This document shows positions 1-64,000 of a DNA stretch of 64,000 nt, piece by piece. Source of the stretch: Octopus vulgaris (Eukaryota). The notes beneath the pieces were generated by a model that saw only the letters and a list, made by a program, of their open reading frames with translations, did not search any database and was not told the DNA's origin. Positions within the stretch are counted from its first letter, which is position 1. Each line of letters begins with the position of its first letter. The DNA is taken from assembly GCA_951406725.2 (NCBI GenBank), contig OX597820.1, forward strand, positions 11,594,001-11,658,000, read 5' to 3'. The translations under genes were made by a program, and so were the position numbers.

Positions 1-359
1 ATACTGAGTAAATATGTTAAAGCTTAATTAAATAGCCTGTGAACACTTCCTCTTACCCTGAGATCCTTGGGCACTCATACACACGCTTACATGCATAAAT
101 TTCTCCTTTTCTCATGATATCTTCTATCTTACAACCTCTTCGTATTTCTTGGTGTCTTCTCCGTCTTTTCTCCTCCATTCTCGTTCATCCTTTTTTTCCC
201 ATCGCAGCTTCTTTTTCTAAAGGGAAGAAAGGGAGAAGAGAAAGAGAGATAGAGAGACTGGGATAAATGGAGAATTGACAGAACAAAGCTATTCAACTTG
301 TAGAGTTAAAGTTCGCCGGCAACGAGGGATGAGCATTTTTTCGAGCTTATATGTATTTA

Positions 360-585
360 ATTGCCCACAAGGGGCTAAACATAGAGGAGACAAACAAGGA
401 CAGACAAAGGGGTTGAGTCGATTATATCGACCCCAGTGCAAAACTGGTATTTTATTTATCGACCCCGAAAGGATGAAAGGCAAAGTCGACCTCGGCGGAA
501 TTTGAACTCAGAACGTAAACGACAGACGAAATACCGCTAAGCATTTCGCCCGGCGCGCTAACGTGTCTGCCAGCTCGCCGCCTTC
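360..585 (-). mobile_element. SINE family B (tRNA-like head, Meta-domain-like core), single unit
   Basis: Minus strand reads GGCGGCGAGCTGGCAG...GAGTTCAAATTCC (B box)...GCCTTTCATCCTTTCGGGGTCGATAAA...CCCCTTGTGGG; many near-identical copies elsewhere in the window. Confidence 0.85.
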
Positions 586-889
586 TTATATGATTTCGAG
601 CTTATATGATTTCATCAGCAGCATTTTAAGGATTAGAGGAGCTTGACAAATCCTGTGAACATTCTGATGTGAGTGTTAAGGAAATTGAGCCAAGGGATGT
701 AACTCAGAAAGGCCTGCGGCATGTACGAAGAGATGGTGTAAAGTTCCTGGTTTTAAGGATATCGCGAAAGGCCTGTTTAGGGGCCCAACCTTCTGAGTTT
801 TTTAATGGGCTTCGAAAAACTGGAGAACCACTGCAGTAAGTGTGTGAATCATAATTAACAGATTCTCCTGTATTTTCTTTTACCAAAGA

Positions 890-1330
890 GGCGTAGGAGT
901 GGCTGTGTGGTAAGTAGCTTACTTACCAACCACATGGTTCCGGGTTCAGTCCCACTGCGTGGCACCTTGGGCAAGTGTTTTCTACTACAGCCTCGGGCCG
1001 ACCAAAGCCTTGTGAGTGGATTTGGTAGAAGAAAACTGAAAGAAGCCCGTCGTATATATGTATGTATGGATTTATATATATATATGTATGTATTTATATG
1101 TGTGTGTGTGTGTGTGTGTGTCTGTGTGTGTATGTTTGTCTGTGTTTGTCCCCCAACATCGCTTGACAACCGATGCTGGTGTGTTTACGTCCCCGTAACT
1201 TAGCGGTTCGGCAAAAGAAACTGGTAGAATAAGTACTAGGCTTACAAAGAATAAGTCCTGGGGTCGATTTGCTCGACTAAAGGCGGTGCTCCAGCATGGC
1301 CACAGTCAAATGACTGAAACAAGTAAAAGG
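890..1330 (+). mobile_element. SINE family A (tRNA-derived head, CORE-like CCTTGGGCAAGT, internal TA/TG microsatellite), full length
   Basis: A box TGGCTGTGTGG, B box GGTTCAGTCCC, about 20 related copies in the window, ends GAAACAAGTAAAAG. Confidence 0.9.
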
Positions 1331-1382
<52 letters not shown>

Positions 1383-1839
1383 CTCTTTGCTAGAATTAAA
1401 AACTGAATCTTTTTCATAAGTGCAACTTATTCAGCATTATCGGTTACCATACAAAAATATGACGGGTCAAATAAAAATATGTGAAATATGTATGAGGAAT
1501 GAATGCCATGTAATATAGAAAACCGGATAAAAGCTGGGAATAGAGTTAATTTATCACAGCAAAGGGGAGTGCCCGTTTCCTACTGTTACGGAATGCAGGA
1601 TTGTACAACAAAACAGGCGGCGACAAACACCAACCGCAAAAAATAAACACACATCTAGGTTTTTAACGTCATTTAGGTCTAACCTTTGTCGTATCTTTTA
1701 TCCCATGCGTGTTTCAGTAACTGGATTCCGGTCATACTGGAGCACAGACCTAAAGGGTTTTGATCGAGAAGATCGTCGCCACTTCTTGTTTTTCTTCTTT
1801 TATTTTATTTTTTCTTTTATATATTCCGTACGGTACTTA

Positions 1840-2425
1840 TTCTTTTCTACTCAAGGCAAACGGTTCGAAATTTTCGGGGAGGGGGCCAGTTGATTAGATC
1901 GACTTCAGTACACAACTGGTACTTAATTTATCGACTCCGAAAGGACGAAAGGCAAAGTTAACATCGGCGGAATTTTAACACAGAACGTAAAGACAGATGA
2001 AATACCTATTTCTTTACTACCCACAAGGTGCTAAACACAGAGAGGATAAACAAGGACAGACAAACGGATTAAGTCGATTATATCGACCCCAGAGCGTAAC
2101 TGGTACTTATTTAATCGACCCCGAAAGGATGAAAAGCAAAGTCGACCTCGGCGGAATTTGAACTCAGAACATAACAGCAGACGAAATACCTATTTCTATT
2201 TCTTTACTACCCACAAGGGGCTAAACACAGAGGGGACAAACAAGGACAAACAAAGGGAGTAAGTCGATACATCGACCCCAGTGCGTAACTGGTACTTAAT
2301 TTATCGACCCCGAAAGGATGAAAGGCAAAGTCGACCTCGGCGGAATTTGAACGTAACAGGCAGACGAAATACCGCCAGGCGTTTCGCCCGGCGTGCTAAC
2401 GTTTCTGCCAGCTCACTCCGCCTTA
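1840..2425 (-). mobile_element. SINE family B tandem array (head plus about 3 units of about 185 bp)
   Basis: Junction GAAATACCTATTTC recurs at about 1999 and 2184; head at about 2370-2423. Confidence 0.85.
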
Positions 2426-2689
2426 CAGATAAGCAATATCGATGTATTTGTAATGTACTTCAGACGATGAGTCACTTCACATGTCACCAAAGTCCCAAGG
2501 TTAGGCGGGGTTTTCAAGGTTCTACATAACCATTCTCGCACTTGAATATAGAAACAAATCGATAATCGATTTCAATCTGCCACGCCATTTGAGTGATACT
2601 CTGATTTATTGGCATCAGACAGATTTACGGCGCGCGTAATTTGCATAAATGACAGGTAAATAACAGAGAAATATATATGGTCTGTGACA

Positions 2690-3010
2690 GTGCGTGGGTT
2701 AGTGCTTAGGGTGGTGTACCTATGATCGTAAGATCGTGGCTTCGATCCCGGCACTGGGTGATGCGTTATGGTTTTGAGCAAAACATTTCATTCCATGTTG
2801 CACCAATTCACTCAGCAGAAAACGAGTTTCTGCAGTATCTTGGAGAGTTAAATATGCAATGGACTAGCGACCTATCCAGTGGTGAGACTTGTAATCTCGG
2901 TCGCGTATCTCGGTGTCACGGTATTGACCAAACTATGGGATGTTGTTATACATCGCTGGTCACAATGCACTTCGTATTGTTTTAGCATTCGAATGACGTC
3001 ACCGCCTTGA
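2690..3010 (+). mobile_element. Diverged tRNA-headed CORE-like SINE followed by a minus-strand tail fragment of SINE family C
   Basis: B-box-like GCTTCGATCCC, TTGAGCAAAACA core; 2925-3010 matches the tail at 25130-25220. Confidence 0.55.
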
Positions 3011-3723
3011 AGGGTGTCAGTCGAACAAATCAGCCGCAGGACTTATTCTTTGTACGCCTAGTACTTATTCTATCGGTTCTTTTTGCCGAACCGCTAAGTT
3101 ACGGGAACATAAGCACACCAGCATCGGTGGTCAAGCGAAGCGGAGGGGACAAACGCAGGCACCCACAGACACACACGGGTTAGTGTGGACTAACGACTAG
3201 CGAGAAAGAGGGCGAGAAAGACAGAATGATTATGAGAAGCACATACATTAGAGAGTAAAATAAATAAAACTCGAACACGTAGACGCAGTAAAGGGTATAA
3301 GCACGAATACAGTAATGATGATGGAGTCTTCCGTCGAAGACGACGAGTGAAAGTTCAGTTTTTGTCGAATGACCTGTCCGAATGATTTGGGATCTATTCC
3401 ATCTCAATCACAGATTTTATAATTATTTTTTTTTTTTCAACTAAACAGTTTGAATACTTCGAATACTGGTGGAATTTCTCACGTAGGGCACGGTTTACTC
3501 TCTTTTACTCTTTTACTTGTTTCAGTCATTTGACTGCGACCATGCTGGAGCACCACCACCTTTAGTCGAGCTAATCGACCCCAGGACTTATTCTTTCTAA
3601 GCCTAGTACTTATTCTATCGGTCTCTTTTAGCCGAACCGCTAGGTTACGGGGACGCAAACACACCACCATCGGTTGGCAAGCGATGTTGGGGGACAATCA
3701 CAGATGCACAAACATACACACAT

Positions 3724-3758
<35 letters not shown>

Positions 3759-3764
3759 ATTTAA

Positions 3765-4322
3765 TAAATAAAATACATGCATATATGTACGTACCTACAT
3801 CTACATGTATATATACATGCATATATAAATATATATACGTGAGTACAGGACACCACAAATAGACTCAACGAGAAACGAAAACGTAAAAACAAACATGGAA
3901 ACGAACCTTTTTTTAAAAAACGAAAAAACAGAGTACAAGACAAACAACACAAGGAAAATTCCCCTTCATCAGCTGTCCCTAGTACGACTCCATGCGTGTT
4001 TCGAAGGTGAGGACAGAACACGACTCGTCGAACTAACCCTTCCTGCGAAAGAATTAAATAAAATTTCTTTGCAGAGGGGTAAAAACAAGGAAAGAAAAAA
4101 ATGTGACAAAAACAGGACGTAAAAACAATACAAATAAAATTACAGAATAAAATACAAAATAAAAATACAATTACAAAAAAATACAGTACAAGAAATTTTC
4201 CTTGTGTTGTTTGTCTTGTACTCTGTTTTTTCGTTTTTAAAAAAAAGGTCCGTTTCCATGTTTATTTTTACGTTTTCGTTTCTCGTTGAGTTCTACGTCT
4301 ATTTGTGGTGTCCTGTACTCAC

Positions 4323-4381
<59 letters not shown>

Positions 4382-4455
4382 TGTATATATACATGTAGAT
4401 CTAGGTACGTACATATATGTATGTATGTATGCATATATTTTATTTATTAAATTAT
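3765..4455 (-). mobile_element. Penelope-like non-autonomous element (family X) with inverted partial copy
   Basis: 3765-3960 and 4192-4450 are inverted copies; a non-inverted copy of the same element lies at 46945-47435; carries a hammerhead-like motif. Confidence 0.7.
3961..4079 (-). ncRNA. Candidate rearranged (non-circularly permuted) hammerhead ribozyme, family X copy 1
   Basis: Minus: CCCCT-[hairpin]-GAAGG-TAGTTCGAC..CGTG-TT-CTGTCC..CCTTC-GAAA-CACG..GTCGTACTA-g-GGACAG-CTGATGA-AGGGG; core nucleotides canonical. Confidence 0.75.
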
Positions 4456-4504
4456 TGTATGACTGAGCGCCCTCGCGTCGTTTCGTTTCGTTTCCTCCAA
4501 GTAA

Positions 4505-4567
<63 letters not shown>

Positions 4568-4747
4568 GAAGGGCTTCTTTCAGTTTCCGTCTACCAAATC
4601 CACTCACAAGGCTTTGGTCGGCCCGAGGCTATAGTAGAAGACACTTGCCCAAGGTGCCACGCAGTAGGACTGAACCCGGAACCATGTGGTTGGTAAGCAA
4701 GCTACTTACCACACAGCCACTCCTACGCCTATATATATATATATATA

Positions 4748-4798
<51 letters not shown>

Positions 4799-4874
4799 GT
4801 ATGTATGTATATATATATATAGAAATGCACTTAGAGATACAAATATATACGCTTACACAGATTCAAGTACATAC

Positions 4875-4935
<61 letters not shown>

Positions 4936-5278
4936 GTCCTTGTTACACATACTTATCACGCCATCTTTTCTCTATGTAATCCGTATGTAACGGAATATAT
5001 TTTAATTGGATTTTGTTCGCTTCTGGCTTTTTTTCTTTCTTTCTTTTTCTTTTCTTCCTTTTCTTGTCAAAGAGAAATTGATTGCATGATTGAATACTTT
5101 GATTATTATATTAAATCGTTCATTGAAATTATTCATGTCATATATTTTATGACCCCACTACAATCCCCAACTAACATTTCAGTGGTTTAGCTTCTTCTTT
5201 TTTTTCATATATGGAAGCAATTTCAGTGAAGACAGAAGTGCAAAAGAAAGTGAAAATAAATACAAACAATACAAACAA

Positions 5279-5690
5279 GGCGTAGGAGTGGCTGTGTGGT
5301 AAGTAGCTTGCTAACCATCCACATGGTTCCGGGTTCAGTCCCACTGCGTGGCATCTTGGGCAAGTGTCTTCTGCTATAGCCCCGGGCCGACCAATGCCTT
5401 GTGAGTGGATTTGGTAGACGGAAACTGAAAGAAGCCTGTCGTATATGTATATATATATATGTATGTGTGTGTGTTTGTTTGTGTGTCTGTGTTTGTCCCC
5501 CTAGCATTGCTTGACAACCGATGCTGGTGTTTTTACGTCCCCGTCACTTAGCGGTTCGGCAAAAGAGACCGATAGAATAAGTACTGGGCTTACAAAGAAT
5601 AAGTCCTGGGGTCGATTTGCTCGATTAAAGGCGGTGCTCCAGCATGGCTGCAGTCAAATGACTGAAACAAGTAAAAGAGTAAAAGAGTAA
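5279..5690 (+). mobile_element. SINE family A, full length
   Basis: Colinear with 890-1330. Confidence 0.9.
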
Positions 5691-6150
5691 TAAGTTATGT
5701 TTTTCTTTTTGAAATGAATAAACTGGCCAAGGTCAAAAGAACAGCGACACGTCAGTCAGTTGCAGACAGAGGAGAAGATTAGAGAGGGGAGAAAGAGGAG
5801 AGATTACGACGAGATGAAGAGATTAAGATGGAAGAATGGTTGGGGAAGAACAAAAGGAAAGGGGGAGAGAGAGGGAGAAGGTGAGATGGGGGCAGAGGAA
5901 TTGACTGACAGATGACGGCTCGACAGACTGAATGGTGGATGGAGAGATTGAGACAGCCAGTAAGACAGATAGATAGATAGATAGATATCGATTTGTAGGT
6001 ATGGAGATAGTTATGAAGATAGGTAGGTTGATAGATGGACAGACGAACGGATAAAGGATAGATAGATAGACAGATAGATAGATAGATAGCCAGACAGACA
6101 GACATACAGACATACAGGCAGGCAGGCAGGCAGGCAGGCAGGTAGGTAGG

Positions 6151-6490
<340 letters not shown>

Positions 6491-7179
6491 ATAGATTGAT
6501 TGATTGATAGACAGATATTGATGAGCAGGTATGGAGATAAGTATGAAGGTAGGTAAGTTGAAAGTCTGACAGAAGATAGATAGATAGATAGATAGACAGA
6601 AGGACAGACAGGCGGATAAAAGATAAATAAAATAGAGAGAATGGGTGGGAGAGAGAGAGAACAAGAGAATATTGGTTTCAAATTTTGGCACAAGGCCAGC
6701 AATTTGAGGGGAGGAGATAAGTCGATTACAGTGTTCAACTGGTACTTATTTTATTGACTCCAAAAGGATGAAAGACAAAGTTAACCTTGGCGAAATTTGA
6801 GCTCGTAACATACGGACGGATGAAGTACCACTTAGCATTTTGTCCGGTGTGCTAACGATTCTGCCGCTCGCCCCCTTAAGACCAAAGAATATTAAAATTT
6901 ATAGAATGGTTGTAAAAATTTTGGAAAGAAAAATGTAAAAAAATTAAATCTAAACTGTATCCAATGGTATTCATTTCTAGCAAAAGCTTAAGTACACGTT
7001 TTTAGTGAGAGAGAACCGTTCAGCGTAATGGTTCCCGTACTCCACATGTACGTTTTTCTTATCGATCGCGGAAGAAAGAATGGCAAAGTTAACCTCAGAG
7101 GTATTTGAACTTGTAACGTTGCAAGTATGTCAGCGAAAACGTAACTCTGGTAGAATATTTATGGTAATTTGTATATTGG

Positions 7180-7485
7180 TGGAGGCTCAATGACCCAGTG
7201 GTTAGGGCGGCGGACTCGCGGTCGGAGGATCGCGGTTTCGATTCCCAGACCGGGCGTTGTGTGTGTTTATTGAGCGAAAACACCTAAAAGCTCCACGAGG
7301 CTCCGGCAGAGGGTGGTGGCGACCCCTATTGTATTCTTTCTCCACAACTTTCTTTCACTCTCTCTTCTTGTTTCTTGAGTAACGCTGCGATGGACTGGCG
7401 TCCCGTCCAGCTGGGGAGAACAAATACGCCACAGAAACCGGGAAACCGGGGCCATGAGCCTGGCTAGGCTTGAAAAGGGCGGCAA
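7180..7485 (+). mobile_element. SINE family C, tRNA-like head with V-domain-like 3' part
   Basis: CCCAGTGGTTAGGG...GGTTTCGATTCCC head; GCGATGGACTGGCGTCCCGTCCAG motif; short A tail. Confidence 0.8.
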
Positions 7486-7569
7486 AAAAATGTGTATATT
7501 GTGCTTCTTAAAGCATCGTGTCTTCAAACAATTTGGCGCCTCTGCTGATCAGGATTGATCTCGTGATTC

Positions 7570-7905
7570 AGCATGGCAAAGTAAAAGACCACCTGCGGTC
7601 ATGAATGACCTTGAGAGGGCACCTAAAAAGTTCGCCACCAAGGTACAAGTCCGGACAAATTTATTTATGGAAGACCAGCAGTCGTCCATGCATACCAGCC
7701 TCACCTCTCCTCGCCACCAATGTTATCCAAGGAAAAGGCAAAGGCTGATGCAGCTTGGCACCAGTGACAATGCAACTCATTTCTACAGATGAGTGAACGT
7801 GAAATAATGTGTCTTGCACAAGAACACTACACACAGCCCGGTCCAGGAATCGAACTTACTACCTCATGATTGAGAGCCCGACCTTCTAACCACTGAGCCA
7901 AGCGT
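7570..7905 (-). mobile_element. tRNA-headed CORE-like SINE (family D)
   Basis: Minus strand TGGCTCAGTGGTTAGA...AGTTCGATTCC; CTTGTGCAAGACAC core. Confidence 0.65.
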
Positions 7906-8385
7906 AGTAATCCAGATAAAGACACACAGGTATAACAAGGTGATTTGTTGGCCATACGTAAACGTTTCCTCTCTCTACGCTTCCAGTATTGTCTGAGGGT
8001 AAGCCTGCTGTCTTAGAACCAATGTAGCAGGACACCAGCATCACTGTAGGCATTGCTGTCAGAACGTTAAGGGCTGGAATCTCGATTTGCTTTCTGGCCT
8101 CTCATCCAATGATCTAACAATTCCTCTCAATCTGGCGCCCTGGACTGGAGTGGATTGAGAGATTATCAATCCTGAAACTTCTACAATAGCCCTGGACCGA
8201 CCAATGCCTTGAAAGGGAATTTAGCAGATAAAAACTGTGCGGAAGCTCGTCGTGTACATATGCGTTTGTATTTGTGCGTGTTTGTGTTTGCCCAAACCAA
8301 CTACTTGGCAACCGGTGTTGGTTTGTTGACTTCCCTGGAACTTATCTATGTGGCAAAAGAAACCATTAGAATAAGTACTAGACTT

Positions 8386-8456
<71 letters not shown>

Positions 8457-9119
8457 TATATATTGATTTGATTTGCACGTCTTAAACCCATCGAGTGCCC
8501 CAGCCTGGCCACCGAAAGGAACAAGGAAAAATTAAAGAATAAAAGAGCAAATTTCCAGTGTCTCATTGAAAGAAGAGATCGTGGATGTAGCCAACATTTA
8601 AGAGTTGCATTTTGGCAAATTGGTTCTGTCCAGCTTGTAAGGTTTTTTTTTAGTGACTCATTTCTTGAACATGGTTTCGTATCGGAATGTTATCAGCTGT
8701 TTGAGTGTGGGTATGTTATTATACGTTGTTGCTGCTGCTGCTGCTGTTGTTGTTGTTGTTGTTGTTGTTAAGCAACCAGGCGGGTAAGGGTGATTAGGGG
8801 ATGGTCTAGTGCTTAGGGGCGGGAGACCCCAGGCCTTGGAAAAAAAAAAACTTTGATCGTCTTGTTGTAGTCGAGGGCTCTTCGTTGACGCCCGACACCA
8901 CGGGGAGGTGGTCCGCGAAGTCGCAGGAAATGGAGTTCTCCAGGTCCAAATTCCTGAACGGCTGCAGCTACTGCTGCTGTTTTGTGGCTGTTCTCCTTGT
9001 TATTGATGATGATGATGATAATGATGAGCGGGAGGAGGAGGAGATGATGACGAAGGAGGAGGTGGGAGAGGACGAGAGAAAATGAGGGAGGCAGAAGACG
9101 AGGGAGGAATATGATTTTG

Positions 9120-9540
9120 AGGATGATGATGTGGTGGTGGTGGTGGTGGCGGCGGCGGTGACGGCGGTGGTGGTGGTGGCGGTGGCGGCGGCGGCGGCGG
9201 TGGCGGAGGCGGTGGAGGCGGTGGCGGTGGCGGCGGTGGCGGTGGTGGCGGTGGTGGCGGTGGTAGTGGCGGCGGTGGTGGTGGTGGTGGTGGTGGTGGT
9301 GATGGTGGTGGTGGTGGTGGTGGTGGTGGTGGTTTTGGTGATGGTGGTGGTGGTGGTGGTGGTGGTGGTGGTTGTTTTGGTGATGGTGGTGGTGGCGGTG
9401 GTGGTGGTGGTGGTGGTTTTGGTGATGGTGGTGGTGGCGGTGGTGGTGGTGGTGGTGGTTTTGGTGATGGTGGTGGTGGTGGTGGTGGTGGTGGTGGTGG
9501 TGGTGGCGGTGATGGTGGTTGTGGCGGTGGCGGTGGTGGG
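9120..9540. repeat. (GGT/GGC)n trinucleotide microsatellite
   Basis: Direct reading; explains the poly-Val ORF. Confidence 0.95.
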
Positions 9541-10349
9541 GATTGCTCTTTTGTGCTGGTTTATGATGAATACAAAAGATTAAAGAGCGTCCAGTTTATC
9601 TGCGGTTAATATTCATTATTTCCTTGTTTAGCTGAATTGTTGAATTATGAACACAGTGGGAACACAAGGAAGTGAAAAAAGGGTGTCGGTAGGCGACATA
9701 GGGTGGGATTGGGGTGGCGACGACAGGAGTGACAAAGCGAAGAAAGGGTGAATGAAGAGGAACAGTGGAGGGATTAAAAAGACGCTCACGACGAAGTGTT
9801 AAACAGCAGCAAGGGATTAAGATATGCGATAAGGATACATAAGCACACACACACACACACACTCTATGTAAAGGTACGCATAGGGATACAAACATGCAGG
9901 AAAGGGTGGGGGAATAAATTTGATAGGGGAAGAAAGTTCGCTTAGTAGGGGTCAAGAGAGAAATATGTGGCTGAGGGAGGGAGCGGGTACACACATACAG
10001 ACACACACTCATACATACATGGATAGGTAAGTACGAAAGCTCGTGAATGTGAGACAGGGGAAGGAAACGGGGTCATAGCTAGACAAGGGGAAGATGAAAG
10101 GGCTACAAAGAAGGCAAAGCGTTCGTTGACGCCTACTTGAGAAGCCGAGACTGACCTAAGATAAGTGATTCCTTATGTTAAGGGGTTTAATAGGATCAAG
10201 GGGGCGCAGTAACTAAGAAAATCGAAAGGAGATCGGTTGGGTGGTTATTTAAATTGTAATGTTAGACCGAGTGTTCAAGAGTCATTGAGTATTATTGGGT
10301 AGAAGGAGGTGCTTGTGTTCTCAGCCAGGGTCCGTATAGCTCATGAGGG

Positions 10350-10413
10350 TTCGTATAAGATTTTTGGAAGTCCACGAAAAAAAAAATAGTAAATTGGGGA
10401 TCTACGGTAGCAG

Positions 10414-10446
<33 letters not shown>

Positions 10447-10531
10447 TTCATACTCCTCCCTCCTCCTCCGCCTCCCTCATTTTCCCTCGTCCTCTCCCAC
10501 GTTCTCTTTCGTCATCATCTCCTCCTCCTGC

Positions 10532-10567
<36 letters not shown>

Positions 10568-10608
10568 ACAGGGAGAACAGCCACAAAGTTGTCCTTGAAA
10601 AATTTTGC

Positions 10609-10639
<31 letters not shown>

Positions 10640-11300
10640 ACAGGGAGAAAAGCCACAAAGTTGTCCTTGAAAAAATTTTGCTTAAGACGTATGTATTGGT
10701 ATGTATTGCAAGAAAACAGCTAAGCTAGGTTCCTTTCTCGAACATTTCACATTGTTCAACCTACACAAGTTAATGTGAAACAAAATAGGAATTTTGGATG
10801 TTTCTCAGAGTGGCTGTGTGGTAAGTAGCTTGCTTACCAACCACGTGGTTCTGGGTTCATTCGCACTGCGTGGCACCTAGGGCAAGTGTCTTCTACTATA
10901 GCCTCGGACCAACCAAAGCCTTATGAGCGGATTTGGTAGACGAAAACTGAAAGAAGCCCATCGTATATATATGTGTGAGTGTGTGTATGTGAGTGTGTGA
11001 GTGTGTGTGTGTGCGTGCGTGTGTGTGCGTGTGTGTGTGTGTGTTTGTTTGTCACCACCATCGCTTGACAACCGATGCTGGTGTGTTTACGTCCTTGTAA
11101 CTTAACGGTTCGGCAAAAGAGACCGATAGAATAAATCATGGGGTGGATTTGTTCGACTAAAGGCGGTGCTCCAGCATGGCCGCAGTCAAATGACTAAAAC
11201 AAAGAAAAGAATAGCTTTTAAACATTGAATATCTATAGGAATCCACAAGAGTAAAACAGTAATGAAAGGGGTCTGTAGATATAAGATGGTTGAGAACCCT
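10350..11300 (+). mobile_element. Interrupted hAT-like non-autonomous DNA element, related to 62820-63100
   Basis: Segments 10355-10410, 10690-10770 and 11255-11300 match 62822-63098 in order; end motif GGTTGAGAACCC; interrupted by a microsatellite block and a SINE A. Confidence 0.5.
10807..11212 (+). mobile_element. SINE family A
   Basis: Colinear with 890-1330. Confidence 0.9.
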
Positions 11301-11718
11301 TTATTTAAACGGTGTCCCCTACTTTATCTGAACGTAATTCACTATAAAGATCGCTGTCAAAGGAGTAGGAAAAAGGGATCGGTGGAGTATCTGAATTGAG
11401 ATATCTAGAAGGTTCATCTTGTCTCTTCAGCCCTCCAAACTGAAGAAGGGTTATTACTCGAAACATCAAAATTCTAATATACAAACATATGCTTTAGCTT
11501 TTGCTTGTTTCATTCATTAATCTGCGGCCATGCTGGGGCACTGTCTTGAAGAATTTTTTTTTATCGAACGAATTTGACCCCTGTACTTACTACTTATTTT
11601 AACCCTGGCACTTGTTCTATCGGTCTCTTTGACCAAACCGCTATGTTACGGGGAACCAAACACACCAATACTGATTGTCAAGCGGTGGGGAACAAATACA
11701 CACACACACACACACAAA

Positions 11719-11758
<40 letters not shown>

Positions 11759-11784
11759 CACGCTCATACATAAAAATCTTGTCA

Positions 11785-12010
11785 GCTGACACTATGCATG
11801 TGATGTGAATAAAAAGACCAAGAGAGTCTACAGAACAGCAATATCTTCCAGAAATGTTGCATTAGAGTCATACTAAGAATGTCTTGAAGTGACTACATCA
11901 TGAATGAAGAAATTGTGGAAAGGACCAGGATGAGTAAACTACAGGATCCCATCGCCGTAAGACAACGGAAGTTGCTTAGCCACGTACTAGGCATGTCTAC
12001 GAGAGACCAA
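11785..12010 (+). pseudogene. RTE-clade LINE ORF fragment (post-RT region)
   Basis: Hand translation IFQKCCIRVILRMS*SDYIMNEEIVERTRM...VRQRKLLSHVLGM fits the RTE pattern CLRxILxIxWxDxxxNEEV...RxRWxGHVxRM. Confidence 0.7.
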
Positions 12011-12543
12011 TGAAAGCCAGAAACGGGCGCAGAATCCTTTGAAATCTGAGGATTTGTGGAGGAATATCTGATAGCCATGGGGATTTTCTGAGTGCAAATT
12101 CAAGTCAGGGTTTCTGATAGTATTGGGTAGAGATCTTTTGTTGCCTCTGCTCCATTAGATGCTGAGGGATTTAGCTAAGCAGCTAACTTCTAATAATGGC
12201 TTCAGATTTTGGCACTAAGCCAGTAATTCTAAAAGGAAGGGATTAGTCGATTACATTGACCCCAGTGCGAAACTGTAATCTATTTTATTGGCCCCGAAAA
12301 GATGACGGCAAAGTCAACCTCAGCGGAATTTGAACTCAGCAAGTAAAACACGTTTCTAATAAAAACTGACGAGATCCAGACAGACTCTCGTCTCCTTCAT
12401 CCAGCCAACCATATTCATTTTATAGCTACGTGTGGTTAGGGTTATCCTTTTGGATTCGATAAGTCAATAGCCTGTACTCCTATCTATCGGAGGCGATATA
12501 AAGGAGCAGTCCTTTGTATATAAGCACGTAGTTGACTGGCTAC

Positions 12544-12584
12544 ACTCCACTGACAAGGCCTAAGGGCCGAAATGCATGTGGAGT
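12544..12584 (+). ncRNA. Decayed minimal type-I hammerhead motif
   Basis: ACTCCA-CTGACAA-GGCC taag GGCC-GAAA-TGCA-TG-TGGAGT; stems intact, core G8 and H17 non-canonical. Confidence 0.5.
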
Positions 12585-13342
12585 TCTTGCAAGCCGCTGC
12601 TGGAACAAATTTCGTTACCTTCTGATATATATTTTGTTTTTATACACAGCATGTCCATGGGAGGTATTATCTACAAGTGATATACGCAAGGGTCATCTTA
12701 ACTGTCTTGCTTATGTACAAACTAACAGGTATCGTCTGATGATAAAAAACACTCTAGCCTTTTGATTAAGCACCCAATGGACAGATATAGTAATCTTCGA
12801 AAACCTCTTCTGACAGCTGCGCCATTTTCGCTACCACAAGACAGAATTTCTAATATGTACCATAGATATTCATCATTTCTTAAATAGACATATTTAAAGC
12901 CTATTTGGAAAAGATCCTGCATTTCGTACAATAGTTGCTATTTTTGAAAACTTGATTTTTTCAAATATATATTTTTAAATGATGGTATAAGAATGTTCCT
13001 ATATAAACGAGGAATGGTTACTTGGTAAACTGATACACTCAACTACAAATTTAATATCAAAAGTACTTATGGTTTTTGGAAAGATATCAAGCAAACTAGA
13101 AACGTTATATAAAACTACCCAAATCTATATTATTCCTGTAAAAATACGTATTTTGAAATTGTTATCAGAATGATACAGTGACCTATTGAACGTTGCTTTT
13201 TTTTTTTTGTTTTTGTTTTTAACTTTTATCGTGTTTCAGTCATTAGATAGCGGCCATACAAGAGCACCACCAAGAAGGGTTTCAGTGAAACAAATTGACC
13301 CCAGAACTTAATTTTTCAGTCTGTTTCATAGTCTACCGGCTA

Positions 13343-13427
<85 letters not shown>

Positions 13428-13719
13428 TGAGAAATTAAGATAAAGACAGGTTTATAAATTAGTTCCTACGTACGTTTCACAATCATGGTTACTTGGAATT
13501 CTGCATCTGGGTTTTCCAAGTGCATACGGATAATTCATCAGAATGGATCATCAGGAAACATTTTATTGCAATAAGTTACTGTGAGCTAATATCACATACA
13601 TACATACATACATACATACATACATACATACATACATACATACATACATACATACATAAATGCACGCATTTATACAAATATATAAACAACATATGGCGGC
13701 GTATCTGCCAACCATTAAT

Positions 13720-14860
13720 TATATCTCTAGGGGTGTCGAATATGCAACGGTGTGGTTGCTGTTTGACACCCCAGAGGAGGCTCGCAGTTTACGAGTAAAG
13801 AAATTTTGTTTCTTCCCACTTATTGTGGGAAGAAATTGACGAGAGCTTGGGTCTCTGGTTTGCCACCCAGAATTGAACCCCAGTGGATAGAGGATACTAT
13901 CCATCGGAGTCTGTGTGGCAGCAGGACCAGGCTTCTCAATGTGAAAATTCTTCCTGCGGCTGATTGGGTTGGGTCAAAAGCTGTTTTAACCCTGTGGACC
14001 CAAACCAACCATGAATCTGGTTATGCCAGATTTTTTGAAAATGGCTGGGTGCTGGTACCCGGTGATTCTTGAGGGTCGTCCCTAGGCCCACCCACCCAGG
14101 TGTCATTGGTGCCTGGAACCTGGCCATATAAAGAAAAGCTGTACTCAGAAACAAAGCAAAGTCCTGGAGCAGTTGATTGAGACCTCTGTAGAAGAAGGAA
14201 TGCGGCGGCCGAGGAGACGGAGGACTCCTCAAAGAAAGACTGCAAGAGGAAGAAGGTGAGCAATAATTGGTGCTCACCGAAGGAGCCTGAGAATGAGGGA
14301 GGGGAGGCGTATCTCCCGGTTACGGAGGAGACGCACCCTCCCTCAGTTGAAAGAAAAAAAAGGAAAAGGAGGAGAAACGGGACATTGCCGACAGTCGGTG
14401 ACATAGCACCGGAATGTCCCGGAACCTTGCCAGTAGGGGTTGTACCACCGGCAGGCGAAGAGACATCGTTGGGGGAATTGTGCCGCCAACGGTAGAATTG
14501 ACAACCTCGAACCCGGAGGAAGGGGAACTATTGGTCTTCTTCTACAGAGGCGGAGAGGTAGAAGAGGTGGTGGAAAGGCACCATAGGGGAGTACCTTTAA
14601 ACTTCACATTGGATCCCGAATGGCCTCCGCAGATAGCTGTGGAGGTCATAACGTTGTCCGTGAGGTATAGGCTGCAGGGACTCAATGAGGAATATCGCTT
14701 GTGGCCGGGCGACGCCGGCTCGTATCCTGCCTTGTTCTCGAATGAGGCGTGTGGGATGGCGGAGTATACGGGCACAAGCGACGTTGGGGAGGAATAGTGA
14801 CAAGAGGTTGAAAAGCCTCAGTGTTATAATGTTTATTGTATAATGTTTAATGTTTATTGC
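13720..14860 (+). pseudogene. Frameshifted Tx1/L1-type LINE ORF1 (gag-like) remnant with CCHC zinc knuckle
   Basis: TRAWVSGLPPRIE motif; VILEGRP then CHWCLEPGHIKKSC (Cx2Cx4Hx4C) at 14101-14142; charged low-complexity region follows; GC-richer than flanks. Confidence 0.7.
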
Positions 14861-15274
14861 ATATTGGGGGGACAAACACAGACACACAGAGTACACATCG
14901 GCCCTACGGCAAAGTCGGCCTCGGTGGAAATTTGAACTCTGAGCGTAAAGACGGACGAAATGCCGTAAGCCGTTTTGACCGGCATGCTAATGACTCTTTT
15001 CTTCTATAGGTACAAGGCCTGAAATGTGGGTGGTGGGACGGGCCCAGTCGATTACATCGACCACAGTACACAACTGGTACTTATTTTATCGACCCCAGAA
15101 AGAATGAAAGTCAAAGTCGACCTCAACGGAATTTGAACTCATACTACTGAGCATTCCATCCAGCGTCCTCGCCGACTTTACTCGAACTAGAAATGTTGTC
15201 AGCAAGCATTAAGCCGTCAGTTAAAAGGCGGCGAAAATATGGCTTCCTTTTATTATTTAATTAGAAAAATAATA

Positions 15275-15590
15275 AAACATGTAATTTGCTCCAAGATTAT
15301 TTTAATTCGTTTCGAGATTATTTTAATTTCTTTCGAGACTATTTTAATTTGTTTCGATATACTTTTAATTTGTTTCGAGATTATTTTAAGTTGTTTCGAA
15401 ATTATTTTGATTTCTTTTAAGATTACTTTCATTTGCTAGGAGATTCATTTGTTAGGAGATTATTTAAATTTGTTTTGAGATTATTTCAGGTTGCTTTAAG
15501 GTTACTTGAATTTGTTTCGAGATTATTTTGATTTGCTTTGATATTATTTTAATTTGTTTCGAGATAAATTTGATTAACTTAGAGATTAGA
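15275..15590. repeat. 21-bp minisatellite, consensus about TTTTAATTTGTTTCGAGATTA, roughly 14 diverged copies
   Basis: Direct periodicity. Confidence 0.85.
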
Positions 15591-15719
15591 TTATAATTAA
15601 CGGGAACTTGAAAAAATGTATTTACCTTTCATCTGCTTAGCACCATGAAACCGAAATTAAGCCAGGTAGAGTATTTTTGGAGGTTAAAATGTCAAACTGC
15701 TATCGATATACGTACTTAT

Positions 15720-15815
<96 letters not shown>

Positions 15816-16352
15816 TGGCACTCCGTCGGTTACGACAGTGAGCGTTACAGTTGATCCGATCAACGGAACAGCCTGCTCGTGAAATTAATGTGCAAGTGGC
15901 TGAGCACTCGACAGACACATGTACGACTCACTTTTGCTAGCTGAATGGACTGGACCTTGTATAGACACGCTCACACGCACGCACGCACACACACTCACAG
16001 ACACGAGTCGTTGATTGCTCGAAGTTGTTGCTGACAAACAACGGCAGTAATTTTATTCAGCTGAATACACGTCATTGATTGGTTGAAATTACCGAAATAC
16101 GACAACTTTAACACGAAATAACTTTGAAATAACTCTTCTCAACAACACTAAGAGTAAAAGATGTTTTATATGACACATTCTACCAGTGTCCGAAGTTTGA
16201 AAGTGTTTAGTTACAAAAAAATATTTTTAAAATCTGTCGGTCAAAAGGTAAAGATCCAAATATATATATTCTTTTATTCTTTTACTTGTTTCAGGCATTT
16301 GACTGAGGCCATGCTGGAGCACCGCCTTTAATCGAACGCGTACGCACGCGCG

Positions 16353-16404
<52 letters not shown>

Positions 16405-17132
16405 TACTAGATGTGTCTACGAACACTTAATAATTATAATGATTTATACCATAGGAATTTTGTCACAAGATCATATACAATAATTTTGTGCTTATCGCGC
16501 CAAGGCGCCACCTACCAGAAATAGCAGCCCAATATACCTCAATGAAATCACACGTCATAGCCATAAATATGAAAGGAAGATAATTCTCATATACTAGCCA
16601 TCCAAAACAATACATGCGGACACATTAAAAGAAAATAATTATAACAACACATAAACCGGATTCTCTTCTCTAATCGTGCAAAGCTGTTCAAGGTCTTGAC
16701 AACAACAACAACAACAATAGCAACAACAACAACAACGACTGCATTTGTTTGTTTATAAACAAATACGTGTGAGATTGCATAAGTGCGTTGATGATCGTTT
16801 CGGCCAATTAGCTTTTTTTTTCTTTTTGCCGATAAAAAAAGATGAAGTGAATTGATAAGACGCAAATCTTAATGTACTGAATACTGAAAAAAGGCATTGT
16901 TTTGAGATATAATGTGGCTGAAGACTGGTTTGCAATTTCGTGGTTTCGGGTTCGGTCCTGTAGCGGGGCGTCACATACATACATACATATATGCATGTAT
17001 TTATATATTTATGTACATATATGTATACATATATATATAAATATATATGTATACACATATATATGTATGTTTATGTATACACATATATATGTATATTTAT
17101 GTATACATATATATACATATATATACACACAC

Positions 17133-17307
<175 letters not shown>

Positions 17308-17488
17308 AAATTAGAAAATGGAGAAACATACTTAAATCAATCAAACATCAACCAACAGATGATACCCAATCAATACTTTATTACACCATTACATAACAGT
17401 AAAGGCATTATACAAAATATATTGTAAATATAATTAGACAAGGAAATAGAAATATAAAATATAAAATATAATATGTAATTATATCATA

Positions 17489-17599
17489 TCTGACAGCTGT
17501 TTCGGCAGTAAGGGCAATCATGCCTCATTTAACCTATAAGCCATATAAGGCAGGTATAAATGAGACATTAACAAGGATGCCCCACGGTCTCTTCAGAGA
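17489..17599 (-). ncRNA. Type-I hammerhead motif with long stem II
   Basis: Minus: TCT-CTGAAGA-[about 85-nt hairpin]-GAAA-CAGCTG-TC-AGA; palindromic stem III ACAGCTGT; GUC site. Confidence 0.7.
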
Positions 17600-17650
17600 A
17601 TTTAATAAATTATAATTGTGAAAATTTTTTTTTCCATATACATATCAATA

Positions 17651-17766
<116 letters not shown>

Positions 17767-17861
17767 AACCAAACATGAAAACACAAAGAGAAAACAAAAC
17801 AACGCGTGGACGTGGAACAGGTATAGTGTTATTGGATGCTCAGGAAAGGAAAGAAATGAGG

Positions 17862-17896
17862 ATTTAACGTTTCGGGCGGAGCTCTTCGTCAGAAAA
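17862..17896 (-). ncRNA. Minimal hammerhead motif in a short Penelope-like element (about 17763-17965)
   Basis: Minus: TTTT-CTGACGA-a-GAGC tcc GCCC-GAAA-CG-TT-AAAT. Confidence 0.6.
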
Positions 17897-18009
17897 ATAG
17901 GAAAAGGAAAGATCCAAGGAAGGGAAGACGGAGGAAAGAAATCGCCAACGGTACACACGCGGTATCTGTACATCACTTCAAAAACTCTCTATATATATAT
18001 AAGTATGAG

Positions 18010-18045
<36 letters not shown>

Positions 18046-18064
18046 TGTATGTATGTATGTATGT

Positions 18065-18120
<56 letters not shown>

Positions 18121-18198
18121 TATTATTAATAGTTAGGTAATATAAAAAATTCAATTTAGCACACTAAATCAAAAGTTCACAATATGTTATATATAGAA

Positions 18199-18411
18199 TT
18201 TAGAGACAAACCGCTATTTAGTAATTCAATCAATACTGAAACGATATTATCTATAGCACCCACATAGAAATAAATTAAATATATTATATTATAATTATTA
18301 ATCTATAATATATTAATATAATATTTAATATATTTAATTTATTTCTATGTTGGATATTATAGATAATATCGTTTCAGTATTGATTAAATAACAAAATAGT
18401 TCTTTGTCTCC

Positions 18412-18415
<4 letters not shown>
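18199..18415. repeat. Imperfect inverted repeat, arms about 95 bp, between (TA)n tracts
   Basis: AATCAATACTGAAACGATATTATCTATA / TATAGATAATATCGTTTCAGTATTGATT. Confidence 0.85.
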
Positions 18416-18469
<54 letters not shown>

Positions 18470-18579
18470 TATATGGGTACAGGGCTTCACCAAAACTGAA
18501 CAACCTGAAATACGAAAACAAATGATTTAAATACGCAAATAACGAGAGTGAAGAAAAAAGGAGAAGTAATAAAAAGAAC

Positions 18580-18701
18580 GACCCTTCATGAGTTGTCGGC
18601 TGTCTATCACTCATCATTTCGAGCAATGAACGACGATATGAGTCTTCGAAGACAGTTGCTCCCATAAATATCAAAATAATATTTGGGGTTTATGGAGGAT
18701 C
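18580..18701 (-). ncRNA. Candidate rearranged hammerhead, family Y (core G5 mutated)
   Basis: Minus: GATCCT-CCATAAA..TTTATGG-GAGCAA-CTGTCT..TCA-TA-TCGTCG..TTGCTC-GAAA-TGA..AGACAG-c-CGACAA-CTCATGA-AGGGTC. Confidence 0.65.
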
Positions 18702-19289
18702 AAGACTAGGAACATACAGGGGACATACAGGGAAGCCGAATGAAAAAAAATAAACATGGAGGGTCGTTAAATCTGAACAAGAGGGAAAATAAAGAACGCT
18801 GAAATAAATATTTTCTTTGAAAGGAGAAAAGACAGAAGAGAGAGATAGGAGACGTCCAGTCCTTAGAAGTCCGTGCAGGAAAGAAAGATGGATGATGGTT
18901 ACGTGTGAGCAACGAGAGAGAGAAAAAGAGAAAGAGGAAGTAAGAGAGAAAGATAGAGACAGACAGACAGACAGAAAACGCTGAGAGGGAGAAAAAGGGA
19001 ATTAGAGAGGATAAGAGAGAAAACAGTACAGAGTAGAGTCGCATCAAAAAGATCAAAATAAACCTATTTGGAAATGGATACGTGGAGTTCAATTAAATAA
19101 CCTAACAGAAGACATTTTGTCCAAGTTGCCACTCAGTGGACTGAACCCAGAATCATGTGAATGGAAAGCAAGCTTCTTACCACCCCTTCTCTCTCTCCCC
19201 CCTCTCTCACACACACACGCACATACACACACATATGTATACACACACACACACATACACACACACATATATATGTATATTTATATAAA

Positions 19290-19679
19290 TCCCTCTCTAT
19301 ATAAACGGCAGTTTGTCTGTGTGTGTTTATGTGTGTCTGTTTGGTTGTACCCTCACCCTGACCACGGCTTTCAACCGATTCTGATGAAACTTGACACACA
19401 CATAGCCCAATGTCATAATTCAAAACTAACGCACCGAAAATTTTGAAAAGTTCCCCCAGTTCTGAAAAAATTCGATAAATTCGACATGGGGTCGAGAATC
19501 AGAAACACAACACAAACCACAGACTGTCTAGGGGACGCAACTCGACCTTTTTTAACTCTCAAAAAAAAATTTACCATCATTTTTTCCCCATTTTTTTGCT
19601 ATTTTTTGGCAATAACTCTCTAAAAATGCTTTATAGTTATTTCCCTTACAAACCTGAGCAACGCCGGGCGATACTGCTA

Positions 19680-19680
<1 letters not shown>
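19290..19680 (+). mobile_element. Non-autonomous Helitron
   Basis: 5' TC after A; subterminal hairpin CCTG-AGCAACGC-CGGG; ends CTAG before T; no TSD; second copy at 37285-38086. Confidence 0.8.
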
Positions 19681-19729
<49 letters not shown>

Positions 19730-20728
19730 GCGTGGCTGTGTGCCAAGAAGTTTGCTTCCCAGCCACATGGTTTCGGGGTTAATACCAACGCGCGGCACCT
19801 TGGGCAAGTGTCTTCTACTATGACCGGGGGTTCACCAAGCCCTTGTGAGAGGATTTGTTTGGCGGAAACTGAAAAAAAGTCGTACATACATAAATATAGA
19901 CATTGACTCAATTCCGACTCCGGGACTCAGATTGTTCGGGCTTGGCCCGAGTATAAATTAAGTAAAGTGATCATGTATTTGCAAGCTGATATAATACCTG
20001 CCAACACTGACTTCAAGTATGTAATTGTAGCCAATAACTCGGGCTTCTTTTATTGAGCCTGGTCGCAATTCATTTATTTTCGTTCAGCGTCTGGCGGTCG
20101 TCTTAGAGGTAGGTGCCTTGTGTCAAAAAATATCATTCGTAGCAGACGTTCTTTCGACATCGTTCACATGTACCTGACTCAGGCCCAGAAGTTACAACCC
20201 GAGTTGTTATCAATAATCGTAAAAATTAAAAGTAATTCAAATTCAATGTTTTCTTGAAATAATAAATTGCTATAGAGCTTAGGATTTAAATTCCAATCTA
20301 CGAAAAGATTCCTTATTTTTTATCCAGCAACTTGGGCTAATATGAACGAACCTGGTAGGTGTAAAATACTAACTGGCATCTCTTGTCAACAGTACAGGTG
20401 TCAGTCAGATCGCTAATGTTTGTTGTGTACTCCGCTGTCGTTATTTGGTTGCTGTCATTCTGTGTGTCTGTGTGTAAAGATCAGTTGTTTTGCAGGGACC
20501 CTTAACTTAGAAATAGAGAAAGGACATAGTGCTAAAAAAGGAAGCCATTTGGGGTTAGAAATATAGCGGAAAAACAGGAAATTCTTCGAGCAGGCGATTC
20601 TTATGCGAATTCTGTGATGAGTCCGCGTGACGCTGATGATCTGGTGTCGCTTCTGATACAAACATACATACATACATACATATGTATGTATGTATAGAGG
20701 TGGATATGTGTGTGCGTATGTGTGTGTA

Positions 20729-20780
<52 letters not shown>

Positions 20781-20789
20781 CGTGTGCGT

Positions 20790-21420
20790 GTGTGTAATGA
20801 TATTCCCTAGAGTCCTTGAAAGTCGATTGTGGTTGCATGATCAACATCTGTGGTCGCTTATGTGAATTCTTGGGCCGAAATAAGGTTCACAAATACTGCT
20901 GCAGGTCGAGCAAGGACCACTGCTTGTTTGGGATAGGAGCAGATGCCTATCTGTGTCTGTCAAGGCTTGCCCCGGGGCGTTGCAAACGCAAATTGGTTGG
21001 GAAGTTTTTTGCTGCCTTTGGAGCGTTGATTATACAACTTGGTCCAGTTAGCCGTAGAACACTCGAGTCCTATCCCTTTCAGGTAGGCCTTGAGGCTGCA
21101 TTTATGCCGCTTTCTTGGGCGAGCTCGGGCACAAGTGCCCCACTCCAGTTCTCAGTAGATTAACTGTCGAAGTATCCTAGATTTGTGCAAGCGGATGACG
21201 TGGCAGATCCATCGAAGATGAACTTTTAGGATCTTAACGTCAGTGCTCGTAGAGCTGGCTCTGACCAAGAATGTCAGGGTGGAGATGACGTCCCGCCACT
21301 GAATTTGCTTCATTGGTGGTGAAACCGTTCAGCATCTTTGATTTGTCGGCGATACACTGGCTACGTTTGACATTCATACAAGAGGGATGAGAGCACAACA
21401 TTGTAGAGCTAGCTTGGTAG
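20790..21420 (-). pseudogene. RTE-clade LINE 3' ORF fragment
   Basis: Hand translation HLRWICHVIRLHKSRILRQLIY*ELEWG...RPRKRHKCSLKAYLK and a decayed C-terminal Cys/His motif. Confidence 0.85.
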
Positions 21421-21716
21421 CTAGCAAGCCAGATAGTTAGATAGGTGAGGAGAGAGAGGGGAGAGAGAGAGAGAGAGAGAAAGAAAGAAAGACAGAGAAA
21501 GACAAACAGCTAGCGAGATAGACAAAGAGGTAGCCAGATAGGCAGATATAGATAGATAGGTAGACACAGAGATAGAGAGACAGAAAGAGAAACGAAGAGA
21601 TAGACAGTCAGGTAAATGGATAGATGGATGGATGGATACAGAGACAGACAGACATATATAAATTGATAGACAGTTAGATAGATAGACAGACAGACAGACA
21701 TAGATAGATAGACAGT

Positions 21717-21801
<85 letters not shown>

Positions 21802-21856
21802 AGGGGACAGACAGAGAGGCAGGCAGATAGATAGATAGGTAGATAGATAGATAGAC

Positions 21857-21903
<47 letters not shown>

Positions 21904-21929
21904 GATAGATAGATAGATAGATAGATAGA

Positions 21930-22002
21930 TATGTTTCTTTATTAGCCACACAGGGCTGCACACAGATAGAACAAATTACAAGGTAGAGCTTTTCTTTTGA
22001 AT

Positions 22003-22037
<35 letters not shown>

Positions 22038-22358
22038 GGGGAGTTTAGATCAAAAGGGATCGTAAAAGGAGAGAAGGAGGACAAAAAAAAGGGGGTTAAA
22101 AAAAGAGGAAGAAAAAAAAAAAAAATTGATCAATAGGGATCGTTATCACAGAAAAGTCAATATGAAGTGTAAAGGGGAGGACAGGTGAGGTTTACCCGTG
22201 GAAAGAAAAGCCTACGGAAAAGACCACGGTCACCTCGGTCAATGAAGTCACATTTTATATTTCTTTTTTTTTTTTTTTTTTTTTTGCAAATAAGCAACTC
22301 TCTGTTTTCGATTTCTGGGTTCATAGGACTATGCTCAAGGTGGCTTCGTCATTCATAC

Positions 22359-22360
<2 letters not shown>
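21930..22360 (-). mobile_element. 5'-truncated LINE 3' end embedded in (GATA)n
   Basis: Same 3' terminus as 6271-6490; long (GATA)n on both sides; poly-T runs in the UTR. Confidence 0.65.
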
Positions 22361-22398
<38 letters not shown>

Positions 22399-22399
22399 T

Positions 22400-22468
<69 letters not shown>

Positions 22469-23257
22469 GTGATTGATATACAGATACACATCAACACGTG
22501 CGCATGTACTTGTGTTCGCTGGTTTGTTTACATCTTATATTCACGAGGCATGTGCTCGCATATTCATGCGCATTTACTATATTCTGTTTGCATTGGTGTC
22601 TAATAAATAACCTTTCCGTAACGTAAATCATTAGGACGTATCATTTACGTAAGAAGCGACACACGCACATTACGTACATACCAACACAAACACTCAAGTA
22701 CAAACGTACATACATACATACCTACATTATATATATATATATGGAGTTTGATATATAGGTGAGATTTTATATATATGCGTAGTTGCCGATATTTGGTCGG
22801 ATATTGTAGACATTATCTCCCAACAGAATCCTACCCCCGCCCCTTTATCGCCCACCCAATCTCACCTCTTCACCATTTTGTCCTCTCCTCATCTCCTCCC
22901 CCCCCCTACACATATTCCACTACCCCCCACCACCGCCACCACCGTCTATTGACGTCTGTTCTCTCCTTCATCAATGCCGGATATTATTTATTTTAGTTGG
23001 GGTTTTTTTCCATTTTTTTTGGCTTCTATTATTTTTTTTGTTTGTTCTTTTTGTTTACCTTTCCTGACCTCAAACCTCGTTCACCTTATCCTTTTCTCTC
23101 TCTGTCTCTCTTCCCCTCTCTCTTCCTCTCCCACTTCTATTGATTCTACTACTACTACTACTACTACTACCATCACCACCACCACCACTACTTCATTTCT
23201 CTTTACATAATCAGTTTTGAGCCAACTACGCCATCATCACCATTACTGCAGCTGTTG

Positions 23258-23308
<51 letters not shown>

Positions 23309-23464
23309 TTACAGCTACTACTACTGCCGCTGCTGCTGCAAATGTGCAATTCTTGTCAATAAACAAACTGGCTAACAAATAGGTAGAATGATAGATAGAT
23401 AGATAGATAGACAGACAAACAGACAGACAGACATAGAGAGAGAGAGACAGATAGATAGACAGAC

Positions 23465-23544
<80 letters not shown>

Positions 23545-23594
23545 GCAGACAGACAGACAGTCAGATATATAGATATATAGATAGACAGATAGAC

Positions 23595-23645
<51 letters not shown>

Positions 23646-23660
23646 GAGATAGATAGATAG

Positions 23661-23753
<93 letters not shown>

Positions 23754-24081
23754 GAACTGACAGACAAATACTGAAGTGAATAACTTTCAGAAAAGGTGAA
23801 AGCAAACCACACAACGTTGTTATGTTGGCCAGCTCAATGTTATTGTTTTGCTAATGTCTCAGTCTATCTCTTGTTTACGTATTTGGGTTAAACCTAGGAC
23901 AAAGTAGCTTATTCAATTCATTAATATGTAAATAACTCAGTAACCCAGAGACATAATTTCACATATAAACAGACAGCATATTGCGTTGTTTTTGATTAAG
24001 AAAACGAATAGAAAAATCATGCAGGCGAAAAGAGGTAAATCGATAGGCAGGTAGGTAGGTATGTAGGTAGGTAGATAGAAA

Positions 24082-24177
<96 letters not shown>

Positions 24178-24253
24178 CAGACATAGATAGATAGACAGGT
24201 AGGTAGGTAGGTATGCAGGTAGATAGAAAGAGAGAGAGGGGGAGAAAGAAAGT

Positions 24254-24296
<43 letters not shown>

Positions 24297-24791
24297 GAAG
24301 AATGAGATTGGCCAGAAGATAGAAAGATAGACAGATGGATGCATAGACAGATAGATAACGATTAATATTTAATAGCTCGAGAGATTAATGAAAGTATATC
24401 TGACAACTAAAATTACGAGAAAGCGGATTTAAATTACGTTTAGCTACACATAATACACACACACACACACACACACATCACACACCACCACACACATTAA
24501 GTACATATAGCCTCTACATATAACACGAAATCATATATACATAATACACGTATTATGCTGACATACAATCGCCTCTTACACTGGTCTACACATGTTCGAG
24601 TGTAAATGAAAAGAGCGCCATTTGCAGCTTTTCGTAAACAAACGATTTACTATGTGGAGAGAGAAGAGACTTCATTCATATAAAGCCAACCACGAATTTC
24701 GTGTAGTTTGATATTGTGGTAATTCTGATGCATAGATGCCGTACTGCGTGTGTATATGAGTAGGTGTATGTATGTTTGTAACATGAAAACA

Positions 24792-24822
<31 letters not shown>

Positions 24823-25076
24823 GCAATGCGTCTGTGTGTGTATTATATTTTTATATTTTAAGTAATGGCAAGAATGGATGTAGTAGACACTGGGAGTGCG
24901 CGTGTGTATTCGCGTGATGTATGCGTATGTTTATGTGTGTTTAGAAGAGTGTTTATATATAGAATGTTCTATGTAAATATATTCGCAATTAATGTCTATG
25001 TGAGTGTTTATTTTTCTAAATATATCTAAATCTAAATCTCTCACTCTGTATATATACATATGTATATATATGTATG

Positions 25077-25124
<48 letters not shown>

Positions 25125-25131
<7 letters not shown>

Positions 25132-25397
25132 ACCGACCAGATCATCAGATGTTGTAACACATCGCTGGTCACAATGCGTTCGCATTGTTTTAGCCTTCGA
25201 ATGACGCCATCCCGCTGGCTAAGCGAGCAGGCCAACAGAAGAAAGAGTGGGGAAAGAGTATTGCAGGGATCACCACCCCCTGCCGGAGCCTCGTGGAGCT
25301 TTAGGGTGTTTTAGCTCAATAAACACTCACAACGCCCGGTCTGGGAATCGAAACCGCGCGAGTTCGCTGCCCTAAACACTGGGCCATTGTGCCTCCA
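25125..25397 (-). mobile_element. SINE family C with alternative 3' part
   Basis: Head matches 7180-7330; tail matches 39560-39655 and 49175-49290. Confidence 0.8.
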
Positions 25398-25404
25398 TAT
25401 ATAT

Positions 25405-25800
25405 ACTCTTTTCTCTCTTACTCTTTTACTTGTTTCATTCATTTGACTGCGGCCATGCTGGAGCACCGTCTTTAGTCGAGCAAATCGACCCCAGGACTTA
25501 TTCTTTGTAAGCCTAAGTGTTATTCTATCGGGCTCTTTTGCCGAACCGCTAAGTTACGGGGACGTAAACACACCAGCATCGGTTGTCAATCGATGTTGGG
25601 GGCACAGACACACAAACACATACATATACATATATACGACGGGCTTCTTTCAGTTTCCGTCTACCAAATCCACTCACAAGGCATTGGTCAGCCCGAGGCT
25701 ATAGCAGAAAACACTTGCCCAAGGTGCTATGCAATGGGGCTGAACCCGGAACCATGTGGTTGGTAAGCAAGTTTCTTACCACACAGCCACTCCTGCACCT
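25405..25800 (-). mobile_element. SINE family A
   Basis: Reverse complement of the family consensus. Confidence 0.9.
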
Positions 25801-25863
25801 ATGTATATATATATTTTTTTCTAGTTTCAGCTCAGAGCTGCGGCCATGCTGATACACCGCCGT

Positions 25864-25902
<39 letters not shown>

Positions 25903-26144
25903 TTTTATTCTGTTGAGTAATTTGACTGCAGTCATGCTTGAGCTCTGCCTTTAATCGAACAAATCGATCCCCGGACTTATTCTTTGTAAGCCTTGGTGTT
26001 ATTCTATCGGGCTCTTTTGCCGAACCGCTAGGTTTCGGGGATGTAAACACCCCAGTATCGGCTGTCAAGCGATAATGGAGGGAGAAACATACAAACATAC
26101 AAACATTATACACTTGTATATGTTTATATTCATGTTATACGTGT

Positions 26145-26185
<41 letters not shown>

Positions 26186-26530
26186 GCTCTATGTGAATAT
26201 ATTTATACACATTATTAATAATAATATGACAACAAAGGAATGAATGAGACCTCGACATTATGTAAAATAGAAGGAATGTATAAATATAATGAGACAATTA
26301 GTTGGTTTATGGCAACCAACTAATTGTCACATATATTTGTGTGTATATATATATATATATATACATTTGTGTGGATATATGTGTGTCTATGTGTAAGAGA
26401 GAGAGAGAAAGAAAGACAAGCAGATAGCGGAAAGAGAGAGAGAGTTAAATTACATTTGTTTTATTCATTAGACCGGAACGTACGAAGAGAAGACGGGCAG
26501 ACATGTGTCAGCACACGTCTCTCTCCCTCC

Positions 26531-28238
<1,708 letters not shown>

Positions 28239-29356
28239 CCAGGAAAACGTATATTTATATAAATATACAATACATATTTGTCTGCGTATTTATTCATATT
28301 ATATAATATTGTGTACGTGTGTGTGTGTGTAAAGTTCAATAAAAAAGTTATACATTGACATTTGAGCGTATATCTGTATACGTAAGTAAAATGGCGGGAA
28401 TATAGCCACGTAACAATGGGCGGATAAGAAGAAGAAGGAGAAGGAGAATAAGAATGGGAGAAAGGCGGGAAGGGAGAGAGAAAGAGAGTTCATGGCAGAG
28501 AAAAAAAATAATAATAATAATGAAAAGACATTAAAAATACGAAGCGACAGAAGGATTTATGCATATTGTATGTGGGAATGTGTCTGAAAGGATAAGCTAG
28601 AGTTTGTTGAAGGACAAAATGTGAGAGGGAGGGAGGGAAAGAGAGAGGGGACAGAGAGAGAGAGAGAGAGGGGAGGAAGAGAGAGGAAGGAAGAGGTGGG
28701 ACTGAGAGGGAGGTGGAGAGAGAGAGTGATACGCAAAAATAGCGGTTTTTTAAGTTGTCAGAAAGAAATAGAAGCGTAAAAACGACGGGAAATATATTTT
28801 AAAGCTTTTTTTGCTCTCGTTTGCCAAACACTTACACAGGCTTACATATTCATTATACATACAAACATACATACATACATACAAGCCTATAGTTATACCT
28901 ACACACGCTCTCACATGCATACATGCGCACACATGCATACATACAAACATGCCGTATTTATACATGCATTCATATAAACGCTCTCACATACATAGATGCA
29001 TATATACATATATGCCTATATTTATGCAGGCATACACACGCTCTCACATACATACATGCACACATGCATACATACATGCCTATATTTATACATACATACA
29101 TACATACATACATACATACACACGCTCTCACATACATACATGCACACACACACGCATACATATATACGTACATGCAAGCCTATATTTATACATACATATA
29201 AACGCTCTTACATACATACATGCACACAGATTCATATATACATACATGCACACAGATTCATATATACATACATACATGCCTATATTTATATATACATACA
29301 TACATGCACACGCTCTCACATACATGCACACATACATACATACATACATACATACA

Positions 29357-29390
<34 letters not shown>

Positions 29391-29419
29391 CATACATACA
29401 TGCAAATATATCATTCTTT

Positions 29420-29792
29420 TATACTTTTACTTGTTTCAGTCATTTTGACTGCGGCCATACTGGAGCACCGCATTTATTCGAACTAATCGCCCCCAGGACT
29501 TATTCTTTGTTAGCCTAGTACTTATTCTATCGGTTTCTTATGCTGAACCGCTATAATAAAGGGACGTAAACACAACAAAATCGGTTGTCAAGCGATGGTG
29601 GGGAACAAACAGATACACACACATATGTACAAGGGGCTTCTCTCAGTTTCCGTCTACCAAATACGCTCACAAGGCTTTGGTCAGCCCGAGGCTATAGTAG
29701 AAGACACTTGCCCAAGGTGCCACGCAGTGGGACTGAACCCGGAACCATGTGGTTGGGAAGCAAGCTTCTTTCCACACAGCCACGCCTGCGTC
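29420..29792 (-). mobile_element. SINE family A
   Basis: Reverse complement of the family consensus. Confidence 0.85.
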
Positions 29793-29834
29793 TATGTGTT
29801 TGTATGTCCGTTTATACACACATGCATATAGAGT

Positions 29835-30830
29835 TGGTGTGGAAGGTTAGGGTGTGCGGTCCACGATCATAGGGTCTTGAGTTCGATTCAAGGCGGTGCG
29901 CTGAGTCCTTGAGCGAGACACTTTATTTCACGTTGCTCCACTTTACACATCTGGCAAAAGTAAGCTCTACATGTAATTCAAAAGGGCCAGCCGTGTTACA
30001 TTCTGTGTCACACTGAAGACGGTGAGCTGGCAGAAACGTTAGCACGCTGAGCGAAATGCTTAGCGGTATTTCGCCTGCCGTTACGTTCTGAGTTCAAGTT
30101 CCGCCGAGGTCGACTTTCCCTTTCATCCTTTCGCGGTTGATAAATTAAGTACCTATTTCTTTACTACCCACAAGGGGCTAAACACAGAGAGGACAAACAA
30201 GGACAGACAAACGGATTAAGTCGATTATATCGACCCCAGTGCGTAACTGGTACTTATTTAATCGACCCCGAAAAGATGAAAAGCAAAGTCGACCTCGGCA
30301 GAATTTGAACTCAGAACGTAACGGCAGATGAAATACGGCTACGCATTTCGCCCGGCGTGCTCACGTTTCTGCCAGCTAGCCGCCTTTAGATTAAGTAGAT
30401 TAAGTACCAGTTGCGTACTAGAGTCGATCTAATCGACTGCGCCACCTCCCCCAAAATTTCGGGCCTTGTGCCTAGAGTAGAAAGAATCGTTAGCATGTCG
30501 AGCGAAATGCTTGGCGGTATTTCGTCAGTCTTTACGTTCTGAGTTCAAATTCCGCCGAGGTCGACTTTGCCCTTCATCCTTTCGCGGTCGATAAATTAAG
30601 TACCAGATGCGTACTGAAGTCAATCTAATCGCCTGCGCCCTCCCCCAGAATGTTTGGCCTTGTGCCTAGAGTAGAAAAGATGGTGTCGTACTAAATATCC
30701 TTGAGAATTATATTGAAGGTACTCGTGTCTGTGGAGTGCTCAGCCAATTGCGCGTTACTTTCACGAGCAAGCTGTTCCGTTGGTCGGAACAACTGGAACC
30801 CACGCCGTCGTAACTGAGAGAATGCTAGTT
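29835..30830 (+). mobile_element. tRNA/CORE-like SINE interrupted by a cluster of SINE B copies in both orientations (30018-30680)
   Basis: Head GAGTTCGATTC and CCTTGAGCGAGACAC at 29835-30015; tail at 30695-30830 matches 15815-15925 in reverse. Confidence 0.7.
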
Positions 30831-31098
30831 TGTAGGGGCTGGTGATGCAAAACAGGGAAATTATTAATAATCGGCAGGAGTTACAGAGTGACTCAATTGC
30901 CGAGAGTTTCGTCTATTGGCATTTATCAGACATGTATGTATGTATGTATGTATGTATGTATGTATCGTTTAAGGCCCGGCAAAATTGGACAGTTGCCTAA
31001 AATCGCGAAGCGTCGCAAGTCCAATGATAATTCACCTATGTTGTGGTTTAATGTAGAGTTCCCTTATGTTTTGCTTTGACTAGGGACCTAAAATGCTT

Positions 31099-31162
<64 letters not shown>

Positions 31163-32404
31163 TGTGTGTCTGTGTCTGTGTGTGTGTCTGTGTGTGTGTG
31201 TATGTGTGTGTGTGTGTGTGTGTGTTAGGAATATATGTAATATTCCGTGTTGTGTACATATTGTAAAGTTCAATGGAAAATTTTTTCGTCGAAAGAGCGG
31301 GAGCGAGAGTTGTAGTAGTAGTAGTAGTAGTAGTAGTAATTGTTTTCGTTGGTTTCATTTATTTGTTTGTTTATTTGTTTATTTGTTTTTTGACATCTAT
31401 CTCTTAATTCCCAAACGTGTTTCGTCGATATTACGAGATTAAAATTGATTAGATACACTGGATAGATTGTGTCTGTGTGAATAAATAAATATACGTAAAT
31501 ATAGATGTATATATACAGAGAGAGAGAGAGAGGGGGGAGAGAGTGAGTGAGTAAGATGGAGAGCGATGCTTGTTAAAGGAATAGGTAGGGAAAAAAAGAA
31601 AGAAAGAGGATGAAAGAGAGACTAAAGGAGAGAAAGAAAGAGAGAGAGAGAGAGGAATTAAGTGATTAAAGGGAAAAGAAAAATTACAGCGAACGGAAGG
31701 TAAGGAAATGAAAATAGAATAAGTGTCGAATGAGAGACAGAGAGAGAGAGAAAGACAGACAGACAGAGACACAGAGAGAGGGATATGAAAAGATGGAGAG
31801 AGAGATACAGAAGGGAGAAAGAGTGCGTGTGTGAGAGGCATATGAAGAGATAGAGAGAGAGAGAAGGAGAGACAGATAGAGACACAGAGAGAGGGATATG
31901 AAGAGATGGAGAGAGAGAGAGAGAGAGAGAGAGGGGAAAGAGTGCGTGTGTGAGAGGCATATGAAGAGATAGAGAGAAAAGAAAAGACTAAGAGAGGTAG
32001 AGAGAGTGGCGTGTTGGAGGCTAGGAGTGTTATTTCAACGATGGTTGGTGTAGATAAGAGAGACAAGAAGCTGAGGTGCGGTAGCGGCCGCCAATAGACG
32101 AGCAGATCTAGAAATACACACGAACCAAAGACGCACATTTTCAACATGTGATACGTTGTTGTCGTTTTGACTTGATAAAGCTTCTTACTTCTCTCTCTCT
32201 CGCTCGAAAATATCGTATTTTTGGGCAGAAAGAAAAGGGAACTTGTTTTTGTTTTAACCCTTTTTTAAGACGGGCGCCAAACTGCAGTTTTTGTTGTTGT
32301 TTGAAGTGAGATAAGGGCTGAGGAAGATAAAGATAGAGGGACAAAAAAAAAAGGAGTTATAGGGGTTTTATTTGCTTAAAAGTCTGGCATCTTTATCCTG
32401 TATC

Positions 32405-32776
32405 CCTTGCTTGTTTCAGTCAATAGACTACGGCCATGCTGGGGCACAGTCTTGAAGAATTTTAGAACGAATCAACACCAATATCTAATGTTTTTAAGCT
32501 TGGTTCTTATTCTGTCGGTCTCTTTTGCCGGACCACTAAGTTACGGAGATGTAAACACACCAACACTGGTTGTGAAGCAATGGTGGGGCGGGGGAAAACA
32601 TCCCCCCACACACATATATAATTCTTTCAGTTTCCGTCTACCAAATCCACTACAGGTTTTGGCCAGCCCAGAGCTATAGCTAAAGACACTTGTCCAAGGT
32701 GTCACCGCAGTGGGTCTGAACCTGGAACCATGTGGTTAGAAAGCAAACCTTTTACCACACAACCACGCCTGCGCCT
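32405..32776 (-). mobile_element. SINE family A, older diverged copy
   Basis: Colinear with the consensus, many substitutions. Confidence 0.8.
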
Positions 32777-33235
32777 CTGGTTGAATATTATAATCGAATG
32801 CCAAGTTCTGGTCTTCTACGGAAATGTGTAACAGAAATAATTCTTGCTCTAATTTTGGCAGGAAGCCAACAGTTTTCTTTTTTTTTCTTTTTTTTTTTTT
32901 TTTGGAGGTGAGAAGTAATAATCGATTATATCGACCTCAATATTCAACTGGTACTGATTTTATTGATCTCGAGAGAACGAAAGGCAAATTCGACCTCAGA
33001 GCTATCGCAAAAACAAAGAATAATTATTGTATATGCGTTTTACATATTTTTCTCTCATTCTTATCGATTTAATGTAACGGTAGTAGCAGCAGCAGTAGCG
33101 GTAGTAGCAGTAGTGGTGGTGATGGTGGTGGTGGTGGTGGTGGTGGTGATGGTGGTGGTGGTGGTGGTGGTGGTGGTGGTGGTGGTAGTAGTAGTAGTGG
33201 TAGTGGTAGTGGTGGTGGTGGTGGTGGTGGTGGAT

Positions 33236-33275
<40 letters not shown>

Positions 33276-33802
33276 CAGTAGTAGTAGTAGTGGAAGCAGT
33301 AGCAGTGGCGGCGGCGGCGGTGGTGGTGGTGGCGGCGGTGGTGGCGGTGGTAGCGGTGGTGGTGGTTAGTGCGTGAGTGGATGACTTGATGCTGAAGCTG
33401 TTTATAAATGGAAAATTTTTTTTCTCCAGTAATCTTTGAATCTTAGCCAGCGCCAGCTTCTATCTTTCCTCCCACCCAGCTTGTAAGCAAATTCGTTTTT
33501 TGTTGTTTTTTTTTGAAAGAAGAAAAGAAAAGCATGAACCTCACAACTTCCTATTTTTCTTTCCCCATCATTATTGATATTTTCCCCTAAAAATAAATAT
33601 ATAATTGAAGGTTCCTATACGCCATTTGAAAGATACCGATGTTTAAAACTGATGCTATCGTGGTTTGTCTATTTGTTTGTAGCTACTGTTCTGGTTCCGA
33701 GGCTATTTTTGCTTTCTGCTTTTTTTTTTTTTTTTATCCCCATCAGCATCACATTGGTTCGATTATACTCCAATGTCGACTTATCCACTCGCTCACTATT
33801 AA

Positions 33803-34034
33803 CTCTTTACTCTCTTTTACTCTTTTACTTGTTTCAGTCATTTGACTGTGGCCATGCTGCAGCACTGCCTTTTAGTCGAGCAAATCGACCCCAGGACTTA
33901 TTCTTTGCAAGCCTAGTACTTATTCTATCGGTCTCGATTGCCGAACCGCTAATGTTACGGGGACGTAAACACACCAGCATCGGTTGTCAAGCGATGTTGG
34001 GGGGACAAACTCAGACACAAACATATACACACAC

Positions 34035-34086
<52 letters not shown>

Positions 34087-34502
34087 GTTTAAATATTTGT
34101 TGTGCAAGATTTTTTATGTGAAGTCGTGTGTTGAAACAGATATTGTTGTATTAAGGAATGGTCATTTTGCCAGTTTAGCCAATAAAAACACACGCACTAT
34201 ATATTTGGTGTTACTTTGCTTCAGTGTTATTTATTTATTTTTACTTTTTACTTTATATATAGTGCGTGTGTTTTTATTGGCTAAACTGGCAAAATGACCA
34301 TTCCTAAATACAACAATATATATATATATATATATATATGATAGGCTTCTTTCAGTTTCCGTCTGCCAAATCCACTCACAAGGCTTTGGTCGGCCCGAGA
34401 CTATAGTAGAAGACACATGCCCAAGGTGCCACGCAGTGGGACTGAACCCGGAACCATGTGGTTGGTTAGCAAGCTACATACCACACAGCCACTCCTACGC
34501 CT
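33803..34502 (-). mobile_element. SINE family A split by an inverted-repeat element (34090-34320) in its internal (TA)n
   Basis: Both halves colinear; insert arms 34142-34203 and 34256-34317 are near-perfect inverted repeats. Confidence 0.85.
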
Positions 34503-34787
34503 AGGAGTGTTATTATAACTGTTATTGTTATTTATTTCATATTCGACATTGTTCCAAATTCCACTTGTCCCTTGTTCTGTATTATCCCTATTTGTTTTGT
34601 GTTCGGCCCTTGTGGCCAATAAATATATCATTATTATTTTTTTTCTTTCTTTCTTCAAATTTTCTTCCATTTCTCGCCGGGTGTTTTCCATACACCTAGG
34701 GCAGAACAGCTCATTGTATGCATTCCCAGATTACACACGCAAATTCACATGTAAAATATGTATTTTAAAAAAGTAATAAATTGAGAA

Positions 34788-34859
<72 letters not shown>

Positions 34860-34860
34860 C

Positions 34861-34908
<48 letters not shown>

Positions 34909-35195
34909 GAGTGAGAGAGCAGTGCATGCCATCAAAGTGACACTAGGGCAAAGTATACGAAGCCCAGTATACCCATCATGACTACCCGTCTGATAAGGGT
35001 ACACCATCCATATGCATCACAACCATATATGCGCGACATGGTGATCTCCTCACCCAAAGACCTCAAGAGACAAGTTAGAAGTTTATGTTGGTGTTATGCC
35101 TAAGGTGCCATATATTTGGTTTTGTACTTAGTGTTGCTCTAGAGAATGTATAAGAACCCATAAGAAAATTATGTTTGTTTTAAAATTTGAGATTA

Positions 35196-35264
<69 letters not shown>

Positions 35265-35525
35265 CATCATCATTATTATTACCGAGAGAGCAGCGCATGC
35301 CATCAAATTGACACTGGGGTAAAATATACGAAGCCCAGTATACCCATCATGACTACCCGTCTGATAAGGGTACACCATCCATATGCATCACAACCATATG
35401 CTCGCGAAATAGTGATCTCATATCAAGATAAACAGCGCATGACCTTGCAGGTGGGGCCCAGTTAGAATTTCCTTCAGGTCGAGTAGCCCATCCTGCTCAA
35501 AAGGTCCTTGAACAAGGATGATGAA
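34909..35525 (-). mobile_element. Two truncated copies of the (AAT)n-associated repeat (full copy at 42030-42610)
   Basis: GAGAGAGCAG.GCATGCCATCAAA directly after (ATT)n at 34909 and 35284. Confidence 0.75.
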
Positions 35526-35537
35526 CGAATTTTATTA

Positions 35538-35601
<64 letters not shown>

Positions 35602-36010
35602 AGCGGTGAGCTGGCAGAATCGTTAACAACGTCGGGCCAAATGCTTAGCGGCATTTCATCCGTCTCTACGTTTCTGTGTTCAAATTCTGCCGAGGTTGAC
35701 TTTGCCTTTTATCCTTTCGGGGGTCGATAAATTAAAGTACCAGTGAAACACTGGGGTCGATGTAATCGCCTTAATACCCTCCTGCGAATCTTGTGGCAGA
35801 ATATGAGGCTATTGTTGTTATTCTGAGTGGTTGTATTTCGTCCTTCCTATCTTGTCCTCCGTGTCCTGGGCGTTTGTGGCTAATAAAGAAATCATTAATA
35901 TTATTATTTGATCAGCCTGTTCGTTCTTGAATTATTTTCTTTTAATGATACTATAACCATGCATCTCTCCCTCACTCTTTTCTCTTCGCTCTTCTCCCTC
36001 ATCCTTCATC

Positions 36011-36108
<98 letters not shown>

Positions 36109-36226
36109 CGCTCGCTCTTTCTCCATCTTTCTCAATGATAAACATTATGCCACGTGAGAAAATAAATTTGACCTTTTCTAGATAAGTGTCATTCAATCAA
36201 TCGGTAACCTACGTTTGCAGACAACA

Positions 36227-36264
<38 letters not shown>

Positions 36265-36513
36265 ATACTCTTTTACTTGTTTCAGTCATTTGACTGCGGC
36301 CATGCTGGAGCACCGCCTTTAGTCTACTCCCAGGACTTATTCTATCAGAAGGAACAGAAAATGCAACGTGTTCCCGATGTCTCTTAGTAGACGTAAGTGA
36401 AATGAAATATTTATAACTACATAGGAAGAAAACTCACCACAACATACTTGCTTCACAAGAAATAAACACTTCGATTTCTTTCTCCTCGTTGCGTGTCCAG
36501 ACATGTGTATGAT

Positions 36514-36581
<68 letters not shown>

Positions 36582-36604
36582 AGTGTGTGTGTGTGCGTGC
36601 GTGT

Positions 36605-36997
36605 ATACTCTTTTACTTGTTTCAGTCATTTGACTGCGGCCATGCAGGAGCACCGCCTTTAGTCTACCCCCAGGATTTATTCTTTGTAAGCCTAGTACTT
36701 ATTCTATTGGTCTCTTTTGCCGAACCGTTGTTACGAGGACGTAAACACACCAGCATCGGTTGTCAAGCGATGTTGGGGAGACAAACACAGACACACCAAA
36801 CATATACACGCACATACATATATATACATATATACGACGGGCTTCTATCAGTTTCCGTCTACCAAATCCACTCACAAGGCTTTGGTCGGCCCGAGGCTAT
36901 AGTAGAAGACACATGCCCAAGGTGCCACGCAGTGGGACTGAACCTGGAACCATGTGGTTGGTAATCAAGCTACTTACCACACTGCCACTCCCATGCC

Positions 36998-36998
<1 letters not shown>
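36605..36998 (-). mobile_element. SINE family A
   Basis: Reverse complement of the family consensus. Confidence 0.9.
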
Positions 36999-37029
<31 letters not shown>

Positions 37030-37284
37030 TGTATGTATGTATGTATGTATGTATGTGTGCGTGTGTGTATTTATGTTTTATTTTAATCCGATCAACCCCC
37101 TTGCTACTCTCAGTGTTGCCTGTGGGTGCTCTGGGTCACGACTGTACACCCAGTGTTGCCACAGAAGAAACTCGGGATACGGAATTCTCTTTATTTTTCT
37201 TCCAACAATAATCAGTAAACGCGCGCGCGCGTGTGCATAAATATGTAAATACATATGTACGTACAAATACATATATATATATAT

Positions 37285-38086
37285 ATATATATAAACGGCA
37301 GTTTGTCTGTGTGTGTGTCTGTGTGTCTGTTAGGTTGTACCCTCACCCTGACCACGGCTTTCAACCGATTCTGATGAAACTTGACACACACATAGCCCAA
37401 TGTCATAATTCAAAACTAACGCAGCTAAAATTTTGAAAAGTTCCCTCAGTCCTGAAAAAAAATCGATAAATTCGACATGGGTCGAGAATCTAAGCTTTTT
37501 ATATGCAACACATTTTCTACAGACTGTCTAGGGGACGCAACTCGACCTTTTTAACTCTCGGAACACGTGGGGTAAGTATCCCAAAATGTATAAAAATGTA
37601 CAAAAACGGCAAAAAAGCGGGCAGCAATGTGAGTGACAACAACGAAAAAGTCAAAAGTGACCAAACTGAACAAACGAATGGAAAAGGTTTTTTGATGCAC
37701 ACGACAAAAGCGGTTTATAGTAAACCAAGAGTTTGCAAGTAGCGTCCGAGGACCCTTAGGGTACATCAAAAATTTAAGGTGAAACGTTTGGGGGGGTGGT
37801 TATAAAGAAAGTGTAAACAAAAAAAGTATTCGAATAACTCGCGGCTGCAGCAGCTATTAGCAGAAGTGGCGCTGTTGGGGGTAAAGTCTCGAATGTAATT
37901 TCTTCCTGGTAGGAATTGGTTGGGTTGAATTATCGATAGCTGTTTGATAGTTATTTGGGAGTGAAGAGAAGACATTGCAACCTGCACATGCGCCTTCGTT
38001 CCCTAGAGGGAAAGGACTAGATTGGGATTAGTCGTTGCCTACTAGGGGCTCTTACATACCCGAGCAACGCCGGGCTATGCTGCTAG
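37285..38086 (+). mobile_element. Non-autonomous Helitron, long variant
   Basis: First about 270 bp match 19300-19560; ends CCCGAGCAACGCCGGGC-TATGCTG-CTAG before T. Confidence 0.8.
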
Positions 38087-38239
38087 TATATATATATATA
38101 CATGTATGTAAAAATATACACACATGCATATATGTCTGTGAGTGTGTGTAAATGTATATGTATTTTAAACGTTTATGTACGTAAATATATGAGTATATAT
38201 GTGTGTATGTATGTGTTTATGGATAGAGAAAGAGAGAGT

Positions 38240-38344
<105 letters not shown>

Positions 38345-38770
38345 TAGATCGATAAAGATAAATAGATAGATAGATAGATGGATGGATGGACAGACGGATA
38401 CGAAAATATATGCAAATGGAGGGTCTTAAAAGCCTTTTATAGAATTTAGAATAACTCATATTTTTCTGAAAGTGATGAGGAAACAAAGTCTGATTCTAGG
38501 TGTGCCGCAGTGTAACTTGAATATAATATTTTTTCCTCCTTTTTAGCTATTTTTCTTGTTCAGGTGTGCCGCCGAATTTTCGAAAAGAATATAAGTGTAG
38601 TCTAAGTGGAAAAGGGTTGCGGAGCACTGCTCCGTACGATCCGAAACGTATTAATTGAAAATTTTATTTCCAGGCATTCATTTTCTAGAAAGTTATGAAG
38701 AAACAAAGTCGAAGTGGGAGATGCACAGATCTGTAATGAAGCTGTATTTATATTCGCTTCAAGTGATTAT

Positions 38771-38816
38771 TCTGTGCTGATGAAGGGAAATAACTCAGAA
38801 ACCACAGGTACACAGA
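38771..38816 (+). ncRNA. Minimal type-I hammerhead motif (same family as 63716-63760)
   Basis: TCTGTG-CTGATGA-a-GGG aaataa CTC-a-GAAA-CC aca GG-TA-CACAGA. Confidence 0.75.
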
Positions 38817-39338
38817 TATTGCTTTGAGCTGAGTTAGGGCACTAGCTCCCTTGTTACCAAATATGAGGACGCAGTTAGTGCGTCGATAGCCAGTTGGAGA
38901 CGATGTTTTCCTGGGGCTAAATAGCAGTAACATTCGTCTATACGTTGGCAAATAAACTTATATTTTCTTCAATCTCTTCTTTTACGTTACACATGTACAC
39001 TCACACACGCCATACTCACATACATACACATATACACACGCTTGCGCACCTTAGTTCGTTGTGGTCACCATTAACTTTACCGTTATTATTGTTATCTCCC
39101 TTTCGTTCAACCTCTTATTTCTACTCATCCCGCCATGTTGGACCGTTGAACTCTACACATTTTCTCTCTCTCCGTTTTTTTTTTTTTCATTCTCTCTCAA
39201 ATCTTCCCTCTTAATACTTTCTTTCGAAGAGCGTAGGCTCGAAACGTAAAAGTCTTTTCCATTTTTCCCGAGCGTTAAACTAATACACCTGCTTGTTGTT
39301 CCTACAACTGTCTTAGTCTTCTGTCCTCTGTAAATTTG

Positions 39339-39401
<63 letters not shown>

Positions 39402-39404
39402 TGT

Positions 39405-39655
39405 GTGGAGACGCAATGGCCTAGTGGTTAGGGCAGCGCGGTCGCAGGTTCGCGGTTTCGATTCCCAGACCGGGCGTTGTGTGTGTTTATTGAGGGAAAA
39501 CACTTAAAAGCTCCACGAGGCTCCGGCAGGGGGTGGTGATCCCTGCTGTACTCTTTCACCACTCATTCTTCTGTTGGCCTGCTCATTCGAAGACTAAAAC
39601 AATGCGAACGTATTGTGACCAGCGATGTGTAACAACATCTGATGGTCTGGTAAAT
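39405..39655 (+). mobile_element. SINE family C
   Basis: TGGCCTAGTGG A box, GGTTTCGATTCCC B box. Confidence 0.8.
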
Positions 39656-39658
39656 TGT

Positions 39659-39691
<33 letters not shown>

Positions 39692-39698
<7 letters not shown>

Positions 39699-39948
39699 GT
39701 CTGGGGAGAGTCATTTCCTTTTTGTGCCTTATAATGTAACACACTCACCGGTAAAATTTCCACTTATTTCATATTTTTATTTTCCTAAAGTTTTCGTTGC
39801 ATCTTGCAACCCTTTTCAATAGTCTTGAAGGTTGCAAGATGCAACGAAAATTTTAGGAAAATAAAAATAAGAAATAAGTGGAAATTTTACCAGTGAGTGT
39901 GTTACATTATAAGGCACAAAAAGGAAATGACTCTCCCCAGACACAACA
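39692..39948. repeat. Near-perfect palindrome, arms about 120 bp, spacer about 18 bp (Penelope-like inversion)
   Basis: TGTTGTGTCTGGGGAGAGTCATTTCC...GCAACC / GGTTGC...GGAAATGACTCTCCCCAGACACAACA. Confidence 0.9.
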
Positions 39949-40008
39949 GAATGTACTTCAACACATGAACTCATATAAAGTACGTTGCAAACCAAATCCC
40001 AAAACGAA

Positions 40009-40090
<82 letters not shown>

Positions 40091-40226
40091 GCCTTGCCAT
40101 TACGATGCTAACATACATTAATTCACACGTATGTATATATATACATAATTCACATGTATGTATATATATACGTATACATACATACATGCAAACTATATAT
40201 ACATATATGTATATATATATATATAT

Positions 40227-40312
<86 letters not shown>

Positions 40313-40526
40313 AGGTTTAATTCTCAGGTGATCTAAACGATTAAGTACGTTAGGTAAGTAGTGTAACGGCTTACTGGGGCTCCAAGGTTATAGCCGAGAC
40401 AGTAGTTATGGAGGCATTGAAGATTTCCGATGCAGCGGATATATAATTGTTAGAGAGGACAACAAACGTTAAGGCAAAGCAAACATCTCAAGTCATATGC
40501 ATTATAATTATTGGGAAAAATTCAAC

Positions 40527-40582
40527 GTCTTACATGTGTTTCTGGGATAACCCAGAGTATAGGATATCGCGTCATCGGAGAC
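40527..40582 (-). ncRNA. Hammerhead motif, diverged inverted partner of 40937-40994
   Basis: Minus: GTCT-CCGATGA-..GATATCC..GGGTTATC..-GAAA-CACATG-TA-AGAC. Confidence 0.6.
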
Positions 40583-40936
40583 AAATAGGGAAAATGAGAG
40601 TGGTATAAATTAATGAAATAACGTCATAGAGGACAAGAGTAAAGGAATAAGGAGATGAAGAAAGACAAGAAAAAAGATGCATAAAAGTTCACAGTTCAAC
40701 CATCCGATCTTGCACAAATAAGCCCATAAGTCCTTAGGTGCAACCCTGTGTAAATCCATGTGGGTTAAAGTCCCGATATTGTAAGCATCCAGAAAAAAGA
40801 TCCGAACATATCAACGTTCAATAATAGAATGGTAGCGGAGGTGATTATTATATGGTAAAAAGAAAGAAAAGTAAATAAATAGAAAGAGAAGTAGATAGAG
40901 TGACGGGGGAAGTTAAGGATTCTCATTTTTCCTATT

Positions 40937-40994
40937 TGTCTCCGATGACGGAATATCCCATACTTTGGGATATTCCAGAAACAGCTGTAAGACA
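40937..40994 (+). ncRNA. Type-I hammerhead motif (U4C core variant)
   Basis: TGTCT-CCGATGA-c-GGAATATCCCA tactt TGGGATATTCC-a-GAAA-CAGCTG-TA-AGACA; perfect 11-bp stem II, palindromic stem III. Confidence 0.8.
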
Positions 40995-41599
40995 GTATAC
41001 ATTCATGTCCATTTGCCTACATAAACATATAGTGTCTAAGAATACAGTGTATAAAGATAGCCAAGTAGATAAGAGAGGAGGAGGAAGGAGAGGTGGTAGA
41101 GGTAGATAACATAATCAAATAAAATAGAGCTAAATGAAAGGAATTTTAAAGAGAATAGTAGGTGCCCGTGGTATTCTTCTAGTCTTTAGGGGTTGGAGAG
41201 GAAATCTAGTAGTAAATACTTGTGTCCGTTCTGGCTAAGGTCAGTGGCTGTAGAGTTACTTTTAGCAATGAGGTAATGGGTGTGCAGGTAGTCGTGAATG
41301 GATGAACTAGTTGAATGATAAATTATTTAGGAGTAGGGGTTAGAATTAAATATCAGGGGATTTATTAACTTAAGGTTTAAAAATAAATTAAGGAATTAAT
41401 ATTTATCTTATACAGAGATGAGCTAAGGTTGATAGAAGAGATATAGAGGGGTATGTGTTAATGATCATGGAGGTTTGTATCTGGGTGTTATTCGTGGGTG
41501 GGGGTGGACTTACATTTAGATTTATGAAAGAATTTAAAAATGCGGAAGAATTTGTGTTTACACGTTGTCAAGGCTTCGTTGTGTTTATTAAGGAATTGT

Positions 41600-41972
41600 G
41601 GTTAGAATTTTCTTCAAGTTGAGTAGCCCATCCAGCTCAAAAGTTCTCTGAATAAGGATTGTTTAAGGATGCTGAACGAACCACCCATGTTTCCAAAGGT
41701 GAATTATCCAAACCTCTAAGAATTTCTTTCAACACACGACTATGATGCTCCCCCACTACTTCTGCTTGTAATCAGAGATGCACATATCGTCGGCCACTAA
41801 GGGACATGCTCAACTGGTTAAGGTCAAGCAACTGACAAGCAAACTGCGGTATTGAGCAGAATATTTGCTGTAGCCAATGTTTTATACCAAGACAAAACAA
41901 TGTACATGATTATACTTCCAATCAGTTAAGATCAGAAGCCACGAGAACCACTGCCTGGTACTGCATCAGGTC

Positions 41973-42030
<58 letters not shown>

Positions 42031-42610
42031 GAGTGAGAGAGCAGTTCATGCCATCAAAGTGACACTGGGGTAAAATATACGAAGCCCAGTATACCCATCA
42101 TGACTACCCGTCTGATAAGGGTACACCAGGCACATGCATCACAACCATATGTGCGCAACATGGTGATCTCATATCAAGATAAACAGCACATGACCTTGCA
42201 GGTAGGGCCCAGTTAGAATTTTCCTCAGGTTGAGTAGCCCATCCCGCTCTAAATGTCCCTGAATAAGGGTTGTTTAAGGATGTTGAAAGAACCACCCATG
42301 TTTCCAGAGGTGAATTATTCAAACCCCAAAGAATCCCTCTCAACACATGGCTATGATGCTCCCCCACTACTTCTGCTCATGATCAGAGATGCACATATCG
42401 TCAGCCACTAAGAGACATGCTCAACTGGTTAAGGTCAAACAACTGACAAGCAAATCTGTGGTATTGAGCAGAATATTTGCTGTAGCCCATCTTTTATACC
42501 AAGACAAAACAATGTATATGATAACACTTCCAATCAGTTAAGATCAGAAGCCATGAGAGCCACTGCCTGGTACTGCATCAGGGTATTAGGTACTGCATCA
42601 GGGCATTTAC
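41600..42610 (-). mobile_element. (AAT)n-associated repeat of about 570 bp, partial plus full copy in tandem separated by (ATT)n
   Basis: 41600-41975 duplicates about 42210-42585; the full copy is bounded by (ATT)n. Confidence 0.8.
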
Positions 42611-42612
42611 TG

Positions 42613-42614
<2 letters not shown>

Positions 42615-42658
<44 letters not shown>

Positions 42659-42795
42659 TTTATTATTCAGATCACTGCCTGGAATCGAACTCGGAATCTT
42701 GGGGTTAGTAGCCCGCGCTCTTAACCACTACGCCATATGCTCATGAGCATATGAAAACTAACACAAAGATTCCGAGTTCCATTCCGGGCAGTGAC

Positions 42796-42894
<99 letters not shown>

Positions 42895-42926
42895 AATAAT
42901 AATAATAACAACAACAACAACAACAA

Positions 42927-42964
<38 letters not shown>

Positions 42965-43145
42965 TTGAAAATATCTTAAGAATGAGAACCTAGGTTCGAA
43001 ATTTCGCAAAGACACCTGATGAAGGCTGGAAGGTATATCAGCCGAAATGTTGTGTTAACAACAAACAAGATGTGGACAAATATCCGTCAAACGTAAATAA
43101 TGTAAATAATGTACATAATTCCTCATCTCTTAAATATAGAACTGT
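42615..43145 (+). mobile_element. tRNA-headed element with inverted 5' duplication and a hammerhead in the body
   Basis: Minus head 42672-42740 (TGGCGTAGTGG, GAGTTCGATTCC); plus head with deletion 42747-42795; (AAT)n(GAT)n(AAC)n; hammerhead at 43011-43056. Confidence 0.65.
43011..43056 (+). ncRNA. Minimal type-I hammerhead motif
   Basis: GACAC-CTGATGA-a-GGCTG gaaggtatat CAGCC-GAAA-TG-TT-GTGTT. Confidence 0.7.
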
Positions 43146-43197
43146 AGTAAGAGCTAAGTTTAGTGCCTTAAAAAAGGACCTAATTCACTAGGTTCTA

Positions 43198-43233
<36 letters not shown>

Positions 43234-43550
43234 TGTATGTATGTATGTATTGCCAAGTTGCCAGTCCCTGCGCTATTAGAATCCATATATGGGGGCTCAT
43301 GTTAGTATCTAAGGGGCCCATCCCCTCAAATCTGGGAATTGTCTTATTCACTCCTGGAAGAATGCATTAATTATTTTAGCCTGGCTGTGATGGTAGACAG
43401 TTGAAAACAATACTTTAAAAAAAATAAATTAAATAATAGCATTGTAGTTGTGGGTGGGCCCTTGTAGTTGCGGGTGGGCCCCCTTAGTTTCCTGGCAACC
43501 AATATTTTTAGACTCAGTCCGTCACTGTATGTATGTACGTATGTATATGT

Positions 43551-43590
<40 letters not shown>

Positions 43591-45256
43591 GGAGGGGGTA
43601 TTTGGGCATGTTTTTGTCCCCAACCGGTCTTGGTTTGCTTACGTCCCCGTAACATAGAGACCGATAGTATACGTACCCGACTTGAAAAGAAAAACAAGTA
43701 TTTGAGTCGACTCGTTCGACTAAAGTCCTTCGAGGCGGTGTTCCAGCATGGCCGCAGTCCAATAAGTAAAGCAACTGAAAAATAAAGAGGGTCAGTCTAG
43801 CACTCCTCAAAGATCAGATCCTGTTTTGAAAGCTCATTGGAAGTAGGACCATTCCTTTAAAGAAATGTCTTAGAATGACACCAAGATATCAATCGCTGCA
43901 GGCAAAGAGGAAGTCTCAACACAGCCGCTTCGAGATGCGAGAAATAACAGTCAAATTTACTTTAAAGCACAATTTCTATCCTCTAAAAAAAAGTCAAAAT
44001 TTGACCCTGAATAATAAAGGTGGTGTCGTGACTGGAATACTTTTTCATTATGGGTCTGCTCAATCAGGACTGACCTGGGGTTAAATGATTACAAGTGTAA
44101 CAATTATATTTTAGCCTTTAATGATTTTATCACAACGAAGTCACGAATTGAATTGATGTCTGACGTCCAAATCTTATCTCGATCTCACCTTCTCTTCTCC
44201 CTCTCCTTTACTAATTCTCTCTCACCCGTTTCACTCTGTCTCTCTCTGTCTCTCTCTGTCTCGATCTCTTTATCTATCTCTCTATATCCGTCTCTGTACC
44301 ACTTTCTCTCTCTCTCTCTCTCTGTCTCCATCTCTCAGTCTAAGCATCTCTATCACTCTGTCTCTGTCTCACTTTCTTTCTTTCTTTCTTTCTTTCTCTC
44401 TCTCTCTCTCTCTCTCTTTTATTGACTCTCTCTTCCACTCTCTGAAACTGTATGTCAGTCTGTCTCTCTCCCTCTCCTTCTCTCCTTTTCTCTCTCACTC
44501 TTTCTCTTTCACTCATTCTCTCTTTCTCATTCTCTCTCTCCCTTTGACTCTCTCTTAGTGTTTCTGTCTCCGACTCTCTCTCATTTTCTCGCCCTCTCTC
44601 TCTCTTTTTCACCCTCTGTCAGTCTATCTATTCGTCTCTCTCTTTCATTGACTCTCTTTCTCTTTCTTCCGTTGTCAGTCTATCTGTCCCCCCTCTCTCT
44701 TTCATTGACTCTCTCTTTCCTGTCTCTACCTCTCACTCGTTATCTCCCCTCTCTCATTCATTCTCTCCCCTCTCTCACTCATTCTCTCCCTCACTCTTCC
44801 ACTCATACAGTTTTTCTCATTCCTTCTCTCTCATTCACCCTCTCTGTGTCCCTGTCTCCGTCTCCCCCCATCTCTCCCCCCCTCTCTTTCTCTCTTTTCC
44901 TTCTATGCTTCTACACTTTACACTACCTCCATATCACCTTGTTCCTTTCTCTCTTTTTGCCCTTTCCATTCGTTGTGTATGTGTGTGTGTGTATATGTAT
45001 GTGTATGTATGCGTATGTGTATGCATGTATGTGTATGTGCATGTGTGCGTATGTGTTGTGTATGTGTATGTATAAGTGCAAGTACGTTCGCTTGTATGTG
45101 TGTGTGTCAGTGTGAGTGTACGTGTGTATCTATCTTTGTTTCTCTTTTCCCTTCTTTCTTTCTAGTCTATATATTACAGATACACTAGAATTAATACAGT
45201 GCATAATTAATATACGCACATGCATACATACACACAACACACTTATAACTATATAA

Positions 45257-45320
<64 letters not shown>

Positions 45321-45434
45321 ATGCGTGTATAAGTTTGTATATATTTATGTCTACATAAATGTATATAGTTGTGATATGTATGTGTACGTATACAGATACG
45401 CTTGCATAAATATTTGTATCTTTATATACATGTT

Positions 45435-45476
<42 letters not shown>

Positions 45477-45774
45477 GGGTGGATGTGTATAAGGGGTGGA
45501 TGTGTATTCAGGGGCTGGTTTCTAACAAAGAAACAAAACTTCCATCACCGGAATCTGGAAAATAACTATACCTGTTACATGTTGAACTTTAGAAGAGCCT
45601 TCTGTGTGTGCGTGTGTGTGTGTGTGCATGTGTGTGAGTGTGTGTGCGTGAGCGCGTATGTATGTATGTATGTATCTATGTATGTTTTTAGATTCGGCGT
45701 TTATAAAATGCGTTGCACGAAAATCTAGGCCTTCAAACATTTATGTAGCTATGCAACTATTGTGAGCACGCGTA

Positions 45775-45806
<32 letters not shown>

Positions 45807-45840
45807 TGTGTGGGAGGGAGAAAGTGACGGTGCGTATGTG

Positions 45841-45889
<49 letters not shown>

Positions 45890-45987
45890 CAAAATGGGAC
45901 AAGAACGCAAAACATCCAGACAGGTGATACAAAAAAGGGACAACAAAACATACACATAAATAATACAAAGATAAAAGAAGGGCGGGT

Positions 45988-46131
45988 CATTCGGGGTTTT
46001 CTTTCCTCAGTCGAGTTCCAGATTATCTTCGCAATTTTGGCTGGTTATACTCGAGATTGCTCCACTCTGGCCAGCCCCAAGGAAAAAACTAAGCTAAGAG
46101 CATTAGACTCCTTGGAAAAAAGCAGCGAATG
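45988..46131 (-). ncRNA. Candidate rearranged hammerhead, family Z (G12 mutated at a CpG)
   Basis: Minus: CATTCG..TTTTTT-CCAAGGA..TCCTTGG-GGCTGG-CCAGA..GCAA-TC-TCGAGT..CCAGCC-AAAA-TTGC..TCTGG-a-ACTCGA-CTGAGGA-AAGAAA..CGAATG. Confidence 0.7.
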
Positions 46132-46574
46132 TATACATAAACAAAGACGGGAAAAAAAGGGACAATGTTACACAAATACAATAAAAATAATAACAGGACA
46201 TAACAACAGGTGTCTTTCGACTAAGGACGAATTAAATTAAGATGGCGTATGTGGAAATGAAGCATTATGGCAGGGCTACGTATGTATATATGCATATACA
46301 AGTATATGGTGGTGCTCCAGCATGACCGCAGGCGCATACCTGAAACGAATAAAAAGAAAGGTAGACGGAAATTGCAAGAAGCTCTTGCAATGTGTGTGTG
46401 TGTGTGTGTGTGTGTTTGTGTAACTGTCTCCTCATCATCGCTTGACAACCGATGTTGGTGTGCATACGTCCACGCAACTTGCGGTTCGGCAAAAGAGCAC
46501 GACAGAATAAGTACTAGGCTTACAAAGAATAAGTCCTGGAGTCGATTAAAGAATAAAAGAATATATATATATAT

Positions 46575-46920
46575 ATGTTTCAGTCATTTGACGGCGGCCA
46601 TACTGGAGCACCGCCTTTAGTCGAACAAATCGACCCCAGGACTTATTCTTAGTAAGTTTAGTACTTATTCTATCGGTCTCTCTTGCCGAAGCGCTAAGTT
46701 ATGGGGACAAGCACAGACACACAAACATTTCGAATATATATATATATATACGAGGAGCTTCTTTCAGTTTCCGTCCACTAAATCCACTCACAAGGCTTTG
46801 GTCGGCCCGAGGCTATAGTAGAAGACACTTGCCCAATGTGTCACGCAGTGGGACTGAACACAGGACCATGTGATTGGTAAGCAAAAGCAAGGTAGTTACC
46901 ATACAGCTACTCCTGCAGCT
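46575..46920 (-). mobile_element. SINE family A, tail-to-tail with a plus-strand fragment at 46360-46560
   Basis: Consensus match. Confidence 0.8.
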
Positions 46921-46944
46921 ATATGTATATATGTATATATATAT

Positions 46945-47435
46945 GATAAATAAAATATATGCATACATACATACATATATGTACGTACCTACATCTACAT
47001 GTATATATACATGCATATATAAATATATATACGTGAGTACAGGACGCCACAAATAGACGTAGAACTCAACGAGAAACGAAAACGTAAAAACAAACAGGGA
47101 AACGAACTTTTTTTAACAACGAAAAAAAAACAGAGTACAAAACAAACTACACAAGGAAAATTCCCCTTCATCAGCTGTCCCTAGTTCAACTCCATGCGTG
47201 TTTCGAAGGTGAGGACAGAACACGACTCGTCGAACTAATCCTTCCTGCGAAAGAATTAAATAAAATTCCTTTGCAGAGGGGTAAAAACAAGGAAAGAAAA
47301 AAAATGTGACAAAAACAGGACGTAAAAACAATACAAATAAAAAAAACAAATACAAAATAAAAATACAAATACAAAAAAATACAGTACAAGAAGGAATAAA
47401 AACAGGACAGGAAAACAATGAGGGCCTTTAAGCAT
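46945..47435 (-). mobile_element. Penelope-like non-autonomous element family X, second copy
   Basis: High identity to 3765-4190. Confidence 0.7.
47163..47281 (-). ncRNA. Candidate rearranged hammerhead, family X copy 2
   Basis: As 3961-4079; helix TAGTTCGAC/GTTGAACTA fully paired with one GU. Confidence 0.75.
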
Positions 47436-47454
47436 ATATATATATATATATATA

Positions 47455-47722
47455 AATTAATGTAGGGTATCTAAGAGATACCAACATGCTGGAAATAACA
47501 GTCAAAACTTGACGCTAAAACCACATTAAATGTTCATACAGCACCAGGAGAGAAGACAGAGAGACAAAATAAACTACCAAAAAAGAAAATTACTGGATAA
47601 TTCCAGATCCCGGATTTCTGAATCTTCTCTCCTGGTTGTGTATGAACATTTAATGTAATTCTGGAGTTAAGTTTTGTCTGCTATTTCCAGCGTGGTAGTA
47701 TCTCTTGGATACCCTAAATTAT
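47455..47722. repeat. Imperfect inverted repeat, arms about 100 bp
   Basis: TAGGGTATCTAAGAGATAC..ACATTAAATGTTCATACA..CCAGGAGAGAAGA / TCTTCTCTCCTGG..TGTATGAACATTTAATGT..GTATCTCTTGGATACCCTA. Confidence 0.85.
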
Positions 47723-47832
47723 AATTTTAAATAATTATTACCTTTGAAGATTTTTATTCCCATGCTGGCCACCTGATAAGATCGGTATTTAAATATCGAT
47801 CTTATCCATATATATAAATAAGGATAAGATCG

Positions 47833-47871
<39 letters not shown>

Positions 47872-48027
47872 AAGAGAGAGAGGGTTATGGTGATGCAAAG
47901 AGGAAAATAAAACTCACAATATGAGTATATATATATATATATATTTAAGATTTAACAGAAGCAAGAGTGACTCAGGGCCCGAGAGTTTCGTGCGCTAGCA
48001 CTTATACATATATACACTTATACATGC

Positions 48028-48072
<45 letters not shown>

Positions 48073-49088
48073 CTCGCATACATGTGATTATAGCATACAC
48101 CACGCTTTCGCTAATTGTTTTTCAATACAAACACCTAAACACCCGGATACACACATGCATATATACGCACACCTATATACATACTATTTTCATCTTATAG
48201 CATCGAAATACCAATCTCTGTGTAACAGTTTATCGCATATTTCTGCTCTCCCCGTTCATTGACCAGCGACCATCAGCAGCAGCAAGCATCCATCTCCTTT
48301 CCTCCTTCCCTCCTCCTCTTCTGCCTCCTCCAACTCCTCCTCACCATCATCTTTGCCTATGTCTCCTCCTCCGTCCGCCACACCATCCTCTACTCCAACA
48401 ACCTCTCCCTTGCTATTTCCGGTCGAATTTCGATCCCTTCTTACAGATATAGCTCTCCCCCCCTCTCTCTCCGTCTCTCTCTCCATCTCTCACTCCATCT
48501 CTCTCTCCCTCCCTCTCCCTCTCTCTCTCTCTCGCTCTCTCTCTCTCCCTCTCTCTCCCTCTCCCTCTCTCTCCCTCTCTCTCCCTCTCTCTCCCTCTCC
48601 CTCTCTCTCTCGCTCTCTCTCTCCCTCTCTCTGTCTCTGTCTCTCTCCCTCTCCCTCTCTCTCTCTCCGTCTCCCCCTCTCTCTCTCCCGCTCTCCCCCC
48701 TCTCTCTCTCGCTCTCTCTCTCCCCCTCTCTCTGTCGTTTGCTTCATTTCATTCTTTACTATATATATATATGTTCTTTCCTCTCCATTTCTCCTTCACA
48801 ATTATCATTCTTTAATTATTATTATCAATATTATTATTATCAATATTATCATTATCAATTTATTCATTGTGCCTCGTACTTCTTTTTTTCATTTCGCGCG
48901 CACATTCATGCTTAAGGACGCCTGCAGATTCATTATCGCTGTTCCCTTCTTTCTCTCTTTCTTTCCCTTTTTCTCTCTCTCTCTCGATTATATAATAATC
49001 ATATATATGTAAACATGCATGCATGCTTATACGCACATACATATACTTATGTGTATATATATATGTATATGAATATATATAGATATAT

Positions 49089-49180
<92 letters not shown>

Positions 49181-49348
49181 ATCACGTGACCGATCAGACC
49201 ATAAGATGTTGTTACACATCGCTGGTCACAATGCGTTCGCATTGTTTTAGCCTTCGAATGACGCCACCCCGCTGGCTAAGCGAGCAGGCCAATATATATA
49301 TATATATGTATATATATATAAATGTATATATATATATATAAATGTATG

Positions 49349-49382
<34 letters not shown>

Positions 49383-49516
49383 TATATATACATACATATA
49401 TACATATATATATATGTATATATGTATATATATGTATATATATATATATATACATATATACACATACATATATATACATATATATATATATAAGTATATA
49501 TATATATATATGTATG

Positions 49517-49567
<51 letters not shown>

Positions 49568-49630
49568 ATATATACATACATATATACACATACGTACATG
49601 CGTATACATACATATATACATATATCTATG

Positions 49631-49675
<45 letters not shown>

Positions 49676-50284
49676 GTATATGTATATAAATATATATGTA
49701 TATATAGAGAGAGAGGGAGAAAGAGAAAGACAGACAAAGACAGAGACAGACAGACAGACAGAGACAGACAGACAGACATATATTCCTAATTATCAGGCAA
49801 TCAGGCATTTCTTTCAATTCCTCATCGCCATCATCGATGTTATACGTACAGCGCTTCTTGTTAAATAGTCATCGTCTCGGCTTTTCCATGTGATCTCTGA
49901 GAGCAAAAAACCAGCAGCAGCAGCAGCGGTCGCAGCAGCAGCAGCAGCAGCAGCAGCAGTCACAGCAGCTGCAATTCTGTTCCTAGCAGCAACAATGCCA
50001 GCAGCAGCACCAGCAGCAGCAACTGAAGCAGCAACAATGCTGTCGATGAGAACAATAGCGGCGGCAACAATAATTTTCTTTTATCTAACATAAAAGGCCG
50101 ATCCTACAAAGAAAGAGGATTTTTAGCTAATTACGTCAAATGTAACGTATTACTGGTACCTATTTTAACGATCGCCCCCCCCCCCCCGTGGAGATTTGAA
50201 CCTGAAGCGGCCAGGCGTGAAATTTAATGTTACCCTGCTAAACACTTTCGTTTCTTTTGTCATTATGTAATAGTATAATGTAAG

Positions 50285-50887
50285 ACAGCGATCTGGCTGA
50301 AACGTTAGCGCGCCTGACGAAATGTTTAGTGGTATTTCGTCTGCCGCTACGTTCTGAGTTCAATTTCCGCCGAGGTCGACTTTGCTTTGTCTTTCATCCT
50401 TTCGGGGTCGATTAAATAAGTACCAGTTACGCACTGGTGTCGATATAATCGACTTAATCCGTTTGTCTGTCCTTGTTTGTCCCCTCTGTGTTTAGCCCCT
50501 TGTAGGTAGTAAAGAAATAGGTATTTCGTCTGCTGTTACGTTCTGAGTTCAAATTCCGCCGAGGTCGACTTTGCCTGTCATCCTTTCGGGGTCGATAAAT
50601 TAAGTACCAGTTACGCACTGGTGTCGATATAATCGACTTAATCCGTTTGTCTGTCCTTGTTTGTCCCCTCTGTGTTTAGCCCCTTGTAGGTAGTAAAGAA
50701 ATAGGTATTTCGTCTGCTGTTACGTTCTGAGTTCAAATTCCGCCGAGGTCGACTTTGCCTGTCATCCTTTCGGGGTCGATAAATTAAGTACCAGTTACGC
50801 ACTGGGGTCAATATAATCGACTTAATCCGTTTGTCTGTCCTTGTTTGTCCCCTCTATGTTTAGCCCCTTGTGGGTAGTAAAGAAATA
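50285..50887 (+). mobile_element. SINE family B tandem array, head plus 3 units
   Basis: Units start GGTATTTCGTCTG at 50331, 50520 and 50705. Confidence 0.9.
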
Positions 50888-52683
50888 TATTGAACCCGAA
50901 ACTATTGTCTCTGTGTGTATATGTGTGTGGTTGGGAAGCGACTTTCTAAATTGCACAGCCATGCCTGCACCATTTTCTTTCCAGTTTTTATTTTCCAACA
51001 GAGCAAATAAATTTATTTTGCCTACGTAGATTAAAAAAACAACAACAACGAAAACCAATAAAATCTCGCTCAGTGAAACGATGCAGTTCTCCCATAACAA
51101 CGTCCGAATGATTATTTCATATAACCGCCAGACATTGTACTCAAAAACCTGATGTATCGAACTACATAGACTTCGTGTATATTAGATTGAGTAGATTTCA
51201 GTACAAGTTATTGGGTATAACGGCTGAATGAATGGAGAGTTGATAAAAAATTTAATAGGTTCCACGCAAAATTTGCATATTGGTCATATGCTGTCCATTT
51301 TCTAACTGAAAATATCATGGTGCATTGGTGCTCAATGCTTCTCTAAACAGCATGTGTGCATATATATGTTTATATCTGTATATGATTGTATACATGCACA
51401 CACACATATATATATAGATACATACACATATGGTTGTGTGGTTAAGAAGCTAGTTTTACAACCGCGTGGTTTGGGGTTTCAGTTCCATTGAACAGCACTT
51501 TAGACAAGTTTTTTCTTCCGTAGTACCGGACGAACCATTGCTTTGAGTGGGAATTCGGTAGACCCCCCAACGCTTTTCTTTTTCTTTCTTTCTTTTTTTC
51601 TTTTTTTTGAAAACCTGTTGCTTAATCTAACGCTCTCTCTTGCCGAACCGCTAGGTTACGAGGACGTAAACACATCAGCGCCGGATGTCAAGCGGTGTTA
51701 GGGGACAAAGATAAGCACACGCCACACACACACACACACATACGACAGGCTTCTTTTAGTTTCCGGCTACCAAATCCATTCACTGCTTGACAGTCGGTGT
51801 TGGTGTGTTAACATCCTCGTAACTTAACACTTCGACAAAAGAGACCGATAGAATAAGTATCAAACTTTAAAAGAAAAATTAAGTACCGGGGTCGATTCGC
51901 TCGACTAAAATTCTTCAAGGCAGTGCCTCAGCATGGCCGCAGTCTAATGACCGAAACAAAGATAGCAGGGCCTTTATCCTTTTTAAAACTCGGATATTTA
52001 TAAAGAATCCATTAATTCTTTGTTACAGATCCAGTTTATAATTGGTATATTACAATTCACTAGCAAGAAGATTGCTGCTGTTTGTTCTTTCTCGAGCCAT
52101 CCCTGGCTCATAAGGGCCGGTTTCCCGGTTTCATTGGCGTATAGGTTCTCTACCTGGACGAGACGCCGTTCCGTCGCAGGTGAGCTGCAAGATGCAGGAG
52201 GAAAGAGTGAGAGAAAGTTGTGGCGAAAGAGTCAGCAGAGGGTCGTCATTACCTTCTGCCGGAGCCGCGTGGAGCTATGAAAACATAGGGGTCATTTTCA
52301 TAGCATTTTTTCCGATGGCCGGATAACTGAAGAGATTGCGGCGTGGGTTTCCGTCCCGACATCCGAAGCTCGGAGTTTTATCATGGCTACCGATTAATTA
52401 TCACATATTACATTTACAGATAAATTCCTCTATTTACATAATATCGAGGTCTCTTTCATTCTTTTGTTATCTTACCATTTTTATCAATATATATATATAT
52501 ATATATATATATAACCAAGAAAGTTAGAGGTTGTGAATCCAACCAACTAAGGGATAATATCTATCCAATATACTGCTGGTAGAATACCCAATTATTGATA
52601 CACAAGTGTTTTTTTATTCCATTGCAATTGCATTACCGAGTGTAATAAATGGGTGAAGGTAAAGAGATATTTTACCATTAGTT

Positions 52684-52883
52684 TATATAGCAATAAGAAA
52701 ATGGAGGGGATCAAGAGGTGGTAGTCATCAACTTTTAGATATTATATTTTGTTAACTTATTTATTTATTTATTAAACTGATAATTACAATAATATACATA
52801 CATATAACATAGAGTTAACATAATATAATATCTAAAAGTTGATGAACCACCTATTGATATCCTCCATTTTCTTATTGCTATAT
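52684..52883. repeat. Imperfect inverted repeat, arms about 70 bp
   Basis: TATAGCAATAAGAAAATGGAGG..CATCAACTTTTAGATATTATATT / AATATAATATCTAAAAGTTGATG..CCTCCATTTTCTTATTGCTATA. Confidence 0.85.
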
Positions 52884-52884
52884 T

Positions 52885-52915
<31 letters not shown>

Positions 52916-54329
52916 GGAGTTGGGGGAGTATGTGTGTTTCACGGATTCAATTTGAATTGCAGCTTTTACGAAGAATCGAATGTCGGAAATATAGAGTCGC
53001 TGTCCAAAGTCCATGACCACAGCAATTGCCCATGACGGACATTTTCACTCGAAATTTTGCGCAAAACAGTGGGCGATTACTGCAGTCACCTGACCGATTC
53101 GAAAGTACGTCATCGTAAAATATAAGAAACAACAGAAGTCAAAGGTTAATGCATACAGGACAAAGATAAAGGAGAACAAGCTTAATTGGTAGAGGAAGAA
53201 AACGGGGATAGTAACGAAATATGTTTACAATCGGCGAAGAAAGATAGGAGATGACATGAATACACTGAATGGTTAATAACTATGCGAAATTGAGAAGTTA
53301 GCACACGCAGTGGCATAATATGTACTTTGTAGATAATAACAATGGCAAAGAAAGTGATACAAAAACGAGCAAGAGAAAGCTAGTGAAGTAACTTCACAAA
53401 GATGTTTCTTTGTTTCTTTATACTTTTTCGAGAAGTATTTTTCAGGCCAGTGATTTGATTTGAGGTCGTGTGTTGAAACAAATACAATTGCAGCGTGGAA
53501 AATACCCATTAACTATTCAAAAACACATAAAGACTATTTAAATTTATTTGGTAGATAACTTATTATTTGGCGTCAAAACGTTTCGTCGCACCAACTGCGA
53601 CCTGATCACTGACACGATTCCACTGCATCTGGCTTGTGATGAAGTTGTTGGTTAGTATACAGGGTGTCTATAAATTATCTTTAGAATTTGGAAATTTCAG
53701 GGGGGAAAAAAATAAGGATAACTCAACAGAGTTTATTGAAAAACATAAGCAAGGAAATAAAATGTTATTAGAAGCATCCGAACATTTCCACGCGGGTTCC
53801 TTTACTTGCATTCAATAATCTTTTCTACGATTGGCACAAAGCCTGAAATTTGGAGGAGGGAATAGTCGATTACATTGACCCCCCATATACAACTGGTGGT
53901 GATGGTGGTGGTAGTGGTGGCGGCGGCTGCGGTGGTGGTAGTGGCAGTGGCAGTGGTAGTGGCGGTAGTAGCAACGGTACAACTGATGATGCTAATTGCA
54001 ATTAAATGACGGTTAATTAGTACTAAAGTTAATGTATCGAGCTCGCTGATCAATTGAAAGAAAAAAAGGATTGATCCAGTTGAGTATAGGTCTATCCTCG
54101 TTTATCACGGGTACTAAATGAATCAGTGATAAATCAATTATAGAACAAATGAGTAAAAGTAGTTTCCGTTCCGAGACACCAAGTTATCCTGAATATTGTA
54201 GGTGGTCGCCGAGGCACGTTTCTGCGGCACAAGCGCAATCTGTGACTGATTACCGACCCATGTTATCACAGATCAATTTCTGATAAGTGTAACACGGTTC
54301 ACAATTGCCCCACCGTGTTATCTCGGATC

Positions 54330-55381
54330 AGTGAGGAATGAATCAGAAATAAGCAAAACAGCATATAATAGACAGAAAAGTCCGTGCAAATGTTCTGTTC
54401 TTCTTGATGATTCTTCAAATTCCTTGAATTTTTTATTGGCATCGAAACAAACAGATTCATTTACAATTGGGATAGTCTCCAATATTTCTGTTTCTTTCAA
54501 ATACTCTGCAAGCAGTAAGTCACCATTTCGAGTTTGTTTTATCTTTTACTTCTCGTCTTGTAAGATATTTATGGTAACCAAAAGCAGATGTTTCTAGATT
54601 AACACTTTGAACTTCATGCTAAATTAATTTTCCACCCCCAGAGTAAAGAGTCTTAGAAAAATCCACTCCTCAGTTTTCCTGAGTGCACTTTTAGAAGGAC
54701 GTGCAACCAATTCGGCATCTTGAATTTTCAAACTTCTTGGACCAGAAACATATTTAAGCAACCCTGAAATTATTATTTGTCTCCTTGAAAAATAATAAAT
54801 AATTCAGCATTCCTTTAATGACGTTGCCAAAGGAATATTGCGCGGTTGTTAATAGTTGAAAGAGACTTCAGTGGTCAAAGTATTTCCTTCTCTTGAACAA
54901 AGGCCCTTTAGTGTCACCTCAAAAGGGATGACACACAGTGACGATGCCTTTAAAATTCCCCATTTCTTTGAAAATAATAGTCTCTGTGAATTGAATTACA
55001 CTTAACGCTCTTGCTTTCGGTCCAGGATCGTCTTGATTCCTTTACGGTTAACTCGGCATTTAACAAAATCTTGGAGCATCTTATTTTTCAAACAAAGCAT
55101 CCAAGCAGTTCGGCGAATTTTCCTTCTTCCTTTATATTTTTCTCCCTTTTTGCTTTTTCAGCAGAGAAAGCCCTCTTGAAAGGATGGAATAATTACCGGT
55201 TCTTCAAGTTCCAAAACGGGATTCTTAATTCTTCATTTGAACCATCAACGTCTTCAATTTCATATGAAACTTCACTGAACGCAGCTTTAACAACTTCCAC
55301 TTCATCATCGTCACTTTCCGTGTTCTCACCTATTGATTCTTCAATAAAACCTTGTTTATGATGTTCAGTTTGCAATCTCAT
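54330..55381 (-). pseudogene. Heavily decayed hAT-like transposase
   Basis: Hand translation gives an acidic stretch ESDDDEVEV, then FKRAFSAEKAKREKNIKEEGKFAELL, PFEVTLKGLCSREGNTLTTE, RRQIIISGLLKY and KEFEESSRRTEHL, in the order recalled for invertebrate hAT transposases; many stops and frameshifts. Confidence 0.55.
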
Positions 55382-56059
55382 TTTTTTAAAAAATAAAATT
55401 GGGAGTTTTAGCTAAATCGACTGCATGCGCTAAACATTGCCGATGCCAGGACAAAATTTATCTCCCAAAACCCTGCCATAACATGCAAACACAATATACT
55501 ATGAAGTATACTAAATTTCTTCTTTTTTTTTTTTATAAGTCAGTACCACGCAACTGGTACTTAATTTATCGATCCTGAAAGGGTGAAAGGCAAAATCGAC
55601 CTCGGCGGAATTTGAACCTAGAACGTAAAGATAGACGAAAATGGGATTTATTTATTGACAGCAAGCTACATCCATGCATAGATCAGAATTGGGCCCTTAG
55701 ACCTATGTGGTCTCCACACCCGGACAACTGCCCAATGTGGCCCAGCCTTGAGACGATACTGAATTTAGCGTGTCTGCATATGTATATATGTATTTATATA
55801 CATATGTTAAAGTAAGGCGGTATATAATGGTCTCTATCTTAAGCACAAGTCCATCAACTTTGAAGGGAGAGTGATTAATTGATATCATCAACACCAGTTC
55901 CGGATGGATACCGTGTTTTATCAACACCGAAAAAAGTTCTGTGTTAGAAACCCCCAACGAAATTTGAACTCAGAACATAAACAGCAGGAACGAATGCTGC
56001 AAAGCTTTTTTTTTTTTTGTACTGGTAATGTGAACCTTCTATTATTTACACTGGAAAGA

Positions 56060-57078
56060 AGGCGGCAAGCTGGCAGAACCGTTAGCATTCCGGACAAAAT
56101 GCTTATCGGCATTTCGTCTCTCTTTATGTTCTGAGTTCAAATTCCACCGAGGTCGATTTTGCCTTTCATCCTTTCGGGGTCGATTAAATAAGTACCAGTT
56201 ACGCACTGGGGTCGATATAATCGACTTAATCCGTTTGTCTGTCCTTGTTTGTCCCCTCTGTGTTTAGCCCCTTGTGGGTAGTAAAGGAATAGGTATTTCG
56301 TCTGCCATTATGTTCTGAGTTCAAATTTCGCCTAAGTCGACTTTTTTCATCCTTTCGGGGTCGATGAAAGACCAGTCAAGTGAAGGGAAGTCGATGTAGT
56401 CGAATTCTTCCTGCCCTCAAAAAATTCCAGCCCGGTGCCAAAATTTGAAATCCTTGTTTCCATTGGAAAGTAAATTAAGGTGTTCCGTCTTATTGTTTCA
56501 AATTTTGGCACAAGGCCAGCAATTTTGGGAAATGGGGGTAAGTCGAGAACTGGCCTTATTTCATTACCCCTAGTGCTCAACTGGTGCTTATTTTATCGAC
56601 ACCGAAAGGCAAAGTCGACCTCAGCGGCATTTGAAATCAAAACGTAAAGGCAGACGAAATACCTATTTCTTTACTACCCACAAGGGGCTAAACACAGAGA
56701 GGACAAACAGGGACTGACAAACGGATTACGTCGATTATATCGACTCTAGTGCATAACTGGTACTTATTTAATCGACCCCGAAAGGATGAAAGGCAAAGTC
56801 GACCTCAGCGGAATTTGAACTCAGAACGTAGCGGCAGACGAAATACCTATTTTTTTACTACCCACAAGGGGCTAAACACAGAGAGGACAAACAAGGACAG
56901 ACAAAGGGATTAAGTCGATTATATCGACCCCAGTGGGTAACTGGTACTTATTTAATCGACCCCGAAAGGATGAAAGGCAAAGTCGACCTCGGCAGAATTT
57001 GAACTCAGAACGTATCGGCAGAGGAAATACTACTAAGCATTTCACCCGGCGTGCTAACGTTTCTGCCACCTCACCACC
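56060..57078. mobile_element. Two SINE B arrays tail-to-tail (plus 56060-56450, minus 56490-57078)
   Basis: Consensus match; junctions at about 56290, 56657 and 56840. Confidence 0.85.
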
Positions 57079-57699
57079 TCGTGCTCTGTCATATTAATTC
57101 ATTCCTAATGAGAAACATTCATTAATCATATGTGGGTATAATGTGTGTGTGTGTGTGTGTGTGTGAGTGAGTGTGTGTGTGTGTTCAAGGAATAGGAATA
57201 CCTCTTATATAATGTTGAAAGATGTCAGAACTGTATGGGAACTATGTCAAAATTTGCAATTCCCAACAAAAACGAGTGCTTCACACCATCCACACATTGA
57301 CATCAAATAACCCAATTATTTCAGAGCTAAACAATAAACTAGTTATTTGTTGTTTCTGGTGAGACCTCCGAATCAATTCATGATTTAAATAGACCATATA
57401 TATTTGTGCGTGTGTGCGCGTGTGTGTGTGTGCGCATGTGTGTGTGTTGTTCGAATAAATCAAGTTATACAGGGGTGAGCAAAAGTAGCTATACAGTTGC
57501 TTAATAAGAGAAGAATGATCTTTTCGTTTCTCTATTTCTGTTTTAAACCTAAGAGGTTCATAAGTCGACTAAGGGATCTGCGAGAGATGCCTAGTTCACT
57601 GGAAGCCCTCTTTTTTATTATTCATTATTTCTGGGGAGTCTGAGTGGACGCTTGGGTCACAAACGTTTCATTTTCTTCATTGGCAACACTGACCATTGA

Positions 57700-58590
57700 C
57701 CACTTTTCTGTACGTTACAGATGGATCCAGTCTGCTCAAATTGTTAGAAAAGATCACGAAAGCACAGTTCCCAAAATTACTGCGGAGCTTTATGACCACC
57801 TCGAGAACCCAGTTTCCACAAAAACTGTTCACCGGGTGTTTCGCAAAGCCGGATTTCTCGGGAAGGTTGCAATCAAAAAACCACTACTTTCAAAAACAAA
57901 AATTGCAAAGCATTTAGAGTGGATTAAAAACCTACAGAAGTGATCCCTTGAGCAGTGGAAGAATGTTATTTTCTCGGACGAGTCATCCTTTACTTTCTAT
58001 CCGACCACCGGCCAAGTATACGTGTGGAGACAGCCAAAAGAAGCATTTCACCCAGACTGCCTTCTTCCAACTGTTAAACATGGAGGAGGATCTGTGATGA
58101 TCGGAGGTGGGGGCTATATCTTGGAAATCCGCCGGCCCAATGGTTTCCCTTCATGGCAGACTTAAAAGTCAAGACTATTTAAGCATTTAATCTGATCAAA
58201 TTCATCCTATAGTTGCGGAACTGTTTCAGGGTGATAATGCAGCAATTCACACAGCTAAAGTTGTTACTGAATGACACGAGGAACATTCCAATGACGTTCA
58301 ATAACTTATCTGGCCACCACAGTCCCTAGATCTCAATATTATTGAACATTTATTGTGCATTTTAGAAAGAAAAGTAAGGAGTCGATATCCTCCACCATCA
58401 TCACTGAATTGGAGACTGTTTTAGCTGAAGAATGGACAAAAATTCCTTTGGAAACAATTCAAACTTTGTAGAAGCCCTTAGCTTGTAGAATTCAAGTTGT
58501 AATTACTGCCAAAGGCGGTCCTACCCCATATTAAAATTAAATTCATTTGAAATTTGAAAGTGTTTCCATTATTTTGACCAACTCCTGTAT
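57700..58590 (+). pseudogene. Tc1-family transposase remnant with right terminus
   Basis: HTH region (KITAEL..VSTKTVHR..KKPLLS), WKNVIFSDES, TVKHGGGSVM, FQGDNAAIH, WPPQSLDLNIIEHL; in-frame stops; ends ...ACTCCTG-TA. Confidence 0.9.
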
Positions 58591-58617
58591 CTACCTATCT
58601 ATCTATCTATCTATCTA

Positions 58618-58659
<42 letters not shown>

Positions 58660-58661
<2 letters not shown>

Positions 58662-59060
58662 CTCTTTTACTTGTTTCAGTCATTTGACTGCAGCCATGCT
58701 GGAGCACCGCCTTTAGTCGAGCAAATCGACCCCGGGACTTATTCTTTGTAAGCCCAGTACTTATTCTATCGGTCTCTTTTGCCAAACCGCTAAGTGACGG
58801 GGACGTAAACACACCAGCATCGGTTGTCAAGCAATGCTAGGGGGACAAACACAGACACACAAACATATACACACACACTTATATATATATACATATATAC
58901 GACAGGCTTCTTTCAGTTTCCGTCTACCAAATCCACTCACAAGGCATTGGTCGGCCCGGGGCTATAGCAGAAGACACTTGCCCAAGATGCTACGCAGTGG
59001 GACTGAACCCGGAACCATGTGGTTGGTTAGCAAGCTACTTACCACACTGCCACTCCTGCG

Positions 59061-59063
<3 letters not shown>
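58660..59063 (-). mobile_element. SINE family A, full length
   Basis: Reverse complement of 5279-5690, nearly identical. Confidence 0.9.
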
Positions 59064-59093
<30 letters not shown>

Positions 59094-59600
59094 TTCTGTC
59101 GGTCTTATTACATACATGCATACGTTTCAATTTTGTGTTTCGTTAATTTATGTTAATTTAAATAACGTTGGAAATGTAATTTAAATTAACTTCAATAAAT
59201 TAAAATTAATGGAGGGAAAAAAAAAGACGAAGGAATTTATCTCACAACTCAATAAATACCTGAATATTGTTACACAACATTTTTGCATGTCTTTTCCATT
59301 ACTAAGAACAGACTGCCGACATTACTGCACACCTAAACACACACACACACACACAGTACATTGACACGACGCATATACATATACGCGCACACAACCTTTA
59401 CCACACGTATTATATACACGCATGCGCACTTGCGCACACAGTCACACAGAGGCTGCAGTAAATGTCTCTTATGACAATTATATGTCCTCGCATTACGTTG
59501 CTTTCCTGAACACTTACTCATGGCATCTCACATTTCTATTGAATCATTTGTGTATGTAAAGTATGTATCTGCAGCTATTTTATGCATGCACTTTTTTATA

Positions 59601-59655
<55 letters not shown>

Positions 59656-59927
59656 ACACACACTGACTCACATACAAACACACTTTTTCTCTACAAACTT
59701 GTGCACCCAACAAACCAACCTACCAACCTACAAACCTACCTACCTATCTCCAAAACAGGACGTGCAAATCTACCCATGTGGCTGTGGTGAGAAGTTTGTT
59801 TCCCATCCATATGGTTCCGAGTTCAATCTCACTGCGTGGCACCTTTGGAAAATGTCTGTGGGTAGATCTGGTTGACAGAAACTGAAAAAATCCCGCTGTA
59901 TATAAATATATATCTCTGGACCTTACA

Positions 59928-59961
<34 letters not shown>

Positions 59962-60231
59962 CAAAATAAGCAACAAGAATATCTTCGGTAATTTGGTACG
60001 ATCGTTTCACGCTACATCATTTTATTAAACATTGTAAGTATTACAACAGTTTTAAAATGTTGAGCAATCATCAGCCATTTATAGAGGTTTTCCATTAATA
60101 CATATTTTCATATTAATTGATAACATTATAAAGAAGGTAGATATATATATATATAATCGGTGTGCATTACATACATACATACATACATACATGCATACAT
60201 ACATACATACATACATACATACATACATACA

Positions 60232-60264
<33 letters not shown>

Positions 60265-61199
60265 GTCGTTATTTTCATAAAAAGCCTTTACTTTTTTGAT
60301 TTCCAATGTGCATTTTCACTTCTTTTTCTTCTTACATTTCCACATGTAGTTTCTATTTTCTTTTTGTAACATATTTCTATTATATATATATACGTGCGTG
60401 TGTGTCTTTGTATCAGTGTTTGCCCACCACCACTGCTTGGTAACCGGTGTTGGTATATTTACGTTCCCGTAACTTAACGGTTAGGCAAAAGAGACCGAGG
60501 AGATAGGTGCCAGGCTTTACATGAAAAAAAGTCCTGGAGTCGAAAAGAAAGCAATAAGAAACAGAAAGAAAACAAAATCTAGAAAATATAATCAAAATTA
60601 CGTGATGATAAGATGTAGTTTGAGAGATAATTTGTTTCTATTTCTAGTAGGTCGCATGACCACGTAGACAGTCTCTCCAATTAAAGAACCGTTTGGTATA
60701 TAAACTATAATGGTATGTGGTGTACTGGTTAGAATGTTCGGCTCCAGATCAGGAGGTCGCTGACTCCATTCTTGGACAAGGCGGGAGGCGGCGTGTTCAA
60801 CCAATTTGGTAGGCGGAAACTAAAAGAAGCCCGTCGTGTAAATACACACACACACAAACATATATGTATGTGTGTGTGTGAGAGAGTGAGAGAAAGAGGG
60901 AGACCTACCTCTTAGGTAGGTCACTTCATTTCATATTACTTCTCTCTCCTCAGTTGGAGCGAATATCAAGCGAGTGGTGGTGAAACCTCTCCATCGACCT
61001 GTCACATCCTGGATGTTCCGATGGACAAACGGTGAGGTGGTGGGTTTGAGATGGCTTTTGTCTATGACTGCTTTTGTCGCAAGCTGCTACGAAGAAAAGA
61101 AAGGAAAGACCAGTGAGATGCGGTGTGAGTGGAGTGTGAGGCAAGCAATACTTCAACACCAAATCAAGATTAAGCTATACTGATTTATAAACCATAACA

Positions 61200-61560
61200 G
61201 TTAAATGAAAATACCTCTCTTATGAACAAGAAGCTCAGATTGTGATGTCTTGGAATGTCAACTGGCGGGAGTTTTCAAGAATCGGTCTTCAGAAGGACAT
61301 TATTTGGGAAGTTCAAAACCAGAAACCCAAAGATTGCTTATACAATATCACTGAACTGCTGCATATAGCAATACTTTGGTAATAGATTTTGAAGCAGCCG
61401 AGGTCAACACACTAAGAGAGAAAAAACCCAGAGTTGAGTCGTGTCCAATCTAGTCCAAATGACGGACATTGCGACTGCAACGTCTGCAGCAGGATCTACA
61501 AATCCCGTTTAGGTCAAAGTTCTCACATAAGCGGCACAACAAAACATCGAACTAAGAACA
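61200..61560 (+). pseudogene. RTE-like LINE C-terminal fragment
   Basis: CNVCSRIYKSRLGQSSH resembles the RTE C-terminal CxxCxRxxxSRxGLxSH finger. Confidence 0.55.
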
Positions 61561-62163
61561 CTGTACAACTGTGTCTTACTGAACGGTCATTCACCGAAAC
61601 GACAACAAAGCCCAACAGACCTGATTTCATCCACCAATTTGGCCCTTAAATGCTCTCTATAGAGTACATTCTTTTACAAACATTCAGAAAAACACCAATT
61701 TCAAATATTTTCCTAATTCTACAAGACAAAGAGAAAAGTCAGGAGTGGCGACCTTCTTGTCTAGACTAGGTCATGTAAAAAAAAAATGTATAGATGAAAG
61801 GGATGATGTAGACGTAAACCAGGTCCCAAATCTAGGAATTTAAGTAAGGAGGAAAAAGAGAAATTTAGGTGGTTGAGTGAAGCTGTCTGTATTTTGATTT
61901 AATGCAAAGTGACGAAAATTGAAAACTAACGAAGCCGAGTGACCAGGCTTTTGAACCAGCAAACATCAAAGGAAATCATCAAAGTCAGAGCTAAAACAAG
62001 ATTAAACCAGCTGTGAAACAACTGTCAGGTTTTTGGTTGATTTTTTTGTTGTTGTTTTCGTTTTTGTCTCTTGACAAACCCTAAAATAAACCATGAAATA
62101 TCAATAACATCTGACTAATCAATAAATAATGCACACACCCACACCCACATAATCACTACCCTT

Positions 62164-62208
<45 letters not shown>

Positions 62209-62222
62209 GTGCGTGTGTGTGC

Positions 62223-62275
<53 letters not shown>

Positions 62276-62427
62276 ATTATATATATATTTATATATATAA
62301 ACACACACACACATACATATACACAGATATACCTATGCATATACAAACATACATATAGCTATAGATATGGGTTTGTATGTGTGTGTGTGTGCGTACGTGT
62401 GTGTGTATGTGTGTGCGTGTGTGTACA

Positions 62428-62468
<41 letters not shown>

Positions 62469-62627
62469 CATATGTATGTGTATGCAATATAAATACAATA
62501 AACTTAAATCGATCATGGTATAAATATTGAATAAAATACATGTTCCTATTACCGAATTATAATTATGCTATTTGGAAAATAACAGCATATAAATACCAGG
62601 TGCGTCAGTTCTTTGATACAATAACAG

Positions 62628-62700
62628 ATATTTAATATCTGTTATTTAATATCTGTTATTTAATATCTGTTATTTAATATCTGTTATTTAATATATTTAA
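62628..62700. repeat. 14-bp tandem repeat TATTTAATATCTGT, 4-5 copies
   Basis: Direct periodicity. Confidence 0.9.
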
Positions 62701-63189
62701 TAGAAACCATTTTGGTTACTTCCGCTGAAACATTCAAGCAGCTCCTTGAGCTTGATGAAAGAATAGTTGGACTTAAGAAAAGAAAATCTAAGGACTGGTT
62801 TGCTAAAAACAGTGAAGAAACCGGGGTCTATATAAGAATTTTGGGAGTTCATGCAACAAAATAATAAATTGGGGATTCGCAATAGTATTTTCAGGGCCCC
62901 TGAAATAATTTTGCTTTAGATGTATGTATTGGTATATATTGCAAGACAGATTTCCTTCTCTAACATTTTATATAGTTTAACCTATACAGCTGCTAAATAT
63001 GTTTTTAAACATCGAATGGCTCGGGGTGGGGGTGGGGGCACCAGAATAAAACAGTAGTCAAAGGGGTCCATAGATTGAGAATGGTTAAAAAACCCCTGAT
63101 CTACTATAAATAAATACCTTTTCAAAATCCCTTTATTCAAATTCTTTCACCTTCAGGTCAACAATGTCAGCCAAGTTGTTGCAAATGAT

Positions 63190-63420
63190 AAACCAGTTGC
63201 TCTCCTTGTATCCACGTTTCAACTTGCCCAGACTCTCCAATTCTCTCTCTGTTTTGCTGCATGCATACAGCCAACCAGGCTCTTGTTTCCAGTCCCTTTT
63301 TTAATGTTGTCTCTCCACATATGTCTTTGACGGTCTCTTTGTCTTGTTCCCTCCAAACTTCCTCTGAGGATAGCCTTGAGCAATGAATCGTGACCCATTA
63401 TATCCAAAACCATACGGGGG
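63190..63420 (-). pseudogene. RTE/BovB-like LINE 3' ORF fragment
   Basis: DIMGHDSLLKAILRGSLEGTRQRDRQRHMWRDNIKKGTG...AKQRENWR fits GHIMR..LxKxILxGxxEGxRxRGRQRxxWxDNIKxWTG...AxxRxxWR. Confidence 0.8.
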
Positions 63421-63645
63421 GAAATTAGAAAATTATTATTTTTAAATCTCACAACGAGAGATATTCAGCAACAGTACTTTGGAGTAAAGATTGTTTGCCA
63501 ATATAACATGGCAGCCTGGTTTAGGACGAATGTTGCTGTAATTTAGCCCCAGGAGATATCGTCTCCACCTGGTTTTACAACACGATCTTTGTCCTTATAT
63601 TTTCGAACAAGGAAATCTAGCACCCCCACTCAGCTCAAAACAATA

Positions 63646-63688
63646 TCTGTGTATCGCGATTTCCGGGTTATTTCCCTTCATCAGCACA
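63646..63688 (-). ncRNA. Minimal type-I hammerhead motif
   Basis: Minus: TGTG-CTGATGA-a-GGG aaataa CCC-g-GAAA-TCGCGA-TA-CACA. Confidence 0.75.
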
Positions 63689-63715
63689 ATTTCCCTTCAT
63701 CAGTCGAACAATTAT

Positions 63716-63760
63716 TCTGTGCTGATGAAGGGAAATAACCCAGAAATCGCGATACACAGA
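63716..63760 (+). ncRNA. Minimal type-I hammerhead motif
   Basis: TCTGTG-CTGATGA-a-GGG aaataa CCC-a-GAAA-TCGCGA-TA-CACAGA; palindromic stem III ATCGCGAT. Confidence 0.8.
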
Positions 63761-64000
63761 TATTGTTTTGAGCTGATTGGGGGTGCTAGATTCTCTTGTT
63801 CGAAAATATAAGGACACAGATCGTGTCGTATAGCCAGCTGGAGACGATGTCTCCTGGGGCTAAATTACAACAACGTTCGTCCTAAACTAGATCTACAATG
63901 TTATGCTGGCAAACAATCTTTACGCCATACGCGGGAAATTCAGAACTTATGGGAGGACGAAATAGTGTCACTGAAATTCAGCATACTTCAAAGAATAAGA

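Follow-up and report, generated by a model that had tools for sequence, protein, structure and literature searches.

On the minus strand at positions 3961-4079 of the analysed 64,000-nucleotide stretch of the Octopus vulgaris genome (hereafter the window), a dispersed repeat, which we call family X, carries a candidate permuted hammerhead with an intact core in which six helices are arranged in an order shared with three further repeat families (Y, Z and W). Judged by its sequence the fold behaves as a hammerhead, albeit outside types I-III, SGC and CSG as these are defined, and we consider it very probable that it constitutes a cis-acting hammerhead of new topology that is native to Penelope-like elements (PLEs) of the Naiad clade and is carried by X, Y and Z.

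Read 5' to 3' on the minus strand, the segments of this type locus follow the order P5, P6, P6', P2, P4, P3', UH, P1', P2', GAAA, P3, P4', P1, CUGAUGA and P5', and each segment lies where the initial annotation had placed it. The 5' strand of P5 (4079-4075) pairs with P5' (3965-3961) and is followed by the P6 hairpin (4074 to 4043); together with P5', this region (4043-4079) forms an insertion between A9 and G10.1, i.e. a junction without any unpaired base. P2, which corresponds to stem II, obtains its 5' strand from upstream (4042-4038, G10.1 being 4042) and pairs it with P2' (4007-4003), and the 5' strand of P4 (4035-4027) pairs with P4' (3988-3980). P3' (4022-4019) precedes U16.1 (4018) and H17 (4017), P1' starts at 4016, the GAAA strand (G12-A15.1) covers 4002-3999 and P3 3998-3995, and P1 (3978-3973) leads into the CUGAUGA strand (C3-A9, 3972-3966), directly followed by P5'. 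By analogy to the hammerhead core, cleavage is predicted after GUU between 4017 and 4016, the recomputed coordinates agreeing with the cut proposed earlier. The helices P4 and P1 are present as annotated, with the restriction that P4 of this copy contains one U.U mismatch and that G3979 can be used by P4 or by P1, never by both at once. As read from the sequence, the loop of a P4-P3 rod forms stems I and II as two pseudoknots, and both RNA ends have been moved to A9/G10.1; there they are closed by P5, with P6 filling the junction. Nested folding of the type locus recovers P5, P6, P4 and P3 with a stability z of 0.10, i.e. nothing special, and lacks P1 and P2, since both are pseudoknots and thus beyond a nested-folding model. 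The reversed, non-circular strand order, the pseudoknotted architecture and the P5/P6/P2 junction that had been proposed hold in every computational test. The idea that this junction replaces stem II does not: stem II is kept, as P2 starts with G10.1-C11.1 in all four families and P5 and P6 are inserted beside it.

The strand order is S-G-C rather than CGS, GSC or SCG, which sets the fold apart from types I, II and III. Moreover, A9 of a hammerhead is followed by stem II with no more than one or two inserted bases, whereas here P5 and P6 intervene, and a direct stem II register using the bases right after the core fails in Z and W. As described in the text of Eckert et al. 2023 (PMC10085705), type SGC (HRIMA-1 and its variants) shares with our fold the S-G-C order, a helix that connects stem I with stem II, for which P4 of the type locus is the counterpart (helix 'I' in types SGC and CSG), and two pseudoknots; the short linker between the two stems, 'typically three' nucleotides in SGC, comprises 3 nt in X. 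In type SGC, however, block C (P1-CUGAnGA-P2) is intact and the strands of stem II and of the joining helix lie 3' of CUGAnGA, whereas in our fold they sit 5' of block S, and two helices separate A9 from G10.1. Type CSG, which that text knows from 2 metagenome sequences, has the identical cyclic strand order (I', C, I, S, G), but its chain opens between G and I', while the chain of our fold opens inside block C and keeps the I-to-S and G-to-I' links. Our fold, SGC and CSG thus have a single cyclic strand order with different chain opening points. Plain CSG hammerheads were not detected in the window or in 190 loci with a CSG descriptor at a score of at least 10.5. In the account of Eckert et al. 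block C is treated as unbreakable, tolerating at most 1-2 inserted bases; on the predicted pairing, our fold breaks this block, which was assumed unbreakable in the SGC and CSG permutations. Known departures at this position comprise one extra base between 9 and 10.1 in metazoan PLE hammerheads, as described in PMC4209133, as well as, in a viroid hammerhead (PMC2632901), a base left unpaired where stem II starts.

One might argue that the RNA is an ordinary SGC hammerhead with stem II right after CUGANGA, in which P5, P6 and the upstream P2 would together act as a switch to an off state. We regard this as very unlikely. A register with one inserted base does pair at four of five positions in X and Y, mostly via G.U, and X additionally has a five-of-five register that sequesters G8 and A9, but the one-inserted-base register pairs at just one of five positions in Z and three of five in W, its first pair fails by eye in the published coral, acanthocephalan, hydrozoan, cubozoan and ctenophore ends discussed below, and, the P4 partner being located upstream, the joining helix would be lost. 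A 'switchable' RNA, as initially suggested, likewise finds little echo beyond X, since the alternative register involving G8 pairs at five of five positions there, but at 3, 2 and 4 of five in Y, Z and W, respectively.

The fold is not confined to the type locus. A descriptor of the six-helix order, allowing at most one core mismatch, matches four loci on the two strands of the window, all on the minus strand: the type locus (score 32.2), a second family X ribozyme with intact core at 47163-47281 (score 35.5, in a copy spanning about 46928-47429), a family Y ribozyme at 18579-18702 (score 27.3, copy about 18458-19100) and a family Z ribozyme at 45998-46121 (score 29.8, copy about 45845-46272). 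The latter two correspond to recurrences annotated before at 18580-18701 and 45988-46131; as the Y copy carries G5C and the Z copy G12A, both are probably dead. The reversed window yields no match to the same descriptor, eight shuffles in 1-kb blocks give one (score 12.3), and 100 shuffles in 300-nt blocks (6.4 Mb) give 17, a single one of which scores at least 27.3. Chance pairings in repeat DNA thus appear hardly credible as an explanation: that one shuffle match, scoring 29.1, and the unremarkable nested-folding stability of the type locus would fit it, but four matches in 64 kb face an expectation of about 0.01 per window, and the same order is found in four families and, by eye, in published elements of four phyla. 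Among copies fetched from the genome, the strict descriptor passes 29 of 30 for X, 18 of 25 for Y, 19 of 25 for Z and 20 of 30 for W. No match occurs in 200 kb of arbitrary stretches of the same genome, implying that the density of the fold is uneven. Rfam returned four matches with E<=10 for 3880-4180, none of them to a hammerhead model, and only microsatellite-driven ones among the 150 of 317 matches listed for the whole window, the surrounding 2.8-Gb genome being rich in microsatellites. Elsewhere in the window, a cluster of short inverted repeats at 63684-63740, and similarly at about 38777, contains several CUGAUGA copies on both strands, the former without a match to any hammerhead descriptor used, and a long near-perfect inverted repeat at 39690-39952 with arms of about 60 bp, probably a MITE, gives a sub-threshold match to a miRNA model.

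When the families X, Y, Z and W are compared, both partners differ in 25 of 30 homologous helix pairs, bearing out the covariation suspected from the window, and a mismatch occurs at one pair position overall, in P5 of W. Five pairs are invariant, among them G10.1-C11.1 and U16.1-A15.1, which stay constant in all four families against otherwise covarying stems. Strands of the same family pair at 113 of 114 positions, a figure that arises partly by construction as the registers are partly free and chosen by the descriptor, whereas strands combined across families pair at 175 of 338. A plain sequence alignment of three X copies and two diverged X copies exhibits two-sided changes at 6 of 35 pairs (three in P1, two in P4, one in P6) and none in P2, P3 and P5 of these five sequences; 96.6% of its cells are paired, compared to 39-46% when the alignment is slid, and none of 500 shuffles reaches as high a value. 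The diverged X subfamily with its compensatory changes in P1, P4 and P6 is represented by the loci L025 (290-415, plus) and L097 (334-461, minus), the copy at L097 being a partial tandem of about 1 kb.

In 110 copies of the four families the majority base agrees with the hammerhead core at each of its 11 positions for X, Y and W, and at 10 of them for Z. N7 varies between U and G and H17 between U, A and C, as hammerheads allow, and the cleavage triplets of the families are GUU, AUA, AUC and GUA. The sole exception, G12 in Z, is, on the copies compared, a product of CpG decay and query bias: of 28 copies selected via their downstream sequence, 21 have G. A G12A subfamily within Z was considered and rejected, as A occurs in 13 of 25 query-biased copies vs 6 of 28 downstream-picked ones and no ribozyme variant is linked to it. 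Inside individual families, conservation of the core does not exceed that of unpaired bases (0.95-1.00 vs 0.945-0.988), which we attribute to dead copies, i.e. selection is visible only between families. Contigs from sequencing runs (4 of 24 runs, none recorded as RNA) list variants at 18 of 119 ribozyme positions. N7 carries one of them, and H17 and the 11 core bases are free of variants, which is not significant given an expectation of about 1.8.

These patterns also bear on the possibility that the fold is real and selected, yet no longer catalytic, and is used by a retrotransposon protein as a signal for binding or priming. Such a role would be in line with the many copies that lack core bases and with the lack of a sharp stop of 5' ends at the cut. 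Nevertheless, we consider it unlikely: it is precisely the catalytic bases and G10.1-C11.1 that are kept while the helices change freely, and other Naiads have, by eye, plain CSG or SGC hammerheads in the same place.

X, Y and Z are dispersed repeats whose copies share a fixed 3' end at (TA)n, their 5' ends being graded; a first look at the genome gives 2031, 2611 and 3598 candidates, respectively, and 1889 for W, values that are not copy numbers. The type locus is part of a 5'-truncated copy (3728-4196, minus) of the about 0.8-kb non-coding X monomer with its TA-rich end, as identified by BLAST to a natural tandem copy, and its 5' end is joined to an inverted copy of the X 3' region (4199-4518, plus), a layout typical of PLEs. 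X monomers occur head-to-tail with spacings of 784 and 800 nt, their longest Met-initiated frame comprises 86 aa, and an identity of 96-99% makes the family look young. In forming short non-coding tandem monomers with one predicted hammerhead each, X resembles the non-LTR retrozymes as described in PMC4209133 and bioRxiv 10.64898/2026.07.22.740005, for which a cycle of cutting, circularisation and reverse transcription has been proposed that is similar to the one we propose here; the hammerheads of retrozymes and PLEs are, however, circularly permuted type I, often dimeric and with a very short stem III, unlike the fold in X.

The 5' ends of the copies do not pile up at the predicted cut, with 3 of 89 lying within 2 nt compared to 1.1 expected. 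In the 50 nt past the cut 20 of 89 are found (0.0049 per nt vs 0.0024 upstream, p 0.015), an excess that stems from Y and Z only, leaves out L167, the inverted type-locus copy, and is confounded by the 3' bias of truncation and by alignment ends. The majority of copies extend across the cut site, implying that their templates were uncut or rejoined. Six X copies (L146, L147, L149, L150, L151 and L156, five of them independent) start 35-47 nt past the predicted cut, at the P1/CUGAUGA strand, a cluster noticed post hoc that may reflect a pause of the reverse transcriptase or TA microhomology. X (window 4500-4510, plus) and Y also have in common, at the same place, the splice-donor-like sequence AAGTAAGT, with which the T/C-rich portion of the monomer starts, as one would expect if it were the 5' intron found in PLE repeats.

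As to a coding partner of X, Y and Z, 30 of 148 GIY-YIG matches were examined, 29 being PLEs with a C-terminal nuclease and one an unrelated gene, and the fold is present in none within 1.5 kb downstream; one X-like insertion (L097) lies upstream and in antisense orientation. The genome harbours an intact young PLE family with many 781-aa frames and a C-terminal nuclease, and this family may be the mover of X. Downstream of an ORF of this family, at L092 (minus, about 249-297; G000:C16), there is a candidate canonical type-I hammerhead.

The connection to Naiads is provided by W, which was found in a flank. W extends upstream into a broken Naiad reverse transcriptase (RT), the remnants of which stop about 0.7-0.9 kb before the fold with no nuclease downstream of them in W copies, and it matches the published 3' ends of Naiad_Obim and Naiad_Ovul. 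The record of Naiad_Ovul has an N-terminal GIY-YIG nuclease, which is known from this record and was not located in the genome analysed here. On these sequence matches, W is the 3' end of a Naiad PLE, and together with the (TA)n ends and the tandem and inverted copies of X this substantiates the Penelope-like setting anticipated at the outset. Similarity between W and a Naiad remnant with 43% identity in the RT is confined to the ribozyme (82% over 74 nt). In this genome all Naiads seen are broken, the longest open frame being 292 aa. Outside TA-rich tracts X, Y and Z exhibit no clear sequence match to W, and none of the distant Naiad remnants examined (3 of about 25) ends in X, Y or Z; the tie of these three families to Naiads rests on the common fold, (TA)n targeting and layout. 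In the text of Craig et al. 2021 (PMC8557442), (TA)n targeting as well as tandem and inverted copies are described for PLEs, and Naiads share these features and the 3' position of the fold with our repeats. X, Y and Z are non-coding, unlike Naiads, from which they may derive.

The text of Craig et al. reports Naiads to be without canonical hammerheads and flags 'HHR_core' or 'HHR_half_core' sequences that fit no descriptor, proposing no fold for them. We parsed the last 550-600 nt of published Naiads, 35 of 54 records, by eye and without a program; as sequences were assigned by file order to the record preceding the searched header, the spread across phyla depends on that assignment. Nine of the 35 ends can be parsed as the six-helix fold (ctenophore, cnidarians, acanthocephalan, cephalopods): Amil and Anas (corals) and Plae (acanthocephalan) with perfect junctions, 3_Chem with one extra U, 2_Movir with a U.U, Bfor (ctenophore) with a stem I of just 2 bp and UU/UU at the junction, Obim, Ovul, and Esco with degenerate P2, P5 and P6. 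Seven nematode and spider ends (Parc, three Nbra, Hcon, Hpol, Smim) parse as plain type CSG, the spider Smim with an additional U separating A9 from G10.1, one (Naiad_Lpol) parses as type SGC with an imperfect stem II, and 18 give no hammerhead parse by eye. Ten of the 16 author-flagged Naiads that were covered, out of 17, parse as non-circular hammerheads in this way. The CSG and SGC ends carry long joining helices. In Naiad-1_Chem, Naiad-2_Chem, Naiad_CGi and Naiad-1_Skow the hammerhead slot holds a CGGGUG ... CUYACUC ... CACCUGA motif, which, seen by eye in three phyla, is a candidate for an unrecognised self-cleaving RNA. The 3' ends of Naiad-1_Movir, Naiad-4_Chem, Naiad-2_Dst and Naiad-3_Dst resemble twister ribozymes, and these twister-like ends suggest that ribozyme classes may be swapped in the 3' slot of Naiads.

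In mechanistic terms, stem II would stack on the A9.G12 pair and P5 and P6 on each other, resulting in a four-helix junction that branches at A9/G10.1, with P4 tying stems I and II together. As stem II keeps G10.1-C11.1 beside G12, the core geometry could be maintained if P5 and P6 stack and branch off, although an insertion of helices at this position is without precedent in the literature consulted and could thus slow or block catalysis. The RNA would then cleave itself after NUH. Since the cut products would still be joined via P5, P2, P4 and P3, rejoining should be favoured, and a monomer cut from a tandem transcript would keep its ends held and could close into a circle. Most likely, then, the fold cuts tandem transcripts into monomers with paired ends that are able to circularise. 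According to the text of PMC4209133, such a monomer circle is the proposed template of longer-than-unit PLE insertions. A Penelope-like reverse transcriptase would use the TA-rich tract for priming on (TA)n DNA and then copy across the junction, which would yield the truncated, longer-than-unit and inverted insertions that are observed.

Alternatively, a dimer or a swap between neighbouring tandem monomers could be the active form and the monomer fold a resting state. Tandems of X at 784-800 nt would allow such an arrangement, metazoan PLE hammerheads have been proposed in the text of PMC4209133 to act as dimers, and the doubly pseudoknotted monomer requires a sharp turn-back. Still, we find this quite unlikely, for in four families the six helices all form within a local stretch of 110-125 nt, stem III has 4-5 bp instead of the 1-2 bp that force dimers, and, as stated in the text of PMC10085705, single-copy SGC and CSG constructs cleave in vitro during transcription. 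We thus favour cleavage in cis by the monomer. It is further conceivable, and to us nearly as likely as not, that non-circular hammerheads are the ancestral 3' ribozyme in Naiads across animal phyla and that one branch split the core, giving rise to a seventh permutation with a four-helix junction that acts on retrotransposon RNA as a self-circularising cut-and-rejoin module.

In the text of PMC10085705 the non-circular hammerheads come from metatranscriptomes, the source of type SGC, metagenomes and one bacterium, with no other motif from the genome of a known organism; the eukaryotic precedent assumed in the initial annotation is therefore absent from the reporting paper, while the fold described here is from an animal genome. 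In the literature covered, largely open-access and including the main text of PMC10085705, neither this fold nor permuted hammerheads of Naiads are described. If our reading is true, hammerhead topology would extend beyond the six permutations thought possible, whole helices could be inserted at A9/G10.1, providing a port that would be useful for engineering, and non-circular permutations would be present in animal genomes in thousands of copies, the text of PMC10085705 reporting none from eukaryotic genomes. For the Naiad clade, it would directly answer why these elements seemed to be free of hammerheads and would weaken the argument that hammerheads are dispensable in them.

Follow-up and report, generated by a model that had tools for sequence, protein, structure and literature searches.

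A candidate hammerhead in an octopus repeat

Can a hammerhead ribozyme have its catalytic core split along the chain, and does an octopus repeat carry such a ribozyme? The question is raised by positions 18,580 to 18,701 of a 64,000-nucleotide stretch of the Octopus vulgaris genome (contig OX597820.1, positions 11,594,001 to 11,658,000; hereafter the window), in which the initial annotation had read six helices (P1 to P6), an AUA cleavage site, and the core word CTCATGA in a rearranged hammerhead order. All of these words are indeed present in the order described, and all lie on the minus strand, running from 18701 to 18580, a strand that the annotation had left unnamed. In our view this segment is probably what remains of a predicted self-cleaving hammerhead whose wiring is new; the copy has decayed and is likely inactive, and the non-coding repeat that carries it is likely a non-autonomous Penelope-like element. 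The parts of this copy, which belongs to a repeat family that we call Y, are as follows.

18466-19100, minus strand: full-length Y copy; by BLAST, positions 14-666 of the Y majority sequence align to window 19100-18466 with 82% identity to the majority
18696-18701, minus strand: 5' strand of P5, whose partner is the strand after the core; one wobble pair in this copy
18662-18695, minus strand: P6 hairpin of at least 7 bp, with no unpaired bases toward P5 or P2; two fixed double changes between Y and its sister family Y2
18656-18661, minus strand: 5' strand of P2 (stem II), supplying G10.1 from upstream; first pair G-C in five families
18650-18655, minus strand: 5' strand of P4, the helix of the stem I–II interaction; one fixed Y/Y2 double change
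18631-18642, minus strand: block S, with the P3 5' strand (18642-18638) and the P1 5' strand (18636-18631)
18637, minus strand: H17, an A; cut predicted by analogy between 18637 and 18636
18613-18626, minus strand: block G, with the P2 3' strand (18626-18621), GAAA (18620-18617), and the P3 3' strand to 18613; P3, the helix between blocks G and S, has two fixed Y/Y2 double changes
18600-18605, minus strand: 3' strand of P4
18586-18598, minus strand: P1 3' strand (18598-18593) and core C3 to A9 (18592-18586), with G5 changed to C at 18590
18580-18585, minus strand: 3' strand of P5, immediately after A9, in the place usually occupied by a stem II strand
18415-18465, no strand assigned: (TA)n run at the fixed 3' end of the Y copy; most Y copies end alike

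Five of the six P1 pairs form, as the initial annotation had counted; P5 contains one G·U pair, and the 3' end is as described there, followed by TA repeats. The annotation had also regarded this as a decayed copy, which is borne out by its lesions relative to the Y majority: G5→C, a mismatch in P1, a broken outer pair in P3 (leaving P3 with 4 bp), the wobble in P5, and a 1-nt deletion. The hammerhead core nucleotides are not intact in this copy owing to the change at 18590. Because M1 mutants in which this same G5 was changed are reported to have lost cleavage (Eckert et al. 2023, PMC10085705, accessible text), the window copy is predicted to be dead.

Two further details of this region were observed. 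The P5 5' word is repeated in Y at majority 354-366, ~70 nt upstream of the first (window ~18787-18797, coordinates approximate), and is a possible alternative partner. Between P4 and P3, the internal loop of the Y majority places GAA opposite AGUA (window 18606-18612 and 18643-18649, minus strand), presumably resembling a loop-E (bulged-G) motif; one A of this loop is missing from the window copy, and family X has tandem GA in the same position.

The family majority restores the core and the helices

To place this copy within its family, we searched the genome (2.8 Gb, 227 contigs) with window 18470-18800, resulting in 3794 candidates, 40 of which were scored and showed ~80% identity to the window copy. 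An exact 23-mer from the 3' end of Y had 282 genome matches, compared with 0 for the reversed control. A majority sequence of 666 nt was built from 36 copy segments, and 25 of 30 Y loci were aligned with 15 of 20 loci of the sister family Y2 (alignment A1), leaving out larger indels and uncertain ends.

The expectation that a family consensus would restore CTGATGA and a fully paired P1 held. Position 5 is G in 23 of the 25 aligned Y copies and C in the window copy only, and the complete CTGATGA is found in 15 of 25 Y copies and 12 of 15 Y2 copies on A1. In the majority, P1 is fully paired (6/6 Watson-Crick), as is P5 (6/6). The hammerhead core nucleotides CUGANGA, GAAA, and UH are all present in the Y majority, and stems I, II, and III surround the core together with the G10.1-C11.1 pair, with G10.1 contributed by the upstream strand. 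When the Y majority is folded by minimum energy, its core pairs with the P3 strand, which gives a competing inactive fold.

The fold is kept across families with different letters

Since single genomic copies decay neutrally, evidence for the fold must come from families. On A1, 91.9% of 1440 cells are paired, compared with 37-47% when the partners are slid. Y and Y2 are distinguished by fixed double changes in P6 (two), P3 (two), and P4 (one), with none on A1 in P1, P2, or P5; because copies decay neutrally, the double-change counts on A1 represent about five events and not 80. The comparison was then extended to five family majorities, those of Y and Y2 together with X (25 loci), a further family, Z (20 loci), and the Naiad tail (7 of 10 loci). 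All five form P1 to P6 with different letters and with a gap-free P5/P6/P2 junction. The first pair of P2 is G-C in all five, and P2 in its split form has 5-6 Watson-Crick pairs in every family. Variation in P5 is confined to families not alignable to Y, and in the Naiad tail this helix is weak, with 3 pairs, a mismatch, and then wobbles.

The layout was also used as a search query. A six-helix descriptor gave 49 matches in 1,307,436 bases (the window and the fetched loci, both strands, duplicates included), all of them in Y, Y2, X, or the Naiad tail, compared with 0 in reversed sequence, and a looser descriptor gave 86 compared with 0 reversed in 1,813,358 bases; these counts measure specificity, not frequency, because the loci were fetched as repeat carriers. 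The descriptor searches turned up both Y2 and Z. An old repeat in an AT-rich, repeat-rich genome can be expected to offer short helices, and the pairings might in principle have arisen by chance. The empty reversed controls, the double changes between families, and the five-family comparison contradict this, and we find such an explanation scarcely credible.

Y had been proposed as a sister of X, sharing the same rearranged architecture. Both proposals agree with the comparison: the ribozyme parts are 60% identical (z 5.4 versus shuffles), and the X and Y majorities both form P1 to P6 in that layout. A chain of families links the two over the ribozyme part, with 80% identity from Y to Y2, 80% from Y2 to a further family, W, and 71% from W to X. 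In W copies, P1 and P2 are changed on both sides, as seen in the alignment rows. Z cannot be aligned to Y.

Several of these families were observed elsewhere. W, which stands between X and Y2 in sequence, was found at L289 (minus strand, 2024-2155), L160, L079, and L208. X has copies in the window at 3742-4447 and 46935-47392, the first preceded upstream by a 5'-truncated copy in inverted orientation, as is typical of Penelope-like elements; the predicted cleavage site of X is GUU. Z has a window copy at 45995-46128 (minus strand, core at 46010), with the split-core layout in unrelated letters; its site is AUC and its core CUGAGGA, the window copy carries G12→A, and a genome search gave 3778 candidates. 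A GIY-YIG remnant abutting a Z copy (L305) was taken as nesting and not as a partner.

The wiring compared with type SGC

Eckert et al. 2023 (PMC10085705) divide the hammerhead into blocks S, G, and C, which are assumed to be uninterruptible, and validated the order SGC (HRIMA-1 and variants), in which stems I and II are separated by a linker of ~3 nt and connected on their other sides by a helix. Their SGC RNAs come from metatranscriptomes and, per the accessible text, none from genomes of known organisms. In common with type SGC (PMC10085705), Y and its relatives run in the order S, G, C, connect stem I to stem II by a short linker (1-5 nt here and 4 nt in Y, versus typically 3 nt), and have a helix, here P4, that joins the other sides of these two stems. 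They differ from it in that block C is split, with the 5' strand of stem II upstream of the core, and in having two extra helices, P5 and P6, with a junction at A9; unlike the metatranscriptome RNAs, the families described here are high-copy animal genomic repeats. The chain in Y passes from A9 into P5, and from the upstream P5 partner through the P6 hairpin into the stem II strand, with no unpaired base at the junction. Judged by sequence, the split-core layout appears to be a new variant of the hammerhead.

In the proposed fold, the tandem G·A pairs would stack on P2, whose first G-C pair resembles G10.1-C11.1, and P5 would stack on P6, forming a second stack. The core would be that of an ordinary hammerhead, with cleavage predicted by analogy to occur after AUA. 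There is no GAAA 3' of the core within the Y unit, so that no ordinary hammerhead exists within one unit.

A plain type-SGC ribozyme could instead be the active form, in which the segment that follows CUGANGA and one additional A pairs with that preceding GAAA; a switch or an incidental role would then be left to P5, P6, and the upstream strand of P2. A viroid hammerhead may tolerate an extra base between A9 and G10.1. Y, Y2, and X could form a plain stem II of 4 bp, two of them G·U; this stem is 93.8% paired on A1 and would let a cut copy that has lost its 5' part retain some of its fold. This pairing, and with it an uninterrupted block C, nonetheless comes down to 2 bp for the Naiad tail and 0-1 bp for Z, whereas the split P2 keeps its Watson-Crick pairs everywhere, and P6, for which a plain type-SGC ribozyme has no need, carries two fixed double changes. 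We regard a plain type-SGC ribozyme as quite improbable, and continue with the split-core hammerhead.

Rfam hammerhead models gave no match up to E 10 for either the window copy or the well-paired copy L127, which is expected because the order is pseudoknotted. Across the whole window, only microsatellite-driven microRNA matches were present among the 150 of 317 Rfam matches listed. In the literature covered, with most subscription journals lying outside the search, we found no split-core or non-circular hammerhead in an animal retroelement, and the term "type-SGC" was found in Eckert et al. 2023 (PMC10085705) only.

The repeat is likely a non-autonomous Penelope-like element

The Y majority is non-coding, with a longest ATG frame of 94 codons. 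Y copies have a common 3' end before (TA)n and a variable 5' truncation. At six loci (L006, L007, L008, L017, L054, and L071), the first 50-60 nt are repeated after the 3' end as a tail; an inverted truncated copy lies upstream of Y at L005, L007, L008, L035, and L071, and a tandem Y unit is present at L021, L027, and L101. Tails, tandem copies, and inverted truncated copies are described as typical Penelope-like arrangements (Craig et al. 2021, PMC8557442). The fixed 3' end at (TA)n, 5' truncation, tail, and tandem and inverted copies of Y are also marks of other Penelope-like clades. Y is likely a non-autonomous Penelope-like element, and at most non-autonomous, as no ORF with an N-terminal GIY-YIG and a C-terminal reverse transcriptase (RT) domain was found in it.

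No coding partner was found attached to Y in the loci examined. As candidates, a GIY-YIG frame in L005 was rejected because it lies on the other strand, and an RT frame in L286 because it ends in its own 3' region. The latter locus (L286:894-3542, plus strand) has a frame of ~880 codons with an RT match, belonging to a Penelope-like element with a C-terminal endonuclease, and adjoins a Naiad tail; the 3' end of the element has the core-like words CUGUUGA and GAAA. A word resembling a 5' splice site occurs near the start of Y (majority 40-55; window ~19050-19065, minus strand) and also in X and Y2 tails. An intron in the leader is common among Penelope-like elements.

Naiads bear more directly on the split layout. 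They are reported to have no canonical hammerhead, and eight cases, including Naiad_Ovul, are noted as "HHR_half_core", the other half lying at a distance of 35-50 nt, in the accessible parts of Craig et al. 2021 (PMC8557442). By eye, the Acropora and Octopus Naiad consensus 3' ends in the supplement of that paper have the six-helix layout. Several other Naiad motif matches, for example those from nematodes, show the ordinary core order (matches 1-52 of 62 in PMC8557442 inspected), so not all Naiads carry the split layout. A 24-mer of the published Octopus Naiad consensus end has 127 exact matches in the genome. RT remnants lie upstream of the Naiad tail in the same orientation at L314 and L316, and of 50 Naiad-tail copies selected by motif, none extended as far as the ORF. 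Y and the Naiad tail are 58% identical (z 2.5), mostly in the core words and without being alignable, with one Naiad family compared. Like Naiads as described in the accessible parts of PMC8557442, Y shows a (TA)n context, 5' truncation, tails, and tandem and inverted copies; unlike them, it lacks an ORF, and its sequence is not clearly homologous to this genome's Naiad tail.

Animal non-LTR retrozymes are a second point of comparison. These carry type I hammerheads in units of 150-450 bp (Cervera and de la Peña 2020, PMC7229834; Li et al. 2026, 10.64898/2026.07.22.740005), and the accessible text of the latter preprint uses type I models only. Y resembles them (PMC7229834; 10.64898/2026.07.22.740005) in being non-coding, ribozyme-bearing, partly tandem, and a proposed non-autonomous Penelope-like element. 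It differs from the retrozymes of PMC7229834 in being mostly dispersed and truncated, with a hammerhead of non-circular split-core form; at 666 nt for Y and ~770-820 bp for Y2, neither family has one type I hammerhead per 150-450 bp unit.

As a retrozyme-type processing signal, the ribozyme could also require two tandem units or a circle, in a CSG-like order in which one unit contributes the core and the 3' strand of P5 and the next unit everything else, so that single units would stay uncut. This would suit the tandem dimers of Y2, with their period of ~770-820 bp, and the Y 1.x-mers, would account for the many copies that read through the site, and has a parallel in the animal retrozyme hammerheads that can need dimers (PMC7229834). 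All six helices nevertheless close inside a ~120-nt span of a single unit, and they are also present in Naiad tails that have no tandem partner, Naiad_Ovul being annotated as "no pLTR" (PMC8557442, accessible part), which makes a tandem-only ribozyme very unlikely in our estimation. Closer to the split-core hammerhead within a single unit are the type I hammerheads in the pLTRs of Penelope and Poseidon elements (Frangieh et al. 2024, PMC11167929, accessible text), with which Y shares a hammerhead in the terminal repeat of the element, fixed ends, and an optional tail. Their order is the ordinary circular one, whereas that of Y is split and non-circular.

Copy 5' ends pile up past the predicted cut

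If the ribozyme acts on templates, the 5' ends of Y copies may carry a trace of it. The predicted cut falls after position 489 of the Y majority. From the first 100 listed of the 282 matches to the 23-mer, 91 copies were taken in genome order, of which 89 aligned to the anchor; three copies sampled earlier (with starts at 5, 84, and 289) and the last six of the 100 were left out. Starts per 30-nt bin among the 89 copies numbered 2 at 430-459, 4 at 460-489, and 23 at 490-519, followed by 7, 6, and 7 in the next three bins. That is, 23 of 89 copies start no more than 30 nt downstream of the predicted cut, compared with 6 in the 60 nt upstream and 13 in 520-579 (binomial p 7e-7 versus both flanks and 2e-4 versus the 3' flank; scan p≈0.0005). 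Fourteen of these 23 start at 493-500, with ends uncertain by a few bases; the peak lies ~4-15 nt past the predicted cut and not exactly at it. Forty-two of the 89 copies begin upstream of the cut.

Other samples were also inspected. Of 30 copies selected earlier by their 3' part only, 12 start in 490-510 and 0 in 457-489; 7 of the 30 repeat earlier loci. When copies were selected by their last 84 nt instead, 5 of 30 main copies began at 501-510, one of these after an internal gap. The upstream partial units of two tandem copies start at 491 (L021) and 495 (L101). For the Naiad tail, starts are only weakly enriched around the cut, with 7 of 50 copies beginning within ~31 nt of the anchor. The pile-up of Y 5' ends suggests that cleaved templates were copied.

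We propose, with less assurance than for the fold, that the cut would set the 5' end for part of the RNA templates, and that a Penelope-type enzyme supplied in trans would start at the fixed 3' end and run off near the cut. Short copies and 1.x-mers could then derive from templates beginning at the cut, and longer copies from uncut, tandem, or re-joined circular RNA. After cleavage the 5' piece would still be held by P5, P2, P4, and P3, which, speculatively, could favour re-joining; re-joining into circles is known for retrozymes (PMC7229834). Priming by pairing of the target with internal (UA)n was considered and set aside as speculation, one tested element being reported to start at a site non-homologous to its target (PMC11167929).

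In RNA-seq from a related organism (three runs of one study, ~6% read), there was no listed pile-up of ends at the predicted cut, and Y was covered about equally on both strands; family X had 0, 1, and 0 reads in these runs, which contain Y. The Poseidon hammerhead likewise shows no read ends at its site, and its cleavage is unnecessary for insertion of the element in vitro, according to the accessible text of Frangieh et al. 2024 (PMC11167929). Set against this dispensability, copy ends of Y do pile up past the predicted cut.

The fold might be real and yet non-catalytic, or no longer catalytic, acting as a structured signal for the RT, with 5' ends produced by stalling or template switching in the knot. 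Such a role fits the lack of RNA-seq ends at the cut, the spread of starts over 493-519, and the read-through of the site in many copies, and we found no tested precedent for an intact four-way junction at A9. Stalling sits poorly with the position of the starts: the 14 at 493-500 lie 5' of the 3' strands of P5, P1, P4, and P3 and have reached or passed the end of P2, a point by which the knot would already be undone, and start density drops sharply at the predicted cut. CUGANGA, GAAA, UH, and G10.1-C11.1 are moreover kept in five families despite the turnover of their helices, which argues against a non-catalytic fold. We judge this explanation unlikely, and favour the self-cleaving hammerhead.

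Implications and other observations

A more far-reaching proposal, which we put forward tentatively as a possibility, is that a chain threaded through the core by a four-way junction constitutes a seventh natural hammerhead wiring, standard in many Naiads and their passengers from corals to octopuses, and that it cuts, holds its ends with four helices for re-joining into circles, and sets the 5' ends of many insertions. If true, this would overturn the working assumption of unbreakable blocks, under which six wirings are possible, and would place non-circular hammerheads in animal genomes in thousands of copies. It would likewise explain the "half-core" motifs of Naiads, which are reported to be without canonical hammerheads, and would reveal, for the first time, a genomic trace of the action of a Penelope-like ribozyme. 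The role of such ribozymes becomes directly testable through the edge in copy 5' ends at the predicted cut, and a hammerhead with a built-in exit helix at A9 could be useful for RNA engineering.

Apart from these families, window 43016-43045 (plus strand) resembles a type I hammerhead core with an extra A before stem II, and is unlisted by the type I descriptor. An unrelated high-copy repeat with 9762 candidates, mostly short inverted pairs and MITE-like (for example C10:51068519-51068963), was also encountered, and inverted arms similar to this repeat lie at window ~39690-39952.

Follow-up and report, generated by a model that had tools for sequence, protein, structure and literature searches.

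The window analysed here, a 64,000-nt stretch of the Octopus vulgaris genome, carries on its minus strand at 45988-46131 a rearranged hammerhead fold within a decayed copy of a Penelope-like repeat, family Z, and our analysis confirms this feature. Two ribozymes of a second family, X, lie elsewhere in the window. The features, including the strands of each helix, are as follows.

45846..45884, no strand assigned: (TA)n run, the target microsatellite at the 3' end of the Z copy
45885..46279, minus strand: family Z copy, 5'-truncated, unit positions 361-755, 88% identical to the copy at L058
46126..46131, minus strand: 5' strand of the P5 outer helix, pairing with 45988-45993 (motif check and 68-copy comparison)
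46116..46121, minus strand: 5' strand of the P5 inner helix, pairing with 45998-46003 (motif check and 30-copy comparison)
46077..46115, minus strand: P6 hairpin, closing stem of 7-8 bp, abutting P5 and P2 with zero unpaired bases between
46071..46076, minus strand: 5' strand of stem II (P2), displaced, upstream of the cleavage site
46063..46070, minus strand: 5' strand of P4, counterpart of the type-SGC 'I' helix, 8 bp in most copies and 5 bp in the window copy
46049..46060, minus strand: block S, with a stem III strand, the AUC triplet and a stem I strand; predicted cut between 46055 and 46054
46031..46044, minus strand: block G, with the 3' strand of stem II, GAAA (AAAA in the window copy) and a stem III strand; 46038 is the G12 position
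46018..46025, minus strand: 3' strand of P4 (motif check and 68-copy comparison)
46004..46016, minus strand: stem I strand and the CUGAGGA core, first half of block C (68-copy comparison)
45988..46003, minus strand: 3' strands of P5, beginning directly after A9
47163..47281, minus strand: family X ribozyme with an intact core, the same layout and different helix sequences, inside an X copy at 46946-47429
3961..4079, minus strand: second family X ribozyme, inside an X copy at 3756-4195 that abuts an inverted piece of the X 3' part at 4194-4509

Along the minus strand of 45988-46131 the motifs come in the order P5, P6 hairpin, P2 5' strand, P4, P3 with the AUC triplet, P1, P2 3' strand, AAAA, P3, P4, P1, CUGAGGA and P5, and all 15 motifs listed by an earlier, sequence-only reading of this DNA are present in the order it gave. 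That reading had also argued that the bases after CUGAGGA cannot pair with CCAGCC and that the partner of stem II must come from upstream. Both points are borne out: the bases 3' of CUGAGGA in the window copy form no pairs with CCAGCC, either directly or with an extra base allowed, and the duplex energy of the post-core strand is +1.1 kcal/mol versus -10.1 kcal/mol for the upstream partner. When the upstream 61 bases were shuffled, a 6-bp P2 with a gap-free P6 (at least 4 bp) and P5 (at least 4 bp) arose in 114 of 200,000 trials. A descriptor of the core layout, comprising P1-P4 with the upstream P2, matched three times in the window, nowhere in 400 kb of unselected genome and nowhere in each of five dinucleotide shuffles of those 400 kb. 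The Rfam hammerhead families (types I, II and III) gave no match at gathering score in the whole window, the two intact X copies included. Plain folding z-scores against shuffles were not significant for the window Z copy (-0.65), an X copy (-1.64) or a copy of the Naiad family N (-0.25), as expected for pseudoknots and decayed sequence, and they are therefore not used as support; a less decayed Z copy (L008) scored -3.5, and its minimum-energy fold contains the P5/P6/P2 junction. With two core errors allowed, only families Z and X were recovered in the window, and the third family that the sequence-only reading had counted was not recovered; an extra match to a relaxed descriptor at 354-531, which sits in another repeat, was rejected as a member of such a family.

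The window copy has A at the G12 position, which the sequence-only reading took for methylation decay at a CpG, predicting that other genomic copies would read GAAA. A genome search for Z returned 4,649 first-look candidates, a figure that is not a copy number. Among 68 distinct copies the core reads GAAA in 55 and AAAA in nine, and transitions affect 14% of CpG sites versus 5.4% of other G/C sites, in agreement with both parts of that prediction. Position 46038 itself carries G in 23, A in six and T in one of 30 other copies. The same 30 copies correct two helix details of the reading: all have C at 46118, so that the inner P5 is a fully Watson-Crick TTTCTT/AAGAAA, and all have T at 46065, which makes P4 8 bp long in most copies, as against the 5 bp of the window copy. 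Elsewhere in the core of the 68 copies, the cleavage triplet is ATC in 56 and conforms to NUH in 64, and CTGAGGA or CTGAAGA (CUGAnGA) is present in 57, with the core and every P1-P3 pair intact together in only 11. The majority of family Z thus has CUGAnGA, GAAA, an NUH triplet and the A15.1-U16.1 pair. G12 is the general base of the hammerhead, and with its change at 46038 the window copy is therefore probably inactive.

Covariation inside the 68 Z copies is sparse, with no significant covariation at any P2 pair and one strong P1 pair (G-C in 41, A-U in 16) that probably reflects one event in a subfamily, at CpG sites. Covariation across diverged relatives is extensive. An alignment of Z with such relatives (11 Z-type rows) has 88.6% of cells paired, compared with 30-46% in slid controls, and 17 of 44 pairs are changed on both sides, a count reached in none of 500 shuffles, although these shuffles ignore relatedness and related rows can exceed them without structure, so that they do not give probabilities. 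The upstream P2 shows changes on both sides at five of six pairs; three rows (L075, L103 and L104) were picked after their P2 changes had been seen, and four of the 11 rows come from an unselected sample, two of which give changes at three P2 pairs. Six X-type rows are 90.9% paired, with both-side changes at 19 of 35 pairs, including three of five in P2 and two of four in P6. For P4 the corresponding counts are two of eight pairs (Z-type) and five of ten (X-type). Within families P5 covaries less than any other helix, at two of six (Z-type) and one of five (X-type) pairs; its support comes mainly from comparison between families, and in family N it has three Watson-Crick pairs only. Stems I, II and III thus surround the core and covary, and the conserved core together with these helices supports the rearranged hammerhead architecture that had been proposed.

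The P5/P6/P2 junction, which the sequence-only reading also considered real, is gap-free in Z, X, the diverged X' and N, with different sequences in each. A script recovered it in seven of eight copies; for the eighth (L146) it chose a spurious P5/P6, and substitutions are present there. Direct pairing between the post-core strand and the strand before GAAA is absent in all eight copies examined (Z, X, X' and N).

The known relatives of this fold are the type-SGC and type-CSG hammerheads, and its host is Penelope-like, most likely of Naiad type; the sequence-only reading had named neither the relatives nor the host. In the portions of their paper covered here, Eckert et al. (2023, PMC10085705) treat the hammerhead as three blocks, S, G and C, which are assumed to be uninterruptible and allow six orders; SGC and CSG forms cleave in vitro at 0.004-0.19 per min and are described from metatranscriptomes and metagenomes only, the two CSG sequences being from metagenomes, and insertions at A9/10.1 are put at no more than 1-2 nt. 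Like type SGC (HRIMA-1) and CSG as presented there, the octopus fold runs site - GAAA - CUGAnGA with all core nucleotides, has a link of 2-4 nt from stem I to stem II, and carries P4 as the 'I' helix that joins the distal ends of both stems. It thus shows the type-SGC order with a short linker and the distal I/II helix, and lacks the uninterrupted block C: unlike the published forms, its block C is split, with the stem II 5' strand upstream and P5/P6 bridging the gap. The order is accordingly the stem II half of C, S, G and the CUGAnGA half of C. This split-core fold can be described as SGC/CSG circularly permuted, with the opening inside block C and the closure made by P5. It also differs from the environmental SGC and CSG examples in that paper by occurring in many copies of an animal genome.

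Naiads, a group of Penelope-like elements, are described by Craig et al. (2021, PMC8557442, as far as covered here) as lacking canonical hammerheads, some of them having HHR 'core' or 'half core' words. We inspected their consensus file (File S5, 54 entries) by eye rather than by script, through the displayed CUGAnGA matches and four whole parts, and within that coverage found the full split-core fold in nine of the 54 published entries, from five phyla. By eye, the junction is gap-free in Naiad_Amil, Aacu and Anas (near-identical to one another), Plae and EuTe, and also in Obim and Ovul, where P5 has 3 bp; Naiad-3_Chem and Naiad-2_Movir have the fold with single unpaired bases at the junction. 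Naiad_Bfor and one cephalopod entry fit only in part and were left out of the nine. Six entries in the nematode part of the file have, by eye, a plain type CSG with the I helix. No split-core fold was seen by eye in Naiad_Ppla, Naiad_Dcar, Naiad-1_Chem or Naiad-2_Chem, or in the bivalve entries by word searches, which miss words split across line ends. Several arthropod-region entries (File S5 parts 16-18) have CUGAnGA followed by a helix pairing upstream of stem I and no clear stem II, and are possibly further variants. These are the same elements and the same CUGAnGA words to which Craig et al. attach their 'HHR_core' and 'HHR_half_core' labels (half_core for Naiad_Ovul, core for Naiad-3_Chem and Naiad-2_Movir). 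No fold is given in the portions of that work covered here, and we propose complete permuted folds, extending to the unlabelled Acropora, Plae, EuTe and Obim entries.

An ordinary type-SGC ribozyme would take stem II from the bases after CUGAnGA, through a bulge or a dimer, and would leave the upstream match, P5 and P6 as flanking or inhibitory sequence. With one extra base, the post-core strand of X and X' could form four weak pairs, two of them G-U, in an uninterrupted block C; Penelope-type hammerheads often leave a base unpaired at this point and function as dimers (Cervera and de la Pena 2014, PMC4209133, in part); and a spider-region Naiad entry, judged by eye, resembles SGC with a 3-nt insertion. 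Against these observations, Z forms no such pairs and its energies favour the upstream partner, the upstream P2 covaries in both Z-type and X-type rows, and in coral, acanthocephalan and clam-shrimp Naiads, inspected by eye in File S5, the post-core strand pairs with the P5 partner that abuts P6. An ordinary SGC form is on this evidence highly improbable, and we retain the split-core fold.

The Z unit is approximately 755-760 nt long with the ribozyme fold near its 3' end, and has no recognisable coding frame, the longest Met-started frames in two full units being 113 and 62 aa. Its copies form partial tandems and adjacent inverted, 5'-truncated pieces and target (TA)n microsatellites, the arrangement described for Penelope-like elements (PMC8557442, in the portions covered), which places Z among them as a non-autonomous member. 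Family X is an approximately 800-nt unit built like Z, with two copies in the window and 3,451 candidates in the genome; the similarity that Z and X share is AT-rich only. No autonomous partner of either was found in the 1.5-kb flanks of the loci compared, and a guessed RT pattern gave no match. Four sequencing runs, guessed to be RNA, have contigs that span the Z unit, though ends, strand and expression are not readable from contigs. Near a tandem junction at L058:1382-1420 and L052:2005-2020 there is a splice-donor-like GTAAGT followed by a pyrimidine-rich tract, which suggests the 5' intron known from Penelope elements; a matching splice joint is absent among those listed for contigs of four sequencing runs. 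An unselected stretch (L158:4524-6393) holds three diverged Z-type ribozymes at ~860-nt spacing, a tandem array of a Z subfamily, and older Z- or X-related subfamilies with other stem II sequences lie at L162:2010-2160, L170:5782-5930, L164:6244-6385, L130:1219-1352 and L040:400-538. The genome probably contains further families of this kind.

The link from Z to Naiads runs through RNA architecture. A motif from Naiad_Ovul/Obim has 726 matches in the octopus genome versus none in the control, and at one locus (L197) the fold is preceded, ~1.1 kb upstream, by an RT remnant (PF00078, E 1.3e-5, which falls short of the curated cut-off). Broken helicase frames stand beside a Naiad remnant at L198:517-2154, and we take them to be PIF1-like and Helitron-like. 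The Naiad ORF (N-terminal GIY-YIG, CxC, DKA and RT) is absent from Z, so the clade of this non-autonomous unit cannot be set by protein, and neither Z nor X has sequence similarity to seven Naiad RT loci (seven of 15 motif matches), the RNA architecture being all that they share. From that architecture and the target preference we consider Z and X most likely Naiad-dependent, with the sequence link missing as just described. The fold could be a genuine ribozyme in a Z that does not depend on Naiads: Z would then be a retrozyme- or SINE-like repeat that gained the fold independently or by recombination and is mobilised by another Penelope-like clade such as Neptune. Besides the missing sequence link, (TA)n targeting and partial tandems are common to several Penelope-like clades, and cephalopod Naiads are described as old remnants (both PMC8557442, in part). 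Against such a host, Naiads are the only protein-coding elements, among those inspected, to show the split-core fold, and the Hydra and Chlamys hammerheads tabulated in File S2 of Craig et al. (PMC8557442, in part) are mostly canonical. A host other than Naiads is therefore unlikely in our view, and the Naiad-dependent reading is preferred.

If templates are sometimes cut, an excess of 5' ends is expected at +1 or shortly after it. Among (TA)n-joined Z 5' ends, reverse-strand counts are 100 in the interval at the site, 55 upstream and 18 downstream, or 160, 94 and 33 after normalisation for anchor conservation, with the reservation that detection drops with distance from the anchor and that RT stalling on structure is possible. 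Counted by eye, the start falls within +1 to +17 at 26 of the 27 Z loci listed (exactly at +1 in four) and within +1 to +15 at 12 of 14 X loci, the other two being one ambiguous and one at -8; an incidental copy in L200 begins at +1, within a 2-nt overlap. TATAA microhomology marks the join in 11 of the 27 Z ends, a single-base peak in the upstream control (six of 39 loci) is as high as that at +1 (four of 27), and a far/near test carries little weight (p 0.03 for Z alone, 0.02-0.05 when X is included). The idea of the cut site as an absolute 5' barrier was discarded, since partial copies begin upstream of it at -17, -175, -10 and -33 (L091, L087, L127 and L132). The enrichment just downstream of the predicted cut is thus only suggestive as a trace of cutting in vivo.

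The fold might instead be real and selected with negligible or no cleavage, serving Naiad-type elements as a hammerhead-derived signal for RT recognition or RNA stabilisation. Consistent with such a role, 24 of 29 Z copies chosen by their 3' part read through the cut site, and the catalytic strand is broken where, in the portions of Eckert et al. covered, more than 1-2 nt is said never to occur (PMC10085705). A binding-only role does not predict that CUGAnGA, GAAA, the A15.1-U16.1 pair and an NUH triplet persist across families with unrelated helix sequences; the triplets are AUC, GUU, GUC, GUA, AUA and UUC, with G never at the cut. Nor does the enrichment of 5' ends at +1 to +17 favour it. 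Such a non-cleaving signal is quite unlikely, less so than the ordinary SGC form and more so than a host outside Naiads.

Covarying helices and a conserved core are shown, as are the structure of the repeat and the recurrence of the fold downstream of a Naiad RT. On this basis we think it likely, from sequence comparison, that the family Z source RNA cleaves as a split-core hammerhead with non-circularly permuted (SGC/CSG) connectivity. The break in this hammerhead would lie at a new site, between A9 of CUGAnGA and stem II position 10.1, and P5 and P6 would bridge it in a four-way junction that also takes in stem II and the core; P5 may stack on P6 as one helix crossing the strand, with stem II staying on the core. 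The host would be a short Penelope-like element that is non-autonomous and most likely depends on Naiad proteins for its mobilisation. Its source RNA would be cut after AUC, bringing read-through transcripts of tandem copies down to the length of one unit. Four helices (P2, P3, P4 and P5) link the two cleavage products, so the product ends would be clamped, favouring religation or circular templates in line with the model of Cervera and de la Pena (PMC4209133, as covered here); religation or circles would account for read-through of the site in most copies and for tandems longer than one unit. Partial tandem duplication may be the route among CSG, SGC and split forms. With somewhat less assurance we favour a broader proposal, in which the 3' ends of Naiads hold several non-circularly permuted hammerhead forms: CSG in the nematode entries, an SGC-like one in the spider-region entry, and the split core in entries from cnidarians, an acanthocephalan and a crustacean as well as in octopus. 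On this proposal the split core would be an active topology beyond the six orders, its junction in the catalytic strand would clamp the products for circularisation, and tandem duplication would be the route between these forms.

Within the sections covered of PMC4209133, canonical or minimal type I hammerheads in Penelope-like pseudo-LTRs likewise sit near the 3' end of the unit, share the proposed role in precursor cutting and circular templates, and tolerate one added nucleotide where stem II begins on its 5' side. The split-core order differs from theirs in being non-circular and in placing two helices, not one base, at A9/10.1, and its full stem III means that no dimer is needed. Non-LTR retrozymes (Li et al. 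2026, 10.64898/2026.07.22.740005, in part) resemble Z in being short, non-coding, hammerhead-bearing and Penelope-like-derived; unlike them, Z is mostly dispersed and 5'-truncated rather than arranged in tandem arrays, and a word search of the portion of that text covered found no permuted ribozyme, octopus or cephalopod. Perreault et al. describe only small core insertions. A literature search conducted mostly at the level of listings, and confined to main-text material for Eckert et al. and Li et al., found no split-core form and no permuted hammerheads in Naiads, and the literature searched held no tested precedent for a helix insertion at A9/10.1. If the proposal is right, non-circularly permuted hammerheads, so far seen in environmental data only, would gain a known host and job, and the failure of descriptor searches to find hammerheads in Naiads, which dominate many invertebrate genomes, would be explained. 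The block formed by CUGAnGA and stem II would be interruptible, against the working assumption, so that current searches would miss a whole class; an insertion point for helices tolerated in the core would be of interest to ribozyme engineers; and the role of ribozymes in Penelope-like transposition becomes testable with short RNAs.

The window also holds hammerhead-like motifs of other kinds. At 43011-43075 (plus strand) lies a hammerhead-like motif of canonical type I in which CUGAUGA is followed by an additional base and whose stem II is nearly identical in sequence to the displaced stem II of Z. No protein-coding exon is evident in the window, its frames of at least 150 aa being repeats or low-complexity sequence, and many copies of two or more abundant SINE-like repeats, as well as long microsatellites, occur throughout (examples at 5278-5681, 58660-59063, 50282-50887 and 56059-57079). 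A minimal type I hammerhead-like family with a short palindromic stem III occurs at 38772-38815 and 63717-63760 (plus strand) and at 63645-63690 (minus strand), and includes a head-to-head inverted pair, as expected for canonical Penelope-like elements.
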